Assembly (NCBI GenBank): GCA_052246995.1
Contig: JBQPWD010000003.1
Coordinates: forward strand, 1 to 64,000
Length of the DNA stretch: 64,000 bases
DNA from: Candidatus Bathyarchaeota archaeon
GTDB taxonomy: Archaea > Thermoproteota > Bathyarchaeia > Hecatellales > Hecatellaceae
Direction of reading: 5' to 3'
Shown: piece by piece, positions 1-64,000 of the stretch
How positions within the stretch are numbered: the first letter of the stretch is position 1
Layout of the letters: each line of letters begins with the position of its first letter
Program-made: the position numbers and the translations under genes
The notes under the pieces: generated by a model
Told to the model about the DNA's origin: nothing
The model's database searches: none
What the model saw: the letters and a program-made list of their open reading frames with translations, nothing else

Positions 1-271
1 TATGTGTTGGAATACCATCAGAGTCAGATAGGTTTAAATATTTTTCAGCTACACCAAAAGCTGCACAAACAGCACCATAATTTTCAGGGTAAACTGTAAC
101 AACATCCATAGCCTTAAGAACAACATCCCCCAGTAACCAGTTGGCCATACACCAAGCTACAGGCTTACCCTCCTGCATAGCCTTAACACTATCCAAATAA
201 GACTGGTCAACCTTAGCCCTAAGTGGTCTCACTTTTTCCAAACGTTTAATAACGCTTTTCTTGCTAGACAA
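1..271 (-). CDS. 2-hydroxyacyl-CoA dehydratase / class I benzoyl-CoA reductase subunit family (HgdA/FldB/BcrB-like), N-terminal part, runs off the window
   Basis: Not in the ORF track. Manual translation from TTG at 271 (GGAGG upstream): MSSKKSVIKRLEKVRPLRAKVDQSYLDSVKAMQEGKPVAWCMANWLLGDVVLKAMDVVTVYPENYGAVCAAFGVAEKYLNLSDSDGIPTH. GKPVAW...AMD...YPENY..CAA is typical of the HGD-D family. Confidence 0.8.
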   Translation of the reverse strand, partial: MSSKKSVIKRLEKVRPLRAKVDQSYLDSVKAMQEGKPVAWCMANWLLGDVVLKAMDVVTVYPENYGAVCAAFGVAEKYLNLSDSDGIPTH

Positions 272-411
272 TGCGAAAGAACCTCCAGTTCATTGAAGTT
301 TTTTAAGTTATTTTTTATGGTTTTAACTAATTTTTTAGCTTAACCACCAAATAATAAATATTATGTAGTATTTATATTTACATAAACGTTGCAGTTGTAG
401 GTGAATTTTTC

Positions 412-2455
412 TTGAAGCAATATGAAGAAAGGAAAATTAGAATTGGGGATAAGGAGGTTGTTGTTCCATTAGGTGAGCTTGAACTAAAACCCAATCCATC
501 AGAATACGTGGCTGAGGTTCTTGTTGAACAAGGGGTTGATGTTGCGTTTGGTGTTCACGGTGGAGATATATGGCAACTTACAGATGAAATGTCTAATGCT
601 GGAATAAAACTTGTAACTTTCAGGCATGAGCAGAATGCTGTTTACGCTGCTGAAGCATACTCTAAAGTTAGGAGGAGACCAGGTGTTGTTTATGTTGATA
701 TGGGCCCTGGTTTAGCCAATGCTGTTCCAGGTCTTCACCAAGCATGGATCAGTAGAAGCCCAATAGTACTTTTAGCTGGTGGAAGTATAGAGGAGCAAGA
801 TTATCTTTGGGCCACAATTCAAGAGTCGCATTCAACAGAGTTACTTCATAGTATATGTAAATGGACTGTTAGAGTTACCCATACAAACCAAGTTAAACAG
901 TTTTTAACCAGAGCGTTTAAAATGGCCATGACCTATCCATATGGGCCTGTATCTGTTGAATTAACCTTTTCGTTAAAAATTAAAAAAAGGGAGAAGGGTA
1001 AGGTATATCACACTGACGGCTGGTTTGGTATACTTGGCGAACATCATCTATACGTACCAAATTGGCTTGGTAGCAGAACAAAAGAGAATCTGCGAACTGG
1101 AGGCGGAGATCCGGAGCTTGTTGAAGAAGCTGTTAAGAGGATCTATGAAAGTAGAGGGCCAATCATTTTTGCTGGCGACGGTGTGCATTGGGCTGATGCT
1201 GGACCTGAAATTCAAGAATTTTGTGAACTTGCACAAGTTCCTGTAAGTGGTAGAAGACTTGGTAGGGGTTGTATACCTGAAGATCATCCACTACATTTCA
1301 GATCTAGAGCTATCCGACCTATTAGAGATGCTGTCGACCTTGTTGTAGTAGTTGGACATAAGGTTGGATTTTTTGATGGCTGGGGGTTCAGATTGGAAAA
1401 AAGTTATACAAATAAACGAGTCAACTGAGCATGTCGCAACATGGCTTCCAACTGAAACCCTGATTGTTGGTAATCCTAAACTTGTATTTAGGCAAATGAT
1501 TGAATATGTTAAACAACATAACCTTAAACCTCCACCAGAAAGAAAGGAATTTATTGAACTTGTTCAAAAAGCTGAAAAAGAACAGGAGAAAAGGCTTCAT
1601 GAAAAAGCTGAAAAATATAAGAGCTGTAAGCCGATACATTATGGTTGGCTTGCTAAAATTGTTTGGGATGTATGCGAAGAAAGGTATGGTGGTAGAAATT
1701 GCATAATTCAGGATGGTTATACAATCTCATACTATAGCCCACAATTTGTTAAAGCAAGATTCTCTGGACAATGTATGGACGCTGCTGAACATGCAGGTGT
1801 TGGTCATGGTATTGGTATGGCTATTGGTATATGTTTTGCCAACCCGGATTACGTGAAAAAATATCCTGTTGTTGTTATGATGGGTGATGCAGGTATGGGA
1901 AATAGCGGTATGGAGATAGAAACAGCACAAAGATACAATCTGCCAATAGTATACATTGTCACAAACAACGATGGATGGTTAACAGGATGCAAGTACATTG
2001 CATGGTCAACATCTAAAGGTGAAAAATATGATGCATTAGGTCCTCAAGATCAAACTCATCCTTACGGGCATACGGAGTTTATAAATGATTTAAGATATGA
2101 TAAGCTTTCAGAAGTTATTCCGGGAGTTTATGGTGAATGGGTTGTTGACCCAGCTGAGATTAAACCAGCAATAAATAGAGGGTTTAACGCAGCAGAAACA
2201 GGACATACCGCGGTAATAAATGTTGACATAGATAAACGTCTAGTAAACCCTGTACAGTGGACAACACCTTACGCATTCTGTTATGCACATATCCCATGGG
2301 AAAAACTTCCAAAAAGCGGTAAAGCCCTAAGAAGATTATGGTGTGGAGCCATAGCTAAAATGCTCACAGGCAAACCAGTATTTGACTTTGAAAAATGGGG
2401 CATTCCCGACCTGCCATTACCTGATCCATGGGATCCTCAAGAGGCAGAGCCTTAA
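412..2455 (+). CDS. Thiamine-diphosphate-dependent enzyme (acetolactate synthase / oxalyl-CoA decarboxylase / 2-hydroxyacyl-CoA lyase superfamily), split by a single frameshift into ORFs 412-1428 and 1352-2455
   Basis: ORF1 has the PYR domain (HEQNAVYAAEAY, GPGLAN) and the central domain. ORF2 has the ThDP motif GDAG...NN. Removing one G from GGGGG at 1382-1386 joins them as ...GFFDGWGSDWKKVIQINES... Confidence 0.85.
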
Positions 2456-2691
2456 AAACTTCAATTATCGTAGTAAATGCTGTATTCCCTATTGGCTTAC
2501 ATAGGCTTAGAATAAACTACAAAGCAAGATAAACCTTCATAGATGGGAAGTTGTTTCCCGAAAGCCATTCTAAGCTGATTAAAAGTGAAAAGGTTACATA
2601 CAAAGATTACCATTAACAGGTTAGGAAATAGAACTAATAGTAAAATATTCCTAAAAACACTTTTAGAAGATTAATTCTTGTTGGTGAGTTA

Positions 2692-3843
2692 ATGTTGAAT
2701 TTTGAGTTTAATGATGAGCAGAAGCTAATCAAAAAAGCTGCGGAGGAGTTTTGTCAGAAAGAAGTTTCACCGTATATTGACAAATGGTTGAAAGATAGAG
2801 TTTTTCCTAGGGAGCTTATGAAAAAATGTGCAAGTATAGGTTGGACTGGAATGAATATTAGGGAAGAATACGGGGGGGTACCTCTAGATAATGTTAGTCA
2901 AGGAATAATCACGGAGGTTATCGGTAGATACGAGGTTCCAACTCAAATATTTCTTTCACTACAGCTATCAAGAATGCTTAACTATGCAAACGAGAAGTGT
3001 AGAGAAAAGTTTGTTAAGAAGTTTTTAGGTGGAGAGTTAACTATCTGTGGAGGATTTACAGAGCCAGGTTGCGGTTCAGATTCTGTAGCCATAACTACTC
3101 GGGCTGTTAAAGAAGGTTCAGATTATGTGATAAACGGTGAAAAAGCCTGTATAAGCGGTCCACTATACTCGGATGTATTCATTATATCCGCTAAAACAGC
3201 TGAAATACCTGATAAACCCCATAAAGCCATCAGCCTAATAATTGTTGAAAAGGATAGGGAGGGTGTTGAAACTTACGAGCTTGAAACAATGGCTCCAGGT
3301 TTTAAAGGAGATTTTGGAGGAGTTAAGTTTGACAACGTTAGGGTTCCAGTAGCAAACCTTGTTGGAGAGGAGAATAAAGGCTTCTACCTTTTAATGAGCG
3401 AGTTTAACATTATAAGGGTTCATGTAGCGTTAATGGCTTTAGGTGCAGCTGAAAGGTCTGTTGAGGAAGCTATCGAGTATGCAAAACAAAGAAAAGCATT
3501 TGGCTTACCAATATCAAAATTTCAAGCTGTGAGTTTTAGGCTTGCTGAACACTGGACAAAAATTCAGGCTGCAAAACTTTTAGCCTATAAGGCTTTATGG
3601 CTTACAGATAAAGGTATGCCAAGCTGGGCTGAAGCTTCAGCAGCAAAATGGTATGGTTGTGAGGTTGCCTTTAACGCTGTAAACGATGCACTTCAAACTT
3701 ATGGTGCATACGGATACACTGCAGAGTATCCTTTAGAGCGTAGATTTAGAGCTATCCGAGGTGCATTAATAGGTGATGGAACTGGTGATATTCAGAAACT
3801 TGTAATTTCAAGAATACTGTTTGGAAGAGAATATTCTCCTTAA
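2692..3843 (+). CDS. Acyl-CoA dehydrogenase
   Basis: FTEPGCGSD, YVINGEK, RKAFG...FQAV, YGAYGY..EYPLER, IGDGT motifs; 383 aa. Confidence 0.95.
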   Translation: MLNFEFNDEQKLIKKAAEEFCQKEVSPYIDKWLKDRVFPRELMKKCASIGWTGMNIREEYGGVPLDNVSQGIITEVIGRYEVPTQIFLSLQLSRMLNYANEKCREKFVKKFLGGELTICGGFTEPGCGSDSVAITTRAVKEGSDYVINGEKACISGPLYSDVFIISAKTAEIPDKPHKAISLIIVEKDREGVETYELETMAPGFKGDFGGVKFDNVRVPVANLVGEENKGFYLLMSEFNIIRVHVALMALGAAERSVEEAIEYAKQRKAFGLPISKFQAVSFRLAEHWTKIQAAKLLAYKALWLTDKGMPSWAEASAAKWYGCEVAFNAVNDALQTYGAYGYTAEYPLERRFRAIRGALIGDGTGDIQKLVISRILFGREYSP

Positions 3844-3860
3844 AAAAATTAATTTTTTTA
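3841..3860. terminator. Probable bidirectional oligo-T terminator between convergent genes
   Basis: Perfect 20-bp palindrome TAAAAAAATTAATTTTTTTA spanning both stop codons, giving a T7 run on each strand. Confidence 0.6.
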
Positions 3861-5396
3861 AATTTTGTCTACAAACTCAACCTTCCTAAGCTTTTTATAG
3901 AATGCTACCCGTTCGTTGACAAAGTTTATTAATTCTTCAGCTGAAACCTTGCCTTTATAAACATCTTTTAAAACAACCTTTGCAAATGGTTTATGTCCAA
4001 CCTCAGGATCCCACTCTCCATCAATGTACGCATCTTTAACTGTTGGGTGTTGTAAAAGTATAACTTCAAGGTCTCTTGGGAAGATTGGATAAGCCTTATA
4101 CTTGAGGAACCTTTTCTTTAAACCTCTAAAGTAGAGTAAGCCGTTTTCATCCATCATTAAAAGATCTCCGGTATAAAGCCATCCATCCCTAATAGCCTTC
4201 CTAGTTTCCTCTGACTCCTTGTAACCCTTCATAATCCATGGAGATTTAACAATAAGTTCTCCAACCTCACCAGGTGGAAGCTCTTTTGTTCCCGTTTCTT
4301 TATCAACAATTTTAACATCAACATCAGGTAACGGGATACCGACAGAACCATAAACTCTAACATTTGGCGGTTGGGCTGTAACAACCAAACCCTCAGTTAA
4401 CCCGTAACCTTGAATAAGCGGAATGCCAACATCCTCAAAAAATGCTTTTTGAAGGTCCGGTGGAACAGGTGCTGCACCGGTTACACAAAGCATTAAACTT
4501 GGGACATCCTTCCTCTTTAAACCTTTCTTCAAGACAATGTCAAACATCATTGGTGGACCGGGCCAAAGATTAACATTGTAAGTTTTTATCAACTCAAGAG
4601 CTTTATCAACGTCAAACCTTTTCATTAAAACGATTGTTCCTCCAGCAATAACGGGTCCCGCTATTTCCATAACACCAAACAAGTGGGATAAAGGTATAGC
4701 AACAAGCGATACTACACCTTCCCTACGTCCATAAAATGCTGAAGCTGAAATCATAGCTGCAACTATACCATAATGGGTATGGTAAACTTCAAGTGTTCTA
4801 CCAACAATACCAGCATAGTGTGCAATTACCGCTACATCTTCACGTGGATTAATTTGAACATTTGGAGGTTTAGCTTCATATTTTGTTAAAACATCCATGT
4901 AACTTAAGGTATCTTTTCCACCCTCAACAACAATAGTGTTCTTTAACCCGTACCCATACTCGCTAAAAATCTTTTTTTCACGTTCCCAAACTTCAACATC
5001 TGTAAAAACTACCTTAGGTTTAGTCATATCAAAATGCATTTTTAAGTCTTCACTAATAGTTAAAGCATCAATAATGGCAACTCTAGCTCCAGCTTTAAGC
5101 CCTCCATAAAAACAAGTTATAAATTCAGGTCTGTTAAACATCATAACAGCTACAGGATCTCCCTTTCTAACACCCATATCCCAAATTGCAGCTGCAATCT
5201 TATTTGACTCCTCAGCAACCTTACCATAGGTAAATTTTCTACCATCCTCGTAAATTATAAGAGGCCTATCCGGCTTAGAGGATGCATGTTCATCAAGAAA
5301 CTTGTAAAGCGGCTTTTCAGGGTATGGTTGCAAAGTTTTAGGGACTTCTTTAGGCCATATCTTAAACCATAATTTTTCTTTAGTCAATTTTTTCAC
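3858..5396 (-). CDS. AMP-binding (acyl-CoA synthetase-like) protein with degenerate catalytic motifs
   Basis: ANL-family layout with QGYGLTE and GWLYTGD. The P-loop reads HYAGIVGRTLEV and the C-terminal Lys motif is absent. Confidence 0.85.
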   Translation of the reverse strand: MKKLTKEKLWFKIWPKEVPKTLQPYPEKPLYKFLDEHASSKPDRPLIIYEDGRKFTYGKVAEESNKIAAAIWDMGVRKGDPVAVMMFNRPEFITCFYGGLKAGARVAIIDALTISEDLKMHFDMTKPKVVFTDVEVWEREKKIFSEYGYGLKNTIVVEGGKDTLSYMDVLTKYEAKPPNVQINPREDVAVIAHYAGIVGRTLEVYHTHYGIVAAMISASAFYGRREGVVSLVAIPLSHLFGVMEIAGPVIAGGTIVLMKRFDVDKALELIKTYNVNLWPGPPMMFDIVLKKGLKRKDVPSLMLCVTGAAPVPPDLQKAFFEDVGIPLIQGYGLTEGLVVTAQPPNVRVYGSVGIPLPDVDVKIVDKETGTKELPPGEVGELIVKSPWIMKGYKESEETRKAIRDGWLYTGDLLMMDENGLLYFRGLKKRFLKYKAYPIFPRDLEVILLQHPTVKDAYIDGEWDPEVGHKPFAKVVLKDVYKGKVSAEELINFVNERVAFYKKLRKVEFVDKI

Positions 5397-5520
5397 CTAA
5401 ACTTTATGTTTTCTTTATACTATTTACTCAATTTTTACATTTAATCCTTTACATAAATTTTAAACGTAAAAGATTTAAGTTCTTGAAATTTAAAGGTATA
5501 GTTTAAGGATTTAACGGAGG

Positions 5521-6000
5521 ATGTTTAAGTTGAGTGAAGTTAAAAGGTCTAATAAAAAGGCTATAGGTAAAACATATCCACCAGTTACCTATATAGTAGA
5601 TATTCCTGGTGTTAAGATTAGAGAATACGCTGAAGCTATTGGTGATAGAAACCCTCTTTATTTTGATGAGACCTATGCTAAAAAAGCTGGGTTTGATAGC
5701 ATTATTGCCCCCCCAACATTTGCAGCTATTTTTGCTCTTAGACCGTTAGCTCCTGCTCTTCAAGACCAAGATTTAGCCATAGACCTTGCAACAATGGTTC
5801 ATGGTGCACAAGAGTTTGAGTTTTACAGGCCTGTTAAACCTGGTGATAAGCTGACAATTAAACCTAGAATAGCAGACATTTACGAGAAGATGAGTAGAAG
5901 CGGTAGACCTATGGATTTTATTGTTATTGAAGCTGAAGTTGTGGATGAAAAAGGTGAAAAAGTTTTAACCGCAAGGTCTACTTTGATCTGTAGGAGGTGA
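5521..6000 (+). CDS. MaoC-like (FAS1-type N-terminal) hot-dog dehydratase subunit
   Basis: IREYAEAIGDRNPLY, IAPPTF, VHGAQEFEF.RPV.PGD. Confidence 0.85.
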   Translation: MFKLSEVKRSNKKAIGKTYPPVTYIVDIPGVKIREYAEAIGDRNPLYFDETYAKKAGFDSIIAPPTFAAIFALRPLAPALQDQDLAIDLATMVHGAQEFEFYRPVKPGDKLTIKPRIADIYEKMSRSGRPMDFIVIEAEVVDEKGEKVLTARSTLICRR

Positions 6001-6007
6001 AAATTTT

Positions 6008-6445
6008 TTGAGTAAAAAAGTCGCTTATTTTGAAGATGTTAAGGTTGGTGACGAGATAAGTTCAACAAACCCCCCAATTACAAGAGTTAACATAGCAATG
6101 TATGCTGGTGCTTCAGGAGACTTTAACCCTATTCATGTAGATGAAGAGTTTGCTAAAAATACTCCTCAAAAAACTGTTATAGCTCACGGTATGATGACAA
6201 TGGGGTATATAGCACGTATGCTAACAGACTGGCTTCCAGATCCTACACATCTTAAAAGGTTAAAGGTAGAATTTAGAGGCATGGTTTTCCCTGGTGATGC
6301 TATTACTTGTAAAGGTAAAATTATTGACAAATATCAGAAAGATAAGAAAAGTTATGTTAAACTTGAAGTTTGGGCTGAAAATCAAAGAGGAGAAAAGGTT
6401 GCTGTAGGTGAAGCTGAAGCAGTACTACCATCAAAAAAATGTTAA
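6008..6445 (+). CDS. MaoC family (R)-specific enoyl-CoA hydratase/dehydratase, catalytic subunit
   Basis: Hydratase-2 motif YAGASGDFNPIHVD...IAHGM. Confidence 0.9.
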   Translation: MSKKVAYFEDVKVGDEISSTNPPITRVNIAMYAGASGDFNPIHVDEEFAKNTPQKTVIAHGMMTMGYIARMLTDWLPDPTHLKRLKVEFRGMVFPGDAITCKGKIIDKYQKDKKSYVKLEVWAENQRGEKVAVGEAEAVLPSKKC

Positions 6446-6446
6446 C

Positions 6447-8087
6447 CTAGGTTTTTACACCCACCTTTTTCTTTTCTTTTTCAATAAACTCTCTCCTTAA
6501 AACTTTTCCTGCAAGACTTCTAGGAATTAATGGTACAAACTCAACTTCACAAATTTTCTTGTAACCTGCAACTTTACTATTAACCCATTTTAACAATTCC
6601 TCCGCAAGTTTAGATGAAGCTTCATATCCAGGTTTTAATGCTACATATGCTTTAGGTACTTCAACTTTTTCAGGATCCGGCTTAGGTACAACCGCACAAT
6701 CAAAAACTGCTGGATGCTCCAGCAGAATAGATTCAAGCTCAGCTGGAGCTATGGTAAACCCCATACATTTAATAATTTCCTTCTTTCTTTCGATAATGTA
6801 GACATACCCATCCTCATCCATTTTTGCAAGGTCTCCCGTAAGAAACCACCCATCAGGTGTTAAAACTTTAGCGGTTTCCTCAGGTCTCTTCCAGTAACCC
6901 TTCATAACTTGAGGTCCGCGGATTGCAAGTTCCCCCACCTCTCCTGCTGGAAGTTCCTTTGTTGGATCATCAGGGTCAACAATTTTCTCTTCAGTATCTG
7001 GAAATGGAGGTCCAACTGATTCAAGTTTTATTTGTATTTTTGGATTTGAGTTTGTTACTGGTGAAGTTTCAGACAACCCATAACCTTGGGTTACCGTTAC
7101 ACCTGTTAATTTTTCAAATTCCTTTGCAACCTCAACCATTATTGGTACCGCACCATTATTAACAAACTTTAAAGATGATATGTCATACTTTTTAAGAAGT
7201 TCAGGATTTTTAACGTAGAAGCTTATAACAGGCATAACTGTAGCAACGGCGTTAACTCTATATTTTTGAATCAACTCAAGCCACTCAACAGGATCAAACC
7301 TTTTCTGTATAACTATTTGACCTCCCCCAAGTACTGAAGCATTTAAACACACAGTCATACCATAGCTGTGGTAGAGTGGAAGATGAACTAAAGTTACATT
7401 TTCTTCATCATAAAGCCCCCAAGCAATAGCGCTGAATAGCGCAACTTGAAAAGCATTAGATACAAGATTATAGTGGGTAAGCATGCAACCTTTAGGCAGG
7501 CCTGTTGTTCCTGCAGTATACTGTAAAGCTGCAATATCCTCTTTAGGGTTTATTTCAACTTTTGGTGGAGTTGGCGGATAGTTTTTAAGCATTTCGTTAA
7601 AAAGGTAAGTTCCAGGAAACTTTTTCTCACCGGTAACAATTATATGTTTTAATCTTGGAAGTTCATTTTTAATATTCTCTATTATGGGATAAAGTTCTCC
7701 GTCAACAATTAAAGCCACAGCCTCTGAATCATCAAGCTGATGCTTTGCATCTTTTTCCCTAAATGATGGATTTAAAGCTGTAACCGTTGCACCAATCTTT
7801 AAGATACCATAAAAGGCTATAACAAACTCCGGAGAATTCCACAAAAATATGCCTACAGTATTTCCCTTCCTAATTCCTAAAGATGCTAAGGCTGTTGCAA
7901 ACCTATCACTTAACTCGTCAACCTCGCCAAAAGTTAACTTGCTTGGATGAAGTATGAAAACTCTGTTAGGAGTTCTTTTTGCCGTATTTTTAAGTAGCTG
8001 AAAAACAGGAATTTCAGGATAGTAATCTCCAAACGAAGGTTGAACGTACACCCCAAATTTTTTTGCGGGCCAACCACCCTTAGGCAA
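6447..8087 (-). CDS. Long-chain-fatty-acid--CoA ligase (FadD-like)
   Basis: YTAGTTGLPKG, QGYGLSE, TGD, RKKEIIK, PRSLAGKVLRR. Confidence 0.92.
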   Translation of the reverse strand: MPKGGWPAKKFGVYVQPSFGDYYPEIPVFQLLKNTAKRTPNRVFILHPSKLTFGEVDELSDRFATALASLGIRKGNTVGIFLWNSPEFVIAFYGILKIGATVTALNPSFREKDAKHQLDDSEAVALIVDGELYPIIENIKNELPRLKHIIVTGEKKFPGTYLFNEMLKNYPPTPPKVEINPKEDIAALQYTAGTTGLPKGCMLTHYNLVSNAFQVALFSAIAWGLYDEENVTLVHLPLYHSYGMTVCLNASVLGGGQIVIQKRFDPVEWLELIQKYRVNAVATVMPVISFYVKNPELLKKYDISSLKFVNNGAVPIMVEVAKEFEKLTGVTVTQGYGLSETSPVTNSNPKIQIKLESVGPPFPDTEEKIVDPDDPTKELPAGEVGELAIRGPQVMKGYWKRPEETAKVLTPDGWFLTGDLAKMDEDGYVYIIERKKEIIKCMGFTIAPAELESILLEHPAVFDCAVVPKPDPEKVEVPKAYVALKPGYEASSKLAEELLKWVNSKVAGYKKICEVEFVPLIPRSLAGKVLRREFIEKEKKKVGVKT

Positions 8088-8269
8088 AATTCTTCCCTCC
8101 TAAACCTTTTTTTTACATTTTAAAACTTTTAGTTGTTAGTAGTATCTCACATATAAGAATGTTTTTATTGTTAATATTAAACATTTTTTAAATTTCTCGA
8201 TGAGAGGTAAGTTCCGCCATCACCAAAAAAATTAAATTGTTTTTGTTATGATTATAAAATTGTAAAATA

Positions 8270-9934
8270 ATGAGAACTGACATATGTTATCAAATGGTAG
8301 GGGTGGGGTTTTTGTCAACATATGAATACCAATTAACTTTAACAAAAATATTGGAGAGAGCAGTTAACGTTTTTCCAGATGTTGAGATTGTTTACCGTAA
8401 CATTTTCAGATATACATACGCTGACCTTTATAGAAGAATTCAAAAATTGGCTAACGTTCTTAAAAAACTTGGTGTTAGGGAAGGTGTTAAAATTGCAACT
8501 TTAGAGTTAAACACTCACAGACATCTTGAACTTTATTTTGCTGTTCCATGCATGGGTGCTGTTCTTCACATGGCTAACCCGAGACTTTCATTGGAAGAAA
8601 TAGCTTACATTCTTAACCATGCTGAAGACGAGGTTCTTTTTGTGAATGAAGCTTTTCTCCCGATAGTTGAAGCTATGAGTGATAAACTTAAAACTATAAA
8701 ATATTATGTGATAATGAGTGATAAAAAAGAAATTCCGGAAACAAAACTTAAACCAGTTTACGAGTATGAGGAACTTATCGACTCAGCCTCATCAACATAC
8801 GAGTTTCCAGAGTTAGGCGAGAACCAAGTAGCTACTATGGGTTACACAACTGGCACAACCGGTCTTCCTAAAGGTGTGTATTTTACCCATAGACAAAATG
8901 TTTTACACACGTTAAGTGTTGCTGCTGCACTAGGTTGCTACCTAAAAATAACCCACTATGACACGATTTTACATGTTGTTCCCATGTACCATGTCCACTC
9001 TTGGGGTATGCCGTACGTGGCGACAATGCTGGGGATGAAGCAAGTTTTTCCAGGTATGTTTGACCCTAAAATATTCCTTGAACTTGTAAAAAATGAGAAG
9101 GTAACATATACATGTATGGTTCCAACGGTTTTAGACATGATTTTAAAACATCCTGAAGTTGATAACTATAAACCCCATCTTGAAGGTTTAAATGTAATAA
9201 TTGGTGGTGCAGCTTTACCTAGAGCTCTTTGTGAGCGTGGTCGGAGCTACGGGATGAATGTTCTTGCTGCTTATGGTTTAAGTGAAACATGCCCTGTTTT
9301 AACCATAGCCTACCTTAAACGTAGCATGGTTGAATGGTCTAGAGAAGAAAAAATTGAAAAGTGGGTTAAAACAGGTTTACCCATACCCCTTGTAGACCTA
9401 AGAATTGTCGATTCTCAAGGTAATGATGTTAAAAAGGATGAGAAACAGATGGGTGAAATTGTTGTTAGAGCTCCATGGCTTACAAAAGAGTATTACAAAG
9501 ATCCTGAAAAAACAAAGGAGTTATGGGCTGGCGGATGGATGCATACAGGTGATATTGCTGTTTTAGACAAGGATGGGTATGTAAAAATTGTTGATAGAGC
9601 AAAAGATGTAGTTAAAAGCGGCGGAGAGTGGATTTCATCCTTAACCTTGGAAGATGTAATCCTTACTCATCCAGCCGTTTCGGAGGTTGCTGTTGTTGGT
9701 GTTGAACATGAAAGATGGGGTGAAAGACCCATTGCCTTGATAGTTTTAAAACCTGAATATAAGGACAAGGTTTCCGAGGATGATTTTAAAGAACATTTAA
9801 AAAAGTTTCCTGAAAAAATTCCAAGATGGTGGATGCCTGACAGGTTTATATTTGTTGAAAGTATACCTAAAACAAGCGTTGGAAAAATAGATAAAAAGGT
9901 TTTAAGGCAGAAATATAAGGGGTTTCTAAAGTAA
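8270..9934 (+). CDS. Fatty-acid--CoA ligase (AlkK/DmdB-like); the true start may be TTG near 8312
   Basis: YTTGTTGLPKG, YGLSET, HTGD, DRAKDVVKSGGEWISS, PKTSVGKIDKK. Confidence 0.92.
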   Translation: MRTDICYQMVGVGFLSTYEYQLTLTKILERAVNVFPDVEIVYRNIFRYTYADLYRRIQKLANVLKKLGVREGVKIATLELNTHRHLELYFAVPCMGAVLHMANPRLSLEEIAYILNHAEDEVLFVNEAFLPIVEAMSDKLKTIKYYVIMSDKKEIPETKLKPVYEYEELIDSASSTYEFPELGENQVATMGYTTGTTGLPKGVYFTHRQNVLHTLSVAAALGCYLKITHYDTILHVVPMYHVHSWGMPYVATMLGMKQVFPGMFDPKIFLELVKNEKVTYTCMVPTVLDMILKHPEVDNYKPHLEGLNVIIGGAALPRALCERGRSYGMNVLAAYGLSETCPVLTIAYLKRSMVEWSREEKIEKWVKTGLPIPLVDLRIVDSQGNDVKKDEKQMGEIVVRAPWLTKEYYKDPEKTKELWAGGWMHTGDIAVLDKDGYVKIVDRAKDVVKSGGEWISSLTLEDVILTHPAVSEVAVVGVEHERWGERPIALIVLKPEYKDKVSEDDFKEHLKKFPEKIPRWWMPDRFIFVESIPKTSVGKIDKKVLRQKYKGFLK

Positions 9935-10119
9935 ACATAGTACACTACTTTAAATTCTTATGTTTATTTATAGTAGCCACATTTTTCTACTGTAGGTTAA
10001 GCTTTTTCTCACATACTTTGTCCACTCTTACAGTAAAATTGCCGCTGTTTATTTAACAACTTGCCCTTGTTCAGCATCACCTTAAAATTTGAAATATTTT
10101 ATAAGATTTATAAGAAGGA

Positions 10120-10144
10120 TTCTACTCCATTCAATGGAGTAGAA
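10120..10144. repeat. Perfect 12-bp inverted repeat upstream of reverse gyrase
   Basis: TTCTACTCCATT-C-AATGGAGTAGAA. Confidence 0.8.
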
Positions 10145-10215
10145 CCTTTTTAAACAACCTTGTCACCTTTTTTATGCTAAAAACCAAAAATCCCTCTATA
10201 CAGTTGGAGTTTTAG

Positions 10216-13200
10216 GTGTATAGGTTGGCTCAACTGTTGTATGTGCGTTCATGTCCTCTCTGCGGCGGGGATGTTTCATCAGAAAGGCTTCTTGCAGGAT
10301 TACCTTGTGAAAAACATGGAGATACACGTATTCAGCTTTACGATGTAGAATGGATTTTTAAACCTTTCCACGTTAAACCTTGGAGTGCTCAAAGGCTTTG
10401 GGCTAGACGTTTTCTTAAGGAGGAAAGCTTTATTTTAACGGCTCCTACTGGTAGCGGTAAAACATTAGCTGGTATGGCTTTTGCTTTAGCCTCAGCCTTA
10501 AATGGAAAAAAATCTTTGATAATAGTTCCAACAGCAACCTTAGCTTACCAGGTTGAGTCAAGGTTGCGTGAGGTTGTTAAGGAGAGTTGTAGCCACGTTA
10601 AAATTGTTGGTTTGCATTCTCTTACAAAAAAGCCTGAAAAAAGTAGTGTTAAGGAATCCCAAATAATCATCTCAACCTCAATGTCTCTTATAAGGAATAG
10701 TGACATGGTTAAGGATGTTAAAGTAAACCTTGTCTTTGTTGATGATGTTGATGGTTTTCTAAGGAAAAGTAAGGCTATTGATACCGTTCTAGAGATGCTT
10801 GGTGTTACTGGAGAAATTTTAGGGGAAGCTGAAAAACTTTTAAGCCTTAAAAAGGTTGAAATGGAGCGGGATGAATTTTCCCATCAAATTTCAAAGTTAA
10901 GAGAATGGTTTAAAGGAAAACAAGTTATCATTTCAGGAGCAACCCAAACAGCAAAAAGAACTAAAAGGGTTCGCCTTTTAAACCTTCTTTTAGGTTTTGA
11001 TGTTAGTACTAAAGTTCTTGGTGTTAGAAACATTCTTGATGTTTATGTTATGGCTGAAGGAAATCTTTATACTCAGATTATAAACCTTGTTAAACTGCTT
11101 GGTCATGGGGGGCTTATATACATTCATGGTGTGGAAAATGCTGTAAGCTTGGCTGAAGCTTTAAGTAAAGCTGGAATTAAGGCTGAAGCTTACATTAAAG
11201 CCTCAAAAAAACTTTTTAACATGTTTATGGTTTCAGAACTTCATATTCTTGTTGGAACAGCAACTTCAAGAAGTTCGCTTGTTAGAGGTGTTGACCTTCC
11301 TGAAGCTGCACGTTACGCAATATTTGTTGGTGTTCCTAGGTATACTGTAAAGCTGACTTGGGACGAAATAACCCCTATGCGTGCACTTGTAGCAATAACA
11401 CATGTTCTTAAGTTTGCTAAAGAGACTGAAGAAAAAATTAGAGGCGGTAAACTTATAGATAATTTACGTAAAATTTCAAATCTTACAACGTTTGACATTG
11501 AAAAAATAAGAAAAGGTGAAGTTGCAGGTAACCGCTTCCTTGAGTATGCTAAGGGTGTTTTGGAGGAAAGTTTAAGTTTTTTAAAGGAGGTGGTTAAAAA
11601 ACCAGAAGTTTACGAGGGTTCAAGCTTAACTGAGGATGGACTTGTTTTTCCTGATGCTATTACCTATGTTCAAGCTTCAGGCAGAACTAGTAGGCTTACA
11701 GCTGGAGGTATGACTCAAGGTTTATCTATCCTAATAGTAGACGATGTAAAGGCTTTCAAGCTTTTAAAGGAAAACCTTGAAGCTCTTGATATAAACTTTA
11801 AACCTCTTTCTGAGGTAAGGTTAGAAAGCGTATTAGAAGAAATTGACAAAACTAGAAAACTTAAGGTCGGTGTTGATGTTGAAGCTAAAGCTAAATCACG
11901 CCTTGTTGTCGTTGAATCTCCAACTAAAGCTAGAACCATTACAAGCTTTTTCGGTAAACCTGTTAGAAGGATTGTTAACAATGTTCCAACATTTGAAGTT
12001 ATATCTCCTTTAGGATTGATGGTGATAATGCCCACTAAGGGACACTTTTACGACCTTGATATTGATAGAGAAAATTTTGGAGCTAAACTTTACAATGGAA
12101 ACTTCCTTGTTTACTTTAAACCTACAAGACTTGAGGTTGTGGAAGCTTTACGTAAACTTGCTCAGGATGTTGATGAAGTTTTTGTTGCAACAGACCCTGA
12201 TGCTGAAGGTGAAAAAATTGCTTGGGATGTAAAAGCTTTAGCCTCCCCGTTTAATCTAAACATTAAAAGAATTAGATATCATGAAGTTACAAAAAGAGCA
12301 ATAAATGAAGCTTTAACAAATCCTGAAAATTTTGACGAGAATCTTCTTCACGCTCAACTTTTAAGAAGGGTTGAAGATGCATGGATAGGTTTACCCTTGT
12401 CAATGATTATCCAAAAAAGTTTTGGTTATAGAAGACTTAGCGCAGGACGTGTTCAAACACCTGTTCTTGGATGGGTTGTTGAAAGAACAGAGTTAAATGC
12501 CAAAGAGAAGGTTGAGCTTATAAGCTTAACACTTGAAAACGGTTTTCAACTAACATTTAAAGCTCCCAAAGGAACTTTTTCAAAAATTAAGGAGAAGGGT
12601 GTTGTTGAAGTTACTAATGCCTGGAGAGAGGTTAGAGAGGTTTTTCCTCCACCACCATACATTACAAGTACGCTTTTAATTGATGCTGGTAAGCAACTTA
12701 AAATGGGAACAGATGAATCTATGAGAATTGCTCAAGAACTTTTTGAATCTGGGCTTATAACCTACCATAGAACAGATTCCACAATGGTTAGTGGTTTTGG
12801 TATAGAATTAGCTAAAAGATATCTTTCAAAGATGAATCTTGAGGGATACTTTGAGCCTAGATCTTGGGGTGGAGGGGCTGGTGCTCATGAATGTATCAGA
12901 CCTACAAGACCTTTAAATGCTGAGGAAGTTGAGGTTATGATTAAAAGTAGGCTTTTACCATCACCAATACCTTTAGGACGTAGACATTTTTCCCTTTACA
13001 ACCTCATATTTAAAAGGTTTGTTGCAAGCCAGATGAAACCTGCAAAAATAGAATATTTAAACTTAAAGGTTAACGCTGGAGGTTTTATAATAGAAAATCT
13101 CAGTTTTCCTGTTAAAATTTTGGAGCCAGGATTTATAACGGTTATGCATTTAGAAGTTGTTAAAGTTTTTCCTGATAAAGGGATTTATAAGGTTGTTGAA

Positions 13201-13545
13201 GGTAAACGTAAGCTTATTGGTGTTGAACCGTTGTATAATGAAGCTGACCTTATAAGACTTATGAAGGAAAAAGGTATAGGACGACCAAGTACCTATGCTG
13301 TGATAATCGAAAAGTTGAAAGATAGATATTACGTTACAAAGCTAAAAGGTGGACAGCTTGTAGCTACCAAGTTAGGTAAAATGGCCTACGAATTTCTAAT
13401 TTCCCAGTATAGGGATCTTCTTTCTGAGGAAAGAACTAGAATGCTTTATGCTGATATGGATGCTGTTGAACGTGGAGAAGTTAGGCTTGTGGGTGCCATA
13501 AAAAAGCTTCATGAGGAGGTTTCATGTCTTTTAAGTCTTAGGTAA
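10216..13545 (+). CDS. rgy: Reverse gyrase
   Basis: N-terminal Zn finger (CPLC...CEKH). SF2 helicase-like motifs APTGSGKT, DDVD, YVQASGRTSR are fused to topoisomerase IA motifs VESPTKA, DPDAEGE, GRVQTP, ITYHRTDS, GIGRPSTY. Confidence 0.97.
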   Translation: MYRLAQLLYVRSCPLCGGDVSSERLLAGLPCEKHGDTRIQLYDVEWIFKPFHVKPWSAQRLWARRFLKEESFILTAPTGSGKTLAGMAFALASALNGKKSLIIVPTATLAYQVESRLREVVKESCSHVKIVGLHSLTKKPEKSSVKESQIIISTSMSLIRNSDMVKDVKVNLVFVDDVDGFLRKSKAIDTVLEMLGVTGEILGEAEKLLSLKKVEMERDEFSHQISKLREWFKGKQVIISGATQTAKRTKRVRLLNLLLGFDVSTKVLGVRNILDVYVMAEGNLYTQIINLVKLLGHGGLIYIHGVENAVSLAEALSKAGIKAEAYIKASKKLFNMFMVSELHILVGTATSRSSLVRGVDLPEAARYAIFVGVPRYTVKLTWDEITPMRALVAITHVLKFAKETEEKIRGGKLIDNLRKISNLTTFDIEKIRKGEVAGNRFLEYAKGVLEESLSFLKEVVKKPEVYEGSSLTEDGLVFPDAITYVQASGRTSRLTAGGMTQGLSILIVDDVKAFKLLKENLEALDINFKPLSEVRLESVLEEIDKTRKLKVGVDVEAKAKSRLVVVESPTKARTITSFFGKPVRRIVNNVPTFEVISPLGLMVIMPTKGHFYDLDIDRENFGAKLYNGNFLVYFKPTRLEVVEALRKLAQDVDEVFVATDPDAEGEKIAWDVKALASPFNLNIKRIRYHEVTKRAINEALTNPENFDENLLHAQLLRRVEDAWIGLPLSMIIQKSFGYRRLSAGRVQTPVLGWVVERTELNAKEKVELISLTLENGFQLTFKAPKGTFSKIKEKGVVEVTNAWREVREVFPPPPYITSTLLIDAGKQLKMGTDESMRIAQELFESGLITYHRTDSTMVSGFGIELAKRYLSKMNLEGYFEPRSWGGGAGAHECIRPTRPLNAEEVEVMIKSRLLPSPIPLGRRHFSLYNLIFKRFVASQMKPAKIEYLNLKVNAGGFIIENLSFPVKILEPGFITVMHLEVVKVFPDKGIYKVVEGKRKLIGVEPLYNEADLIRLMKEKGIGRPSTYAVIIEKLKDRYYVTKLKGGQLVATKLGKMAYEFLISQYRDLLSEERTRMLYADMDAVERGEVRLVGAIKKLHEEVSCLLSLR

Positions 13546-13707
13546 CATTAAAATTTTAAGCTTAACTTCCATGTAATGTTACATTGAGTTATGTAAAGTA
13601 CTCTTTTCTTTAACAAAAATTTTTATAGTAAGAGTTTTTAAATTGATTGGCACTTCTTTTTAGTATGTGAAATGTAAACAGTTGAACTTTATTTCTGGAG
13701 GTTAAAG

Positions 13708-15264
13708 TTGGAAGACCTAGTTGAAGCAGAACCTTCTGTTGAAAAGTTAAAAAAGTGTTTAGAAAAAGTTTTTAGCGAAGGTTATCAGCTTCAAGCTGAA
13801 GCCCTAACCCTTTTAAAATCTATCATAAAAAATGTTGATGCTGAAAAAGTTCTGGATAAAATTTTTGAGAAGATTAAAACTCAATCTCATCCAACCATAT
13901 TTATAGGTAAAGACTTAATTAGAGAATGTCTAAATGAGCTTGAAGAGGAAGAGAGAAATAGAAAAATTGTAGAAAGTGTTGAACACCTAGAAGTTAGTAA
14001 GGAGGTTTATCATCCTTATGCGAAAGATGTTGAAGCTGAAATTGAAGTTTTAAAGGATCCTTCTAAAAGCACTTCTTCAGGGGAAAGTTTAAGCGATTTT
14101 TTAGGCTACTTTAGAGATAGGTTTAAACGTCTCGCAAAAATTATTAGTGAAAGACTTGACGTTAAAGGTTTTCTTCCAATAAAGGATGCATTACAAAAGA
14201 ATGGTAAAGTTAAGGTTATTGGTTTAATTTCAGAGAAAATTGTGACATCAAGAAGAATTATTTTTAAGATTGAAGATTTGGAGGAAACAGCAACAATCAT
14301 TGTTCAACCTGAAAACTTGGATGCTTTTCAGGCTGCTACTGAACTTTTATTAGACCAGGTTGTATGTGTTTCAGGTTTTAGGGGTAATGGAGACACCATA
14401 TTTGCTGAGGAAATTTTGTTTCCAGATATACCCTACCATAAGCCAAGATACTCCTGGGAAGACGTTAATGTTGTCTTCACCTCAGATATTCATGTTGGGA
14501 ATGTAGCTTTTGAGGAGAAGCTTTTTAAAAAATTTATAGACTGGTTAAAAGGTAAGGTTTACGAAGGAAAAAGTAGAGAGGTTGCTGGGAAAGTTAAATA
14601 TGTTGTTGTTGCAGGTGATGTGGTCGATGGAATTGGACAGTATCCTCAGCAGGAAAGTGAGCTTGAGATAAAAGATGTTTATAAGCAGTATAAGGTTGCA
14701 GCTAAATTTTTTGAGGAAATTCCAGATCACATTAAAATTATAGTTATTCCTGGAAACCATGATGCTGTAAGACGAACTCTCCCCCAACCTGCAATCTTAA
14801 AAAGCTACGCTGAGCCATTATACAGTTTACCAAACATTTTAATGCTTGGAAACCCATCATACATCAAGGTTCATGGTGTAGAGTTACTTTTACATCATGG
14901 TAGGAGCCTTGAAGACGTTTTGTCAAGTTTACCGAATGTTAACCATCAAAATGTTACTAAGGCTATGAGTCATCTTTTAAAGGTTAGGCATCTTGCACCA
15001 GTTTATGGAAATAAAACCCCCATAGCTCCAGAACCCGTAGACTGGATGGTTGTTGATAGAGTTCCAGATGTTTATCAAACAGGCCACATCCATGTTTTTG
15101 ACTACTCAACCTATAGAGGTGTTTTACTTATAAACTCTGGATGCTGGCAAAGACAGACAAGTTACCAGAGAAGAATGGGTGTAACCCCAGTTTACGGGGT
15201 TATACCAATAGTAAACCTAAAAACATTAAACTTAGGTATAGTTGATTTTAAGAGTTTTAGTTAA
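13708..15264 (+). CDS. polB: DNA polymerase II (PolD) small subunit DP1, 3'-5' exonuclease
   Basis: OB fold followed by calcineurin-like motifs SDIHVG, GDVVDG, PGNHD, HGRS, RHLAP, GHIH, NSGCWQ.QT. Confidence 0.96.
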   Translation: MEDLVEAEPSVEKLKKCLEKVFSEGYQLQAEALTLLKSIIKNVDAEKVLDKIFEKIKTQSHPTIFIGKDLIRECLNELEEEERNRKIVESVEHLEVSKEVYHPYAKDVEAEIEVLKDPSKSTSSGESLSDFLGYFRDRFKRLAKIISERLDVKGFLPIKDALQKNGKVKVIGLISEKIVTSRRIIFKIEDLEETATIIVQPENLDAFQAATELLLDQVVCVSGFRGNGDTIFAEEILFPDIPYHKPRYSWEDVNVVFTSDIHVGNVAFEEKLFKKFIDWLKGKVYEGKSREVAGKVKYVVVAGDVVDGIGQYPQQESELEIKDVYKQYKVAAKFFEEIPDHIKIIVIPGNHDAVRRTLPQPAILKSYAEPLYSLPNILMLGNPSYIKVHGVELLLHHGRSLEDVLSSLPNVNHQNVTKAMSHLLKVRHLAPVYGNKTPIAPEPVDWMVVDRVPDVYQTGHIHVFDYSTYRGVLLINSGCWQRQTSYQRRMGVTPVYGVIPIVNLKTLNLGIVDFKSFS

Positions 15265-15293
15265 AATATTTATTTTTCTTTAAAGAACCATGT

Positions 15294-15680
15294 TTATGCA
15301 ACAATTAATTTAACATATTCCATCTTTCCACATACCTGAAATAGATTGGTTAATTGTTTTATCCTTTCAACGTTCCCATTCAAGATAAAAACTTCAAGAC
15401 ACTTTCCATCTTTTAAATGGCTATGAATTTGTGTGCAAATTATATCCTCAAATTCATGCTTTATTACTGTGACGGTATCCTCCACCTCTTGGTTATGAAC
15501 TAGTAGAAGTATGGAGTTTATTTCCCCAACCAATTTTTTCTTTTCTCTACTGTCTGCTATAAGCATTCTTATTCCTGCTCTAACAACCTCAGACCTACCA
15601 GAAAAACCAAACTCCCTTTGTACTTCATCCATCTCTTTAAGCAATTCTTCATTAAGGGATATGCTAATGATTTTTGTCAC
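15294..15680 (-). CDS. nikR: NikR-family metal-responsive regulator (RHH + ACT); probable GTG start at 15680 (the ORF track starts at 15734)
   Basis: IISISL...SRSEVVR RHH domain; metal ligands in HEF...HSH...CLE. Confidence 0.85.
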   Translation of the reverse strand: MTKIISISLNEELLKEMDEVQREFGFSGRSEVVRAGIRMLIADSREKKKLVGEINSILLLVHNQEVEDTVTVIKHEFEDIICTQIHSHLKDGKCLEVFILNGNVERIKQLTNLFQVCGKMEYVKLIVA

Positions 15681-15683
15681 AAC

Positions 15684-15733
15684 ATAACATGTTATTAAAA
15701 TACTTATAAATTTTATCATAAAAATTATTAACA
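15684..15733. promoter_or_regulatory. Candidate operator in the nikR/znuA divergent promoter
   Basis: 12-bp palindrome ATAACATGTTAT (15684-15695) and an imperfect wide inverted repeat TGTTATTAA...TTATTAACA. The region is AT-rich, so this may be chance. Confidence 0.35.
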
Positions 15734-15778
15734 AAATGCTTAAATATTAATAAGTTTTTTAAATGAACAGACAATAGA

Positions 15779-16654
15779 ATGAAAAAACATGCTATTACCC
15801 CCATCGTCGCCACGCTTTTTTTAGGCTTACTTCTAACCGGCATATATTTCTACTTTAGGCAGAATGCGGGAGAAGAGTCTGGTAACGTTAGCGGGGAGAA
15901 GATAGTTGTTGTGGTTACACTCCCTCCTCAAGCTGAATTTGTTGAGAAAGTTGGAGGAGATGGGGTAAAGGTAGTTGTTATGGTTCCACAAGGAGCCAAC
16001 CCACACATATATGAACCAACACCCGACCAGTTAAAGAATGTTAGTAAGGCAAAAATATACTTCAAGGTTGGCTCAGGATTAGAGTTTGAAGAAGCTTGGC
16101 TGGATAAAATTTTAGCTGTAAATCCAAGTATAAGCATTGTAGATGGCTCAAAAGGTGTAGAAATACTTGATAAAGATCCACATATTTGGGTTTCTCCTGC
16201 TAACGCAAAAAAGATGGTGGAAAATTTTTATGAAGGTCTTGTAGAGGTTGACTCGTTTCATAAGGATGAGTATAAAATGAACATGGAAAAGTACTTGAAG
16301 GAGCTTGATATGCTTGACAGCTACATTCAGAATAAGCTTGCCAGATTTACAAACAAGGTTTTCCTAGTTTATCATCCATCACTAAGTTATCTTGCAAAAG
16401 AGTACAATTTAACGCAGATTTCCATTGAATATGAGGGTAAGGAGCCATCCCCCAAGATTATCCAAAAATGTATAGAGTATGCAAAAAAATATCGCCTATC
16501 CTATGTCTACGTGGAACCCTATTTTACGACAAAATACGCAGAAACAATTGCTGGAGAAATTGGGGGTGAAGTTATTTTTCTAAACTCTCTTCCAAGAAAT
16601 TACGTTGACGGCATAAAAAGTATTGTAGACTTACTTTGCCTAGAATTTGAGTAA
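15779..16654 (+). CDS. znuA: Zn/Mn ABC transporter substrate-binding protein (cluster A-I)
   Basis: N-terminal TM anchor; NPHIYEP, DPHIW, YHPS metal-ligand motifs. Confidence 0.9.
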   Translation: MKKHAITPIVATLFLGLLLTGIYFYFRQNAGEESGNVSGEKIVVVVTLPPQAEFVEKVGGDGVKVVVMVPQGANPHIYEPTPDQLKNVSKAKIYFKVGSGLEFEEAWLDKILAVNPSISIVDGSKGVEILDKDPHIWVSPANAKKMVENFYEGLVEVDSFHKDEYKMNMEKYLKELDMLDSYIQNKLARFTNKVFLVYHPSLSYLAKEYNLTQISIEYEGKEPSPKIIQKCIEYAKKYRLSYVYVEPYFTTKYAETIAGEIGGEVIFLNSLPRNYVDGIKSIVDLLCLEFE

Positions 16655-16669
16655 GTTAGGTGGACTTGG

Positions 16670-17419
16670 ATGGATGAGATTGTTAGCCTAGAAAACGTTT
16701 CAGTACACTTTAACGGTATACCTGTACTTGAAGATGTTACTCTCTCTATAAGGCAGAATGACTTTCTTGCCATTATAGGTCCAAATGGCGGTGGAAAAAC
16801 AACTTTACTAAAGGTTATACTTGGATTAGTTAAGCCGACCAAGGGTAAAGTTAAGGTTTTCGGAGGAAACCCTGAACAAGGAAGAAAATTTATTGGTTTT
16901 CTCCCACAGTATGCTTTTCTTAACCAAAACTTTCCAATAAGCGTTTTTGAAGTAGTTCTTATGGGGAGATACCGGGGTGTGTTTCAGGGTTTTTCTGATG
17001 AAGATAAAAATGCAGTAGTTGATGCTCTAAAAATTGTTGGGATGCTTAAATTTAAAGATAGGCGGATAAGTGAACTTTCAGGTGGACAATTACAAAGAGT
17101 TTTTATAGCTAGAGCAATTGTAAGAGAACCTAAGCTTCTCCTACTTGACGAGCCTACAGCAAGCGTCGACCCGGAAATGCAAAAAACTTTTTATGAGCTT
17201 CTTCAAGAACTTAAGAAAAAAATGGCTATTGTTTTAGTTTCTCATGATATTGGTGCTGTTTCTGTTTATGCTGATAATGTTGCATGTCTTAATCGTAAAC
17301 TATTTTATCACGGAAAAAAGGAGGAGGGCTTAAAAATGTTTAAAGAAATTTACAGTTCTCCTGTGGAGTTAATATTTCATGAAACACCTTACAGAGTTTT
17401 AGGGGAGCATAAGGATTGA
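16670..17419 (+). CDS. znuC: Zn/Mn ABC transporter ATPase
   Basis: [25 protein letters not shown]. Confidence 0.9.
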
Positions 17420-18216
17420 TAGAAATTTTTCAATATGAGTTTATGAGGAATGCTTTAGTAGCCACATTTCTTGTAAGTATCGCCTGCGGTATTGTTGGCA
17501 CGTACGTGGTTATAAAAAGAATTGTTTTCATCACTGGCGGAATTTCTCATTCAGCATTTGGAGGGATTGGTTTAGGCTACATGCTTGGGCTAAATCCTAT
17601 CTTAACAACTATTCCTTTTACAGTTTTTACTGCACTTAGTATTGGGATTATAAGTAGACGGTTAAAGATGGGTGAAGATATTGCAATTGGGATTTTATGG
17701 GCTGTTGGTATGGCATTGGGAGTTATATTTATCAGTTTAAGACCAGGCTACGTCTCAGACCTTTTTAGCTACCTTTTTGGAAGTATTCTTGCGGTTTCAT
17801 CTTTTGACCTAGTTGTGATGCTAGTTTTAGACGTAGTGATTGTTACATTTTTTCTCCTATTTTACAGGGAATTTTTGGCAATATCTTTTGATGAGGAATT
17901 TTCAAGGGTTGTTGGCGTTCCTGTAAGAAGCTTATATTTACTACTTTTATGCCTAGTTGCATTAAGTGTGGTTGTTTTAATAAGGGTTGCAGGTATTATT
18001 CTTGTGATTGCATTACTAACAATTCCTGCAGCAATAAGCGGACAACTGGTTTACAACATTAAAAAGTTGGTACTTCTCTCAATTTTCACTGGAATGTGTT
18101 TAACCATAACTGGTTTGTGGCTTTCCTACATGCTTAACTTGCCTTCAGGGGCAACTATTGTTTTAGTTTTAGGAGCAGCCTTTACCTTCTCATTACTTTT
18201 TAAACGTCATCACTAG
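17416..18216 (+). CDS. znuB: Zn/Mn ABC transporter permease (ABC-3)
   Basis: [28 protein letters not shown]; multiple TM helices. Confidence 0.9.
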
Positions 18217-18404
18217 TTAATATTATCCTTCCAAACTTTTCATATACGACAAGTTTTACTATTCAGCTTTTTAGGCATCTCTGTTATCTTGGAAGGGTAT
18301 TTTTCATCTTTGCGGTAATGTCCTTTACCCTATTATAACCTTTTTCCTCGATGATTCAAGAATAGCTCTAAAATAATCTTCTGTTTTTTTCTATTTAACG
18401 TCAA
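18215..18404 (-). pseudogene. Decayed DtxR/MntR-family metal-dependent repressor (N-terminal HTH only)
   Basis: Joining frames across about four indels gives [61 protein letters not shown]. This matches the DtxR HTH pattern EDYL.AI...EKG..RV.DIA....P.VTEML.KL...LV.YE.Y..I.LT. Confidence 0.8.
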
Positions 18405-18460
18405 TTTAAGTTATTACTAACATAAGTAGGTAAACCTAAGTTTAAGCTTTAATAAACTTG

Positions 18461-19285
18461 TTAAAACAGCTTCTCACCGGATTTTACAATTAATGTGCCA
18501 TAAACACTATCTTTTGTTAATGCATCAAAAATTCTGCCAGGTTTTAAAGCATTAACAACATAAACCTTAACACCAGCTTTCACAGGTTTAACAACTTCTA
18601 AAAGTTTTCCAAGCATTTCTCCTGTTACATCTGAAATCTTTACTGTAGACTTTTTTTCTCCGGCTTTAACAAGTTTTTTAAGCTGTTTTAGGTCTAAAAC
18701 CCTAAACATTTCAGCTTTTTTGTCAATTTTAGGGTTTGAAGTATACACTCCGTCTACATCGCAAGCTAAAACTATCCTCTCAGCTTTAAATGTTAAAGCA
18801 ATCTTAGCTACTAATTGGTCTCCTGAAAGAATTGTGAAACCTTTATCCTTATCAATCACAACATCTCCATAAAGAACCGGGACAATTTTAAGTTTAAGCA
18901 TTCTCCTTAAAACTTCTCCTTTAAAGAATGTTACTCTACCTTTTCTTGTTAAAAGAAAAGCTGAGGGTTGAATTGAGGCTGCATTTACTCCTTCTTTAAT
19001 AAGCATATCCACAACAATTTTATTTAGAGACATCATCGCTTGATGTGTTTTAACAAAACCTTCAACTTGCCACTCTCCTTTAAACCCTACGTTAAGTTTA
19101 TATTTTTCTGCTAAAGGATGGCCGAAAGATCCTCCACCATGAACAATGACTAGCGGATACTGCTTAGCTTCAGCAATCTCTTTTACAACCCTTTTTAAAA
19201 CATTTAGTTTAACATAGCAAGGTTTAGCCTTATCAGTTATTGCTGAACCTCCAAGCTTAAGAACTTTTAAACTTTCCTTATTCAT
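18461..19285 (-). CDS. ipk: Isopentenyl phosphate kinase
   Basis: KLGGSAITDK, HGGGSFGH, SGDQL, DVDGVY, DVTGEM..K; adjacent to mvk. Confidence 0.93.
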   Translation of the reverse strand: MNKESLKVLKLGGSAITDKAKPCYVKLNVLKRVVKEIAEAKQYPLVIVHGGGSFGHPLAEKYKLNVGFKGEWQVEGFVKTHQAMMSLNKIVVDMLIKEGVNAASIQPSAFLLTRKGRVTFFKGEVLRRMLKLKIVPVLYGDVVIDKDKGFTILSGDQLVAKIALTFKAERIVLACDVDGVYTSNPKIDKKAEMFRVLDLKQLKKLVKAGEKKSTVKISDVTGEMLGKLLEVVKPVKAGVKVYVVNALKPGRIFDALTKDSVYGTLIVKSGEKLF

Positions 19286-19303
19286 TAAGCCATTAAACCC
19301 CGT

Positions 19304-20284
19304 TTAAACTAAAACCCTAACCCCCTCATTATCCATCTTAACAATGTAAACTTCTTCACTAACACTTTTTAAAGCTTCAACAACCTTTAAGGTATCTTTA
19401 TCCTCAGTTAAACATATCATACATCCTCCTCCTCCACCACCTGTAAGCTTTGCTCCAACCGCTCCAGCTTTTCTAGCAACATCAATAAGTTCTTCAAGTT
19501 TCCAGTGGGAAACACCTATACTTGAAAGCATCTCCTGATTTTTATTTAAAACTTCACCTAACAACCTTAAATTTCCACTTTCTAAAGCATTTAACCCCTC
19601 AAAAACAAGGTTTTCCATGTCTGTCAGCATTTTAACCATTAACCCTTTCTTCTTCTCCTTAAGTTTATCAACCTCCTTAACAAGAACACCCGTGCTTCTC
19701 CTAACTCCAGTATTTCCAACGATAAAGGTTAAATTTTCTTTGGGCTGAATTTGCTTTACAAGCTTTCCATCCTTAAAGAGAATAAGCCCTCCGTAGGTTA
19801 TGGTTGTATGGTCTATTCCTGAAGGTTTAAAGTGGACATATTTCTCAGCTTTAAATGCTATTTTACAAATTTCTTCTTTACTAAGTTTAAAGCCAAGATT
19901 AGCTGCAACAGCCATAATTGTTGAAACAGCTATGGAGGCAGATGAGCCTAAACCAACTCCAACAGGTATTTTTGAGTTAACTTTAACTCTAAAACCTCTT
20001 TCAACTTCTCCAAGCATGTTTAATGTAGCTTCAACAGCCAGCCTTATAGGTTCAACAATTTTTCTACTTTCTACCTCTCCAACTATCGGAAAAAATTCTC
20101 CTTTTACGTATTCTCCTGAAACACCAAGATTTTCTGAAAATATTTGAAGTTTTTTTTGTGTTAATTTTTCAACTTCAACCTTAGAGTAAAGGTTTACAGC
20201 CATGCTTAAAGCTGGTGCACCGTGAACACAAAAATGCTCACCAAGAATAATTATTTTGGCGGGTGCAATGGTAGTAGTTTTCAA
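19304..20284 (-). CDS. mvk: Mevalonate kinase
   Basis: APAKIIILGEH, PVGVGLGSSA, PSGID, KLTGGGGGG (GHMP kinase). Confidence 0.95.
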   Translation of the reverse strand: MKTTTIAPAKIIILGEHFCVHGAPALSMAVNLYSKVEVEKLTQKKLQIFSENLGVSGEYVKGEFFPIVGEVESRKIVEPIRLAVEATLNMLGEVERGFRVKVNSKIPVGVGLGSSASIAVSTIMAVAANLGFKLSKEEICKIAFKAEKYVHFKPSGIDHTTITYGGLILFKDGKLVKQIQPKENLTFIVGNTGVRRSTGVLVKEVDKLKEKKKGLMVKMLTDMENLVFEGLNALESGNLRLLGEVLNKNQEMLSSIGVSHWKLEELIDVARKAGAVGAKLTGGGGGGCMICLTEDKDTLKVVEALKSVSEEVYIVKMDNEGVRVLV

Positions 20285-20373
20285 CTTTAGTCACTTTAAA
20301 CTTTACCCCTTTATAGGGAGATGGACAAAAATAAAAAGCTATCTATTCCCAAACTACTGCAAAACCCTAAAAA

Positions 20374-20745
20374 TTAAACTCTCTCAATGTTTAAATGTTT
20401 AAGCTTAAGCAGTTTTCCGATGCTTCTTATATCTCGAAGAGATATGTTCTTCCAAGATATTCTACCTTGAAGAACATCGTGCACTCTAACCTTTCTTTCC
20501 TCAATAATTCTCTGAAAAACCTCCTTACATGTTTCAATGTATATGTCCTTCAAAGGGTTTTGAGGTGAAGTCTCAAGCACAATTCCCTCATCCCTAAAAT
20601 GAAAAACGTAGGTTGCATCATCAGTAATGTTTAAAGTTATGCTTCTTCCCTTATACCTGTTAAAAACCTCCCTAATCTCGGGTAGAAAAATGTACTTTTC
20701 ATTAAATCTTTTAACAGCCTTACCCAAAATTTCGTTAAAAGCCAT
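20374..20745 (-). CDS. Hypothetical protein, SCP2 (sterol carrier protein 2)-like
   Basis: Size and the pattern ITLNIT..ATYVFHF....I...DIYIE...EVF.RII....V...VLQGRI resemble the SCP2 fold. Confidence 0.45.
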   Translation of the reverse strand: MAFNEILGKAVKRFNEKYIFLPEIREVFNRYKGRSITLNITDDATYVFHFRDEGIVLETSPQNPLKDIYIETCKEVFQRIIEERKVRVHDVLQGRISWKNISLRDIRSIGKLLKLKHLNIERV

Positions 20746-20781
20746 TGTACGGTATTTAACTTAAAAACTTTAAAATAAAGT

Positions 20782-21663
20782 TTATGTTAAAATTGTTTGG
20801 CCTTGAAGACCAGCTGAACCATCGCAAATGGTTGTGTTAAGCTGCGGAAAACCCTCCCTACAAGAGGAGAAATGCAATCCCTCATCCAAAACTATACTTC
20901 TAAGCTTACTAATAATTTTAAATCTAAATTCGTCTGGAAGATACCTGTAACCTGCAATTTGCTTTCCACTTCTATAGATAGACTCTATTTTTTCAGAAAG
21001 CTTCGGGTTAACCTTTCTAAGTTTAGCAAAAAAACCTTTTACTGGTTTAAGTGTTGAAACCACTACCTGCTTAACCCCAACACTTTTTAAGGTTAAAACA
21101 AGCCTTCTAAAATCGTTTTCATTATCATTTACCCATGGAATTACCGGGTCTACTCTTGCAACAACAGGTAAACCTTTTTTGGCTGCAAACTCTAAGGCTT
21201 TAACTCTTTTTTCTGGTGTAGGTGCGTAAGACTCAAAAGTTTTGGCTACATCTTCTTTAAGAGTTGTTACCGTAACTGATACTACACTTCTAGTTTTTGT
21301 TAAAACATCCAAATCTCTAAGAAACAAATCAGACTTTGTAACAACAAGCACCGAGAATCCATGTTTAGCCAAAATTTTTAAACATTTTCTGGTTAAACCT
21401 AAATTCTCCTCTATTGGTTGATAAGGATCTGTTGAATCGCTTAACATAACGTAAAGTCTAAGCTTAGTTTTTTCAGCAACTTTTTCCAAGATTTCTGGGA
21501 GATTTTCTCTAGGCTTGACTGGACCGTTAAAAGACGGAAACTTTACGGCATAACAGTATAAGCATCCATGCATACACCTTCCAAGATAAGGATTTAAGTT
21601 ATATTTTGGCGGGCATGTACAGTAAGCTTTCCTTACAAGGTTAAATCTTGGAAGGTATCTCAT
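20782..21663 (-). CDS. Radical SAM protein, SPL-like / Rv2578c-type
   Basis: LNPY..RCMHGCLYCYA, DSTDPYQP.E, TKSDL..RDLD. Confidence 0.88.
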   Translation of the reverse strand: MRYLPRFNLVRKAYCTCPPKYNLNPYLGRCMHGCLYCYAVKFPSFNGPVKPRENLPEILEKVAEKTKLRLYVMLSDSTDPYQPIEENLGLTRKCLKILAKHGFSVLVVTKSDLFLRDLDVLTKTRSVVSVTVTTLKEDVAKTFESYAPTPEKRVKALEFAAKKGLPVVARVDPVIPWVNDNENDFRRLVLTLKSVGVKQVVVSTLKPVKGFFAKLRKVNPKLSEKIESIYRSGKQIAGYRYLPDEFRFKIISKLRSIVLDEGLHFSSCREGFPQLNTTICDGSAGLQGQTILT

Positions 21664-21831
21664 TTTCCCTCAGGCTTTCAAGCTTTTTGACAACTTACTC
21701 CACAGCCAAAATAGCGCTTTCTCGTCAAACTTTTTAAACTTTAATGTTAATTTTAGCTTTTTAAGCTAGCCTAAAAGCAACTATTCTTAAATTTTATAAC
21801 AGATACCTTTTAAATAGGTGTTTAAAGGTCT

Positions 21832-22440
21832 TTGGGCGGGTTAGAGTATCTTAAAAAAGCTGTTGATGAAATAGTTGAATCTTTATCAAAATCACTAAAA
21901 AACATAGATGAGGAACAGGTATCCAAGCTTATAGATATTCTTTTAAAGGCTAAAGAAAGGAATAAAAAAATTCTTCTTGTTGGTGCAGGTAGAAGTGGTC
22001 TTGTTGGTAGAGCCTTTGCTATGAGGCTTATGCATCTAAATTTTAACGTTCATGTTGTAGGTGAAACAATAACGCCTGCTGTTGAGGAAGATGACATTTT
22101 ACTTGCAGTTTCAGGTTCAGGCACAACAACAACGGTTGTTACAGCTGCAAAAATAGCTAAAAAAGTTAAGGCTAGGGTTGTGGCGATAACATCGTATCCA
22201 CGTTCACCTCTTGGAAGATGTTCAGACCATATTGTAGTTATCCATGGAAGAACTAAGATTGCAGGCAAGAAAGACTATTTTTCAAGGCAAATTTTGGGGG
22301 TGCATGAACCATTAGCCCCCCTAGGAACACTTTTTGAAGCCGTCACTTCAATATTTTTTGATGCATTAATAGTTGAACTTATGCATCGGCTGGGAAAAAC
22401 GGAGGAAGAGCTTAAAAAAAGACATGCAACCATCGAATAA
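21832..22440 (+). CDS. hxlB: 6-phospho-3-hexuloisomerase (SIS domain)
   Basis: GAGRSGLVGRAFAMRLMHL, VGETITP, SGSG.T, APLGTLFE, C-terminal RHATIE. Confidence 0.93.
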   Translation: MGGLEYLKKAVDEIVESLSKSLKNIDEEQVSKLIDILLKAKERNKKILLVGAGRSGLVGRAFAMRLMHLNFNVHVVGETITPAVEEDDILLAVSGSGTTTTVVTAAKIAKKVKARVVAITSYPRSPLGRCSDHIVVIHGRTKIAGKKDYFSRQILGVHEPLAPLGTLFEAVTSIFFDALIVELMHRLGKTEEELKKRHATIE

Positions 22441-22546
22441 CATTCACCTTCAATGGTGAAGCTAAACTTAAAGTTTTAAGTAGCATATTCCTTAAATAAT
22501 TGTTTTAATGTTTTTAAGCTGTAAAAATGCTTGAAGGTTTACGGCT

Positions 22547-24736
22547 ATGCCAAAATTTAAAACTACGAGTGAAATACTAAAAATTGTTCAAAACCTAGAT
22601 CACGTTAGAAATGCTGGAATTATTGCTCATGTTGACCATGGTAAAACAACCCTTACGGATTCACTACTCTCAGCTGCAGGTTTACTTTCACCTTCAGTTG
22701 CAGGTACCGCCTTAGCTTTAGACTATCTTGAAGAGGAACAAAAAAGACAGATGACCATTAAAGCTGCAAACATAAGCCTTTACTACGAGATCAACGGTAA
22801 ACCTTATGTGATAAACCTTATTGACACACCTGGCCACGTTGACTTTTCAGGTAAAGTTACCAGGTCTCTTAGGGCTATTGATGGTTGTGTAGTTGTGGTT
22901 GATGCTGTTGAAGAGGTTATGGTTCAAACTGAAACTGTTACAAGGCAGGCATTGGAAGAGAGGGTGAGACCAACATTATTTGTTAATAAAATTGATAGGC
23001 TTATAAAAGAGCTTAGATTGTCGTCAAAAGAGGTTCAAAATAAGCTTTTAAGAATTATTAGGGAGTTTAACGATTTGATAGAGCTTTATGCTGAACCTCA
23101 GTTTAGGGATAAATGGAAAGTAAACCCTGCGGAGGGAACTGTAGCTTTTGGTTCAGCTAAAGATAGATGGGGGTTTACAACAACCATAGCTCAGGAAAAG
23201 GGGATAAGGTTTTCTGATGTAGTTTCAGCGTATGAGCAGGGTAACGTTAAAGAGCTTGTTGAAAATGCACCCTTACATGAAGCTGTTATTGAAATGATTA
23301 TTAACCATATTCCCCCACCTCATGTAGCTCAAAAATATAGAATACCTAAGATTTGGCGTGGAGATCTTGAAAGCGATGCTGGACAGGCAATGTTAAACTG
23401 CGACCCTAACGGTCCTGCAATTATGTGTGTTACAAACGTTGTTGTTGACCCTCAAGCAGGTGTTGTTGCAACAGGTAGACTTTTCTCAGGAACCGTTAAA
23501 ACAGGTGAGATTGTACATCTTGTTGGCGCAAAAGATACTGGAAGGATACAGGAGGTATGTATTTACATGGGTCAGTTTAGAGATGTTGTTGGTATGCTTC
23601 CATGTGGAAATATTCCTGCACTTTTAGGTTTAGATAAAGCTAGAGCAGGAGAAACAATAGCATCAATTAAAGATGTTATCCCGTTTGAACAGCTTCAATA
23701 TGTTAGTGAGCCAGTTGTAACCATTGCAATTGAACCTAAATTCAGCCGAGACCTGCCTAGGCTTGTAGATTTCCTTAGAAAGCTTTCAATCGAAGATCCT
23801 AACCTTGTTGTAAAAATTAACGAGGAAACTGGAGAATACCTTATATCAGGTATGGGTCAGCTTCATTTGGAAATTGCTACAACATGGATCCAAAAAGCTG
23901 GACTTGAAATTGTAACATCTAAACCTATAGTTCTTTACAGGGAGACTGTAAGAGGGGTGGGCCAGGTTTTTGAGGGTAAATCTCCCAACAAACATAATAG
24001 GATTTATGTTAAGGTTGAACCTCTAGAACCTGAGATAATCGAGCTTATACGTAAAGGTGAAATTACGGATTACACTCCACATCATGTTATAGCTAAAATT
24101 TTAAGGGAGCACGGTTGGGATGCCGATGAAGCTAGAGGTGTTTGGAGGATAAGTGAACACTGCAATATTCTAACAGATGTAACTAAGGGTATTCAAAGAC
24201 TTGATGTTGTAAAAGACTCTATAATTTCAGCTTTCAACTGGAGTATTGAGGAGGGACCATTAGCTTATGAGGTGATTAGAGGGGTTAAAGTTAAACTTGT
24301 TGATGCACAAATCCATGAGGACCCTGTACATACAGGTCCCGCTCAAATAATGCCTGCAACACGCAGATCGCTTTATGCAAGCTTTTTATCTGCAAATCCA
24401 ACCCTACTTGAGCCAATTTTAAAGGTTAATGTTAAAGTTCCATCAGAGCAGGTTGGAAATGTAACTAAGATTGTTGTGGGACGCAGAGGAAAAATAATTT
24501 CACTTGAACAGAAAGAACATATGATGTATGTTGTTGGAGAGATGCCTACATCTGAAACTTTTGACCTTTCAGAGGTTATGAGAAGCGCTACCGCTGGAAG
24601 AGCTTTTTGGGGTACAGAATTTTACAAGTGGGAGCCTGTACCGTCATCAATGGTTGATTCTCTTATAAGGGAAATTAGAAAGCGTAAAGGTTTATCTCCA
24701 GAACCACCATCAATAGAAGATTTCGTAGAAAGATAG
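22547..24736 (+). CDS. fusA: Translation elongation factor EF-2 (archaeal) or EF-2 paralogue
   Basis: AHVDHGKTT, DTPGHVDF, NKID, GMGQLHLE, SPNKHN, HEDPVHTGPAQ; 729 aa. Confidence 0.95.
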   Translation: MPKFKTTSEILKIVQNLDHVRNAGIIAHVDHGKTTLTDSLLSAAGLLSPSVAGTALALDYLEEEQKRQMTIKAANISLYYEINGKPYVINLIDTPGHVDFSGKVTRSLRAIDGCVVVVDAVEEVMVQTETVTRQALEERVRPTLFVNKIDRLIKELRLSSKEVQNKLLRIIREFNDLIELYAEPQFRDKWKVNPAEGTVAFGSAKDRWGFTTTIAQEKGIRFSDVVSAYEQGNVKELVENAPLHEAVIEMIINHIPPPHVAQKYRIPKIWRGDLESDAGQAMLNCDPNGPAIMCVTNVVVDPQAGVVATGRLFSGTVKTGEIVHLVGAKDTGRIQEVCIYMGQFRDVVGMLPCGNIPALLGLDKARAGETIASIKDVIPFEQLQYVSEPVVTIAIEPKFSRDLPRLVDFLRKLSIEDPNLVVKINEETGEYLISGMGQLHLEIATTWIQKAGLEIVTSKPIVLYRETVRGVGQVFEGKSPNKHNRIYVKVEPLEPEIIELIRKGEITDYTPHHVIAKILREHGWDADEARGVWRISEHCNILTDVTKGIQRLDVVKDSIISAFNWSIEEGPLAYEVIRGVKVKLVDAQIHEDPVHTGPAQIMPATRRSLYASFLSANPTLLEPILKVNVKVPSEQVGNVTKIVVGRRGKIISLEQKEHMMYVVGEMPTSETFDLSEVMRSATAGRAFWGTEFYKWEPVPSSMVDSLIREIRKRKGLSPEPPSIEDFVER

Positions 24737-24821
24737 CAAAATCATCGCCTTTATTAATTCCAGCTTAAATTTTGTTGGAGAAGTTTTTCTTATGAAGGTA
24801 TAACGAATGTTTATGTTAAAT

Positions 24822-25565
24822 TTAAACGTAGAATGTTGACGTTAAAGCTAAGATTACTCCGCAGATAAAGAGTAAATCAACTTTCCCGAACCTACTAACA
24901 TAAATATTTGCCTTAGGCTTTTTCACCCCGTAACACCTTACTTCAAGAGCTTCAGCAACCTCAAAACTTTTCTTGACTGCTTTAACCATTAAAGGTGTAA
25001 GCATAGAAGCCATGTTTTTTACTCTTAAAACTATGTTGCCTTTTTCAAGCTCAACTCCTCTTGAACGTTGAGCCTCATATACTTCTTGAAACTCGTATGT
25101 TAAGATGGGTATAAATCTTAAAGCTATTGTTAAAGCTAAGCTGAAACTGTAAGGGATAAATTTTACCTGCTGAATTGACGTTGTAAATGCCTCTGGAGGG
25201 GTTGAAAGGTAAAAGAACGTGAAAGCTGAAATTAGAATTATAAACTTTAATGTTAAGGTAACAGGGCTCTCCATTAGAATTTTTAAACTAACATATTCTC
25301 CTGAGAAGTATACGTGTAAAACCTCAACAATAAAGATTAAGGATATAAGTATTGCAAAGCTTTTTAGCATTTTTAGCCATTCAATCAAAAGTTTACCTAA
25401 AAAGTTTATCATAAAAATTAGAAGGAAAAGAAGAATCAGAACCTTAAAATTTGAGGTAAATATCGCATACAAACCTATAACCGATGAGGTAAGAAATTTT
25501 GCTCTAGGATCCAGCTGGAAAAGTGGTGACTCTCTTTTAGGCGTTAGAAGCTTGTAAACCATCAA
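24822..25565 (-). CDS. ecfT: ECF transporter transmembrane T component
   Basis: LDPRAK, ALRFIP, AQRSRG, ALEVRCY. Confidence 0.9.
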   Translation of the reverse strand: MMVYKLLTPKRESPLFQLDPRAKFLTSSVIGLYAIFTSNFKVLILLFLLIFMINFLGKLLIEWLKMLKSFAILISLIFIVEVLHVYFSGEYVSLKILMESPVTLTLKFIILISAFTFFYLSTPPEAFTTSIQQVKFIPYSFSLALTIALRFIPILTYEFQEVYEAQRSRGVELEKGNIVLRVKNMASMLTPLMVKAVKKSFEVAEALEVRCYGVKKPKANIYVSRFGKVDLLFICGVILALTSTFYV

Positions 25566-26389
25566 GAAATTTTTAGCCCCTTAAACTTTTCCATCAAAAA
25601 CTTTTTTGCCTTATTTAATGTAAAAACTTTCTTTGGAGGATTTAGCTCTTTAAGCATATAACACAGCCTTACAATTTCAGGCTCTTCAAGATTAGCTTCT
25701 GAGAGAAGGTTGGTTTTTTCCAGTACTTCTTCAACTTTACCCTCCGCGACAATTCTACCTTTGGACATTAAAACCGCCTTGCAATCTAATTCTGTAATAA
25801 ACTCTACATCATGGGTTGCAATAATAACTGTTTTATTCTTAGACGTTAGCTTTCCTATGATTTCTTGAAGCCTTAACTTTTCATCATAATCCTGCCATAA
25901 TGTAGGTTCATCTAAAACAAGGTATTTAGGGTTCCATGCAAGAACACATGCTATCGCCAACCTTCTTTTTTCACCCTCACTGAGCTTAAAAGGTATAGAT
26001 GTCTTAACATTTTCAAGGTTTAGGAGTTTTAAAACCTCCTCAACTCTTTCAGTTATAAGGTTTTTAGGATAATTAAAATTTTTTAAACCATATGCAACCT
26101 CATCCCATACAGTTTCACAAAAAAACTGGCTTTCCGGGTTTTGAAAAACTATTCCAATCTTCCTTGAAAGCTCAGCAACGCTTACCCTTTTAGTATCTAA
26201 ATCGTCAACAACAACCCTACCTTTAGATGGCTTTAAAAGCCCATTTAAATGTTTAATAAGTGTTGTTTTTCCAGCTCCATTTTCCCCCATGATGGCTAAA
26301 ACCACACCTTCCATAATTTCCAAGTTAACGTTAATTAAGGCCTGGATACCAGTGTGATATTGAAAGCAAACATTTTCTAGCTTAATCAA
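25562..26389 (-). CDS. ecfA2: ECF transporter ATPase
   Basis: GENGAGKTT, VFQNPE.QFF, LDEPT, THD. Confidence 0.88.
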   Translation of the reverse strand: MIKLENVCFQYHTGIQALINVNLEIMEGVVLAIMGENGAGKTTLIKHLNGLLKPSKGRVVVDDLDTKRVSVAELSRKIGIVFQNPESQFFCETVWDEVAYGLKNFNYPKNLITERVEEVLKLLNLENVKTSIPFKLSEGEKRRLAIACVLAWNPKYLVLDEPTLWQDYDEKLRLQEIIGKLTSKNKTVIIATHDVEFITELDCKAVLMSKGRIVAEGKVEEVLEKTNLLSEANLEEPEIVRLCYMLKELNPPKKVFTLNKAKKFLMEKFKGLKIS

Positions 26390-27251
26390 TCAAAATCCTC
26401 CTTAACCTATTAGCTAACTCCTCAACAGTTAAAGATACAGGATAGCTGAGCAAGCCCTCCTCAACAAGTTCTTGATGAAGTTTTACGGCTTTAGGGATGT
26501 TTAAACCAGTGCTTACAAGATTCTTGTTAGAAAAAATTTTTCTAGGGTTGTCGTCGGCAACTATTCTTCCATCTTTACTCATAATTAAAACTCTGTTTAC
26601 ATGGTTAAGAAGAAGGTTAAGCTTATGTTCAACAATAATGACTGTAATTTTAAGTTTTCTGTTAATTTCAACTAAATTATTTATTAAACTTCTGGCTGAA
26701 AATGGGTCTAAAAGGGATGTAGGTTCGTCAAGAACAAGTACGCTCGGAGTCATAGCTAAAATGCAGGCTAAAACAACTTTTTGTTTTTCGCCTGATGAAA
26801 GCTCTTTGACGTTTCTTTCCCTTAAATTTTTTAAGTTTAAAAGGTTTAAAACCCAATCAACTCTACATTTAACCTCATCTAACGGTAAACCTAAATTGGT
26901 AACCCCAAAAGCAACTTCTCCCCCAACTGTAAAGGAAAAGAGCTGAGTTTCAGGGTTTTGTCCAATAAAACCAACATGCTGAGCAACTTCTCTAACAGAA
27001 TGCTTAGTTACATCAAAACCTGCAACTTCAACCCTGCCTTCAAATTTTCCACCATAAAAGTTGGGTATTAAGCCGATTAAGCATTTACATAAAGTTGACT
27101 TACCACAACCTGATGGTCCACAGATTAAGATAAACTCTCCTCTTCTAACCTTAAAATGTAAATTATTTAGGGTTGGATTAATATTTCCAGGGTAAGTGTA
27201 GGTTAAATCTTTAACTTTAATAATTTCTTCATCTAAACTTAAATTACTCAT
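26382..27251 (-). CDS. ecfA1: ECF transporter ATPase
   Basis: GPSGCGKST, QNPETQLF, LDEPTSLLDP, EH. Confidence 0.88.
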   Translation of the reverse strand: MSNLSLDEEIIKVKDLTYTYPGNINPTLNNLHFKVRRGEFILICGPSGCGKSTLCKCLIGLIPNFYGGKFEGRVEVAGFDVTKHSVREVAQHVGFIGQNPETQLFSFTVGGEVAFGVTNLGLPLDEVKCRVDWVLNLLNLKNLRERNVKELSSGEKQKVVLACILAMTPSVLVLDEPTSLLDPFSARSLINNLVEINRKLKITVIIVEHKLNLLLNHVNRVLIMSKDGRIVADDNPRKIFSNKNLVSTGLNIPKAVKLHQELVEEGLLSYPVSLTVEELANRLRRILID

Positions 27252-28297
27252 CTAGGCTTAGCTTCTCCTTCCTCGATTTTTAACCTTAAAATCTTCACAA
27301 TCTCATTCAAAACATCTTGAAGCTTTCCTGAAACATTTAAACCTGCTGAGGTTGAATGTCCTCCACCCATACCTAAAAATTTTTCGCCAATGTAAAATGC
27401 TACATCTCGACCAAGATGTACACTTGTTTTCTCCTGAAAGTTTCTGGTTGACCTTAAACTAACTTTAATCTCCCCCTTTTTCTCACCACCAACAATAGCA
27501 ACATCACAGCCTAAGCTAACAAGAGTTCTTGCAGTTGATGCTTGATAAGAGCTTACATGTGTACAGCCTATAATCCATCCTTTAACTTCAAAAATCTGAA
27601 GTCTTTGAAGAGCTTTAAGTTTGGCTATTTTTTCAGACTTATCTATAGGCTGAATCATAAGGTTAAAAATTTCATCAAGACTTACTCCATAATCTAAAAG
27701 TTCAGCTGATGTTCTAAGCGTTTTAGATGAAGCATAACGGAAACCTTTTGTTTCATAAACTATTCCTGCAAGCAAACCCCAAGCATCATCCTTAGAAAGC
27801 TTAACTTTAATATTTTTACAAATACTGTAAACAATCTCGCATGTTGAAGATGCTTCAGGGTTAACAAGCATTAGGTAGGCTTTTTCCACGGTTTTTGGGT
27901 GAGGCTCATGGTGGTCTAAAACTATTAAAGGTTTACCTAACTTTTCTAAGCTTTCCCCCCACATGTCAAGCTGTTTAAAGGTACTTGTATCAACAAAAAT
28001 TACTAAATCGGTTTTTTCTAGGCTTGCCTCCACATTAAAGGGGATTGGAACCTTAAGCATTAAAGCCTTAGAAATTTTACTTACATTCTGGTCAACAACA
28101 ATTTCACAATTAACCTTAGGGTTTAGGTGTTTAACAAGTTTAAATGTTAAATAGGCAGAGTAGATAGCGTCAGGGTCAGCATTATGGTGGCAGAAAATTG
28201 TACAAAACTTTACGTTTTTGCCTCTAACAATCTTCTTAAATTTTTTAATAGCTTTCTTGTTTATATATCCTAAAAACATTGAAAAGGACTTTTTCAT
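27248..28297 (-). CDS. DHH/DHHA1 family phosphoesterase
   Basis: HHNADPDA, VDT, LDHH, SLRS, GGGH..SAG. Confidence 0.9.
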   Translation of the reverse strand: MKKSFSMFLGYINKKAIKKFKKIVRGKNVKFCTIFCHHNADPDAIYSAYLTFKLVKHLNPKVNCEIVVDQNVSKISKALMLKVPIPFNVEASLEKTDLVIFVDTSTFKQLDMWGESLEKLGKPLIVLDHHEPHPKTVEKAYLMLVNPEASSTCEIVYSICKNIKVKLSKDDAWGLLAGIVYETKGFRYASSKTLRTSAELLDYGVSLDEIFNLMIQPIDKSEKIAKLKALQRLQIFEVKGWIIGCTHVSSYQASTARTLVSLGCDVAIVGGEKKGEIKVSLRSTRNFQEKTSVHLGRDVAFYIGEKFLGMGGGHSTSAGLNVSGKLQDVLNEIVKILRLKIEEGEAKPR

Positions 28298-28351
28298 TAA
28301 CCTCGATAAAAAATTAGCTTAGCCTAAATTTAACTTTAAGAAGCATTTTTA

Positions 28352-28711
28352 CTACATCAACTTTTGTTCTCTTAATCTGGCTTGAACTTGTTGTTGAATT
28401 TCTCTAAGCCTTTCTCTTGTTCTCTCCTCTTGTTTACCCAACACTGAAGCTCTCACGGTTAGAAGTTCTCTTCTTTCGGTTAACTCTTTAATAATGGTTT
28501 CCTTATCTCTCCTAACAAGGAACGCACCAATAGCTTGGTATACTGGATTCTCATTGGGCATCTTTTTAATTTCTTCTAAAGCTTTATCAACATCTGTAAG
28601 TTCAACCTCAACCTGCTGTTTTTGGGCTACTATAACTTGAAGTGTTTGTTGAAGCTGTTGAAGTTTTGCAAGTTCTTCTTGAATGTTTGGTGGGACTTCT
28701 ACATCGCTCAA
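28352..28711 (-). CDS. pfdB: Prefoldin beta subunit
   Basis: Coiled coils flanking the VYQAIGAFLV hairpin; 119 aa. Confidence 0.93.
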   Translation of the reverse strand: MSDVEVPPNIQEELAKLQQLQQTLQVIVAQKQQVEVELTDVDKALEEIKKMPNENPVYQAIGAFLVRRDKETIIKELTERRELLTVRASVLGKQEERTRERLREIQQQVQARLREQKLM

Positions 28712-29175
28712 CTTTCATACCAACCTCTATAACTAAAACCTAGTTGGGTTTAGTTAAATTAAAGCTTTTTCATTCCAAGTTTTGTTAAACTCTCGGCTTA
28801 CCTGTTCCTGGTTTTATGCTTTTTTTGGTGAAATTATTGTAGGTGTAAATGTTTTGTTTAGGCTTGTTTATGTTCACTATCCATTTTAGGTTTTCCCGTG
28901 GGCTATATACCTGCAGTTTTAATGAGTTTTCTACTTAGGGTTAACCTTAAACATAAACAGAACTTTACTTTGCGCAATGTTCACCAGTCTGATAAGAAAG
29001 TGTTAAAACGTTTAAACGCTGTAAGGCTGAGAAGTTTACAGAATAGTAGCACTGTTAAACTAAAAGTTTATTAATCTCTACTACGTTTGGGTTGATTTGA
29101 CGTCCAGTCGGATGGTTATGGTCGGCTACTTTTTAAACACCACTAATATTAACAGGATACTAAAATTATGCTGGG

Positions 29176-29463
29176 TTGAAGTTTATGAGTGCTAGCGAAG
29201 ATAAGGGTAAAAAAGATAAGAAAGCTGATTTTGACATATTTGAACATGAACTTGTGCCGAAGCATATTATACTTTCAAAAGAAGAAGCTGAGGAGTTGCT
29301 TAAAAAATATAGAATTAAGCCTTCACAACTTCCAAAAATTAAAGATACCGACCCCGCTGCCAAGGCTTTAGGTGCTAAACCTGGAGACATCATAAAGATT
29401 ATAAGAAAAAGCCCAACAGCGGGTTTAGCGGAATACTATAGATATGTAACTACTGAGAGGTAG
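29176..29463 (+). CDS. rpoH: RNA polymerase subunit H (Rpo5)
   Basis: [28 protein letters not shown]...YYR.V. Confidence 0.97.
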
Positions 29464-29468
29464 GGGAA

Positions 29469-32827
<3,359 letters not shown>

Positions 32828-32828
<1 letters not shown>

Positions 32829-35800
32829 TGAGCTTAGAAGTGCTTGAAAGTGAAGAAGTATTAAAAACTATTAAAAAAATTAGGTTTGAAGTTTTTTCTC
32901 CACACGACATTAGAAAATACTCTGTTGTTGAGGTTAGAGAACCAGACACATACGATGAAGACGGTAGCCCCATAACTTCAGGGTTAATGGATGAACGGCT
33001 TGGGACATTAGAACCTAGAGCTAAATGTAAAACCTGCGGGAATACCGCTGTAAGATGTCCAGGACATTTTGGCCATGTTGAGCTTGCAACACCCACAATC
33101 CACATTTGCTTTGTAAAGTATGTTCATGAACTTCTTAATATTTTCTGTAAAGAATGTGGAAGAATAACTCTACGTGAGGCTAAAATAGAAGATTATAGGA
33201 AAAAGGTTGCGACGTACAAGCTTGAGGTTGGAGATGAACCTCAACATATTTATGAGGAAATTAAAAATGAAGCAAAAAAGGTAACTGTATGCCCACACTG
33301 CATGAAAAGAAAAAACCCCGTGGAATTTAATAAACCAGCAAACTTTTTTGAACACTTGGAAGATGGTTCACTAAAACCGTTAGATCCTGCAACAATCAGA
33401 ACTAGACTTGAACTTATTAACGACAAAGATTATGAGCTTTTAGGCTATTCCTCCATAGCCGCTAGACCTGAATGGATGATTTTAACAGTTCTTCCAGTTC
33501 CACCTGTATGTGTAAGACCTTCAATTATCCTTGAGTCGGGTATAAGGTCTGAGGATGACTTAACCCATAAACTTGTAGACATTATAAGAATTAACAGGAA
33601 GCTTGAGGAATATGCATCGGAAGGTGGTGCTCCACCGCTAATTTTTCAGGAGCTTTCAGAGCTACTTCAATATCATGTTATAACATACTTTGACAATGAA
33701 ACTTCGGGCATTCCTCCAGCAAGACATAGGTCTGGCAGGGCTTTAAGGACATTAGCTCAAAGACTTAAAGGTAAGGAGGGAAGATTTAGAAGCAACCTTT
33801 CAGGTAAAAGGGTTGACTTTTCAGCTAGAACAGTTATCTCTCCTGACCCAAACTTGGGCATTGATGAGGTTGGCGTGCCCATAGAGATTGCTAAACATTT
33901 AACTTATCCCGAAGTTGTAACAGAATGGAATCTTGAGCTTATGAAGCAACTTGTTAAAAATGGTCCATCAAACCATCCTGGGGCATTGTATATTGTTAGG
34001 CCTGACGGTAAAAGAGTTAGACTAGAGTTTGTTTCTGATAGAGAAAAAATTGCTGAAAGTCTTCAACCGGGGTTTATTGTTGAAAGACATCTAATGGATG
34101 GAGATATAGTCATCTTTAACAGGCAACCTTCACTTCACAGAATGTCTATGATGGTGCATAGGGTTAAAGTTTTACCTTATAAAACATTTAGGCTCCACTT
34201 GGCAGTATGTCCTCCATACAATGCAGATTTTGATGGAGATGAAATGAATCTACATGTACCCCAAACAGAGGAAGCTGTAACTGAAGCTAAAATTTTAATG
34301 CAAGTTCAAACTCAAATACTTTCACCAAGATATGGTGGTCCAATAATAGGGGCTATAAGAGACTTTATAACTGGAGCATACCTCCTCACAAGGAAGTCAA
34401 CTCTGCTTAGAAAGGGCGAGGTTTTCGACTTGCTTGTAGCTTTAGAGTATGAAGGTCCGTTTCCGGAGCCAGTTGTTAAAAAACCTGAACCATTATGGTC
34501 TGGAAAAGATATTTTTAGTCTTCTTCTACCTGAAGATTTAAACCATGTTGGTAAAGCAAGCATATGTGTTGGATGTGAAGTATGTAAAGAGGAAAAATGT
34601 GAGAATGATGCTTACGTTGTTGTTAAAAATGGTAAGCTTATTTCAGGTGCGATTGATAAAAACTCTATTGGCGCTGAAAAATCTGAAAGCATTCTTCATA
34701 GAATTGCTAAGGAATATGGTGCTGAAGCTGCAAAAGATTTCCTCAACAAACTTTCAAGACTTGTAACAACATATCTTTCAATAAGAGGTTTTTCCTACTC
34801 TCTTGATGAGCTAGACATATCTGATGAGGTTAGAAGAAAAATTGATAGAAAAAATAAGGATGCGCAAAAAGAAATGGACGAACTCATCCGCCAGTTTAAC
34901 GCTGGAATACTGCCAAAACTTCCAGGACAAAGTCTTGAAGACTCCCTTGAAATTTATGCTATGAAAATTTTAGCCGAGGCTAGGGATAGTTGTGGGGAAT
35001 ACGTTAACCAGTATTTTAGCATGGACAACAGTGGAGCAATAATGACTAGAACGGGAGCTAGAGGTACAAGCTTAAATCTTGGACAGATGACAGCATGCCT
35101 AGGTCAACAATCTGTTAGAGGTAAAAGAATTATCCGTGGATACAGGGACAGAGCATTACCCCACTTTAAACGTGGAGATCCAAGCCCTGAGGCAAGAGGT
35201 TATGTTTATTCATGCTACAGGGATGGACTTTCACCAATAGAATTCTTCTTCCATGCTATGGGTGGTAGAGAAGGTTTAGTGGACACTGCTGTAAGAACTC
35301 AGCAAAGTGGATACATGCAGAGAAGGCTCATTAATGCACTTCAAGATTTAAAGGTTGAATATGATGAAACTATTAGAACTGCTACAGGCGAAATTATCCA
35401 GTTTAAATATGGTGAGGATGGAATTGCTCCAGCTAAAAGTGACCATGGAAAGGCTGTAAATATTCAAAGATTGATTGAAAGGATAAAACTTGTAGTCGAA
35501 AAAGGTAAGCCTGCACCTCCAAGCTACATTGAGGAAAAAGTTAAAAATGTTACAAACCAACTTCCACCGTCATTGGTAGATGAGCTTAAAAGTAGACTTT
35601 TGGATGCTAACCTTCCAAGAAATGGTGTTGACATTGTTGTTGAAAAAACGGTTGAGGAATACAACTTTGCTAAAATTGAGCCTGGAGAGTCAGCTGGAAT
35701 TGTTACAGCTCAGTCTATAGGAGAACCTGGAACTCAAATGACTCTTAGAACGTTTCACTTTGCTGGAGTTAGAGAAAGAAATGTTACTCTTGGGCTTCCA

Positions 35801-36694
35801 AGAATTATAGAAATTGTTGATGCCAGAAGGGTGCCTTCAACCCCAATCATGACGGTTTATCTTACACGTGAATATAAACATAGTCGTGAGAAAGCTGTAG
35901 AGATGGCTCAAGCATTAGTATACACAACTTTGAGAGATATTGCATCTGAAATTTACATTGACCATATTGAAGGTAGTGTAGTTATCAAAATACCTGATGA
36001 AAACCTTAAAGAAAGAGGTTTAACCTCAGACGACCTTAAGAAAGTAATAACTATTCAAAATTGTAAGGTAAAGCTGCAACATAAAGGAGGGTTTGTAACT
36101 ATTAATGTTAAACCTGAAAACGCGGAGACGTTACCAAAACTTTTTGAAAAAATACCGACAATCCAAGTTAAAGGAGTACCTGGGATCAGAAGAGCATTAG
36201 TAACTTTTGATAAGGGTGAATGGATTATCCAAACTGAGGGTTCAAACCTATCGAAGGTTTTAAAGATTGAGGGAATTGATAAATCTAGGACAACTACAAA
36301 CAACATCCACGAAATTGCTTCAACACTAGGTATTGAAGCTGCAAGAAATGCTATAATACGTGAAATGAAAAACGTTTTAGATGAACAAGGGTTGGATGTG
36401 GATATTAGACATATAATGCTGGTTGCAGATATCATGACGTTTGAAGGAGAAGTTATGCAAATTGGTAGACATGGTGTAAGCGGAGAAAAGGCAAGTGTTC
36501 TTGCAAGGGCAGCGTTTGAAATAACCGTTCCAACGCTTGTTGACGCTGCTGTTAAAGGTGAGGAGGATAGTCTTAAAGGAGTTGTAGAGAATGTTATACT
36601 TGGACAAATGATACCTGTAGGTACGGGGACAGTCGAACTTTACATGACGATGCCAAGCGAAAATTCATCTTCAGGAGGAAACAAAAATGAGTAG
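32828..36694 (+). CDS. rpoA: RNA polymerase largest subunit, fused A'+A'' (Rpo1); probable ATG start at 32828 overlapping the rpoB stop
   Basis: CPGHFGH, NADFDGD, GGREGLVDTAVRT, then the A'' motifs AQSIGEPGTQMTLRTFH and RAAFE in the same ORF. Confidence 0.97.
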
Positions 36695-37031
36695 TGCGGA
36701 CATAAATAGAGCCTTACAAGTGACGGTAAAAACTGGTAAGGTTACACTTGGATATAAGGAAAGTCTTGAAGCTTTAAGAACTGGAAAAGCTAAGCTTATA
36801 GTTGTTGCAAAAAATCTTCCATCAGAAAAGAGTGAAAAAATATTTAGGTATGCTGAAATGTTAAATATACCTGTACTTAAATATGATGGTTCAAGCATAG
36901 ATTTAGGGGTTTTATGTGAAAAACCATACACGGTTTCAGCTATGGCGGTAAGAGAAGTAGGAGACTCAGAAATATTGAAGATTATTAATTTACCAAAACC
37001 AAAAGCTACAAAAAGAAGGAGGAAAAAGTAG
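36687..37031 (+). CDS. rpl30e: 50S ribosomal protein L30e
   Basis: KTGKV.LG, LGVLC.KPY.VS, GDS.I; conserved position after rpoA. Confidence 0.95.
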   Translation: MSSADINRALQVTVKTGKVTLGYKESLEALRTGKAKLIVVAKNLPSEKSEKIFRYAEMLNIPVLKYDGSSIDLGVLCEKPYTVSAMAVREVGDSEILKIINLPKPKATKRRRKK

Positions 37032-37034
37032 ACT

Positions 37035-37472
37035 ATGCCGGCAAAAATCAAGCTTACAACGGATGAAATAAAGTGTATGAGCCTTTTTGAAAGCATAACA
37101 GGTGTTACTGCAAGAGATTGCATAATAGATAACCATTCAAACAGGATAATTTTTGTCACAAACCCAAAAGAAGCTGGACTTGCAATAGGAAAAAATGGCT
37201 TTAAAATTAAGCTTTTAAGAAAAGCCACGGGTAAAAACATTGAGGTTGTAGAGTTCTCTGAAAACATTCAAGAGTTCATAAAAAATGCTTTTCTACCTGC
37301 AAGAGTTAAAGAGGTTAGGGTTGTGGAGAAACTTGATAAAAAGAAAGTTGCATTTGTTAAAGTAGAAAATGAGGATAAAGGGATTGCTATAGGTAAGGGT
37401 GGAGAAAAAGTAGAAAAAGTTAAAAAATTAGTTAAAAGATATTTTGATGTTGAAGGTTTATCCATAATTTAG
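37035..37472 (+). CDS. nusA: Archaeal NusA (two KH domains)
   Basis: GLAIGKNG and GIAIGKGG KH motifs; conserved position after L30e. Confidence 0.95.
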   Translation: MPAKIKLTTDEIKCMSLFESITGVTARDCIIDNHSNRIIFVTNPKEAGLAIGKNGFKIKLLRKATGKNIEVVEFSENIQEFIKNAFLPARVKEVRVVEKLDKKKVAFVKVENEDKGIAIGKGGEKVEKVKKLVKRYFDVEGLSII

Positions 37473-37541
37473 TTTTTATGTTGGAAAAACTTATCTTTAA
37501 AAATTTAGAAAAACTTTAATGGCAACTCCCCCGGGTTTTTT

Positions 37542-38825
37542 ATGTTTGAAGAAGTTTTAGGTAGCGTTAAAAATCTTAAAATCGTAAACTCTTCAAACTC
37601 ACTTTGCCTTATATGTAAAGCTGGAAGAATGCTTTGTGGTAAACCGTACTGTCCCATCCTTTTAAAACTAGATGTATTAAAAAAACATAAGAAAATTCTG
37701 GATTTAGATTTTATTGAAGGTTCAACACCTCCAGCTGCTTTTGTTGGACATCAAGGTTATCCTAAAGTTCAAGTTGGACCCTTAATTCCACCTTTTCACG
37801 GAGATACTTCAACATTAGATTTGCCTGAAAGCTGGATAGGGAAAAGTTTAAGAGATTTTTTAGACTTAAGATTTTCACTTGTTTGGGGTAAATTTAAAGT
37901 TAAAGTTGATGCTGCCAGAAAGGGGTTAAAGTTTATTGAAATGCTTCACGATGCAGCTTTAAGCTTTAACTCTGTTGATAGTGAAGCTGTTTTTACAAAA
38001 AAGCCAAGCACCTCTATTATTCTGGATGATTGGAGTCAACCATTCGGAATATCTGCACCCATACTAAAGCTTAAAATTGCAGGTGGAACGGGGGAGAGAA
38101 GACTGGAAAGATGCTTTTATGACCACGATTTGAAGGCTGAAGAGGCAGTTTTAAGGTTGTATAGTGAAGGTATACCTGTATCAAGAATTCAGCATCTTCT
38201 AAGCCTAGGTATGCTTGGAATTTTTAAAGACAGGGTACTTGTACCGACAAGGTGGAGTATTACCGCGGTGGATAGCATAATATCCTTAAACCTTATAAAT
38301 GAAATTAAACATTACGAGAGTATAGATGAATATAGGCTTTACTTTTTTAAAAATCTTGATAACCTTTTTGTTGTGGCACTTATACCTGGAAAATGGAGTT
38401 TTGAATGGATAGAGGCATGGTTTCCAGGAACAGTTTGGAATGTTTCTGGATTAAAACCTGAAATTATGGGGGATTTTGAAGGATTTAAAGGTAGGAAAAG
38501 TTACGCTGTTGTTGGCGGGTGTTACTATGCCGCCAGACTTGCGGTTGCTGAAGCTCTTAAACATGAAAAAAAGCAGGCTTCGGCACTACTTTTAAGGGAA
38601 ATTTACAACGGGTATACCATACCTGTGGGTGTTTGGAATGTTAGGGAGAGTGTAAGATGGGCTTTAAAAACTAAACCTGAGACATTTCAAACATTTCCAG
38701 ACCTGTTAAAAGGTGTTTCAACAATTTTAAGAATACCCATTGTTGAATGGGTTAGGCATAGCAGACTGCTTAAACATTTAATTTTACAGAAAAGAATTCC
38801 TGATTTTTTGAACGAGAAAGCTTAA
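37542..38825 (+). CDS. nreA: DNA repair protein Nre (NreA)
   Basis: N-terminal CxxC...C...C, GSTPP..FVG..GYPKV, LVPTRWSITAVD, GGCYYAARL, PVGVW.VRE, C-terminal PIP-box-like QKRIPDF. Confidence 0.92.
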   Translation: MFEEVLGSVKNLKIVNSSNSLCLICKAGRMLCGKPYCPILLKLDVLKKHKKILDLDFIEGSTPPAAFVGHQGYPKVQVGPLIPPFHGDTSTLDLPESWIGKSLRDFLDLRFSLVWGKFKVKVDAARKGLKFIEMLHDAALSFNSVDSEAVFTKKPSTSIILDDWSQPFGISAPILKLKIAGGTGERRLERCFYDHDLKAEEAVLRLYSEGIPVSRIQHLLSLGMLGIFKDRVLVPTRWSITAVDSIISLNLINEIKHYESIDEYRLYFFKNLDNLFVVALIPGKWSFEWIEAWFPGTVWNVSGLKPEIMGDFEGFKGRKSYAVVGGCYYAARLAVAEALKHEKKQASALLLREIYNGYTIPVGVWNVRESVRWALKTKPETFQTFPDLLKGVSTILRIPIVEWVRHSRLLKHLILQKRIPDFLNEKA

Positions 38826-38833
38826 ATTTAAAA

Positions 38834-39166
38834 TTAGGCTGCTGAAACAAGCGGTTTATATATTTTTAACCTTCTACATCCAGAAACAAGCTCAACAATA
38901 CCTTTTTTCTGAAGCTCTTCAAGAAAATCTTTAGCTGTACTTACACGAAGTGAAAAGGTTGAAGCTATGGTTGACGGGGTTACAACCTTTATTTTTTTAA
39001 TTTCGTTTATCAGTGTATTTTCATCAATACTAGGCAGAGTTACACTTTGACTCTTCTTTTCAGACGTAGCGGCTTTCTTTTTTCTTGCCTCCATTTTCTT
39101 TTTTTCTTCTCTAAGTTTCTGAGCTTTTTCCATTCCCGTGATGCTTCTTCTTTTAACACCACCCAT
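38834..39166 (-). CDS. rps25e: 30S ribosomal protein S25e
   Basis: Basic N-terminus MGGVKRR followed by VVTPSTIA..F.LRVSTAK.FL.EL winged helix. Confidence 0.88.
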   Translation of the reverse strand: MGGVKRRSITGMEKAQKLREEKKKMEARKKKAATSEKKSQSVTLPSIDENTLINEIKKIKVVTPSTIASTFSLRVSTAKDFLEELQKKGIVELVSGCRRLKIYKPLVSAA

Positions 39167-39308
39167 AATACTCCACCTAAGTTATAGATGGCTTAAACAG
39201 CACTTAAGTTTTTCAGACATAAAAAGTTTTTAGTTTAAACTCTAAAACAATAAACACTAGAGTTAATATCTTTCTTAAAATTCAAAAATTCTTGAAATGC
39301 CCTCAACA

Positions 39309-39464
39309 ATGAAGCTTATCACAGTTAAACTCCCGGATGCACTTGTTCAAGGAATAGACGAACTTATCAAGGTAGGTATGTATCCAAGTAGAAGCGCAGT
39401 TATAAGAGCAGCTGTAAGAGACCTCTTAAAAAACGAGCTTTGGCAAAATCAAGATAGAAGATAG
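39309..39464 (+). CDS. Small ribbon-helix-helix transcription factor (aCcr1/CdrS-like), 51 aa
   Basis: Below the ORF-track size cutoff. MKLITVKLPDALVQGIDELIKVGMYPSRSAVIRAAVRDLLKNELWQNQDRR* shows the beta-strand plus G.YPSRS..IR.AVR.LL pattern. Confidence 0.9.
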   Translation: MKLITVKLPDALVQGIDELIKVGMYPSRSAVIRAAVRDLLKNELWQNQDRR

Positions 39465-39488
39465 TACCTTAAAACCTTGAGAAAGGTT

Positions 39489-40193
39489 TTAGTCTGGAAA
39501 AAGAGGCATATCTTCAACATCAATAACCTTTACATAGAAAAACCTTGTTTCACTGGTATTTACGCAGTATTCAAGCTGCTCTCCATTTAATCTTGAAGTT
39601 GCATATCTTAAAAACGGTTCCCTGAAAACTTTTCTTAGTTTAACGTAGAAAAATAGTGGTAGAGCATTTAGGTCGTAGTAGCGTTCAAAAGGAACGTAAG
39701 CTCCAACAACCCATTTACCGTTGCTTTTAAAACGCCAAACAGGGAAGGAAGTATAGTCTCTAGAAAAAATTAAGTATAGAAGACGTACAAGAGAGTTTAA
39801 ACTGTCAAGCTCAACTTTTAAAGGCTTTTTCACCTCATGAATTTTACCGTTTAAAAGTTTAACAAACATTTCAGGTGGGTTTTTAAGGCTTATAACTGGA
39901 GCATAGCTATACTTTGTATCTTCAAAGTTATTTGTAAAGAAGCATTCTTCATGTTCACCATCACTTTTATACGCTAAAAACGGTTGAGGTTTCTCCTTCA
40001 ACTTAACATATGCAAAAATTGGTAAATCACCTCTCCAGGATGTGTAGAGTGACAATAAACCAAGAAAGCTTTTTCTATTAACTTTAAAATGCCAGAGAAA
40101 CGGTGGGTTTTCTGTTAAAGCTAAGGACAACCTTGCAAAATTAAATAGGTTTTTAATAGCTACAGGTATTGGAGGTTTAGCATCCCCCATCAT
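39489..40193 (-). CDS. Hypothetical protein with two tandem homologous domains
   Basis: 234-aa ORF with an internal repeat: LW.FK...LPIFAYVKL..PFLAY versus VW.FK...LPLFFYVKL..PFLRY. Confidence 0.75.
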   Translation of the reverse strand: MMGDAKPPIPVAIKNLFNFARLSLALTENPPFLWHFKVNRKSFLGLLSLYTSWRGDLPIFAYVKLKEKPQPFLAYKSDGEHEECFFTNNFEDTKYSYAPVISLKNPPEMFVKLLNGKIHEVKKPLKVELDSLNSLVRLLYLIFSRDYTSFPVWRFKSNGKWVVGAYVPFERYYDLNALPLFFYVKLRKVFREPFLRYATSRLNGEQLEYCVNTSETRFFYVKVIDVEDMPLFPD

Positions 40194-40281
40194 TTAAACC
40201 TCAAAATAAAAAATTGAACTCTAATATTAAGCTAAAAACTAAATTTAATTTATACGGATTTAAAGTTTTTCACACCCTAAT

Positions 40282-41007
40282 CTACTCACAGTTAAACTTT
40301 TTAACATCCCCCTCCTTCTCAAGAAGGTATACTCCAACACCAACAAAGTTTTTGCTAAGTTTTACCCTATTTTTTTCAACAATAGTTTTAGGATTTAGCG
40401 AAACAGTTTGTAAGGCTTCTCTCTCACTTAAACCTAGAATGTAGGGTATGGAGGCAAGGTCTTTTGGTGCTTTAACCTCGTATATACATGTGGCACCGCT
40501 GCACGTGACAACCGGTACCCTATACTTTTTAGCAGTTTTAACAATTCTTTTAAATTCAAAAAGCACTTTAGGTAAAAATTTTAGCGGAGTTTCAGTAATA
40601 TGCTTAACATTTAACTCTAAACATGCATTAGAGTTTGACGCTAACTTGGCTTCAGCATCATCAAAAAGATTCAAATTTTTTGTAGGAAAAACAAGCAAAT
40701 CCACTCTACGGTCTCTTGCAGCAAATCTTGCGATATGTTTAGAGTTACAAACAACAGCTATAACTTCAAACCTTCTCCTTAACTTTCTAAGCATGTTAAG
40801 AAGTTCATGGTTGGATGATGGTTGAAGGTTAACTCTGCTAACAACATCAACACCTAAACTTTCACCAATCTTCTTCCAATCTTCAACTCTCCCGTTTAAA
40901 TCTGAAACAAGCCCAACAGCACCATAACCAAGTTTACTAAGAAAGCTTAAAATTTTTTCAGCATCTTCCCACTTAATGTTTAAATGTAAATCTACAAACC
41001 TTCCCAA
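40282..41007 (-). CDS. rnp3: Ribonuclease P protein component 3 (Rpp30)
   Basis: FVDLHL, ARFAARDRRVDLL, CSGA...YEVKAPKDL, NP..I; PHP-like barrel. Confidence 0.88.
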   Translation of the reverse strand: MGRFVDLHLNIKWEDAEKILSFLSKLGYGAVGLVSDLNGRVEDWKKIGESLGVDVVSRVNLQPSSNHELLNMLRKLRRRFEVIAVVCNSKHIARFAARDRRVDLLVFPTKNLNLFDDAEAKLASNSNACLELNVKHITETPLKFLPKVLFEFKRIVKTAKKYRVPVVTCSGATCIYEVKAPKDLASIPYILGLSEREALQTVSLNPKTIVEKNRVKLSKNFVGVGVYLLEKEGDVKKFNCE

Positions 41008-41030
41008 ACCTTAGCACCTTCAACAATGTT

Positions 41031-41489
41031 TTACAGCTTATCCCCTACAATCATTTTCCTGAAAAACTCAGATATCTTCTCCCTTTGTCTACGTGGAACT
41101 GTAAGCTTAATTTTTAGATGAATCGGGTCTGAGCTTGAAACCTTAAACACACCGTTATATGCTGCTTGCTTGTCAAGTCGAAGATAAAAGTTTCCATCTT
41201 CGTCAATGTTATCCTCCAACCTTTTAAGAAGCAGGTTTCGGTCAAAATCTTCAAGCCTAGAAAAAACGTTGTAGATAATTTTTCTTGCATAAGATTTAGA
41301 GTAAACTTTTGTTTTAACAAGTACGATGGGGTTTCCATGATGTCCTTCAAGCTTTTCCTCGGAAAAATTAACTCCACTATAAACTTCACTTGTTAAAACA
41401 TTTTTAAGACTTTCTAAAACTTTCTCAATGTTCTCTGTCGCGTGAGATATTACACGTACTTCAACCAAGGCTACGGGAAAACTCATCAT
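41031..41489 (-). CDS. Predicted RNA-binding protein (DUF54 / exosome-associated)
   Basis: HATE..EKV, GHHGNPI, FYLRLDKQAAY.G. Confidence 0.85.
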   Translation of the reverse strand: MMSFPVALVEVRVISHATENIEKVLESLKNVLTSEVYSGVNFSEEKLEGHHGNPIVLVKTKVYSKSYARKIIYNVFSRLEDFDRNLLLKRLEDNIDEDGNFYLRLDKQAAYNGVFKVSSSDPIHLKIKLTVPRRQREKISEFFRKMIVGDKL

Positions 41490-41585
41490 TAAACCTCTAC
41501 AAACCTAACCTAAAAATATCAAAAACGTTAAGTTTAAACTTTTATGTGAAATATTATCATCACACTACTCGGTGGCGTTGTAGTT

Positions 41586-42401
41586 TTGAGTATGAAGCAA
41601 GGTGATGTTTGTGTTATAGGCCTAGGAACCGTTGGGTTACCTACGGCATTATACATTAAACGTAAGGGTTTTGGAGTCTATGGTTATGATATTTCAAACA
41701 TTAAAGTTGATGGTTTAAGGGTAACATCAAACTGGAATGAGGTGCCTGAGACCATAAACATTTATGTTATATGCGTAAGTACGGGGTTAGATGTTAACCA
41801 GCAACCAGATTTAAAAAATATTTATGATGTTTGTGAGAAGATAAAACAAAAAAACCCTGACGCTCTTGTATGTATTGAAAGTACAATTCCATTAGGCACT
41901 TGTAAAAGTATTGTGGAAAAATTTAACCTAAGAAAGGTTGCACATTGTCCTCACAGATATTGGAAGGAAGACCCTAAACATCATGGAGTTAAGCAATTAA
42001 GAGTTTTAGGCGCGGTTAGCGATGAAGCTTTAAAACTTGCTAAGAACTTTTACACTAAACTTGGTATACCAACATACCTTGTTAGTAAAGTTGAAATTGC
42101 CGAGCTTTGTAAAATAGTTGAAAACACCTACAGATTTGTTCAAATTGCCTTTGCAGAAGAATTAAGAATACTTTGTGAAAATTTTGGTTTAAGTTTTGAA
42201 GAAGTTAGGAAAGCATGCAATACTAAGTGGAATATTGAAATTTTAGAAGCAAGACAAGGTATAGGCGGGGAATGTCTACCTAAGGACACAAAATACAGCT
42301 TGAGCATAGCAAAATGCTTAGGCTTAAATTTGGATATTGTTGAAGCGGCACTTAAGGCAGATGAAAAGTATAAAGCGTGGATTAGAAGGCGGGGATGGTA
42401 G
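41586..42401 (+). CDS. UDP-glucose/GDP-mannose dehydrogenase family protein, short form
   Basis: IGLGTVGLP, ICVST, IESTIPLGT, AEL.K.VEN.YR...IAFAEE, GIGGECLPKD. Confidence 0.85.
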   Translation: MSMKQGDVCVIGLGTVGLPTALYIKRKGFGVYGYDISNIKVDGLRVTSNWNEVPETINIYVICVSTGLDVNQQPDLKNIYDVCEKIKQKNPDALVCIESTIPLGTCKSIVEKFNLRKVAHCPHRYWKEDPKHHGVKQLRVLGAVSDEALKLAKNFYTKLGIPTYLVSKVEIAELCKIVENTYRFVQIAFAEELRILCENFGLSFEEVRKACNTKWNIEILEARQGIGGECLPKDTKYSLSIAKCLGLNLDIVEAALKADEKYKAWIRRRGW

Positions 42402-43466
42402 ATGAATCGTAAGGTAGTTTTAGATGTAGCAACACCAAAACAGGCAATTTTTGCTTCAATGCTTTATAGAGAGCTTAAGAGTAAATGTGAGGTTGAAATT
42501 TTAGCTAGGAAGGAAACACAAACTATAGACCTTTTAAACATTTTAAAACTGCCTTACTTAGTGTTAGGAGAGTATGGTAACCAATCCGTTGAAGGAAAGC
42601 TTGAAGCAACACTTAAAAGAGAATTTATGCTTTTAAAACATTTTAAGAGAAATGGTTTTCCTGATGTTTTATGGAGTCATGGTAGTGTAAGTAGTATTAG
42701 GATTGCGTACATGCTAAGAAAACCAGTAGTCTACAATAATGACACCTTACATAATATCCCTGTTGTAAAGCTTACAGCTCCTTACGCATCCTGCCTGATA
42801 ATACCTGAAGCATACAAAAAATCTGAATGGTCTAAGTTTGGGTTAGAAAAGGATAAAATTTTTAAGTTTAAAGGTGTGGAAGAGGCTGCATGGATTAAGA
42901 AGTATAAGCTACCCAATCATGAAAAAGTTTTAGATAAAATTTTAAATGGTCAAAGTTTTGATAGAGTCGTTGTCTTTCGTGGTGTTGAGTATAAGGCCAG
43001 CTATGTAAGCTATGATGAAGGTTTTAAGGTTAACCTTAATATTGTAAGAAATGTTCTAAGGAAGCTTACAAAATATGCAGCAATAATTTACCTTCCACGG
43101 TATGAAGAGGATAAGGGGGTTATGAAGGGTTTGGAGAAAGTGTTTATTCCTGAAAAACCCCCCTATGCTCCCAAACTTGTTGGCGCTGTAGACCTTGTCA
43201 TATCCTCCGGTGGGACTCTAGCTAGGGAATCGGCCTTGCTTGGAACTCCAACCTTAAGTTTTTACTTTAACGATAGAATCTTAAGGTACCTTAAAATGAA
43301 GGGTTTTAACGTTAAATATGTTCCCAATGCCGAAAAACTACTTAAAATTTCACTAAAAATTCTTAAAAACCCTGAAAAGTATAGGATAAACACTTATAGG
43401 CTTCTAAAAAAGCTCGAATCCCCCATCCCCCTAACTATTAAGCATATTTTAAAGTTTTTAAGTTAA
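42402..43466 (+). CDS. DUF354 family GT-B-like protein
   Basis: D.ATPKQ, G.YG, YNNDT.H, F.GV.E.AW, R..E.KASY, SSGGTLARESALLGTP. Confidence 0.82.
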   Translation: MNRKVVLDVATPKQAIFASMLYRELKSKCEVEILARKETQTIDLLNILKLPYLVLGEYGNQSVEGKLEATLKREFMLLKHFKRNGFPDVLWSHGSVSSIRIAYMLRKPVVYNNDTLHNIPVVKLTAPYASCLIIPEAYKKSEWSKFGLEKDKIFKFKGVEEAAWIKKYKLPNHEKVLDKILNGQSFDRVVVFRGVEYKASYVSYDEGFKVNLNIVRNVLRKLTKYAAIIYLPRYEEDKGVMKGLEKVFIPEKPPYAPKLVGAVDLVISSGGTLARESALLGTPTLSFYFNDRILRYLKMKGFNVKYVPNAEKLLKISLKILKNPEKYRINTYRLLKKLESPIPLTIKHILKFLS

Positions 43467-43489
43467 AGTTTGTACTGAAACGGGTTATG

Positions 43490-44469
43490 TTAACCTGTAT
43501 ACCCACATACCGCTGGGCATAGTGGGTCAGGTTTGTTAAACTCTCCATATTTTGAGTATGCTCGGGCGTAGCATCCGCCAAGACATTTAAATTTTGCTGG
43601 GCATGTTGTGCATGGTTCTTCCAGTTTTGGGTTTAAAATTTGCTTAACAAGTTTATTGTTTTCCTGTTCAGTCCATACCTCCATTAAACTTTTGCCTTTA
43701 ATATCTGCTAAAACTACATCTAAAACATCGCAAAGAAGAATACCTCCATCAACACCAATATCCATTACACCTATCTCCCTGCAGATGTTAACGTAGATGT
43801 TATGAGAATTTACAAATCTTTCAGCAAAGGCATACACCAAAGGTCAACTGTAAAGTCAAGTTTGTTACAAGTCTCATTAAGAAGACTTAAAAACTTTAAA
43901 ATTTCATCTCTATCTAAAACATCAGACCATCCTGCTTTACCAAAAGGCATAACAGGTATAAAGCAGTGGTAGCTTGCACCAGTCTTAACAGAAAAATCTA
44001 GGATAGAATTAACTTCAAGGTAGTTTTCCTTGTTTAAAGCTGTAACTGTTGCAAACTTAACATTAAACCTTCTAAAAAGGTTGATAGCATTCTCCACAAA
44101 CCTCCAAGAGCCGTTTCCCCTAATATTTTCATGAAAACTTTTTAACCCGTCAATGCTAAGGTAAGCTAGAACATCATTTTTAGCCAAGATCTTAGCAACT
44201 TCCTCGTTTACCGTTGAACCATTGGTTACAAGCGTTACGTAAATATTACTTTTTCTAGCTTCCTCTATAAGGCTGAAAATGTCTTTTCTTAAAAGTGGCT
44301 CTCCACCTGTAAAGCTTATATGGTCAACCTCTAGCTTCCCAGCCTCCCTAACGATTCTTAAACATTCAGCAGTATCAAGCTCGTTTAATCCTCTAAACCT
44401 TGAAGCATAACAGTATCTACAATTAAAGTTACATTTACCAGTAACAAGCCAGATAATAGAGTTTAACAT
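43490..44469 (-). CDS. Radical SAM/SPASM domain protein, split by a single frameshift (ORFs 43810-44469 and 43490-43840)
   Basis: CNFNCRYC and FTGGEPLL in the first ORF; SPASM cysteines (C..MDI..DG.ILLC...CTTC....CLGGC.ARA...DPLCP) in the second. Adding one base to the A3 run at 43826-43828 gives ...LWCMPFAERFV... Confidence 0.85.
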
Positions 44470-44623
44470 TAAACCTTAGCAAACCCTCCAAGAAACAAGC
44501 TTGGTCAAGTAAACCCAGCCTGTAAGGGTAAAAAGGCTAGGAATGTTAAGTAAACAACAACTTATATAAATTTTTTTTATCTTTAAAATTTAAAAAAGTT
44601 GTTGGGTTAATGTGCATAATCTG

Positions 44624-45352
44624 TTAAGAAGCTTCAGTTTTAATTCCTAGGTATAGTTTACCTATTTCTTTATCCTCCAAGATTTCTTTTGACAGGCCTT
44701 CCTTTACACATTTACCGTCAACTAAAACATATCCTCTATCAGCAATCATAAGACTTTTTCTTGCATTTTGCTCAGCCATTACTACGGGTATACCTTGAGC
44801 ACAGATATCCTTAACGTAGGATAAAACTTGATTTGCAGTTTTAGGTGAAAGTGATGCTGTGGGTTCATCAAGAAGTACCAGTTTTGGTTTAAAAACCATC
44901 ACCCTAGCTAAAGCCAGTATTTGTCTTTCTCCGCCACTAAGCGTGCTTGCTTTCTCCCTTCTACGCAACTTTAAAATTGGAAACATTTCAAAAATTTCTT
45001 CAACACTCATTTTAACCCTAGCTTTATCTTTTTGAATGTACCCTCCTACTTCAATGTTTTCTTCAACTGTAAGATTTGTAAAAACATTGTTTATCTGGGG
45101 AACATAACCTATCCCCATTCTTACGGCGGCATCAGCTTTAATCCCAGTAATTTCAGAATCATTATAGAAAATTTTTCCATCAAAAATCTTTGAAAAACCA
45201 ACAACGCTTTTAATAAGCGTGGACTTTCCACTACCGTTGGGTCCAATGATAACTATAACCTCATTTTTTTCAACAGTAAGGGATACTCCTTGAACAACTA
45301 TAAGCTTTCCGTATCCTGCATAAACATTTTGAACTTTAAGAAGTTTACTCAT
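44624..45352 (-). CDS. livF: Branched-chain amino acid-type ABC transporter ATPase
   Basis: GPNGSGKST, LSGGERQ.LA, LDEP, EQNA. Confidence 0.9.
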   Translation of the reverse strand: MSKLLKVQNVYAGYGKLIVVQGVSLTVEKNEVIVIIGPNGSGKSTLIKSVVGFSKIFDGKIFYNDSEITGIKADAAVRMGIGYVPQINNVFTNLTVEENIEVGGYIQKDKARVKMSVEEIFEMFPILKLRRREKASTLSGGERQILALARVMVFKPKLVLLDEPTASLSPKTANQVLSYVKDICAQGIPVVMAEQNARKSLMIADRGYVLVDGKCVKEGLSKEILEDKEIGKLYLGIKTEAS

Positions 45353-45399
45353 AAAAATTTCCCCAAATGTTTTCCAGAATAAATTCGGAAGTAGCTGAC

Positions 45400-46170
45400 T
45401 TAAGCCTCACCAAGGTAGACATCTACAACTTTTTTATCATTTACAACATCATCAGGTTTACCTTGAGAAATAATTGAGCCGTTATTCATAACATAAATCC
45501 AGTCTGCATGCTCTAATAAAATTTCAACTCTATGTTCAATAGTAAAGAATGTTAGAAGAAACTCATCTCTAAGTTGAACAATTTTTTCAAAAATGCTTTT
45601 AGCAAGTGTAGGATTAACACCTGCAGCAGGTTCATCTAGTAGAAGCATTTTAGGTTCAGTCATCAAGGCTCTGCCAAGCTCAAGAAGCTTCATCTGACCC
45701 CCTGAAATTTCACCTGCAAGAGTATCCCTTAAATCATCAAGCTCAAGAAGCCTAAGAATTTCTAAAGCTTTTTCTGCAAGCTTCTCTTCCTCATCACTCC
45801 ATTTTCTCCTTTTTAGGAGTGTTCCAAGTAGAGTTTCGCCACTGTTACCTCTTGCTGCAATAATCATGTTTTCTAGAACTGTTAACTTGTGGAAGAGTCT
45901 TGGAATCTGGAAGGTTCTAACAAGACCTTCATGGTAAATTTTATGTGGACTTAAACCATCAATCCTTTTACCGTTAAAATGTACTTTTCCAGCTGTCGGC
46001 CTGTAGACACCTGAAATAACATTAAAAAGGGTTGTTTTACCTGAACCATTTGGGCCTATAAGCCCTGTAATAGTGTTATCCTTTACAGTTAAGGTTACGT
46101 TGTTAACTGCTTTAAGTCCGCCAAATGCTTTTGTGAGGTTTTCAGTTTTTAGGATTACTGCTTTCTCCAT
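45400..46170 (-). CDS. livG: Branched-chain amino acid-type ABC transporter ATPase
   Basis: FGGLKAV, GPNGSGKTT, RTFQIPRLF, LDEPAAG, VYLG. Confidence 0.92.
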   Translation of the reverse strand: MEKAVILKTENLTKAFGGLKAVNNVTLTVKDNTITGLIGPNGSGKTTLFNVISGVYRPTAGKVHFNGKRIDGLSPHKIYHEGLVRTFQIPRLFHKLTVLENMIIAARGNSGETLLGTLLKRRKWSDEEEKLAEKALEILRLLELDDLRDTLAGEISGGQMKLLELGRALMTEPKMLLLDEPAAGVNPTLAKSIFEKIVQLRDEFLLTFFTIEHRVEILLEHADWIYVMNNGSIISQGKPDDVVNDKKVVDVYLGEA

Positions 46171-47114
46171 TTTTTTGAAACCTCTATAGCAGGTGTTTTA
46201 ATCTTGCTCTCCTTAAGTAAGCCTTCAGGCTTATACATTAATATAAGGATTATTAAAGCACCTATCAACATTATCCTAAGGTTATGAGGGTCAACTGGAA
46301 GTAAAATGTAATCTTTAACTATTCTTGCACCTCTTTCCAGTCCTGTGACAACAGTAGCACCTAAAATAGCTCCAAGATTGTTTGCTGGTCCGCCTAGGAT
46401 AACCATCATCCATACTGAGAATGTAAGAAACGGCTCAAAAGTATACGGGTCAATAAACCTTACATACTGAGCGAAAAGGCTTCCCGCAACTCCTGTCATA
46501 GCCGAACTTAAACTAAAAAGTTGAGCTTTGTATTTAAAAGTATTTTTACCTAAAACTTGGACTGCAAGTTCATCTTCCCTCACAGCTTTTAACGTTCTGC
46601 CGTAGGGAGAGTTAACTATAAGCTGCGCTAAAAGGTAGCATAAGGCCAGGGAAAAGTAGACTATCCCAATATGGGTAAGCATTGAAACTCTGATGGAAAG
46701 GCCGGCTATTTGAATCGCCGGGGGAACAGTTATGCCTTGAACACCACCCGCAATCCAACTCTCATTCTTAAAAAGAAACCTTAAAATTTCGCCAAAAGCT
46801 AAAGTTACAATTGCAAGGTAATCTGCTCTTAACCTTAAAGCTGGAATGGAAACAAGTAAACCAGCTAAACCGGCTGCTACTGCTGCAACTAGGACACATA
46901 TAATGTAGGTGTAACCGAAGTTTGCAAGAATAGCTGTCAAGTATGCTCCAATCATAAAAAATGCAACCTTACCAAAGTTTGCAAGACCAGTAAAGCCGTA
47001 TTCAAGGTTTAGGCTTAAGGATACAATGGAGTATATGCCTACAAAGACAACCATGTCTAGTATGTAAATTAAAGGGTCAGCCAGCTTTTTCACCTCCCCC
47101 AAAAAGCCCCCCAA
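46155..47114 (-). CDS. livM: Branched-chain amino acid-type ABC transporter permease (true start probably a few codons downstream)
   Basis: LNL..GFTGL.NFG, LRLRADYLAIVTLAFGE, SPYGR.LKAVREDE, PEGL. Confidence 0.9.
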   Translation of the reverse strand: MGGFLGEVKKLADPLIYILDMVVFVGIYSIVSLSLNLEYGFTGLANFGKVAFFMIGAYLTAILANFGYTYIICVLVAAVAAGLAGLLVSIPALRLRADYLAIVTLAFGEILRFLFKNESWIAGGVQGITVPPAIQIAGLSIRVSMLTHIGIVYFSLALCYLLAQLIVNSPYGRTLKAVREDELAVQVLGKNTFKYKAQLFSLSSAMTGVAGSLFAQYVRFIDPYTFEPFLTFSVWMMVILGGPANNLGAILGATVVTGLERGARIVKDYILLPVDPHNLRIMLIGALIILILMYKPEGLLKESKIKTPAIEVSKKWRKQ

Positions 47115-47979
47115 AACCAGTTGGTTTAAGAATTAAAGTTAAAATTAAAACAATAAAGGCTATGGCAAACCTGTAGTCTGTTGAAAGGCCAAGTATTGAG
47201 AGGAGAACAACCCCTAAATTTTCAGCTAAACCTAAGATAAGACATGCAGCTATTACACCATAAAAACTTCCAATCCCACCTAGGATGACAGCTGCAAATG
47301 CTGGGAGAAGAATTTCCCATCCTATAATTGGTACAACTCTTGTATCCGCAGCTCTAAAAAGCCCTCCAACCCCAGCTAAGGCGGCACCAATGATCCATAC
47401 TATCGTAGAAATTTTATCAATGTTTATTCCTGAAGCCATTGCAAGCTCAGGATTGTTTGCTGAAGCTCTAATAGCTTTACCGACCATTGTTCTTGTTAGA
47501 AAGATATGCATAGTTATGGCGGCAATAATGGCTACTGTAATCATTAGAAGCCAAAGTGTTGTAACCCTTAAAGAACCTACATCAAAAAAGCTCCATACAA
47601 CCTTAAATGTTAAGGGAGAGCCTCCCCAAATTTGCTGGATTAGATGCCTAGTAAAGAAGCCTAAGCCTATTGATGCAACCATTAAGTGTATTGTTGTTGC
47701 ACCGCGGTTTGAGAGAGGTTTAAAAACAACCTTGTAGGACAGAAAACCTAGAAAAGCTGAAGCTATAAAAGCTGAAAAAATTGCAGTATGGAATCCTAGG
47801 TTAAGCTGTTCAGCTACAAGGTAGCCTGCATATGCACCTAAAGCCATAAATTCTGCATGAGCAAAATTTGGAAATCTTGAAAGACCATAAGTTAGGGTTA
47901 ACCCTACAGCTGCAAGTAGGTAAATGCTTCCAGTAACTGCTGAGTTGAACAGAACCTGAAACCAGTTAACCATAACCAT
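47077..47979 (-). CDS. livH: Branched-chain amino acid-type ABC transporter permease
   Basis: AVGLTL.YG...FPNFAHAE, GKAIRA.A.NP.LA..SGI, FAAVILGGIGS, KPTG. Confidence 0.9.
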   Translation of the reverse strand: MVMVNWFQVLFNSAVTGSIYLLAAVGLTLTYGLSRFPNFAHAEFMALGAYAGYLVAEQLNLGFHTAIFSAFIASAFLGFLSYKVVFKPLSNRGATTIHLMVASIGLGFFTRHLIQQIWGGSPLTFKVVWSFFDVGSLRVTTLWLLMITVAIIAAITMHIFLTRTMVGKAIRASANNPELAMASGINIDKISTIVWIIGAALAGVGGLFRAADTRVVPIIGWEILLPAFAAVILGGIGSFYGVIAACLILGLAENLGVVLLSILGLSTDYRFAIAFIVLILTLILKPTGFGGLFGGGEKAG

Positions 47980-48171
47980 AAATCACAAAAGGATGGTTTA
48001 TGTTAAATTTTTTTCGGGTAGACGGTTTTTCTGTCGACTTTAGATGGTTAAATAAGCTTAAAATGTTTTCCTAACAATTATGGTTATTTATGTTAGATTT
48101 GTTATTACTATTTACGGCAATAAGTTTTAAATTCTTCATATGTAGGAATTATTATAATAAGAGGTGAAAAC

Positions 48172-48780
48172 TTGGCTCACCAACCAGAAGTTGCACCCTT
48201 CGCATCTCCAGCTGTAGCTGCTCTTGGGGCTGTTACAATGGCTTCCTTCTGCTTTTTTGCACTTTTAACGGGACTTGTTGAACAGGCAGGATCATACATT
48301 TACCTTTCAGCTTTATGCATCATTGCTGGGGCTGTGCAAATGATTGCTGGGGTTATAGATTTGAGAAATAAAGACATCGTTAATGGTGGGGCAATGCTTC
48401 TCTTTGGTGGATGTTTTATTCTCGTTGCGGGAGTGAATGCTGCTTTAACTGTTTGGGGAGAAACTGCGGGTGTACATGCAACTTATCCTATGATGGGGTG
48501 GGGGGTTTTAGCTGGTGGACTTTGTCTTATAATGATAACCCCTGCATACTTTTACCGTAGCTCTATACTATCAATATTTATGATAGACGCAGATTTAGCG
48601 TTACTCGCGTTAGGTATAGGTTTTATAGCAGGCAATCTTCTCTTTGTGTTTATTGGGGGCGTTTTACTTCTTATACTTGCCCTTATAGGATTATATCTGA
48701 TTCTTGCTACATGTGTAAATGTAGCTTCTGGAAGAATGGTTTTACCGTTTGGAAATCCAATTCTTAAGCCAAAAACTTAA
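48172..48780 (+). CDS. satP: GPR1/FUN34/YaaH (SatP/AceTr) family acetate/carboxylate channel
   Basis: N-terminal ASPA..ALG (NPAPLGL-like), G.VQ..AG, six hydrophobic helices, C-terminal GR.VLP.G. Confidence 0.78.
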   Translation: MAHQPEVAPFASPAVAALGAVTMASFCFFALLTGLVEQAGSYIYLSALCIIAGAVQMIAGVIDLRNKDIVNGGAMLLFGGCFILVAGVNAALTVWGETAGVHATYPMMGWGVLAGGLCLIMITPAYFYRSSILSIFMIDADLALLALGIGFIAGNLLFVFIGGVLLLILALIGLYLILATCVNVASGRMVLPFGNPILKPKT

Positions 48781-48785
48781 TCTAC

Positions 48786-48813
48786 TTTTTTTTAAAAAAA
48801 AATTAATTTTTTT
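48786..48813. terminator. Probable bidirectional oligo-T terminator between satP and livK
   Basis: T8-A9-TTAA-T7 between convergent stop codons. Confidence 0.55.
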
Positions 48814-48817
48814 ATGT

Positions 48818-50047
48818 TTATGGCCAAGTGCCTATGCCTACAAGCTTGTATTTCCCATCTACCTTGACAACTTTCCATATCTCGTAGTACTGGAATAGCT
48901 GGTCACCATTTTTATCAAACATTTTATGGCCTGATGCTCCAATGTAGAATTGGCTTACGTAGGGTAATGTCTCCTTAATTTTGGCTCCATCATATTCTCC
49001 AGCGTAAGCTATGGCTAAAGCTGCAAGCATTGTTGCATCGTAAGCTGTGTCAGCATACATTGGCGGTGCCTCTCCAAACTTCTTCTTAAACTTTTCAGCA
49101 AAGATTTCGTAATTCATAAGCCCTGTTGGAGCTATAGGCCTGGTTCCAATAACAGCTCTACTCATAAACTCAGCTGACTCTGGGACTTCAAACATAGGTT
49201 CGCCATAAATACCTTCAGCGGCAACCCATTGAATTTTGTCTAACCCCATTTCTAAAGCCTGTTTAAACATTACCCTACCATCTTCATAGTATCCCACGTA
49301 TAAAACACAGTCCGCACCTGAATCTTTAATTCTGGAAAGTTCTGTTCTAAAGTCCATTTTAGCTGGGTCGTATCTTAATGATAGGATAATTTTGTTTCCA
49401 AGAACCTCTTTAGCTTTCTCCTCAACTCCAATACCGTAAGGGTTGTTTAAAACCAAAGTTGCAACTTTTGTGAACCCTTTATCGCGAACTATTTCAGCTA
49501 AGGCTTTACCTTGTAAAGTATCACTACCAACAGTTCTAAAGACGTAATCAGCTGGGAATCTTGTAGTTATTTCAGGGGATGTTCCAGAAGGTGAAATTAC
49601 AACAACATGTCTTTCATTTGCATATTCTCCAATAGCCATAACTTCACCACTAGCCATAGGTCCGATAACAACCTTTACACCGTCAACCTCAACAAGCTTT
49701 TTAAACGCCTCCAAGGCAACTTTAGGATCTGTTGCTGTATCCTCAACTATAAGTTTAACAGGTCTACCTCCAATCCCACCGTTGGCGTTAATTTCATCAA
49801 CAGCTAACTCAACACCTTTAACTATGTTTACACCCATTGGGCCTAAAAACCCGCTAAGACACATCAACGAGCCTATCTTAATCTCGTCAGGAAGTGTAGG
49901 TCCTTTAGGTTTTGCCGCCGTGTACCCAGCGCTATAGCCTACTGATTGACCAGCGTAGAAACCTGCAACCCCCACAATAACCGCAATAACAATTATTGCG
50001 ATAAGGAGGATTGCTGATACTCCCTTACTTGCCTGTAAACTTGCCAT
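48818..50047 (-). CDS. livK: Branched-chain amino acid-type ABC substrate-binding protein
   Basis: N-terminal TM anchor; AVDEINANGGI.G, EDTATDP, SP..TSP, FRTV.SD..QG, YDA. Confidence 0.9.
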   Translation of the reverse strand: MASLQASKGVSAILLIAIIVIAVIVGVAGFYAGQSVGYSAGYTAAKPKGPTLPDEIKIGSLMCLSGFLGPMGVNIVKGVELAVDEINANGGIGGRPVKLIVEDTATDPKVALEAFKKLVEVDGVKVVIGPMASGEVMAIGEYANERHVVVISPSGTSPEITTRFPADYVFRTVGSDTLQGKALAEIVRDKGFTKVATLVLNNPYGIGVEEKAKEVLGNKIILSLRYDPAKMDFRTELSRIKDSGADCVLYVGYYEDGRVMFKQALEMGLDKIQWVAAEGIYGEPMFEVPESAEFMSRAVIGTRPIAPTGLMNYEIFAEKFKKKFGEAPPMYADTAYDATMLAALAIAYAGEYDGAKIKETLPYVSQFYIGASGHKMFDKNGDQLFQYYEIWKVVKVDGKYKLVGIGTWP

Positions 50048-50189
50048 GTTTTACACCTCAAAGCTGAATAACTGACTAATCAATTTTTAAACAATTAAGG
50101 GTATATTAAATTACCGATAACAATAAAAACTTACTTTACCATTCTTGTAAAAATTTTATGTTTTAAGTTAAAAAGCTGGAATTAAAGTA

Positions 50190-50489
50190 TTAGGTTTTTT
50201 GGCTTTTAGCCTTTTCCTCAAGTTTTTTCCATTTATCTGTTAATCTAAAGTATTTTTCGTTTCCTCTGTGAGTTTTCTCAACTAAACCTCTTATTTCAAG
50301 CAGTGAAAGGTGAAGCTGTGTAACTATTTCTTCTAAGCCGTTAGAACTTTTCTCCAACTCGCTATGGAGATCTTTAAGCGATTTTTCACCACTTTTAAGG
50401 TTTTCTATGATTAACCTTGTTGGAACACAGCTACAAACCTGCATGTGAAGTTTAGTATCAACCTCTTCCACTGTAACCTGCACCCCCAA
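50190..50489 (-). CDS. Winged-helix (ArsR-like) DNA-binding protein
   Basis: R.IIE.L..GEKS..DL...HL..LE..GLV......Y.LT. Confidence 0.65.
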   Translation of the reverse strand: MGVQVTVEEVDTKLHMQVCSCVPTRLIIENLKSGEKSLKDLHSELEKSSNGLEEIVTQLHLSLLEIRGLVEKTHRGNEKYFRLTDKWKKLEEKAKSQKT

Positions 50490-50621
50490 ATAGTCTAATT
50501 CTAAATCATACCTACTAAGCAGTAATACAATACTTAAACGTTTTTTATAAGAAGTTTCTAGGACAGAAAAAGCAAGTCATAGGGGAAGCTTGCGGTTGGT
50601 GTAGTCCACGAGTAAGCTTAG

Positions 50622-51185
50622 TTAAATTTTTCTATCAAAGTATATGTTTTTTCCTTTGGCCGATACTGGTATTCCTAGTATTATGGTTGCTTCAGGTAGA
50701 AGTTTAAGCTTTTTTGCCGCAACTCCTATCCTGTACATCACTCTGTTATCTAGGTTGTGAATGCTTGCAGTTTTAACAGCTGAACCTACAGCTATCCCTA
50801 AATCTAAAACTTTAAACATGCAGTTTGGTCCCTCAACATCAGCTTCACTTGTCCTTTCCACAACCTTCTTAAATTCTTCGCAGGATGGGTATCCACAACC
50901 ACCACAATTGGCGCCATAAGCATTTTTTCCCCTTACTCCCACGAGAAGAATGGTATCTGAATCTTGAACATTTTTAGCATCCCTACCCCATGTTGCAGAT
51001 TTTTTCTCTTCTCCAGTCTTCTCCATCAATTTAGCTATAGAATTTTTTTCCTCACCAGTTACAAGAGAAATAAGAATATCATCAACTCCCCCGCTTTTTG
51101 GTGCTGTTCTAGCTGAAATAGCCATTAACTTTGAAGCTTCTACTACTATCCTTTTTTCAAAATCTTCTCCACTTTCAATAGGCAA
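50622..51185 (-). CDS. DUF2148 ferredoxin-domain-containing protein
   Basis: ARTAPKSGG.D, NCGGCGY.SC, DLGIAVGSA, DNRVMY..G, GKNIYFDR. Confidence 0.85.
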   Translation of the reverse strand: MPIESGEDFEKRIVVEASKLMAISARTAPKSGGVDDILISLVTGEEKNSIAKLMEKTGEEKKSATWGRDAKNVQDSDTILLVGVRGKNAYGANCGGCGYPSCEEFKKVVERTSEADVEGPNCMFKVLDLGIAVGSAVKTASIHNLDNRVMYRIGVAAKKLKLLPEATIILGIPVSAKGKNIYFDRKI

Positions 51186-51315
51186 GGTTTCTAACCTCTT
51201 TCACTTAAACCTTTAACTTAATAATAAAAACATTTATTTTATTACTTTTTTTACTATAGTGAAAACCTAGTGAAAACTTTTACATTAAAATGTAGGCGAG
51301 GTTGCAAGCTGTTAA

Positions 51316-52488
51316 ATGCAAATGTTGCCAAATGTTAACGTTGCAACAGGCTTTTACACTAACTGGGACTCGTTTATCCATGTTAACGACGAAGTTTTAA
51401 ACTGGGTTAAAAGTTACGCTAAAGCTCTACCCAACCCTGAAAGAGTTTTCCTTGAAACTCTTGAGGAAGTTGCATACACCTTAACCGAGGCTTTTAAGGT
51501 TGGTGGAAGAGAATTTCTAATATCTGAAAATGTTTACAAAAAACTTAGCCAACTCTTTAGTTTTAAGGAGAAAAGACTTGGTGGAAATGGATTTAACATG
51601 GGGAGAGCATTGTACGAGCTTGGGTTAACACCTTTAATTTCCTATCCTATCCGCCCACCAAGTATTATGCTTAATTCTCCGGATGTTAAAGTTGCATGTA
51701 AAGATGGGTTTAAAACCCCAAAACAGGCTATAAGGTATTGGGATCCGGAATATGACCACCTAATTTTTGAGTTTAACCAAGATATCCTTAAAGGTATTAA
51801 CACCTCAGGTAGACATATTTTTTCATGGGACCTTATGTCTTTTCATGGATTTTTTGATGAAGAATTTTTTTTATACGGTTTTAACAAAAAATATGCTGAA
51901 GTGCTTATTTTTGCTTACGCACATCTCCTTCTACCAGCCTATAAAAAGAAAACTAATGAAATTGCTGATTGGTTAGAGGAAGCCAACAGACCTAAAGTTC
52001 ACTTTGAACTTGGACAAGGCTCTAAAGAATCTGTGAAGTACGCCTTAAAGGTTTTTACGGATAAGCAATGCGTTGATTCTATAGGGTTAAATGAAAAGGA
52101 ATGTGTCCAGTATTTTAATGCTAAAGATGAAAGCTTTAAAGAGTTGTTTTACACGGTGGTTGAAACTATTAAAAAGCTTGGGATTAGCAGAATATGCGTA
52201 CATACATCAAGTTTTGCATTTTCAGTTTCAAAGTTTTCTGTGGAGCGTGAAATAGAAGCTTTAAGCAAAGCCAACCTTACAGCGGCAGCTTTAACAATGG
52301 GTAGCATAAGAGGCAACATTAACAACGCTAGGAATCTTCCATCTTCAAATGTTAAAGTTAAGAAGGGTAAAGTTGAAGAAAGCTACAACTACTGTGTCAT
52401 CCCGGTTTACATTAACCCCAACGCTAGGATACTTACAGGACTTGGTGATGCTTTTTCAGCTGTTCAAGCTGTAGTTTCATTAGCTTAA
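51316..52488 (+). CDS. ADP-dependent glucokinase/phosphofructokinase family
   Basis: TNWD, RLGGNG..M, H.IFEF, HFE, SIGLNE.E, C-terminal GLGD.FSA. Confidence 0.85.
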   Translation: MQMLPNVNVATGFYTNWDSFIHVNDEVLNWVKSYAKALPNPERVFLETLEEVAYTLTEAFKVGGREFLISENVYKKLSQLFSFKEKRLGGNGFNMGRALYELGLTPLISYPIRPPSIMLNSPDVKVACKDGFKTPKQAIRYWDPEYDHLIFEFNQDILKGINTSGRHIFSWDLMSFHGFFDEEFFLYGFNKKYAEVLIFAYAHLLLPAYKKKTNEIADWLEEANRPKVHFELGQGSKESVKYALKVFTDKQCVDSIGLNEKECVQYFNAKDESFKELFYTVVETIKKLGISRICVHTSSFAFSVSKFSVEREIEALSKANLTAAALTMGSIRGNINNARNLPSSNVKVKKGKVEESYNYCVIPVYINPNARILTGLGDAFSAVQAVVSLA

Positions 52489-52630
52489 ATTTCCTAAAAA
52501 GAGGTTTAAGGTTGGGAAATTAATTGTTAGCTGAATATAACTAAAGTTTTAGGCTTCATAGTAAGTTCAAGAAGAAATGAAAGAAAAAAGGTTAATTTAA
52601 ATTTTTACTATCTAATTAGCTAAGGTAAGC

Positions 52631-53119
52631 TTGACAGATAACTTAAAATTTATTGTTGACGGTATGCTTGGAAAGGTTGCACGTTGGCTTAGAATTTTTG
52701 GTTACGACTCCAAATATTTTGGTGGTGTTGATGATTTTAAACTTGTTAAGTACGCTAAAAGGTCTGGAAGAGTTTTACTTACAAGCGACCTTGAACTTTA
52801 TAAGTTTGCATTAAAATCTGGTGTTAATGTTTTCTATATTGATGGTGACCTGGCTGAAGCAGATAAGCTTTTAAAGGTTGTTAAGGAGTTTAAGCTAAAA
52901 CTTAGTTTAGAGGTTCCAACTAAAACACGTTGTCCGATATGTAATCATTTGTTAAGAAAGGTAAAACCTAAAAATGTTGAAGGATTAATTCCGGAGAGTA
53001 CATTAAAAACTTATAAGGATTTTTGGGTTTGCAGCAATAAAAAATGTGGAAAAGTTTACTGGAAGGGTAAACATTGGAGGCAGATTAGAAAGATTGTTCA
53101 AAAGATTAAGGAGGGTTAA
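52631..53119 (+). CDS. Mut7-C (PIN-like) RNase domain protein with Zn ribbon (DUF82)
   Basis: FIVDGMLGK.ARWLRI.GYD, LLT.D, RCPICN, C...CGKVYW.G.H. Confidence 0.9.
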   Translation: MTDNLKFIVDGMLGKVARWLRIFGYDSKYFGGVDDFKLVKYAKRSGRVLLTSDLELYKFALKSGVNVFYIDGDLAEADKLLKVVKEFKLKLSLEVPTKTRCPICNHLLRKVKPKNVEGLIPESTLKTYKDFWVCSNKKCGKVYWKGKHWRQIRKIVQKIKEG

Positions 53120-53188
53120 AGGTAAAATTTTAGTACATGGGCAACCTCTATATACCCTAAGCTTACTTATTAGGTTAAGGTGTAAACC

Positions 53189-53857
53189 TTGCCTTTTAAT
53201 CCTGTTGATGAATTCTTTGACATTACCCATGAAGAAGGTGTCTTTCTTGTTAAACTTGCAAGAAATGCTATAACACAATATCTTCAAAGCTCAATTACAA
53301 TTAAACCTCCAAAGAATACCCCTGAAAAGTTAAAAAGAAAGTCCGGTGTTTTTGTAACATTAAACCTTATTGGAAAGGATGGGAGAAAAAATCTTAGAGG
53401 TTGTATAGGTTATCCTGAACCTGTACTTCCGTTAGTAAATGCAACAATCGATTCGGCTATAAATGCTGCTGTTGAAGACCCAAGATTTCCACCCTTAACT
53501 GTTGATGAGTTAGATAAAGTTGTTATTGAAGTAAGTGTTCTTACACCTCTTCAGCTAATCAGGGTTAGCAAACCTGAAGAATATCCCAAAAACATTAATG
53601 TTGGAGTTGACGGACTTGTAGTTGAATATAGATGGAACAAAGGTTTACTTCTTCCTCAAGTTCCAGTTGAGTATGGTTGGGATAGTGAAGAGTTTCTATC
53701 CCATTGTTGTATTAAAGCTGGTTTACCGCCGGATTACTGGCTTTTACCTGAAACAAAAATTTTTAAATTCACATGCATAATTGCGGAAGAATTGGAGCCA
53801 AATGGGCGGATTGTGGTTAAAAACTTGTGGAAAAATTCTGGTATAGCTAAAAACTAG
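53189..53857 (+). CDS. AMMECR1 family protein
   Basis: GVFVTL, LRGCIG, AAVEDPRF, EVSVLT, GLLLPQV. Confidence 0.93.
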   Translation: MPFNPVDEFFDITHEEGVFLVKLARNAITQYLQSSITIKPPKNTPEKLKRKSGVFVTLNLIGKDGRKNLRGCIGYPEPVLPLVNATIDSAINAAVEDPRFPPLTVDELDKVVIEVSVLTPLQLIRVSKPEEYPKNINVGVDGLVVEYRWNKGLLLPQVPVEYGWDSEEFLSHCCIKAGLPPDYWLLPETKIFKFTCIIAEELEPNGRIVVKNLWKNSGIAKN

Positions 53858-53859
53858 CT

Positions 53860-54462
53860 TTAAAGCCTATTTTTCCAAAAAAAATAGTCAATTGTTAGGT
53901 ACGACAACAATCCAAGTAGTATTCCCCCCACCAAATCTGTAGGGTAATGAGCATGTAAGGCTAACCTTGTTAGGGATACAAATGTAAGAAGTGTAATTGG
54001 TATAAACTTTTTATTCAATCTTTCATAGAAATACCACATTAAAACTGTGAATCTTGCTGCATGACCTGAAGGATATGAATATTCTTCAACGAAGCTTAAA
54101 ATGTTAGGTAATGTTGAAGTTAACATGCCTCCTTCAGGTCTTTCCACTCTAACTAAAATTTTGAATGCTAAAGTTAAGAATGTCACAAAAATGAACGCTA
54201 AAAGAAGTTTTAATGTTGCCTTACTTACTCTCCTTGTTAATGCTGACTCGTAGATAATCAGACAACCAATTATTGTTAAAGTTACAAGAAAATCTGCTAA
54301 ACTTGTAATTAGAAGCATTAAAGTTAAAGTTAAGCCTTGAAAACTTGGTATTAGCTTGACGATGTTAACCTCAAAGTTATAAAAAATTTTTAGCTTTACA
54401 ACTATAGTTAAACAGAATAGCAAGATTGATAAACCTGTTATGGCTTTCCATTTTGGAAACAA
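53860..54462 (-). CDS. PAP2 family membrane phosphatase
   Basis: K......RP, SYPSGH, TR.....HYPTD..GG. Confidence 0.9.
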   Translation of the reverse strand: MFPKWKAITGLSILLFCLTIVVKLKIFYNFEVNIVKLIPSFQGLTLTLMLLITSLADFLVTLTIIGCLIIYESALTRRVSKATLKLLLAFIFVTFLTLAFKILVRVERPEGGMLTSTLPNILSFVEEYSYPSGHAARFTVLMWYFYERLNKKFIPITLLTFVSLTRLALHAHYPTDLVGGILLGLLSYLTIDYFFWKNRL

Positions 54463-54558
54463 AAATTTAAACTTTTATCACCACTTCAAAACATCTAAAT
54501 AGCTAGTTTATATTTGGTGTAAATTAGAATAAGTCTTACCTTTAAAGGGTAAAAGATT

Positions 54559-55728
54559 TTGAAGGTATATATTGGTGTGTGCGGAATAGGGCTTGGACAT
54601 GTTAGTAGAGTTTTAGAAGTTGCAAGCAGACTTAAGGAAAAAGGATGTAAAATTCTTTTTTCAACCTATCTTGATGGTGCAGAATTGTTAAAAAGCGAAG
54701 AATTTAAACTTACCCTATCCCCACCTTTCTGGTATTGGGTTTGGCCTGATGGAACTGTTGATCCATGGAGGACGTTAAAATGGTTAAGTGGAAAACTTTT
54801 AATAAACTTTTTAAGTCAGTTAAAGTTTGAAATTAAAAAAATTGTAGAATTTAAACCTGATATTGTTTTTTCTGATAGCAGACTTTCACCAGTTTTTGCA
54901 GGAAAACTTTTAGGTTTAAAAGTTTTAACAATGCTAAACCAGTTTAACATAACCTTACCTGGGCTAATTCACTACAAGTTTTTACCACTTCTTGGAAAAA
55001 CTTTTTCCGGCTTAATAGGCCTTGCTTGGAGTTTAAGTGATAAAATTGTTATTCCAGACCTACCCCCGCCATACACGATTTCAGCTTTAAACCTAAACAT
55101 TCCAAAACACTTAAACAGCAAGGTTGAATACGTCGGACCAATCTTGCCAGTTAAGCCTGAAAATCTCCCAACAAGCGACAAAATTAGAGAAATGCTTAAT
55201 TTTGATGCTAAAAAACCTTTAATTTATGCTACGGTAAGCGGCCCAAGATGGGAAAAAATCTGGCTTGGCAGGAAACTTATAAAAATTTTTCAAAACTTTC
55301 CTGAAAAATATCAGGTTGTAGTTTCTCTTGGATTAAAAAACTCAAGTTTTTCAGAGTTTGGCGGTTGTAATAGTGAAAGGGTTAAAGTTTATGGTTGGCT
55401 TAAGGAAAGATTTGAAGTTTTAAAGGCATGTGACCTTATTGTTTGTAGAGCAGGTCATACAACAGTTCTTCAAGCTTTAAGTTATGGTAAACCCATGATT
55501 CTTTTACCTGCCCCTGAACAGTCAGAGCAGATTTATAATGCAAGAATTGCTTTAAAGCTTGGTATAGCAAAAATCCTCGACCAAAAATTTCTTAGTAAGG
55601 AAACTCTTTTATCTGCTGTTGATGAAATAGTTGCGGATGGTAGATACTTAAGAAGAGTTAAAAGGTTGATGCAGCTTGCTTTAAAGTTTGATGCTGTTGA
55701 AAAGATTGTCGACATGCTCATGAGGTAA
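54559..55728 (+). CDS. GT-B glycosyltransferase (MurG/GT28-like)
   Basis: CGIGLGHVSR, VGPI, RAGHTT..AL..GKP, EQ..NA. Confidence 0.88.
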   Translation: MKVYIGVCGIGLGHVSRVLEVASRLKEKGCKILFSTYLDGAELLKSEEFKLTLSPPFWYWVWPDGTVDPWRTLKWLSGKLLINFLSQLKFEIKKIVEFKPDIVFSDSRLSPVFAGKLLGLKVLTMLNQFNITLPGLIHYKFLPLLGKTFSGLIGLAWSLSDKIVIPDLPPPYTISALNLNIPKHLNSKVEYVGPILPVKPENLPTSDKIREMLNFDAKKPLIYATVSGPRWEKIWLGRKLIKIFQNFPEKYQVVVSLGLKNSSFSEFGGCNSERVKVYGWLKERFEVLKACDLIVCRAGHTTVLQALSYGKPMILLPAPEQSEQIYNARIALKLGIAKILDQKFLSKETLLSAVDEIVADGRYLRRVKRLMQLALKFDAVEKIVDMLMR

Positions 55729-55744
55729 AATCAGATTTTTCTGG

Positions 55745-56116
55745 TTAATTCTCACAGTGTTCCTGCTTCATCCTTAATTTTTCATGTTTTGGGCATAAAT
55801 GAATACATTCAAGATTAACACTTTTTTGGCATGCCAACATGCCATTTTCAAATTTTGGTTTATAATTTTCACATTCATCCCAAGGTTCAACAATACCTTT
55901 ACCATAAAAACATACTCTTTTACGTAAAACTTCGCTAAGCCTTAAAGGTTTTATTGTTTCCCAATCCCAAGCTTCAATTTTGATGACTGTTTCTCTAAAA
56001 ACAACCTCTACAAACTCGTTTTTTAAAGGTTTTTTCCTCACATCAATAGGCACCTTTTTTGACGCAAAATCCCAGTAAAAGCAGGAAAAACAGCATTTAA
56101 CCATTTTTACCATCAA
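55745..56116 (-). CDS. Hypothetical cysteine-rich protein
   Basis: 123-aa ORF with CCFSC, C...C and C......C...C...H clusters; no recognised family. Confidence 0.6.
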   Translation of the reverse strand: MMVKMVKCCFSCFYWDFASKKVPIDVRKKPLKNEFVEVVFRETVIKIEAWDWETIKPLRLSEVLRKRVCFYGKGIVEPWDECENYKPKFENGMLACQKSVNLECIHLCPKHEKLRMKQEHCEN

Positions 56117-56291
56117 AAAGTAGTAAGTGTAAGCTACAATTATAGGTTCATCACCTTATATTTTAAGCATTTTAAGTTTTTCTGGTTAGTAAATCCAGGT
56201 TTTTCTCTAGCAAATAAAGCATTAACCCTCCAGCGAAGCTTAAAAAAGCCATAATAGAGATTTTTAGAAAACATCGAAAGATTTCTGTTGT

Positions 56292-57461
56292 TTAAACCTT
56301 GCATGATTTAACATTTTTAACAAGATTATCAATAACTTCTTCCACATAATTTTCTTCTACAATTTTTTTTAGTATTTTAACATCTAACTTTTCAATATTT
56401 TGTGGTAAAGTAAACTCAAAGAATTCTTTTTTAACTTCTCTTTCAAATCCTAACTCTTTAATCAGTTTATCTAGCTCTTCACGGGTTAAACCTATGGTTG
56501 GATGAAAAAGTGGCAAGTCTGAAAAATTTTCGAGAATTGTTAAAAATTTTAAGACTTGGATTGGATTGTTTTGTAAATTAAATCCGGTAACAATTCCTAA
56601 ACTATTTTTAACTCTTGCAAATTTACACATAAACTTTATAGCAAGAATTTGCTGTAAAAGCATTTTTAACTCTAAATCCAAGTTTTCAGGTATAGCTTTG
56701 TAAACCATGTTGAAGGGCGCGATAAAAACTCTAAAATTTTTGTATGGAATAAATTCTCTTAGAACATTTATAAATGGAATTTCTTTGCAAAGATTTTCCT
56801 CGTTGGTGTTAAGGTATACTGGTATAGGTGAAACGCCTCTCTTCATCATAAGCCATATTGCTAATGCGTGGTGAGGATTTTTTCCAAGAAAAGTTACAAG
56901 TTTACCTTGGCTGCCAACTGGAAGTCCACCATAACCCTTAAAAATTTTCCAGTAGATATAGCTAAAATCCCCCCTAACTTCAATAAAAAATGTTTTATCA
57001 GATTTTTCTAAGTCAACTTTAACGTTTTTTTCCTTACCAAGTTTTTCAAGTATTTCAGCACCAACTAATTTTTCAATATCCTTACTTGTGTAGGGATGCT
57101 CTCCAACTCTTCTAGCTTTAACAGCAAAGCTTTCGTTAAAGCTTAAAACATTTGAAGCAACACTTAAAGCTAAACCTACAATATCCTTAATGTTTACAGA
57201 TGTTTTAAATACTGGCGCTGTAAAATCTACACCAAAAATTTTAGCTAAAACTTTGCAGGCATCTTCAGCTTTAGCATCCTCAACAAATATTCTTCCACCT
57301 TCCTTGGTAACCTTACCAAAACTTAACCCTGACATTTTAAGCTTATTTTTAACATGGTTTATCAAGATTTTTTCAAGATTTCTTCTAACAATGCTGCTTT
57401 TAAGTAAAATCTCAGAGTAGGATACAAGAATTGTTGAAGTTTCACCTGAAGAACTTGGCAA
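56292..57461 (-). CDS. thiI: ThiI-like THUMP-domain protein with a degenerate PP-loop
   Basis: YSEI.LKS..VR, THUMP (SFAVKARR.G.H, VDL..D), GGLPVGSQGK, WLMMKRG. SGGxDS is replaced by GKNPHH. Confidence 0.75.
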   Translation of the reverse strand: MPSSSGETSTILVSYSEILLKSSIVRRNLEKILINHVKNKLKMSGLSFGKVTKEGGRIFVEDAKAEDACKVLAKIFGVDFTAPVFKTSVNIKDIVGLALSVASNVLSFNESFAVKARRVGEHPYTSKDIEKLVGAEILEKLGKEKNVKVDLEKSDKTFFIEVRGDFSYIYWKIFKGYGGLPVGSQGKLVTFLGKNPHHALAIWLMMKRGVSPIPVYLNTNEENLCKEIPFINVLREFIPYKNFRVFIAPFNMVYKAIPENLDLELKMLLQQILAIKFMCKFARVKNSLGIVTGFNLQNNPIQVLKFLTILENFSDLPLFHPTIGLTREELDKLIKELGFEREVKKEFFEFTLPQNIEKLDVKILKKIVEENYVEEVIDNLVKNVKSCKV

Positions 57462-57544
57462 TTATTTTTGGCACCATTAGAGTTCTAGCTTAAAATCTAA
57501 TGTAAACTCCCTACATTTAAGCCTATTTAGAAAAATAGAAATAA

Positions 57545-57552
57545 CCTATATA
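57545..57552 (+). promoter_or_regulatory. TATA-like box for the C/D sRNA
   Basis: CCTATATA preceded by a purine-rich BRE-like tract, about 25 nt upstream of the sRNA 5' region. Confidence 0.45.
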
Positions 57553-57573
57553 GCAGAGTATTGTATCCTACCT

Positions 57574-57634
57574 TATGTTGATGAAGAAACCTGACAAGCC
57601 TGATTAAATGAGGAGTCAGAGTTAATCTGAAACA
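57574..57634 (+). ncRNA. Box C/D methylation guide sRNA, both guides predicted to target 23S rRNA domain IV
   Basis: C TTGATGA 57578-57584, D' CTGA 57600-57603, C' ATGAGGA 57608-57614, D CTGA 57627-57630. The guides complement conserved 23S segments CUUGUCGGGU and UAACUCUGAC (recalled consensus). Confidence 0.85.
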
Positions 57635-58278
57635 ATCTTCTTAAGAATATTTTCAATGTTTTTTGCAACTTCCTCTATTTCTTTGTTACCGTCAACGTTT
57701 TTCAGCAAACCCTTTGTTTCATAATAATCTATTAAAGGTTTTGTTTGTTTTCTGTAAACCTCCAACCTATTTCTTATGCTTTCCTCTTTATCATCGTCTC
57801 TCTGGTAAAGTTCTCCGCCGCATTTATCACATCTTCCCGGAAACTTTGGAGGGTTGAATGTTAAATGATAAATTGCACCGCAAGTCTTGCAAACTCTTCT
57901 ATTTGAAAGTCTCCTAATAATCTCTCCTTCGTCAACTTCGAGATTTAAAACAACATCAATTTTACTGTTAATTTCCTTAAGAAACTTATCTAAAGCTTTA
58001 GCTTGAATTAATGTTCTTGGAAAACCATCAAGCAAAAAATTTTTTCCACCAATTTCAGCAAGCTTCTCATTAATAATGCCTATCACAACCTCATCGGGTA
58101 CAAGCTCACCTTTAACCATGTATTCCTTAGCTTTTCTACCAAGCTCGGTTTGCCTAGCTACAGCTTCCCTAAGAATATCTCCAGTAGCTATATGTACAAC
58201 ATTAAACTTTTTAACAATTTTCTCAGCTTGAGTACCTTTACCAGCACCAGGAGGACCAAAAATTATGACATTCATCAC
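57622..58278 (-). CDS. adk: Adenylate kinase, bacterial-type with Zn-binding LID
   Basis: GPPGAGKGTQ, TGDILR, GELVPD, LDGFPRT, CKTC...CDKC, QRDDD. Confidence 0.96.
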   Translation of the reverse strand: MMNVIIFGPPGAGKGTQAEKIVKKFNVVHIATGDILREAVARQTELGRKAKEYMVKGELVPDEVVIGIINEKLAEIGGKNFLLDGFPRTLIQAKALDKFLKEINSKIDVVLNLEVDEGEIIRRLSNRRVCKTCGAIYHLTFNPPKFPGRCDKCGGELYQRDDDKEESIRNRLEVYRKQTKPLIDYYETKGLLKNVDGNKEIEEVAKNIENILKKIVSD

Positions 58279-58344
58279 TAGCTTTTACATACTTAAGATG
58301 TTATCTTTAAAACTTTTGCTTAAAATAAGCTTGGCACTTAACTT

Positions 58345-58406
58345 TTTCTCAGACCTTTCAAGCATCATCATCCAAGTTTGTCAGAATAGCCAAACTCCTC
58401 ATAACA
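58345..58406 (-). ncRNA. Box C/D methylation guide sRNA
   Basis: Minus strand reads ATGAGGA-GTTTGGCTATT-CTGA-CAAACTTGG-ATGATGA-TGCTTGAAAGGT-CTGA. All four boxes are present with 11-12 nt guides in intergenic DNA. Confidence 0.85.
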
Positions 58407-58511
58407 AGTAAATAAAATATCTACAATTCAATATTAAGTTTAACACCTGATAGTAAATTAAAATTAAGCTTCAACAAACCATAAATTTCTGGAAAACATT
58501 TAACATACTGA

Positions 58512-58599
58512 GCGGCGGTGACCGAGCCAGGTCAAAGGTGGAGGACTCAAGATCCTCTCCCGTAGGGGTTCGCAGGTTCAAATCCTGCCCGCCGCACCA
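58512..58599 (+). tRNA. tRNA-Leu(CAA), intronless, CCA encoded
   Basis: Acceptor GCGGCGG/CCGCCGC, anticodon arm GAGGA-CT-CAA-GA-TCCTC, long variable arm, GCAGG-TTCAAAT-CCTGC T arm, discriminator A followed by CCA. Confidence 0.97.
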
Positions 58600-59282
58600 A
58601 AAAAGCCAATTTAACATAATTCTCCAAAAGAAGCCTTAAACGAGCCCCGGTTGTAACAATCCTTTAAGCTAACATGAAAAGGTTAACATTAACAAAAAAT
58701 ACCAGTAGTTTAGGCTTAGTAAACTGGCAACAATGTTTCCATTAATGATTTTTAATGTAATTCTACGAGGAGGGAGCTCTCAATGTTTAAATGTTGAAAC
58801 ATGCTTAAATTTTTGAATTTTTACAAAGCTAATACCCAACTACTCATCGTATTTTCATAGATCCGTGTTTTCTCCAAACTCCTAAATTTTAACCAATCTT
58901 GCAGTTTTAGATTGTTTGGTGTTTCGGTGTCAAATAATCAAAGATTTTTATTTTTACAAGCTTTACCCATTTCTTAAGAATTCTTAATTTCTTAACCCTG
59001 AGTTTTCAAATTTTTGGGTTTATATGGTATGATTATGGTAGATGTTTTCACCGGGGTGGTGCGTAAACAACCTAAAACTTTCTCAATGTAGGTAAAATTT
59101 ACACCGTTAAAAAGCCTATAAAACTCTTTGGGGATGTGGACAGGAAACACAAGGGTCAAGGTTTTGCCTTAAATGTTGGAAAGAGATGAGTGGTGGTAAA
59201 ACTTACTTGAAAGTTTAGAAGCATCTCTTTTATGAATATTTTTTAAATAGATGAGTATAACTCTGTTTTTGTAGGTGTAAGT

Positions 59283-59735
59283 ATGAGGGTTGCTGTTGGT
59301 TCAGATGACCTTTATGATGTTGCAAGATTTATTGTAGAGGAGTTTGAGAGGAAGGGTTTTAAGGTTGTGAAGGTTGGGGCTCTTAAAACTGGCAGTCTTT
59401 ACCCGTGGCCCAGCGTCGGTTTTGAAGTTGGAAAACTAGTAGCTAACGGTGAAGTTGATTTTGGAGTTGTTGTTTGTTACACCGGAACCGGTGTAGCCAT
59501 TGCTGCTAATAAAGTTAAGGGTGTGAGAGCTGCTCTTTGTGTAGATGCAGAGACAGCTAAAGGAGCTAGAAAATGGAATGATGCAAACGTGCTTGCTATA
59601 AGTGCTAGGCTTGTAACCACTATACTAGCTAGGGAAATAATTGAAGCATGGTTAGAAACTAGGGAGATAGATAGTGGAGAGGTTGATAACATAAAAATGG
59701 TTAAAAGGTATGAAGCTGGTAAATTAGACTTTTAA
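59283..59735 (+). CDS. rpiB: RpiB/LacA/LacB family sugar-phosphate isomerase (divergent)
   Basis: VAVGSD, CYTGTG.AIAANKVKGVRAA, WNDANVL. Confidence 0.8.
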   Translation: MRVAVGSDDLYDVARFIVEEFERKGFKVVKVGALKTGSLYPWPSVGFEVGKLVANGEVDFGVVVCYTGTGVAIAANKVKGVRAALCVDAETAKGARKWNDANVLAISARLVTTILAREIIEAWLETREIDSGEVDNIKMVKRYEAGKLDF

Positions 59736-60151
59736 ATGTACCCTGCATCCTCCAATGCCTTTCTTGTTGTTGATACAAGTTGAAGTTTTTTAGCTTCCTC
59801 AGGATTGAACCATCTTACATCTAAAACCTCATGGTTTGGTTTTAGTTTTTCCTCCTCACTCTTACACTCACAAACAAAACATATAATAGCATAGTGTCTC
59901 TCAATTTCCCCTGAAACCTCATTTTTAATCATTAGATTATAAACCCCAAGAAGCTTTTTAATTTCGATATTTAAACCTGTTTCCTCTTTAATCTCCCTTA
60001 TAGCTGTTTCTTCCACGGTTTCTCCGTGTTCAACTATTCCTCCAGGTAAAGCCCACCAGCCTGGATGAGGTTGAAATCTTCTTTTAACAAGCAAAATTTT
60101 CCCGTTTTTCTCAATTAAGGCAGAAGATGCAACAATAGGCCTTTTCTTCAA
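59732..60151 (-). CDS. Nudix hydrolase
   Basis: Nudix box GGIVEHGETVEETAIREIKEETGL. Confidence 0.93.
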   Translation of the reverse strand: MKKRPIVASSALIEKNGKILLVKRRFQPHPGWWALPGGIVEHGETVEETAIREIKEETGLNIEIKKLLGVYNLMIKNEVSGEIERHYAIICFVCECKSEEEKLKPNHEVLDVRWFNPEEAKKLQLVSTTRKALEDAGYI

Positions 60152-60159
60152 AACAAACC

Positions 60160-61245
60160 TTACCCCTCTAAATTATGTATAGGAAAAATTCTTCTTTTTA
60201 ATTCTTCAACTACTCTCTTAACAACAACAAATTTTTTCTCATCTTTCATAGGTTTAAAAGTGTCTGTAAGTTCAATATAATCTTCTTTTCTAACTTCAAC
60301 CTCACTTATAGTTATAAACATTAAAGCCCAGCATCTAGCAGTGTTTTTAATGTTATACCCTCCGCCACCAACCACAATCAGCCTACCCCCTGAAAATTGA
60401 TGAGCCAAATTATGAAGACTTTTAGCAATATCAACATATGTTCTTGTTGTTAAAGTTAAACCTACAAGCGGGTCTTGGTAGTGTCCATCAACACCAAACT
60501 GGGTTATAATTCCCTCAGGCTTGTAGGCTCTAATTAAAGGCTCCACAACCTCTCTAAGACAGTAAAGATATGCTTCATCATCAACTCCTACAGGTAGCGG
60601 TATGTTTACATTATAACCATAACCTTCCCCAACCCCTACTTCATCAATTCTACCTGTTCCAGGGTAGAATATTCCATCGTATCTATGGGTTGAAATTTTA
60701 AGAATAGGTTCACTGTAGAGTATTTGTTGTGTTCCATCAGCATGATGACCGTCAACATCAATTATTGCAATTCTTTTAACATTAAACTTTTTCTGTAAAA
60801 CTTTAACAGCTACAGCAATATCATTAAAAACACAAAAACCAGCTGCAGAATTTTCTTTTGCATGGTGTAATCCCCCACCAGGGTTGAATGCATGAGAAAC
60901 TTCTTCACTCATAACTAACTCAGCAGCTTTAATTGTTCCTCCTACCCTCCAACATGCTCCCTCAAAAACACCCCTTCTTGCAGGCGTATCTCCATAATCA
61001 AGGTAGCCTAAACTTATATCACACCTTCTTTTTACATACTCAATGTAGGTTTTTGTATGAACTAATTGTAACTCTTCATTGGAAGCTGGCCTAGCTTCAA
61101 AAATCTTAGCTTTACCGTTAAACACGTTCAACCGCTTAAGAATTTCTAGGGTAAGTTTCTCTCTTATCGGCTGGAAGGGATGTTCCTCGCCGAAAAAGTA
61201 TTTTTCATATTCTTGATGATAAACGAATCCTGTAAGATTACCCAT
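60160..61245 (-). CDS. acuC: Zn-dependent deacetylase, HDAC/AcuC family
   Basis: HPF..R, GGLHHA, GFCVFND, DVDGHHADGT, GVDGH..DPL, GGGGY. Confidence 0.9.
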   Translation of the reverse strand: MGNLTGFVYHQEYEKYFFGEEHPFQPIREKLTLEILKRLNVFNGKAKIFEARPASNEELQLVHTKTYIEYVKRRCDISLGYLDYGDTPARRGVFEGACWRVGGTIKAAELVMSEEVSHAFNPGGGLHHAKENSAAGFCVFNDIAVAVKVLQKKFNVKRIAIIDVDGHHADGTQQILYSEPILKISTHRYDGIFYPGTGRIDEVGVGEGYGYNVNIPLPVGVDDEAYLYCLREVVEPLIRAYKPEGIITQFGVDGHYQDPLVGLTLTTRTYVDIAKSLHNLAHQFSGGRLIVVGGGGYNIKNTARCWALMFITISEVEVRKEDYIELTDTFKPMKDEKKFVVVKRVVEELKRRIFPIHNLEG

Positions 61246-61248
61246 AAA

Positions 61249-62100
61249 TTACACCTCAATTTCAGCTAAAATTTTAATAAGCTTAGGAAAGACAGTTTTT
61301 GCAAACCTTTTACTTGAACCTCCGCAAAGAACAACAATAAGCTTCCCGCTACAAACTTCGTCAGTGATGTTTTTAACTTTTTTAGTTAAATCTAAAAAAC
61401 ACTTCTCAGTTAACCCTCTTGAACCATAATCTTCCTTATATGTATCATAACCAAAGTGCCAAAAAACCATGTCTGGTTTAAAGCTTCTTAATCTTTGAAA
61501 ATAGTTTTCTTCAACAAGCTTAATATAATCTTCGTCAGAAATGGTTGATGGAACTGGGATATCAATCTTCAATTCATCGGTTGAAGGCTCATCTAGATTG
61601 CAGAAACAAACATGCTGAACATTGTTGTCAAATTTGAAAATGTCTCTTGTTCCATCTCCATGGTGACTATCCGTATCTAAAATTGAAAATTTGAGGTTGG
61701 AGTTAAATTTTAACCTTAAATTTGAAATTGAAAGTGCAACATCATTAAAATAGCAGAAACCCCAAAAATCGTCAACACCCGCATGATGTCCAGCTGTACC
61801 TGTAAAAACAAATGCATTGTCAATTTCACCTAAAAAAACTCTTTCACCAGCCAAAATGACCCCGCCTGCTGAAAGAAGCGCCGCTTTATGATATTTCGTT
61901 TTTTTAACCGCACAAATTAGTCTTTCAGAATGAACTGTCCTAAGAAGTTCTTCTGATGGTTGTGTAGGCTTAAAAATTAGAATTTTCTCTAACAACCCAT
62001 CCTCGTTTAAACCTTCAATTCCTGCTTTAACTCTATCTTTAAGGACGGGGTAACCTTCCAAACCTAAAATTTCATCATAAAAAACTCCTACTCTTTTCAA
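61249..62100 (-). CDS. HDAC-family protein, divergent paralogue
   Basis: AGHHA, GFCYFND, DTDSHHGDGT, FGYDTY.ED; CGGS in place of GGY. Confidence 0.85.
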   Translation of the reverse strand: MKRVGVFYDEILGLEGYPVLKDRVKAGIEGLNEDGLLEKILIFKPTQPSEELLRTVHSERLICAVKKTKYHKAALLSAGGVILAGERVFLGEIDNAFVFTGTAGHHAGVDDFWGFCYFNDVALSISNLRLKFNSNLKFSILDTDSHHGDGTRDIFKFDNNVQHVCFCNLDEPSTDELKIDIPVPSTISDEDYIKLVEENYFQRLRSFKPDMVFWHFGYDTYKEDYGSRGLTEKCFLDLTKKVKNITDEVCSGKLIVVLCGGSSKRFAKTVFPKLIKILAEIEV

Positions 62101-62330
62101 TCTTCATCAAACCTGCAACCATTAATAAATTTGCTAGTAAAAATTAAAAACATTTTAAAAGAAGTTGCCTCCTACACTTTAAACTTTAAATCCTACCTAT
62201 CATAGTCAACATTAACAGATAAAAAAATATAAAATACTTTCTCCTTTATTTCTCTTCCTTCTTTAGAGACACATTAAAACTAATTAATGTGGATAACATC
62301 TTAAGTTTAGTTTAACTCTCTATTGGAGAG

Positions 62331-62678
62331 TTGCCAATTATGGTGAAGTTTAAGTTTACCAGTAAAGAATTTGAAGATTGGCTTAAAGAGGAGCATAAAT
62401 CAAGTTTTAAAAGCGTTGAACAGATTAAAGATTTTGTCAACCAAGGTTTGGCTTTTCTTTTAATTTCGGGCAGTAATCTTCTAAAATCTTATATTCTTAG
62501 AAACGTTAAGCTTTTTGATAACCAAGAAAAACTTTTAAGAACGGTAAGCGGTCAGACATATCTTTGGTGGTTTTTTTCGCAAGTAGTTGAAGAAGTTTAT
62601 GCAAATAAGGAAAATTGTACAATAGTTTACAACCCTGAGAAAAGGAAGTTTAATTTTAGCTTAATCAGCAAAATCTAA
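62331..62678 (+). CDS. Hypothetical protein
   Basis: 115-aa ORF with GGAG upstream, overlapping the convergent gene end by 18 bp; no motif recognised. Confidence 0.55.
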   Translation: MPIMVKFKFTSKEFEDWLKEEHKSSFKSVEQIKDFVNQGLAFLLISGSNLLKSYILRNVKLFDNQEKLLRTVSGQTYLWWFFSQVVEEVYANKENCTIVYNPEKRKFNFSLISKI

Positions 62679-63671
62679 AGCTAAGGGTTTAACTTCGTCA
62701 TGAAGAATGGACAGCTCTTCGCTTTTTTGAAGTATTTTAAATAGTTTTTCAGCTTTTTCTAAAGCTGATTTTGCTAACCTCTCATTAATAAATCTATTTT
62801 CAACTAAGGCTGTAAGCTTATCCTTATCAATAATTTTTGGTTTTTGGCCTGGAACTTTTACAACGTCAACTTCAAGGTCTACATATCTGGCTTTTGAAGG
62901 GTAAAGTTCCGTTGGAGTGTTTATGTTGTAGAATTCTCCTTTAAGTTTTCCATCAAAACTATAGTATGAATGTTTTGTTATCCATGAACCTTCAGCAATC
63001 TCCGTTATCGCGTAATCTCCATCTTCTTTTTTAATGTTTAAACCATCATACAAACCTAAACCCTTGATTGTTCTTTTAACTTTTAAAAGATTATTAACTT
63101 CAATAGTTACACCTTTAAGCTTAACATCCTCTTCATCAGCAACCTTTACATGCTGAATTTCAATCTCACATCCAACATTAAATTTTAAAAGCTTTTTAAG
63201 TTCCCCTTCCACCTCACATCTTTTTTCAGAATTCATGCTAAGCATTTTTTCAGCTTCATCAAGTATATTTGAGGCAAAAACTCTGAATCTGTGGTGTAAG
63301 TTTACTGTTGGAATAACCTTGCTTCTCTCCTCATCTAAAATCTTCTTTGACAAGTATGGAAATTCAACGTTAAAATGTCCGTAACCAAACCATCCTTTAA
63401 TAGCTTTTTCCCTAACAACAACATCTGGAAGATTTTTTCTTAAAAAATCTACAACAGCTTCAGCAGCTTCAAAAACTCCGAGAATAACAACCCCTTGTTT
63501 ATCCTCCCTATCAACAATAGAAACATCTCCAAAATCCTGGGAAACATGGTCAACATGAAATCTTCTCATAATTTTCCCAGACATCCTAACAATTTCAAAC
63601 TCCTTAGAAATGAGGTTGGTAAGGGCTGTAGAGTAAACTCCCCTAATTTCAACTTTAAACTTACGGATCAC
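62661..63671 (-). CDS. fau-1: FAU-1 family AU-rich RNA-binding protein / RNase (DUF402)
   Basis: IRGVYSTALT, LD..R..V.PT...HH, G.YDGL, GEFYNINTP.ELYP...RYVDLEVDVV. Confidence 0.88.
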   Translation of the reverse strand: MIRKFKVEIRGVYSTALTNLISKEFEIVRMSGKIMRRFHVDHVSQDFGDVSIVDREDKQGVVILGVFEAAEAVVDFLRKNLPDVVVREKAIKGWFGYGHFNVEFPYLSKKILDEERSKVIPTVNLHHRFRVFASNILDEAEKMLSMNSEKRCEVEGELKKLLKFNVGCEIEIQHVKVADEEDVKLKGVTIEVNNLLKVKRTIKGLGLYDGLNIKKEDGDYAITEIAEGSWITKHSYYSFDGKLKGEFYNINTPTELYPSKARYVDLEVDVVKVPGQKPKIIDKDKLTALVENRFINERLAKSALEKAEKLFKILQKSEELSILHDEVKPLALDFAD

Positions 63672-63909
63672 GATAGTTCACCTAGAGGAAGCCGCAAATC
63701 CTAAAAGAAGAAAAACTTACAGTAAAAAAAGCTTTAAGAAGCTTAACCTCCCATTTAATCTGGTGTAACTGTGGTGAAACAAGATTTACGAGCGTAGGCG
63801 AAATTCGGTAAATTAACTCCAACTAAGACTTAGAATTGTCTCTCTTCTCTTAAAATAGTTAACCTTTTTGCCTTCTTTTTCATCTTTATTGTTTAAGGGT
63901 TGAAAACTG

Positions 63910-64000
63910 TTGGATCAGAGTTTTCTCTCATATAGTGTTGAGGATATTGTTAAGAAAATTTTGAAGGAAAAGCCTAACCTTAGAAGGGAGGATGTTTTTA
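63910..64000 (+). CDS. Partial CDS running off the window, possibly RPA/OB-fold protein with a DUF2240-like N-terminus
   Basis: TTG start gives MDQSFLSYSVEDIVKKILKEKPNLRREDVF; only 30 codons are visible. Confidence 0.4.
   Translation, partial: MDQSFLSYSVEDIVKKILKEKPNLRREDVF

Follow-up and report, generated by a model that had tools for sequence, protein, structure and literature searches.

A candidate satellite module of a ketone-activation-type ThDP enzyme and an HGD-type alpha subunit in a bathyarchaeal genome

Introduction

Gene clusters inducible by ketones (acetone, butanone, and pentanone) have been described in the sulfate reducers Desulfococcus biacutus, Desulfosarcina cetonica, Desulfotruncus (Desulfotomaculum) arcticus, and Desulfoscipio geothermicus (PMC7888143, PMC8084838). 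According to the portions of these reports considered here, a ThDP family and an HGD family are co-induced by acetone and other ketones in all four organisms, and the ThDP member, the so-called TDP enzyme, has been proposed to formylate the ketone to a 2-hydroxyacyl-CoA, with no in vitro demonstration given in those portions (PMC7888143, PMC8084838). In the same portions of one of them, neither formyl-CoA nor oxalyl-CoA is described as giving a demonstrated TDP-type activity in cell extracts (PMC7888143), and the physiology that they document for the family is only that of ketone consumption, in the C1-adding direction (PMC7888143, PMC8084838). The reactions of the related HACL enzymes run both ways, as stated in the part of PMC8760513 considered, and the engineered FORCE route (2021) joins formyl-CoA to a carbonyl compound to form a 2-hydroxyacyl-CoA, which is then converted to acyl-CoA (reviewed, in the section considered, in PMC9118988).

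Gene content at the contig start

The window analysed here is a stretch of 64,000 nucleotides of a Candidatus Bathyarchaeota archaeon (genome G000), whose start is the end of its contig (C3). ORF calls and Pfam matches recover every gene of the original prediction (an HGD fragment, a ThDP gene in two frames, an acyl-CoA dehydrogenase (ACAD), three ligases, and a MaoC pair; Table 1), and the HGD-family gene is indeed divergent from the ThDP gene across a 140-bp gap. The genes alternate between strands and form at least five transcription units; the region 2-9934 is not a single operon, and its genes constitute two separate modules, Module 1 (2-2455) and Module 2 (2692-9934). The lack of a thiolase and of a 3-hydroxyacyl-CoA dehydrogenase, already noticed in the first 9934 positions, extends to the whole of C3:1-64000 (tblastn at E<=1e-8, queried with the copies from this genome), the nearest copies being located at C3:97.9-100.1 kb.

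Table 1. Features of the window start and of the main cluster on contig C3
Feature	Position	Strand	Remarks
HGDa' (HGD-D alpha-type Fe-S subunit, second copy)	2..271	-	N-terminal 90 aa, runs off contig start
Intergenic region, HGDa'/ThDP divergent	272..411		140 bp, from ORF coordinates
ThDP enzyme	412..2455	+	680 aa with extra G discounted; Pfam TPP_enzyme_N, M, C
ThDP frame pieces as assembled	412..1428 + 1352..2455	+	TPP_enzyme_N and M in first, TPP_enzyme_C in second
G-run with one-base insertion splitting ThDP frame	1382..1387	+	Comparison with public assemblies
ACAD (acyl-CoA dehydrogenase / enoyl-CoA reductase type flavoprotein)	2692..3843	+	Four ACAD Pfam domains; best NCBIfam match acryloyl-CoA reductase AcrC, 279 bits, below 640-bit cut-off
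AMP-forming acyl-CoA ligase 1	3858..5396	-	Pfam AMP-binding, AMP-binding_C
MaoC/hot-dog hydratase pair, HadA/HadB-like	5521..6000 (159 aa), 6008..6445 (145 aa)	+	Pfam FAS1_DH_region, MaoC_dehydratas; NCBIfam HadA and HadB, both below cut-offs
AMP-forming acyl-CoA ligase 2	6447..8087	-	Pfam
AMP-forming acyl-CoA ligase 3	8270..9934	+	NCBIfam PRK06187, 627 bits, above 476-bit cut-off
Two Adf-like F420 alcohol dehydrogenases	89.8-111.5 kb (main cluster)		Both LLM-class; best match F420-dependent alcohol dehydrogenase 1rhc
ADP-forming acyl-CoA synthetase	89.8-111.5 kb
Frc-like CoA-transferase	89.8-111.5 kb		Best match formyl-CoA transferase, 240 bits, below 442-bit cut-off
HGD alpha and beta subunits, two ATPases	89.8-111.5 kb
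Two more ThDP paralogs	89.8-111.5 kb
Two radical-SAM proteins	89.8-111.5 kb
HMG-CoA-lyase-like protein, AMP-ligase	89.8-111.5 kb

The ThDP enzyme

The split of the ThDP gene into two frames is present in this assembly, but it results from a single extra G in a G-run, which is absent from the three public contigs covering the site (one each in runs X1, X3, and X5; run X6 has no coverage there). The ortholog in the same-genus genome G001 is an open frame of 683 aa. The HEQ (residue 72) and GDAG..NN (residue 491) motifs are intact, and the protein is 91% identical to the G001 ortholog, 59% to ThDP679, 38-44% over the full length to the enzymes of D. geothermicus, D. arcticus, D. cetonica, and Desulfococcus (44% for Desulfoscipio/Desulfotruncus), and 28% to a HACS-like protein. 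Judged by these sequence relationships, it belongs to a HACL/OXC-related family of ~650 aa that holds the ketone-inducible TDP enzyme.

The original prediction considered this protein a HACL/OXC-type enzyme rather than a true acetolactate synthase (ALS). HACL, HACS, and OXC are indeed the nearest solved relatives both by sequence (E 5e-50 to 2e-36, with an intact paralog as query) and by fold, since they account for all of the matches listed to rank 35 in Foldseek (model pLDDT 88.2). Nevertheless, the window protein falls far below the curated cut-offs of the NCBIfam OXC and HACL models, and the catalytic Glu of AcHACL (E493) aligns with Ser or Gly in the family alignment. None of the seven CoA-contact residues of AcHACL is identical in an alignment read by hand; the active-site Gln (Q128) is kept. 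That it is not a true ALS is well borne out: with the same paralog as query, ALS/AHAS entries among the matches listed reach only E 2.6e-25 or worse, and the ALS model TIGR00118 gives 185 bits against a cut-off of 538. In the tree, a separate ALS-like gene on contig C1 groups with E. coli IlvI. The tree does not distinguish between OXC/HACS and ALS as sister of the family. The tree also places the window enzyme in clade A, outside the clade of acetone-induced enzymes, to which the paralog ThDP739 alone is sister.

HGD-type subunits and the main cluster

The 90-aa HGD fragment has no Pfam match of its own, and it is 91% identical (94% at the DNA level) to the start, residues 4-91, of an intact HGD-D protein of 450 aa (HGDa450, C3:93575-94927). 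Public contigs continue leftwards beyond the window start for 755 nt (X3) and 1086 nt (X1), and the 3' end of the gene probably lies at C2:2-121. The original prediction proposed looking to the left of the window for the partner subunit and an activator. Genes for the beta subunit and for two ATPases do not adjoin the window; they lie ~94 kb downstream on the same contig, within a full cluster (Table 1) that parallels the bacterial ketone clusters gene by gene. HGDa450 is 46-49% identical to ThDP-linked HGDs (from Desulfotruncus and others), compared to 25-27% for the third HGD cluster of the same genome. Neither the formyltransferase nor the 126-aa partner found in bacteria is present in G000.

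Conservation of the gene linkage

At 78 loci of the ThDP family, HGD-type genes occur within 10 kb in 22 cases and ACAD genes in 11; the other neighbour counts are thiolase 22, AMP-ligase 21, radical-SAM-ferredoxin 21, HMGL-like 18, B12 mutase 16, family III CoA-transferase 13, BcrAD ATPase 10, and formyltransferase 8. The ThDP-HGD linkage recurs in Bathyarchaeia, Chloroflexota, Thermodesulfobacteriota, Bacillota, and Latescibacterota, and four of the five ThDP-bearing genomes without an HGD gene in the ThDP flank hold an HGDa450 ortholog elsewhere. The divergent layout is also found in G001 (L010) and, with intervening genes, at L012, L015, L016, L018, L031, and L044. L038 and L061 have their genes in the order of the acetone clusters in the published portions considered (PMC8084838, PMC7888143). 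At two Chloroflexota loci (L079, L080), a HACS-like gene (E 9e-91 to 8vzj) lies between the HGD and ATPase genes, which indicates a 2-hydroxyacyl-CoA substrate.

Of 40 relatives examined, G001 alone has the ThDP family, and it alone has this HGDa type. This genome has three HGDa copies and one HGDb, and two of its extra alpha copies adjoin ThDP paralogs. It keeps the ACAD-ligase-MaoC-ligase block, devoid of ligase 3, next to reverse gyrase and preceded by unrelated genes, with the HGDa'-ThDP' pair located away from it. Public contigs cross the ThDP-ACAD junction of the window. On the synteny of this one sister genome, Module 2 is separable and outside the conserved unit. Of the neighbourhood put forward in the original prediction, the ThDP-HGD part is conserved across phyla; the link of the ThDP gene to the ACAD/ligase/MaoC genes is not kept in this sister genome.

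Proposed function and alternative explanations

These observations establish to which families the genes belong, that their linkage is conserved, that the genes are intact in the sense described above, and where the partners lie. The best explanation, to which we give about an even chance, is that Module 1 is a two-gene satellite consisting of a paralogous alpha subunit of an ATP-activated HGD/BCR-family enzyme and a divergent ThDP enzyme of the ketone-activation type, both from families that keep company in anaerobic bacteria. We infer its substrate, C1 donor, reaction direction, and dehydratase role as follows. The ThDP enzyme would join a formyl-level C1 unit to a carbonyl compound such as a ketone or an aldehyde, or reversibly cleave the bond between them, the joined product being a 2-hydroxyacyl-CoA. 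The extra alpha subunit, working with the one beta subunit and the ATPases from the cluster 94 kb away, would convert this product to enoyl-CoA; the latter could enter hydratase, dehydrogenase, and thiolase steps or pass to ACAD. Copy numbers suggest that one beta subunit is common to several alpha copies. Module 2 would be an independent block of the beta-oxidation type, which may take up products of the ThDP/HGD route. The archaeon would then carry a spare copy of two genes from the acetone-consumption set of sulfate reducers. No report of a route from carbonyl and C1 unit via 2-hydroxyacyl-CoA to enoyl-CoA was found for archaea; the original statement that no such pathway was known from archaea holds to that extent, but homologous bacterial clusters are in print. 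Against the ketone-type reading stand the position of the window enzyme outside the induced clade and the unmatched Glu and CoA contacts of AcHACL; the window alpha gene is, moreover, a fragment on this contig.

In place of a dehydratase, the HGD-family enzyme could be a low-potential reductase driven by ATP, of the BCR or the double-cubane type. It would deliver electrons to carbonyl activation by the ThDP enzyme or to CoA-ester reduction, with the lone alphas as substrate-specific catalytic subunits. Its four-gene layout with two different BcrAD ATPases, as in benzoyl-CoA reductases, agrees with this, as do the best matches of the beta subunit: BzdN among solved proteins (E 1.2e-39, vs 1.4e-28 for HadC) and a double-cubane reductase in NCBIfam (208 bits, below the 350-bit cut-off). 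The alpha subunit matches HadB (8.5e-22), MbdO (1.3e-18), and BzdO (3.3e-18) almost equally, and acetone induces the subunits even where a B12 mutase handles 2-hydroxyisobutyryl-CoA, as described in the part of PMC8084838 considered. However, the subunits reach no curated BCR or other equivalog cut-off, each ATPase scores above threshold for the 'acyl-CoA dehydratase activase' domain, and the HACS-like genes of L079 and L080 lie within the operon itself. In had/fld dehydratase operons, too, the alpha and beta genes are preceded by one for a family III CoA-transferase. We consider the reductase unlikely. This last arrangement, CoA-transferase, alpha, beta, and activase, would also suit a 2-hydroxyacyl-CoA dehydratase of amino-acid fermentation beside a ThDP enzyme with an unrelated role, such as 2-oxoacid chemistry, and so would the sub-threshold AcrC match of ACAD. 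Yet the linkage recurs across the five lineages named above, just 2 of the 41 related genomes searched, with G000 counted, contain both families, and ketones induce the two together in four bacteria (PMC7888143, PMC8084838, portions considered), so that a chance neighbourhood is very unlikely.

The degradative direction of the original prediction was an O2-independent alpha-oxidation, in which ligase, ACAD, C2 hydration by the HGD enzyme, and cleavage by the ThDP lyase would yield a C(n-1) aldehyde and formyl-CoA. The adjoining ACAD and three ligases, the contigs that span the junction, the 11 loci with a nearby ACAD, the reversibility of HACL reactions (PMC8760513, in part), and the Frc-like CoA-transferase are in its favour. 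Against it are the separate location of the ACAD block in G001 and a family physiology that, in the portions considered, is all ketone consumption and C1-adding (PMC7888143, PMC8084838); furthermore, no aldehyde-oxidising gene is seen beside the HGDa'-ThDP pair, and the MaoC pair indicates ordinary 3-hydration. This direction appears improbable. Finally, a true ALS or a dead pseudogene is suggested by the source annotation of relatives as 'acetolactate synthase large subunit-like' and by the broken frame, and is hardly credible given the TIGR00118 score, the separate IlvI-like gene, the three public assemblies without the frameshift, and the intact ortholog.

Comparison with known systems

The ThDP family has the three-domain fold common to AcHACL (7pt1), RuHACL (6xn8), the HACS entries beginning with 8vz, and OXC (2q27/2c31), and the reverse reaction of HACL is the chemistry proposed for the window enzyme. 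Compared to HACL/OXC, the family is longer by ~100 aa and has a low-confidence insert of ~40 aa at residues ~190-230 and a conserved C-terminal tail of ~70 aa, and relative to AcHACL, it shows a ~15-aa insertion at the E493 helix. As in (R)-2-hydroxyisocaproyl-CoA dehydratase (HadBC, with HadI) and the Bzd-type class I benzoyl-CoA reductase (BzdNOPQ), HGD-D alpha and beta subunits go with BcrAD-type ATPases in the main cluster, the best solved matches being HadB for alpha and BzdN for beta. In contrast to dehydratases, two ATPase genes are present, and unlike HadBC and BzdNOPQ, there are several alpha copies per beta copy.

The natural gene pair suggests the same logic as FORCE, whose designed route reportedly uses a 2-hydroxyacyl-CoA dehydratase; FORCE was built from unrelated sources, while the pairing described here is known from genes. 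[quoted passage not shown] Contrary to those clusters, this set resides in a thermophilic archaeon (Bathyarchaeia, hot spring), only ThDP739 and not the clade A window enzyme is sister to the induced clade, and the archaeal cluster lacks the B12 mutase, MeaB, the formyltransferase, and the 126-aa partner; it has instead F420-type alcohol dehydrogenases, and the genome carries extra lone alpha/ThDP modules.

Gene content of the left end of the window

The genome under study (G000, 1.53 Mb in 17 contigs) has the window as the first 64 kb of its contig C3. ORF and Pfam calls confirmed the genes listed in the original prediction, whose positions are collected in the table below together with those of the beta subunit and ATPases of the HGD-type Fe-S system. 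Since the gene strands alternate over the first 10 kb, these genes do not constitute a single operon. [quoted passage not shown] The idea of a self-contained cluster had to be given up: the beta subunit and the two ATPases are encoded about 94 kb downstream, in a region referred to here as the main cluster (C3:89807-111536), and the block of acyl-CoA dehydrogenase (ACAD), ligase and MaoC genes is separable.

Features at the left end of the window and the downstream subunit genes
Feature	Position	Strand	Basis
Open-ended 90-aa frame (HGDa', alpha-subunit fragment)	2..271	-	ORF calls
Two overlapping frames, jointly TPP_enzyme_N, M and C (ThDP enzyme)	412..1428 + 1352..2455	+	Pfam
Acyl-CoA dehydrogenase (ACAD)	2692..3843	+	Pfam
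AMP-ligase 1	3858..5396	-	Pfam
Two MaoC/hot-dog proteins	5521..6000 + 6008..6445	+	Pfam
AMP-ligase 2	6447..8087	-	Pfam
AMP-ligase 3	8270..9934	+	Pfam
Reverse gyrase (helicase, Toprim and topoisomerase domains, zinc finger)	10216..13545	+	
Beta subunit and two ATPases	C3:94951-97833		

The public runs in which the window was found are hot-spring metagenomes, and this origin, together with the reverse gyrase, fits a (hyper)thermophilic host. Contigs from one of them, the RNA-library run X6, lie on positions 1-127, 444-709, 2055-2479 and 2743-3000; such contigs cannot prove transcription, DNA in the library is possible, and the stretches of the window that they do not cover carry no information.

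Integrity of the ThDP gene and the edge of the contig

We ascribe the split of the ThDP gene into two frames either to an error of assembly or to variation between strains, the gene probably not being broken in the population. When compared with the intact 679-aa paralog of the main cluster (ThDP679), the frame is seen to change within five consecutive G, at approximately 1382-1387. This G-run is one base shorter in the public assemblies X1, X3 and X5 (one contig each, from three hot-spring runs of two studies), X6 having no cover there, and the orthologous position of G001, a sister genome of the same genus, holds an open frame of 683 aa. When an X is set at the break, the window protein comprises 680 aa with no stop, and is 91% identical to its G001 ortholog and 91.6% to the database protein P0002. 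Another difference is found at position 2449 (A in all four public runs, G in the window), in the third-last ThDP codon, and is synonymous by manual reading; with this difference and the indel at 1382, the G000 assembly is slightly unlike the sampled populations.

The 90-aa fragment HGDa' has no Pfam match and is 91% identical to residues 4-91 of HGDa450, the 450-aa HGD-D protein encoded at C3:93575-94927. Public contigs run left past the first base of the window (755 nt in X3 and 1086 nt in X1), and the depth of the X1 contig is twice that of its neighbours, as expected of a collapsed two-copy gene. Contig C2 begins with 131 nt that match the 3' end of the main-copy alpha gene at 99% identity, and these are followed by a gene of the histone-deacetylase family, a ribonucleotide reductase gene, and other housekeeping genes. 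The most economical reading, although unproven, is an assembly break inside a recently duplicated or gene-converted alpha gene, which would give the order C2 (reverse complement), gap, C3. If C2 is taken as the far side of the break, neither a partner subunit nor an activator is located next to HGDa', so the prediction that they would appear just left of the window was not borne out; of the layout of a 2-hydroxyacyl-CoA dehydratase (alpha, beta, and adjacent activator), the window holds the alpha fragment only. The histone-deacetylase-family gene of C2 is just 38% identical to one beside the G001 ortholog, and synteny therefore gives no support to the C2-C3 join.

The comparison of contig ends also revealed that the 3' end of C4 shares periodic repeats, with a spacing of about 75 nt, with C6:8.1-8.4 and 15.4-15.9 kb, while the 5' region of C14 contains a long internal series of repeats. 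Both sets could represent either CRISPR arrays or tandem repeats.

Relationship of the ThDP protein to HACL, OXC and ALS

The window protein is concluded to represent a distinct family, probably related to HACL and OXC while belonging to neither, and different from ALS. It holds the ThDP-binding motif and the cofactor-activating Glu (HEQ at residue 72 and GDAG(X)NN at residue 491). In phmmer searches against solved structures, ThDP679 matched HACS, OXC and HACL proteins best (5e-50 to 2e-36), followed by benzaldehyde lyase (~1e-30), the listed ALS/AHAS entries being at 2.6e-25 or worse. BLASTP with the window protein gave 197 bits to a HACS-like protein (28% identity over residues 26-604) and 146 bits to E. 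coli OXC, against 109-129 bits to three ALS/Gcl proteins, with alignments that end near residue 519. The AlphaFold2 model of an ortholog with 92% identity (pLDDT 88.2, pTM 0.90), used as a Foldseek query, retrieved solely HACL, HACS and OXC chains among the matches listed through rank 35, with modest TM-scores of 0.44-0.58.

A true ALS is ruled out by the score on TIGR00118 (185 bits for a cut-off of 538), by solved relatives that are HACL and OXC, and by a tree in which the protein is apart from IlvI. This tree comprised 83 rows, after exclusion of cluster-0 proteins shorter than 560 aa (17 of 93), and its references were E. coli OXC, IlvI and Gcl, the ALS-like gene of G000, and a HACS-like locus protein only. 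The placement called for in the original prediction could be settled in part: the family separates from the ALS-type group formed by IlvI, Gcl and the G000 gene, but its sister relation to HACL/OXC is unresolved in these 83 rows with few references, as is the fork of OXC, the HACS-like pair and the ThDP family. No cyclohexane-1,2-dione hydrolase entry appeared among the best 60 of 145 PDB sequence matches.

The curated models and the E493 position speak against membership in the HACL or OXC families themselves. ThDP679 falls below the NCBIfam equivalog cut-offs for OXC (NF006721, 194/557 bits; TIGR03254, 181/739) and HACL (NF058623, 188/600), and the two halves of the window protein score lower than ThDP679 on those models. 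According to PMC8760513, E493 of AcHACL is the acid/base Glu, which OXC also lacks, and CoA is contacted by Q255, R273, S274, R362, R417, D561 and K564. The position of E493 is occupied by S529 in ThDP679 and by Gly in the window protein and in the family consensus, and is adjoined by an insertion specific to the family. By manual mapping, none of the seven CoA contacts is identical: Q255 aligns with an invariant Arg within an RRxxR motif, whereas weakly aligned regions contain the others.

A family that includes ketone-inducible enzymes of sulfate reducers

A database search listed 403 relatives in the set of candidates that it scored. Those ranked highest, of approximately 645-650 aa and annotated merely as "thiamine pyrophosphate-binding protein", come from Dehalococcoidia, Chloroflexota, Desulfobacterales and Bacillota. 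In a scan of species-representative genomes, 467 relatives were confirmed and 78 loci were kept, which include those of Desulfosarcina cetonica, a Desulfococcus species, Desulfotruncus arcticus and Desulfoscipio geothermicus. In these sulfate reducers, as described in PMC7888143 and PMC8084838, a TDP-dependent "acetolactate synthase" is induced on acetone, butanone, isopropanol and pentanones; its proposed role is the formylation of ketones, leading to 2-hydroxyisobutyryl-CoA, and HGD/BCR subunits are co-induced, with a role that was left open. These papers report that the TDP reaction was not demonstrable with any C1 donor tried, and PMC7888143 that assays with extracts of bacterial relatives were negative.

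The window protein is 38-44% identical, over ~680 columns, to the enzymes of four of these loci (L038, L040, L058 and L061), and all of them are included in one family of 77 rows (SH-aLRT 100). At L038 the genes come in the order of the D. arcticum locus tags in print, and at L061 in the arrangement of D. biacutus/D. cetonica, both being matched by order and not by accessions. Within the family, the window protein is placed in clade A (7 rows), outside the 30-row clade of the induced enzymes, and the hyp126 and radical-SAM-ferredoxin genes found downstream of the latter are not seen at the window gene. The other paralog of the main cluster, of 739 aa (ThDP739), is sister to the 30-row clade (SH-aLRT 94).

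To characterize the neighbourhoods, 979 ORFs of the 78 loci were clustered and the clusters named by Pfam, just 52 of the loci spanning at least 12 kb. HGD-D and thiolase genes were each found within the covered flank in 22 of the 78 loci; SDR, AMP-ligase and radical-SAM-ferredoxin genes, in 21 each; and HMGL-like (18), B12 mutase (16), enoyl-CoA hydratase (14), family III CoA-transferase (13), ACAD (11), BcrAD ATPase (10) and formyltransferase (8) genes, in fewer. The conservation of the ThDP-HGD linkage, on which the original prediction depended, is borne out by its recurrence across phyla: HGD genes are near the ThDP gene in every part of the tree (clade A 2/5, B 8/24, C 7/30, basal 3/8, counting locus rows only), and the divergent arrangement of the window is repeated in L010, L012, L015, L016, L018, L031 and L044. 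In two Dehalococcoidia/Chloroflexi MAGs (L079:9884-20162 and L080:4657-14931), a long ThDP, an OYE, two HGD, a short ThDP, two ATPase and a CoA-transferase gene follow each other on one strand, with an HMGL-like gene after the CoA-transferase in L079. The short ThDP protein, located inside this HGD/ATPase operon, is HACS-like (E 9e-91 to the Dehalococcoidia HACS 8vzj).

Other neighbours are less frequent. The formyltransferase genes (Formyl_trans_N/C) are located beside the ThDP gene in L012, L015, L016, L044, L054, L055, L060 and L078, and in Chloroflexota they lie between a Frc-like CoA-transferase gene and the HGD genes; they are a possible hint to the formyl donor, and no homolog was found in G000. 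In two Desulfobacteraceae loci of clade A (L013 and L017), the ThDP gene adjoins that of an 805-aa glycyl-radical enzyme (PFL-like and Gly_radical), of which G000 has no homolog either, and those of an Amidohydro_2 protein, a TetR regulator, OYE-type reductases and SDRs. Fusions of DUF362 (PF04015) to the ThDP family, of about 1090 aa, are found in Deltaproteobacteria-type MAGs (P0076, P0088, P0090, P0091, P0093, P0095 and P0099, and ORFs L028_855_4133 and L030_8585_11944).

The main cluster and its HGD subunits

The main cluster can be described as a full ketone-cluster-like gene set. [quoted passage not shown] Next are ThDP739, another LLM oxidoreductase and a radical-SAM protein that carries 2Fe-2S and 4Fe-4S domains, and the set ends with ThDP679, a small radical-SAM protein, an HMGL-like protein and an AMP-ligase. 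Both LLM proteins match best the F420-dependent alcohol dehydrogenase 1rhc (E 1.7e-57 and 2.9e-53), with F420 glucose-6-phosphate dehydrogenases slightly behind, and formyl-CoA transferase models are the best for the CoA-transferase, which stays under their cut-offs.

The HGD proteins are of a type specific to the ThDP setting. HGDa450 shares 46-49% identity with the alpha subunits linked to ThDP genes in Desulfotruncus, Desulfobacterium and Peptococcaceae and 33-36% with those of Chloroflexota, as against 25-27% with the HGD cluster that G000 itself carries on contig C1. In five ThDP-bearing bacterial genomes without a flanking HGD gene, an ortholog with 46-48% identity was encoded elsewhere in four, the HGDa450 query giving no match in Peptococcaceae CEB3. 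The C1 cluster (C1:225132-228368; L008:3132-6368), the third of the genome, consists of a distant HGD-D pair and one BcrAD ATPase in a dehydratase-like three-gene layout, and its subunits are 25-28% identical to those of the main cluster. Apart from its ThDP clusters, G000 also encodes two B12-dependent acyl-CoA mutases (C2:215.3-217.4 kb and C1:34.8-37.9 kb), one of them with a MeaB-like gene, which are 42-53% identical to the mutases of bacterial ketone clusters.

By sequence, this Fe-S enzyme may be either a dehydratase or a reductase driven by ATP, nearness being split between HadBC and Bzd proteins. The alpha subunit is roughly equidistant from HadB (8.5e-22), MbdO (1.3e-18) and BzdO (3.3e-18) among the solved structures, and the nearest to the beta subunit is BzdN (1.2e-39), ahead of a double-cubane protein (2.2e-29) and HadC (1.4e-28). 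The cut-offs of the dehydratase models are missed (HadB 106 bits for a cut-off of 750, HadC 149 for 700). The main cluster has the four-gene layout of a class I benzoyl-CoA reductase (Bzd type), but the scores on the Bzd models stay below their cut-offs, at 86/449 (BzdO), 146/454 (BzdN) and 185/380 bits (BzdQ). Both ATPases of the main cluster pass the activase domain model TIGR00241 (271 and 206 bits, cut-off 125).

Occurrence in archaea and modularity

Of the 40 related genomes searched (13 of the same family and the rest of the same class), only G001 holds the ThDP family (E<=1e-30) and this HGD alpha type (77-81% identity), with weaker HGD-D matches (27-34%) in three others. This narrow distribution, together with the bacterial sister groups in the tree, suggests that the ThDP and HGD genes may have been acquired by this genus. 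G001 possesses four ThDP, three alpha and one beta genes, and two lone alphas directly adjoin ThDP paralogs (L010 and L018); G000 has two alpha copies and one beta. From these copy numbers and adjacencies we infer that alpha/ThDP pairs may act as substrate-specific modules, with a single beta subunit and a single ATPase pair in common.

The block of ACAD, ligase and MaoC genes is separable, and its linkage to the ThDP gene is not kept between the two available archaeal genomes. G001 conserves the order ACAD, ligase, MaoC, MaoC, ligase, reverse gyrase, with 88-92% protein identity and without ligase 3, and the genes upstream of its ACAD are orthologs of those on G000 contig C5. Its HGDa'-ThDP' pair is located at a contig end, by a NUDIX gene, two histone-deacetylase-family genes and orthologs of genes at G000 C3:59.7-67 kb. 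The ThDP-ACAD junction of G000 is real, given that public contigs span it, and a functional hand-over is possible, as ACADs are found near the ThDP family in 11 of 78 loci.

Proposed function and comparison with known systems

The idea of a 2-hydroxyacyl-CoA as the meeting point of a HACL-type ThDP enzyme with an Fe-S enzyme of the HGD type survives as a plausible one, given the conserved linkage and the HACS gene inside an HGD operon. The preference for alpha-oxidation did not hold, since known physiology points to the condensation of a carbonyl compound with C1. The ThDP enzyme would catalyze this condensation, for which secondary alcohols or ketones would be inputs that fit the Adf-like dehydrogenases of the main cluster. 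The more complete proposal is tentative, and we consider it rather improbable in all its parts: a natural C1-elongation or alpha-scission unit in which a HACL-related ThDP enzyme would join a carbonyl compound and formyl-level C1, and an ATP-activated radical Fe-S enzyme would directly process the 2-hydroxyacyl-CoA, each ThDP paralog having its own substrate-specific alpha subunit and sharing the beta subunit and the ATPase pair.

If true, this unit would provide the enzymes that the anaerobic activation of ketones still lacks, in a thermophilic archaeon with proteins that are perhaps easier to handle. How sulfate reducers activate acetone without carboxylation is a decades-old question, on which the genes studied here offer a lever. 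Testable constraints are that the ThDP family is accompanied by one HGD type across phyla, that extra alphas pair with individual ThDP paralogs, that a true HACS gene can occupy an HGD operon, and that Frc-like CoA-transferases and formyltransferases are recurrent nearby. Orthologs from thermophiles offer a practical choice for biochemical and structural studies. Within the limited literature searched, no paper was found that links Bathyarchaeia to this system, that pairs HACL with radical dehydratases, or that, after 2021, resolves the TDP reaction.

A natural route combining HACL with a radical dehydratase would be of interest to engineers of C1 assimilation, as the natural counterpart of engineered formyl-CoA elongation pathways; the FORCE pathways, as presented in PMC9118988, follow the same logic as the proposed pair. 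Our verdict is that the genes studied here represent an archaeal, modular variant of a known, mechanistically unsolved bacterial system.

Follow-up and report, generated by a model that had tools for sequence, protein, structure and literature searches.

A conserved dual-guide C/D sRNA in a Hecatellales archaeon, predicted to direct methylation at two neighbouring sites of 23S rRNA

Does the short interval between a ThiI/THUMP-domain gene and the adenylate kinase gene (adk) of this archaeon hold a gene for a small RNA, and if so, on what would the RNA act? The question arises near the end of the window (the whole 64-kb stretch of DNA that was analysed), where an earlier note had proposed a double-guide C/D sRNA directed at two ribosomal sites that are also methylated in eukaryotes. 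The boxes, their spacing, the pairing with the organism's own 23S rRNA and the conservation all support that proposal. We consider it very probable, judging from sequence, that 57575-57635 of the forward strand (ends approximate) is a genuine four-box dual-guide C/D sRNA, conserved and ordinary for its class, with methylation as its predicted activity.

The layout of the RNA, which from its sequence should be about 60 nt long, is given in Table 1. The four well-spaced boxes of the earlier note are all present and both guide spacers are exactly 12 nt, although the register of the C box has to be shifted to AUGAAGA. In an alignment of 59 homologues the C-box core UGAnG is invariant at 57582-57586, which sets this register and gives the D′ guide its canonical 12-nt spacer; the CUGA of the D box and the core of the D guide are invariant as well. 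The C box and the C′ box each depart from RUGAUGA once, at position 5, and the D′-C′ linker varies from 2 to 10 nt among homologues. Two other placements of boxes were considered and rejected: with UGAUGA at 57579-57584 as the C box the spacer would be 15 nt, and most homologues have no UGA there, while CUGA at 57591-57594 as the D′ box would leave a spacer of only 3 nt. The two guides are also partly complementary to each other (57588-57626; MFE -13.3 kcal/mol, z -3.0, with 0 of 200 shuffles equally stable). This complementarity, which could compete with target binding, is not retained in the crenarchaeal homologues, whose D′ guides differ.

Table 1. Parts of the predicted C/D sRNA and its flanking features, in window coordinates.
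Feature	Position	Strand	Remarks
ThiI/THUMP-domain gene	56292-57461	-	divergent upstream neighbour
TATA-like hexamer TATATA	57547-57552	+	some 25 nt ahead of the predicted 5′ end
Terminal stem, 5′ half, UGUU	57576-57579	+	pairs with 57631-57634, 4 bp; covariation
First bulge nucleotide of the k-turn, G57580	57580	+	
C box, AUGAAGA	57581-57587	+	register set by the invariant UGAnG columns
D′ guide, 12 nt	57588-57599	+	N+5 is C57595, opposite 23S G2438 (E. coli G1945)
D′ box, CUGA	57600-57603	+	sequence and alignment
D′-C′ linker, UUAA, 4 nt, k-loop	57604-57607	+	
C′ box, AUGAGGA	57608-57614	+	AUGA invariant in the homologue alignment
D guide, 12 nt	57615-57626	+	N+5 is U57622, opposite 23S A2406 (E. 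coli A1913, helix 69 loop)
D box, CUGA	57627-57630	+	invariant in the alignment
Terminal stem, 3′ half, AACA	57631-57634	+	covariation with the 5′ half
adk (adenylate kinase)	57622-58278	-	Pfam ADK, 2.2e-57

The earlier note had drawn its target pairings against consensus rRNA, and both are borne out on the 23S rRNA of this genome, which has a single rRNA operon on contig C5 (23S at C5:189101-192517). Positions N3-N12 of the D guide form 10 contiguous Watson-Crick pairs with 23S 2404-2413, a U:A pair placing A2406 at N+5; the one mismatch of this duplex is at N2. Positions N2-N11 of the D′ guide pair with 23S 2435-2444 through nine Watson-Crick pairs and the single G-U that had been expected, here at N8, with mismatches at N1 and N12 and a C:G pair placing G2438 at N+5. 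G2438 lies 32 nt downstream of A2406. Among 32 tRNAs predicted by ARAGORN the best pairing has 6 Watson-Crick pairs, and tRNA was set aside as a target. The 23S gene itself is 3417 nt long, compared with a 2987-position model; measured against E. coli, its insertions reach 115 nt. The rRNAs (C5:187438-192517) are 58-61% G+C in a genome of 36% G+C, a gap that suggests a thermophile.

A MAFFT alignment to E. coli K-12 rrlH places A2406 at A1913 and G2438 at G1945, as the N+5 rule had predicted, and the stretch between them aligns without gaps. E. coli A1913 is the helix 69 loop adenosine that contacts the decoding centre. The yeast equivalents named in the earlier note stand on unequal ground. 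That of A1913 is in print ('LSU A2256 (E. coli A1913) in H69'; PMC3919601), and Am2256 with snR63, Gm2288 with snR75 and Am2280/2281 with snR13 are tabulated (PMC5199042), whereas the equivalence of yeast G2288 with E. coli G1945 would follow from the 32-nt spacing, which is the same in yeast, E. coli and this archaeon; we found no paper that names both nucleotides. Table 2 of PMC11542601 records methylation of both sites for human (Am3760, Gm3792) and for Arabidopsis, and its Pyrococcus abyssi column is empty for both.

How far could such pairings arise by accident? When a Watson-Crick pair was required at N+5, 1951 of 20000 random genomic 12-mers (9.8%) reached at least 9 Watson-Crick pairs on 16S plus 23S rRNA, and 412 of 20000 (2.1%) reached at least 10; shuffled guides equalled the observed value in 223 of 5000 cases for the D′ guide and in 40 of 5000 for the D guide. 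Each pairing taken singly is only moderately unlikely by chance and would not suffice. The case is carried by the fact that both guides fall on sites 32 nt apart, together with conservation and covariation. A strict four-box regular expression matches the 1.53-Mb genome at 6 sites and the reversed sequence, used as a control, at none. A scan with half guides gave 53 matches against 16 in the reversed control, too noisy a result for counting the sRNAs of the genome.

The RNA is widespread among relatives. When 121 genomes of the class were searched with a covariance model of boxes and stem, 71 of them, this genome (G000) among them, yielded exactly one copy each; so did 9 of the 13 other genomes of the same family. 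Absences in these counts prove nothing where genomes are incomplete. BLAST also recovers homologues in relatives from other genera. A pattern scan in which each prokaryotic species was represented by a single genome yielded 99 loci. Among the 80 of them with listed titles, 7 are labelled bacterial, one of these with the full archaeal architecture, and the remaining listed loci are almost all from Bathyarchaeia (including Hecatellales), Nitrososphaeria, Desulfurococcales/Ignisphaera, Thermoproteales and Brockarchaeota. Of 101 parsed loci, 61 combine four boxes with a D slot occupied by the helix 69 guide. In Nitrososphaeria and some Thermoprotei the helix 69 guide instead occupies the D′ slot, directly behind a C box. 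One record labelled Patescibacteria (L103) holds a complete copy of the bathyarchaeal type and is probably a mis-binned archaeal contig.

The terminal stem covaries. Across the 59 homologues 82.2% of cells are paired, compared with 52.0% after shuffling (0 of 500 shuffles as high) and at most 51% in controls in which the stem was slid. Both sides have changed in 84 cells, and two-sided changes are seen in 5 of 5 pairs, with GUU/AAC in this locus replaced by GCC/GGC or CCG/CGG in other members.

The D′ guide offers a second kind of covariation. The target sequence is CUUGUCGGGU in the organism's own 23S, in G025 and in the 23S copy on contig C3 of G003, and the D′ guide is ACCUGACAAG in the sRNAs of this genome and of G003. 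In the genomes of two crenarchaeal loci, L055 (labelled Desulfurococcaceae) and L043 (labelled Ignisphaera), the 23S reads CUUGCCGGGU and the D′ guides are ACCCGGCAAG and ACCCGGCAA. Among these sequences the D′ guide covaries with its 23S target, in a comparison that covers G000, G003, G025 and the genomes of L055 and L043, the matching stretch having been present in the 23S of only two of five relatives in each of two sets. The RNA occurs in 10 members of the family, and in every one its D′ guide is of the G1945 type with C at N+5; among the 61 four-box loci this type is found in 17, and in 2 more out of register.

A sister variant exists. In 42 of the 61 four-box loci, mostly from other Bathyarchaeia, the D′ guide has the core AAGGCAUU or AAGGUAUU. 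On the organism's own 23S, a core of this type would put A2431 at N+5, not G2438; A2431 corresponds to E. coli A1938 and, by offset, to yeast Am2281. The target region differs in another respect in the same-family relative G003, where one 23S copy carries a 783-nt insertion (G003:C3:2882-3664) with a 186-aa open reading frame and a LAGLIDADG-type motif. The insertion site lies exactly between the two sRNA targets, and the 23S studied here is uninterrupted there; presumably the insertion is an rRNA intron with a homing endonuclease.

Rfam does not recognise the locus. At gathering thresholds the whole 64-kb window returns only the tRNA at 58512-58596, and at E<=10 the segment 57300-57900 returns several C/D families at 12-17 bits, far under their cut-offs, the best being snoPyro_CD (RF00095) at 17 bits against 45. 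Nor does any C/D family reach its gathering score on 20 homologous loci, where the best matches are sR2 (27.9 against 42), sR17 (26.6 against 36) and sR18 (24.4 against 45). These archaeal families (snoPyro_CD; Pyrobaculum sR2, sR17 and sR18) belong to the same class of RNA and are weak full-length matches: this locus scores 17 bits and its crenarchaeal and thaumarchaeal homologues score 24-28 bits, where gathering scores are 36-45 bits. The sRNA family as delimited here is without an Rfam model.

This silence of Rfam, the shortness of the boxes, a genome of 36% G+C and a probability of 2-10% for a single guide match are what could be said for a chance cluster of motifs resembling boxes, in the A+T-rich DNA where a gene ends, with no sRNA gene behind it. 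That reading is contradicted already by the single-copy homologues across the class and the covarying stem, and also by the covariation of guide and target, the six four-box sites against none in reversed sequence, and a conserved promoter position described below; we give it the least credence of all the explanations weighed.

The TATA that the earlier note saw upstream is present, and it coincides with a family-wide feature. When 55 family members are compared, A/T content is highest, at 0.82-0.98, between -35 and -30 from the C box, a position that fits an archaeal TATA box, and the TATATA of this locus falls there. A similar A/T hexamer lies 22-24 nt ahead of the 5′ flank in the relatives G001, G006 and G011. 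The neighbourhood of thiI and the sRNA is retained in the same three genomes; at the G003 locus neither adk nor thiI stands alongside.

At the other end, the sRNA runs antisense to the end of adk, again as first described: its 3′ end lies opposite the last three adk codons and the stop, an overlap of 13 nt (57622-57634) that reaches 5 nt into the D guide. Could the RNA then be an antisense regulator of adk, pairing with the 3′ end of the mRNA or methylating it, with the rRNA match secondary? Lui et al. (PMC6009581) raise this possibility for 3′-antisense sRNAs, and the overlap does cover the stop codon. Yet the arrangement is confined to this genome and its congener G001, tblastn finding no adk beside the sRNA loci of G003, G006, G011 and G025, while the sRNA itself is conserved in the 71 class genomes, and what its guides follow is the sequence of the rRNA and not that of adk. 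Archaeal C/D genes are moreover known to overlap gene 3′ ends in antisense, and of the 47 guides that Pyrobaculum has in this overlap class, 40 still have predicted rRNA or tRNA targets (Lui et al., PMC6009581). The overlap is incidental, and regulation of adk as the main function appears very improbable, if a shade less so than a chance cluster of motifs.

The genome holds other C/D candidates. One four-box candidate lies at 58349-58402 on the reverse strand, between the adk start and the tRNA gene, and has homologues in G001, G006, G007 and G009 in which the boxes and the D guide are conserved. Its D′ guide forms 8 Watson-Crick pairs on the 23S at G2426, between the two sites of the main sRNA; this target is doubtful because only the 3′ half of that D′ guide is conserved. 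Another candidate (L149), at about 163462-163530 on the forward strand of contig C1, has a perfect 7-bp terminal stem and a weak C′ box. It carries a helix 69 guide in the D′ slot with A2406 at N+5, and a D guide with A2431 (E. coli A1938) at N+5. BLAST found no match to it in 20 relatives, and the covariance model of the main sRNA does not match it. Given this candidate, the main sRNA may be redundant at A2406.

Four of 20 sequencing runs were examined, as Logan contigs only, which are uninformative about a 60-nt RNA. Two runs labelled metatranscriptomic (probably DNA) hold the entire stretch inside long contigs. In the two RNA runs contigs cover only parts of adk, of the tRNA and of 58344-58375, the last being conserved in a relative's contig from an RNA library.

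The proteins that such an RNA would need are encoded in the genome. Genes for fibrillarin and Nop5 lie adjacent at C7:69782-71230 (PF01269, 321 bits; PF01798, 237 bits), and L7Ae is encoded at C4:187118-187396 (PF01248, 111 bits). We envisage that the sRNA is transcribed from its own TATA promoter and, by analogy with established archaeal C/D RNPs, that L7Ae would bind the terminal C/D k-turn and the internal C′/D′ k-loop, with Nop5 and fibrillarin assembling on both halves. Each 12-nt guide would then pair with nascent 23S rRNA, and fibrillarin would 2′-O-methylate the nucleotide opposite guide position 5, the predicted products being Am at A2406 through the D guide and Gm at G2438 through the D′ guide. 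Since both targets lie on one short stretch of domain IV, the sRNA would probably also keep the region open or in register during folding.

That added role can be taken further. A real C/D sRNA might serve mainly or only as an rRNA-folding chaperone on the helix 69-71 stretch, leaving one or both sites unmethylated. Targets 32 nt apart suit this reading, and such a pattern is read as chaperone-like by Dennis et al. (PMC4644070) and Lui et al. (PMC6009581), the latter also describing conserved guides incapable of methylating; the G-U in the D′ duplex, the imperfect C′ box and the second candidate sRNA covering A2406 point the same way. Against it, each guide forms a Watson-Crick pair at N+5, none of the ten family members with the RNA has lost the N+5 nucleotide, and yeast, human and plants carry methyl groups at both positions (PMC5199042, PMC11542601). 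Methylation and chaperone action are in any case compatible. We judge a chaperone without one or both methylations improbable, if less so than regulation of adk, and retain a methylation guide with a probable folding role as the preferred reading.

What the analysis adds is the annotation of a non-coding gene that automatic pipelines and Rfam miss, and with it the prediction of ribose methylation at two defined nucleotides in a part of the ribosome that is central to its function, the helix 69 adenosine and a neighbouring site. We found no paper in the searchable literature containing both 'Bathyarchaeota' and 'box sRNA', and few if any C/D guides may have been described before for the uncultured Bathyarchaeia. 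The design and both sites are already known, being in print for Crenarchaeota; new are the member from Hecatellales (Bathyarchaeia) and the family-wide distribution and variants. The family emerges as one copy in most of the Bathyarchaeia searched; its helix 69 guide recurs in Nitrososphaeria and crenarchaeal orders, and its D′ guides alternate between the equivalents of G1945 and A1938. The published picture of a methylation hotspot is extended by a site-level conservation held in common with eukaryotes. A known picture is refined in this way, with no new principle.

A more speculative thought concerns descent. The methylations at A1913, G1945 and A1938 might go back to the archaeal ancestor of eukaryotes, one dual-guide sRNA of which would have given rise, by duplication, to single-guide descendants of the snR63, snR75 and snR13 type. 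We hold this to be unlikely, though less remote than any of the rival explanations above. Were it true, the family, which occurs in Bathyarchaeia, Nitrososphaeria, Desulfurococcales and Thermoproteales, would be the living form of an ancestral intersubunit-bridge sRNA whose guide slots were swapped or exchanged between lineages.

In eukaryotes the corresponding guides are separate, longer, nucleolar snoRNAs that work with Nop56, Nop58 and Snu13. Compared on boxes and guides, to which the comparison is limited, yeast snR63 (Am2256) and snR75 (Gm2288) address the same rRNA nucleotides as this sRNA, and snR13 (Am2280/2281) addresses that of the sister variant. The earlier note had made much of one archaeal RNA serving two sites that yeast assigns to separate snoRNAs. 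That reading is borne out, but it was credited with too much novelty: such a design is the normal one in archaea, and an RNA of the same kind, Ignicoccus hospitalis sR91, was already in print. In Pyrobaculum about 45% of sRNAs have both targets within 100 nt (PMC6009581).

The closest published parallels come from Dennis et al. 2015 (BMC Genomics 16:632, PMC4644070), where helices 68, 69 and 71 of hyperthermophilic archaea are named as a hotspot of methylation and predicted sites crowd around E. coli A1912. In the supplement of that paper sR91 is listed with the targets 23S A2179 and G2211 (numbered in the authors' alignment) and is supported by RNA-seq; because A2178 equals E. coli A1912 in this alignment, the pair corresponds to A1913 and a site 32 nt downstream. 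The supplement also lists at least two further sRNAs aimed at G2211. Like the RNA described here, sR91 runs C box, G1945-equivalent guide, D′ box, C′ box, A1913-equivalent guide and D box (PMC4644070); unlike it, sR91 belongs to a host of the Desulfurococcales, not of the Hecatellales (Bathyarchaeia), and has a longer D′-C′ linker (PMC4644070). Its D′ guide contains ...CUCGGCAAG... and matches the I. hospitalis 23S (PMC4644070). Sulfolobus acidocaldarius sR113 shares the other half: its D guide agrees with the present one in the helix 69 core, CAGAGUUA, in register and hence in the N+5 adenosine, whereas its D′ guide is unrelated to the one found here; with 32156 reads listed, sR113 is highly expressed (PMC4644070). 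The likeness between the bathyarchaeal and crenarchaeal RNAs fits either descent or convergence, since 12-nt guides are constrained by the rRNA that they pair with.
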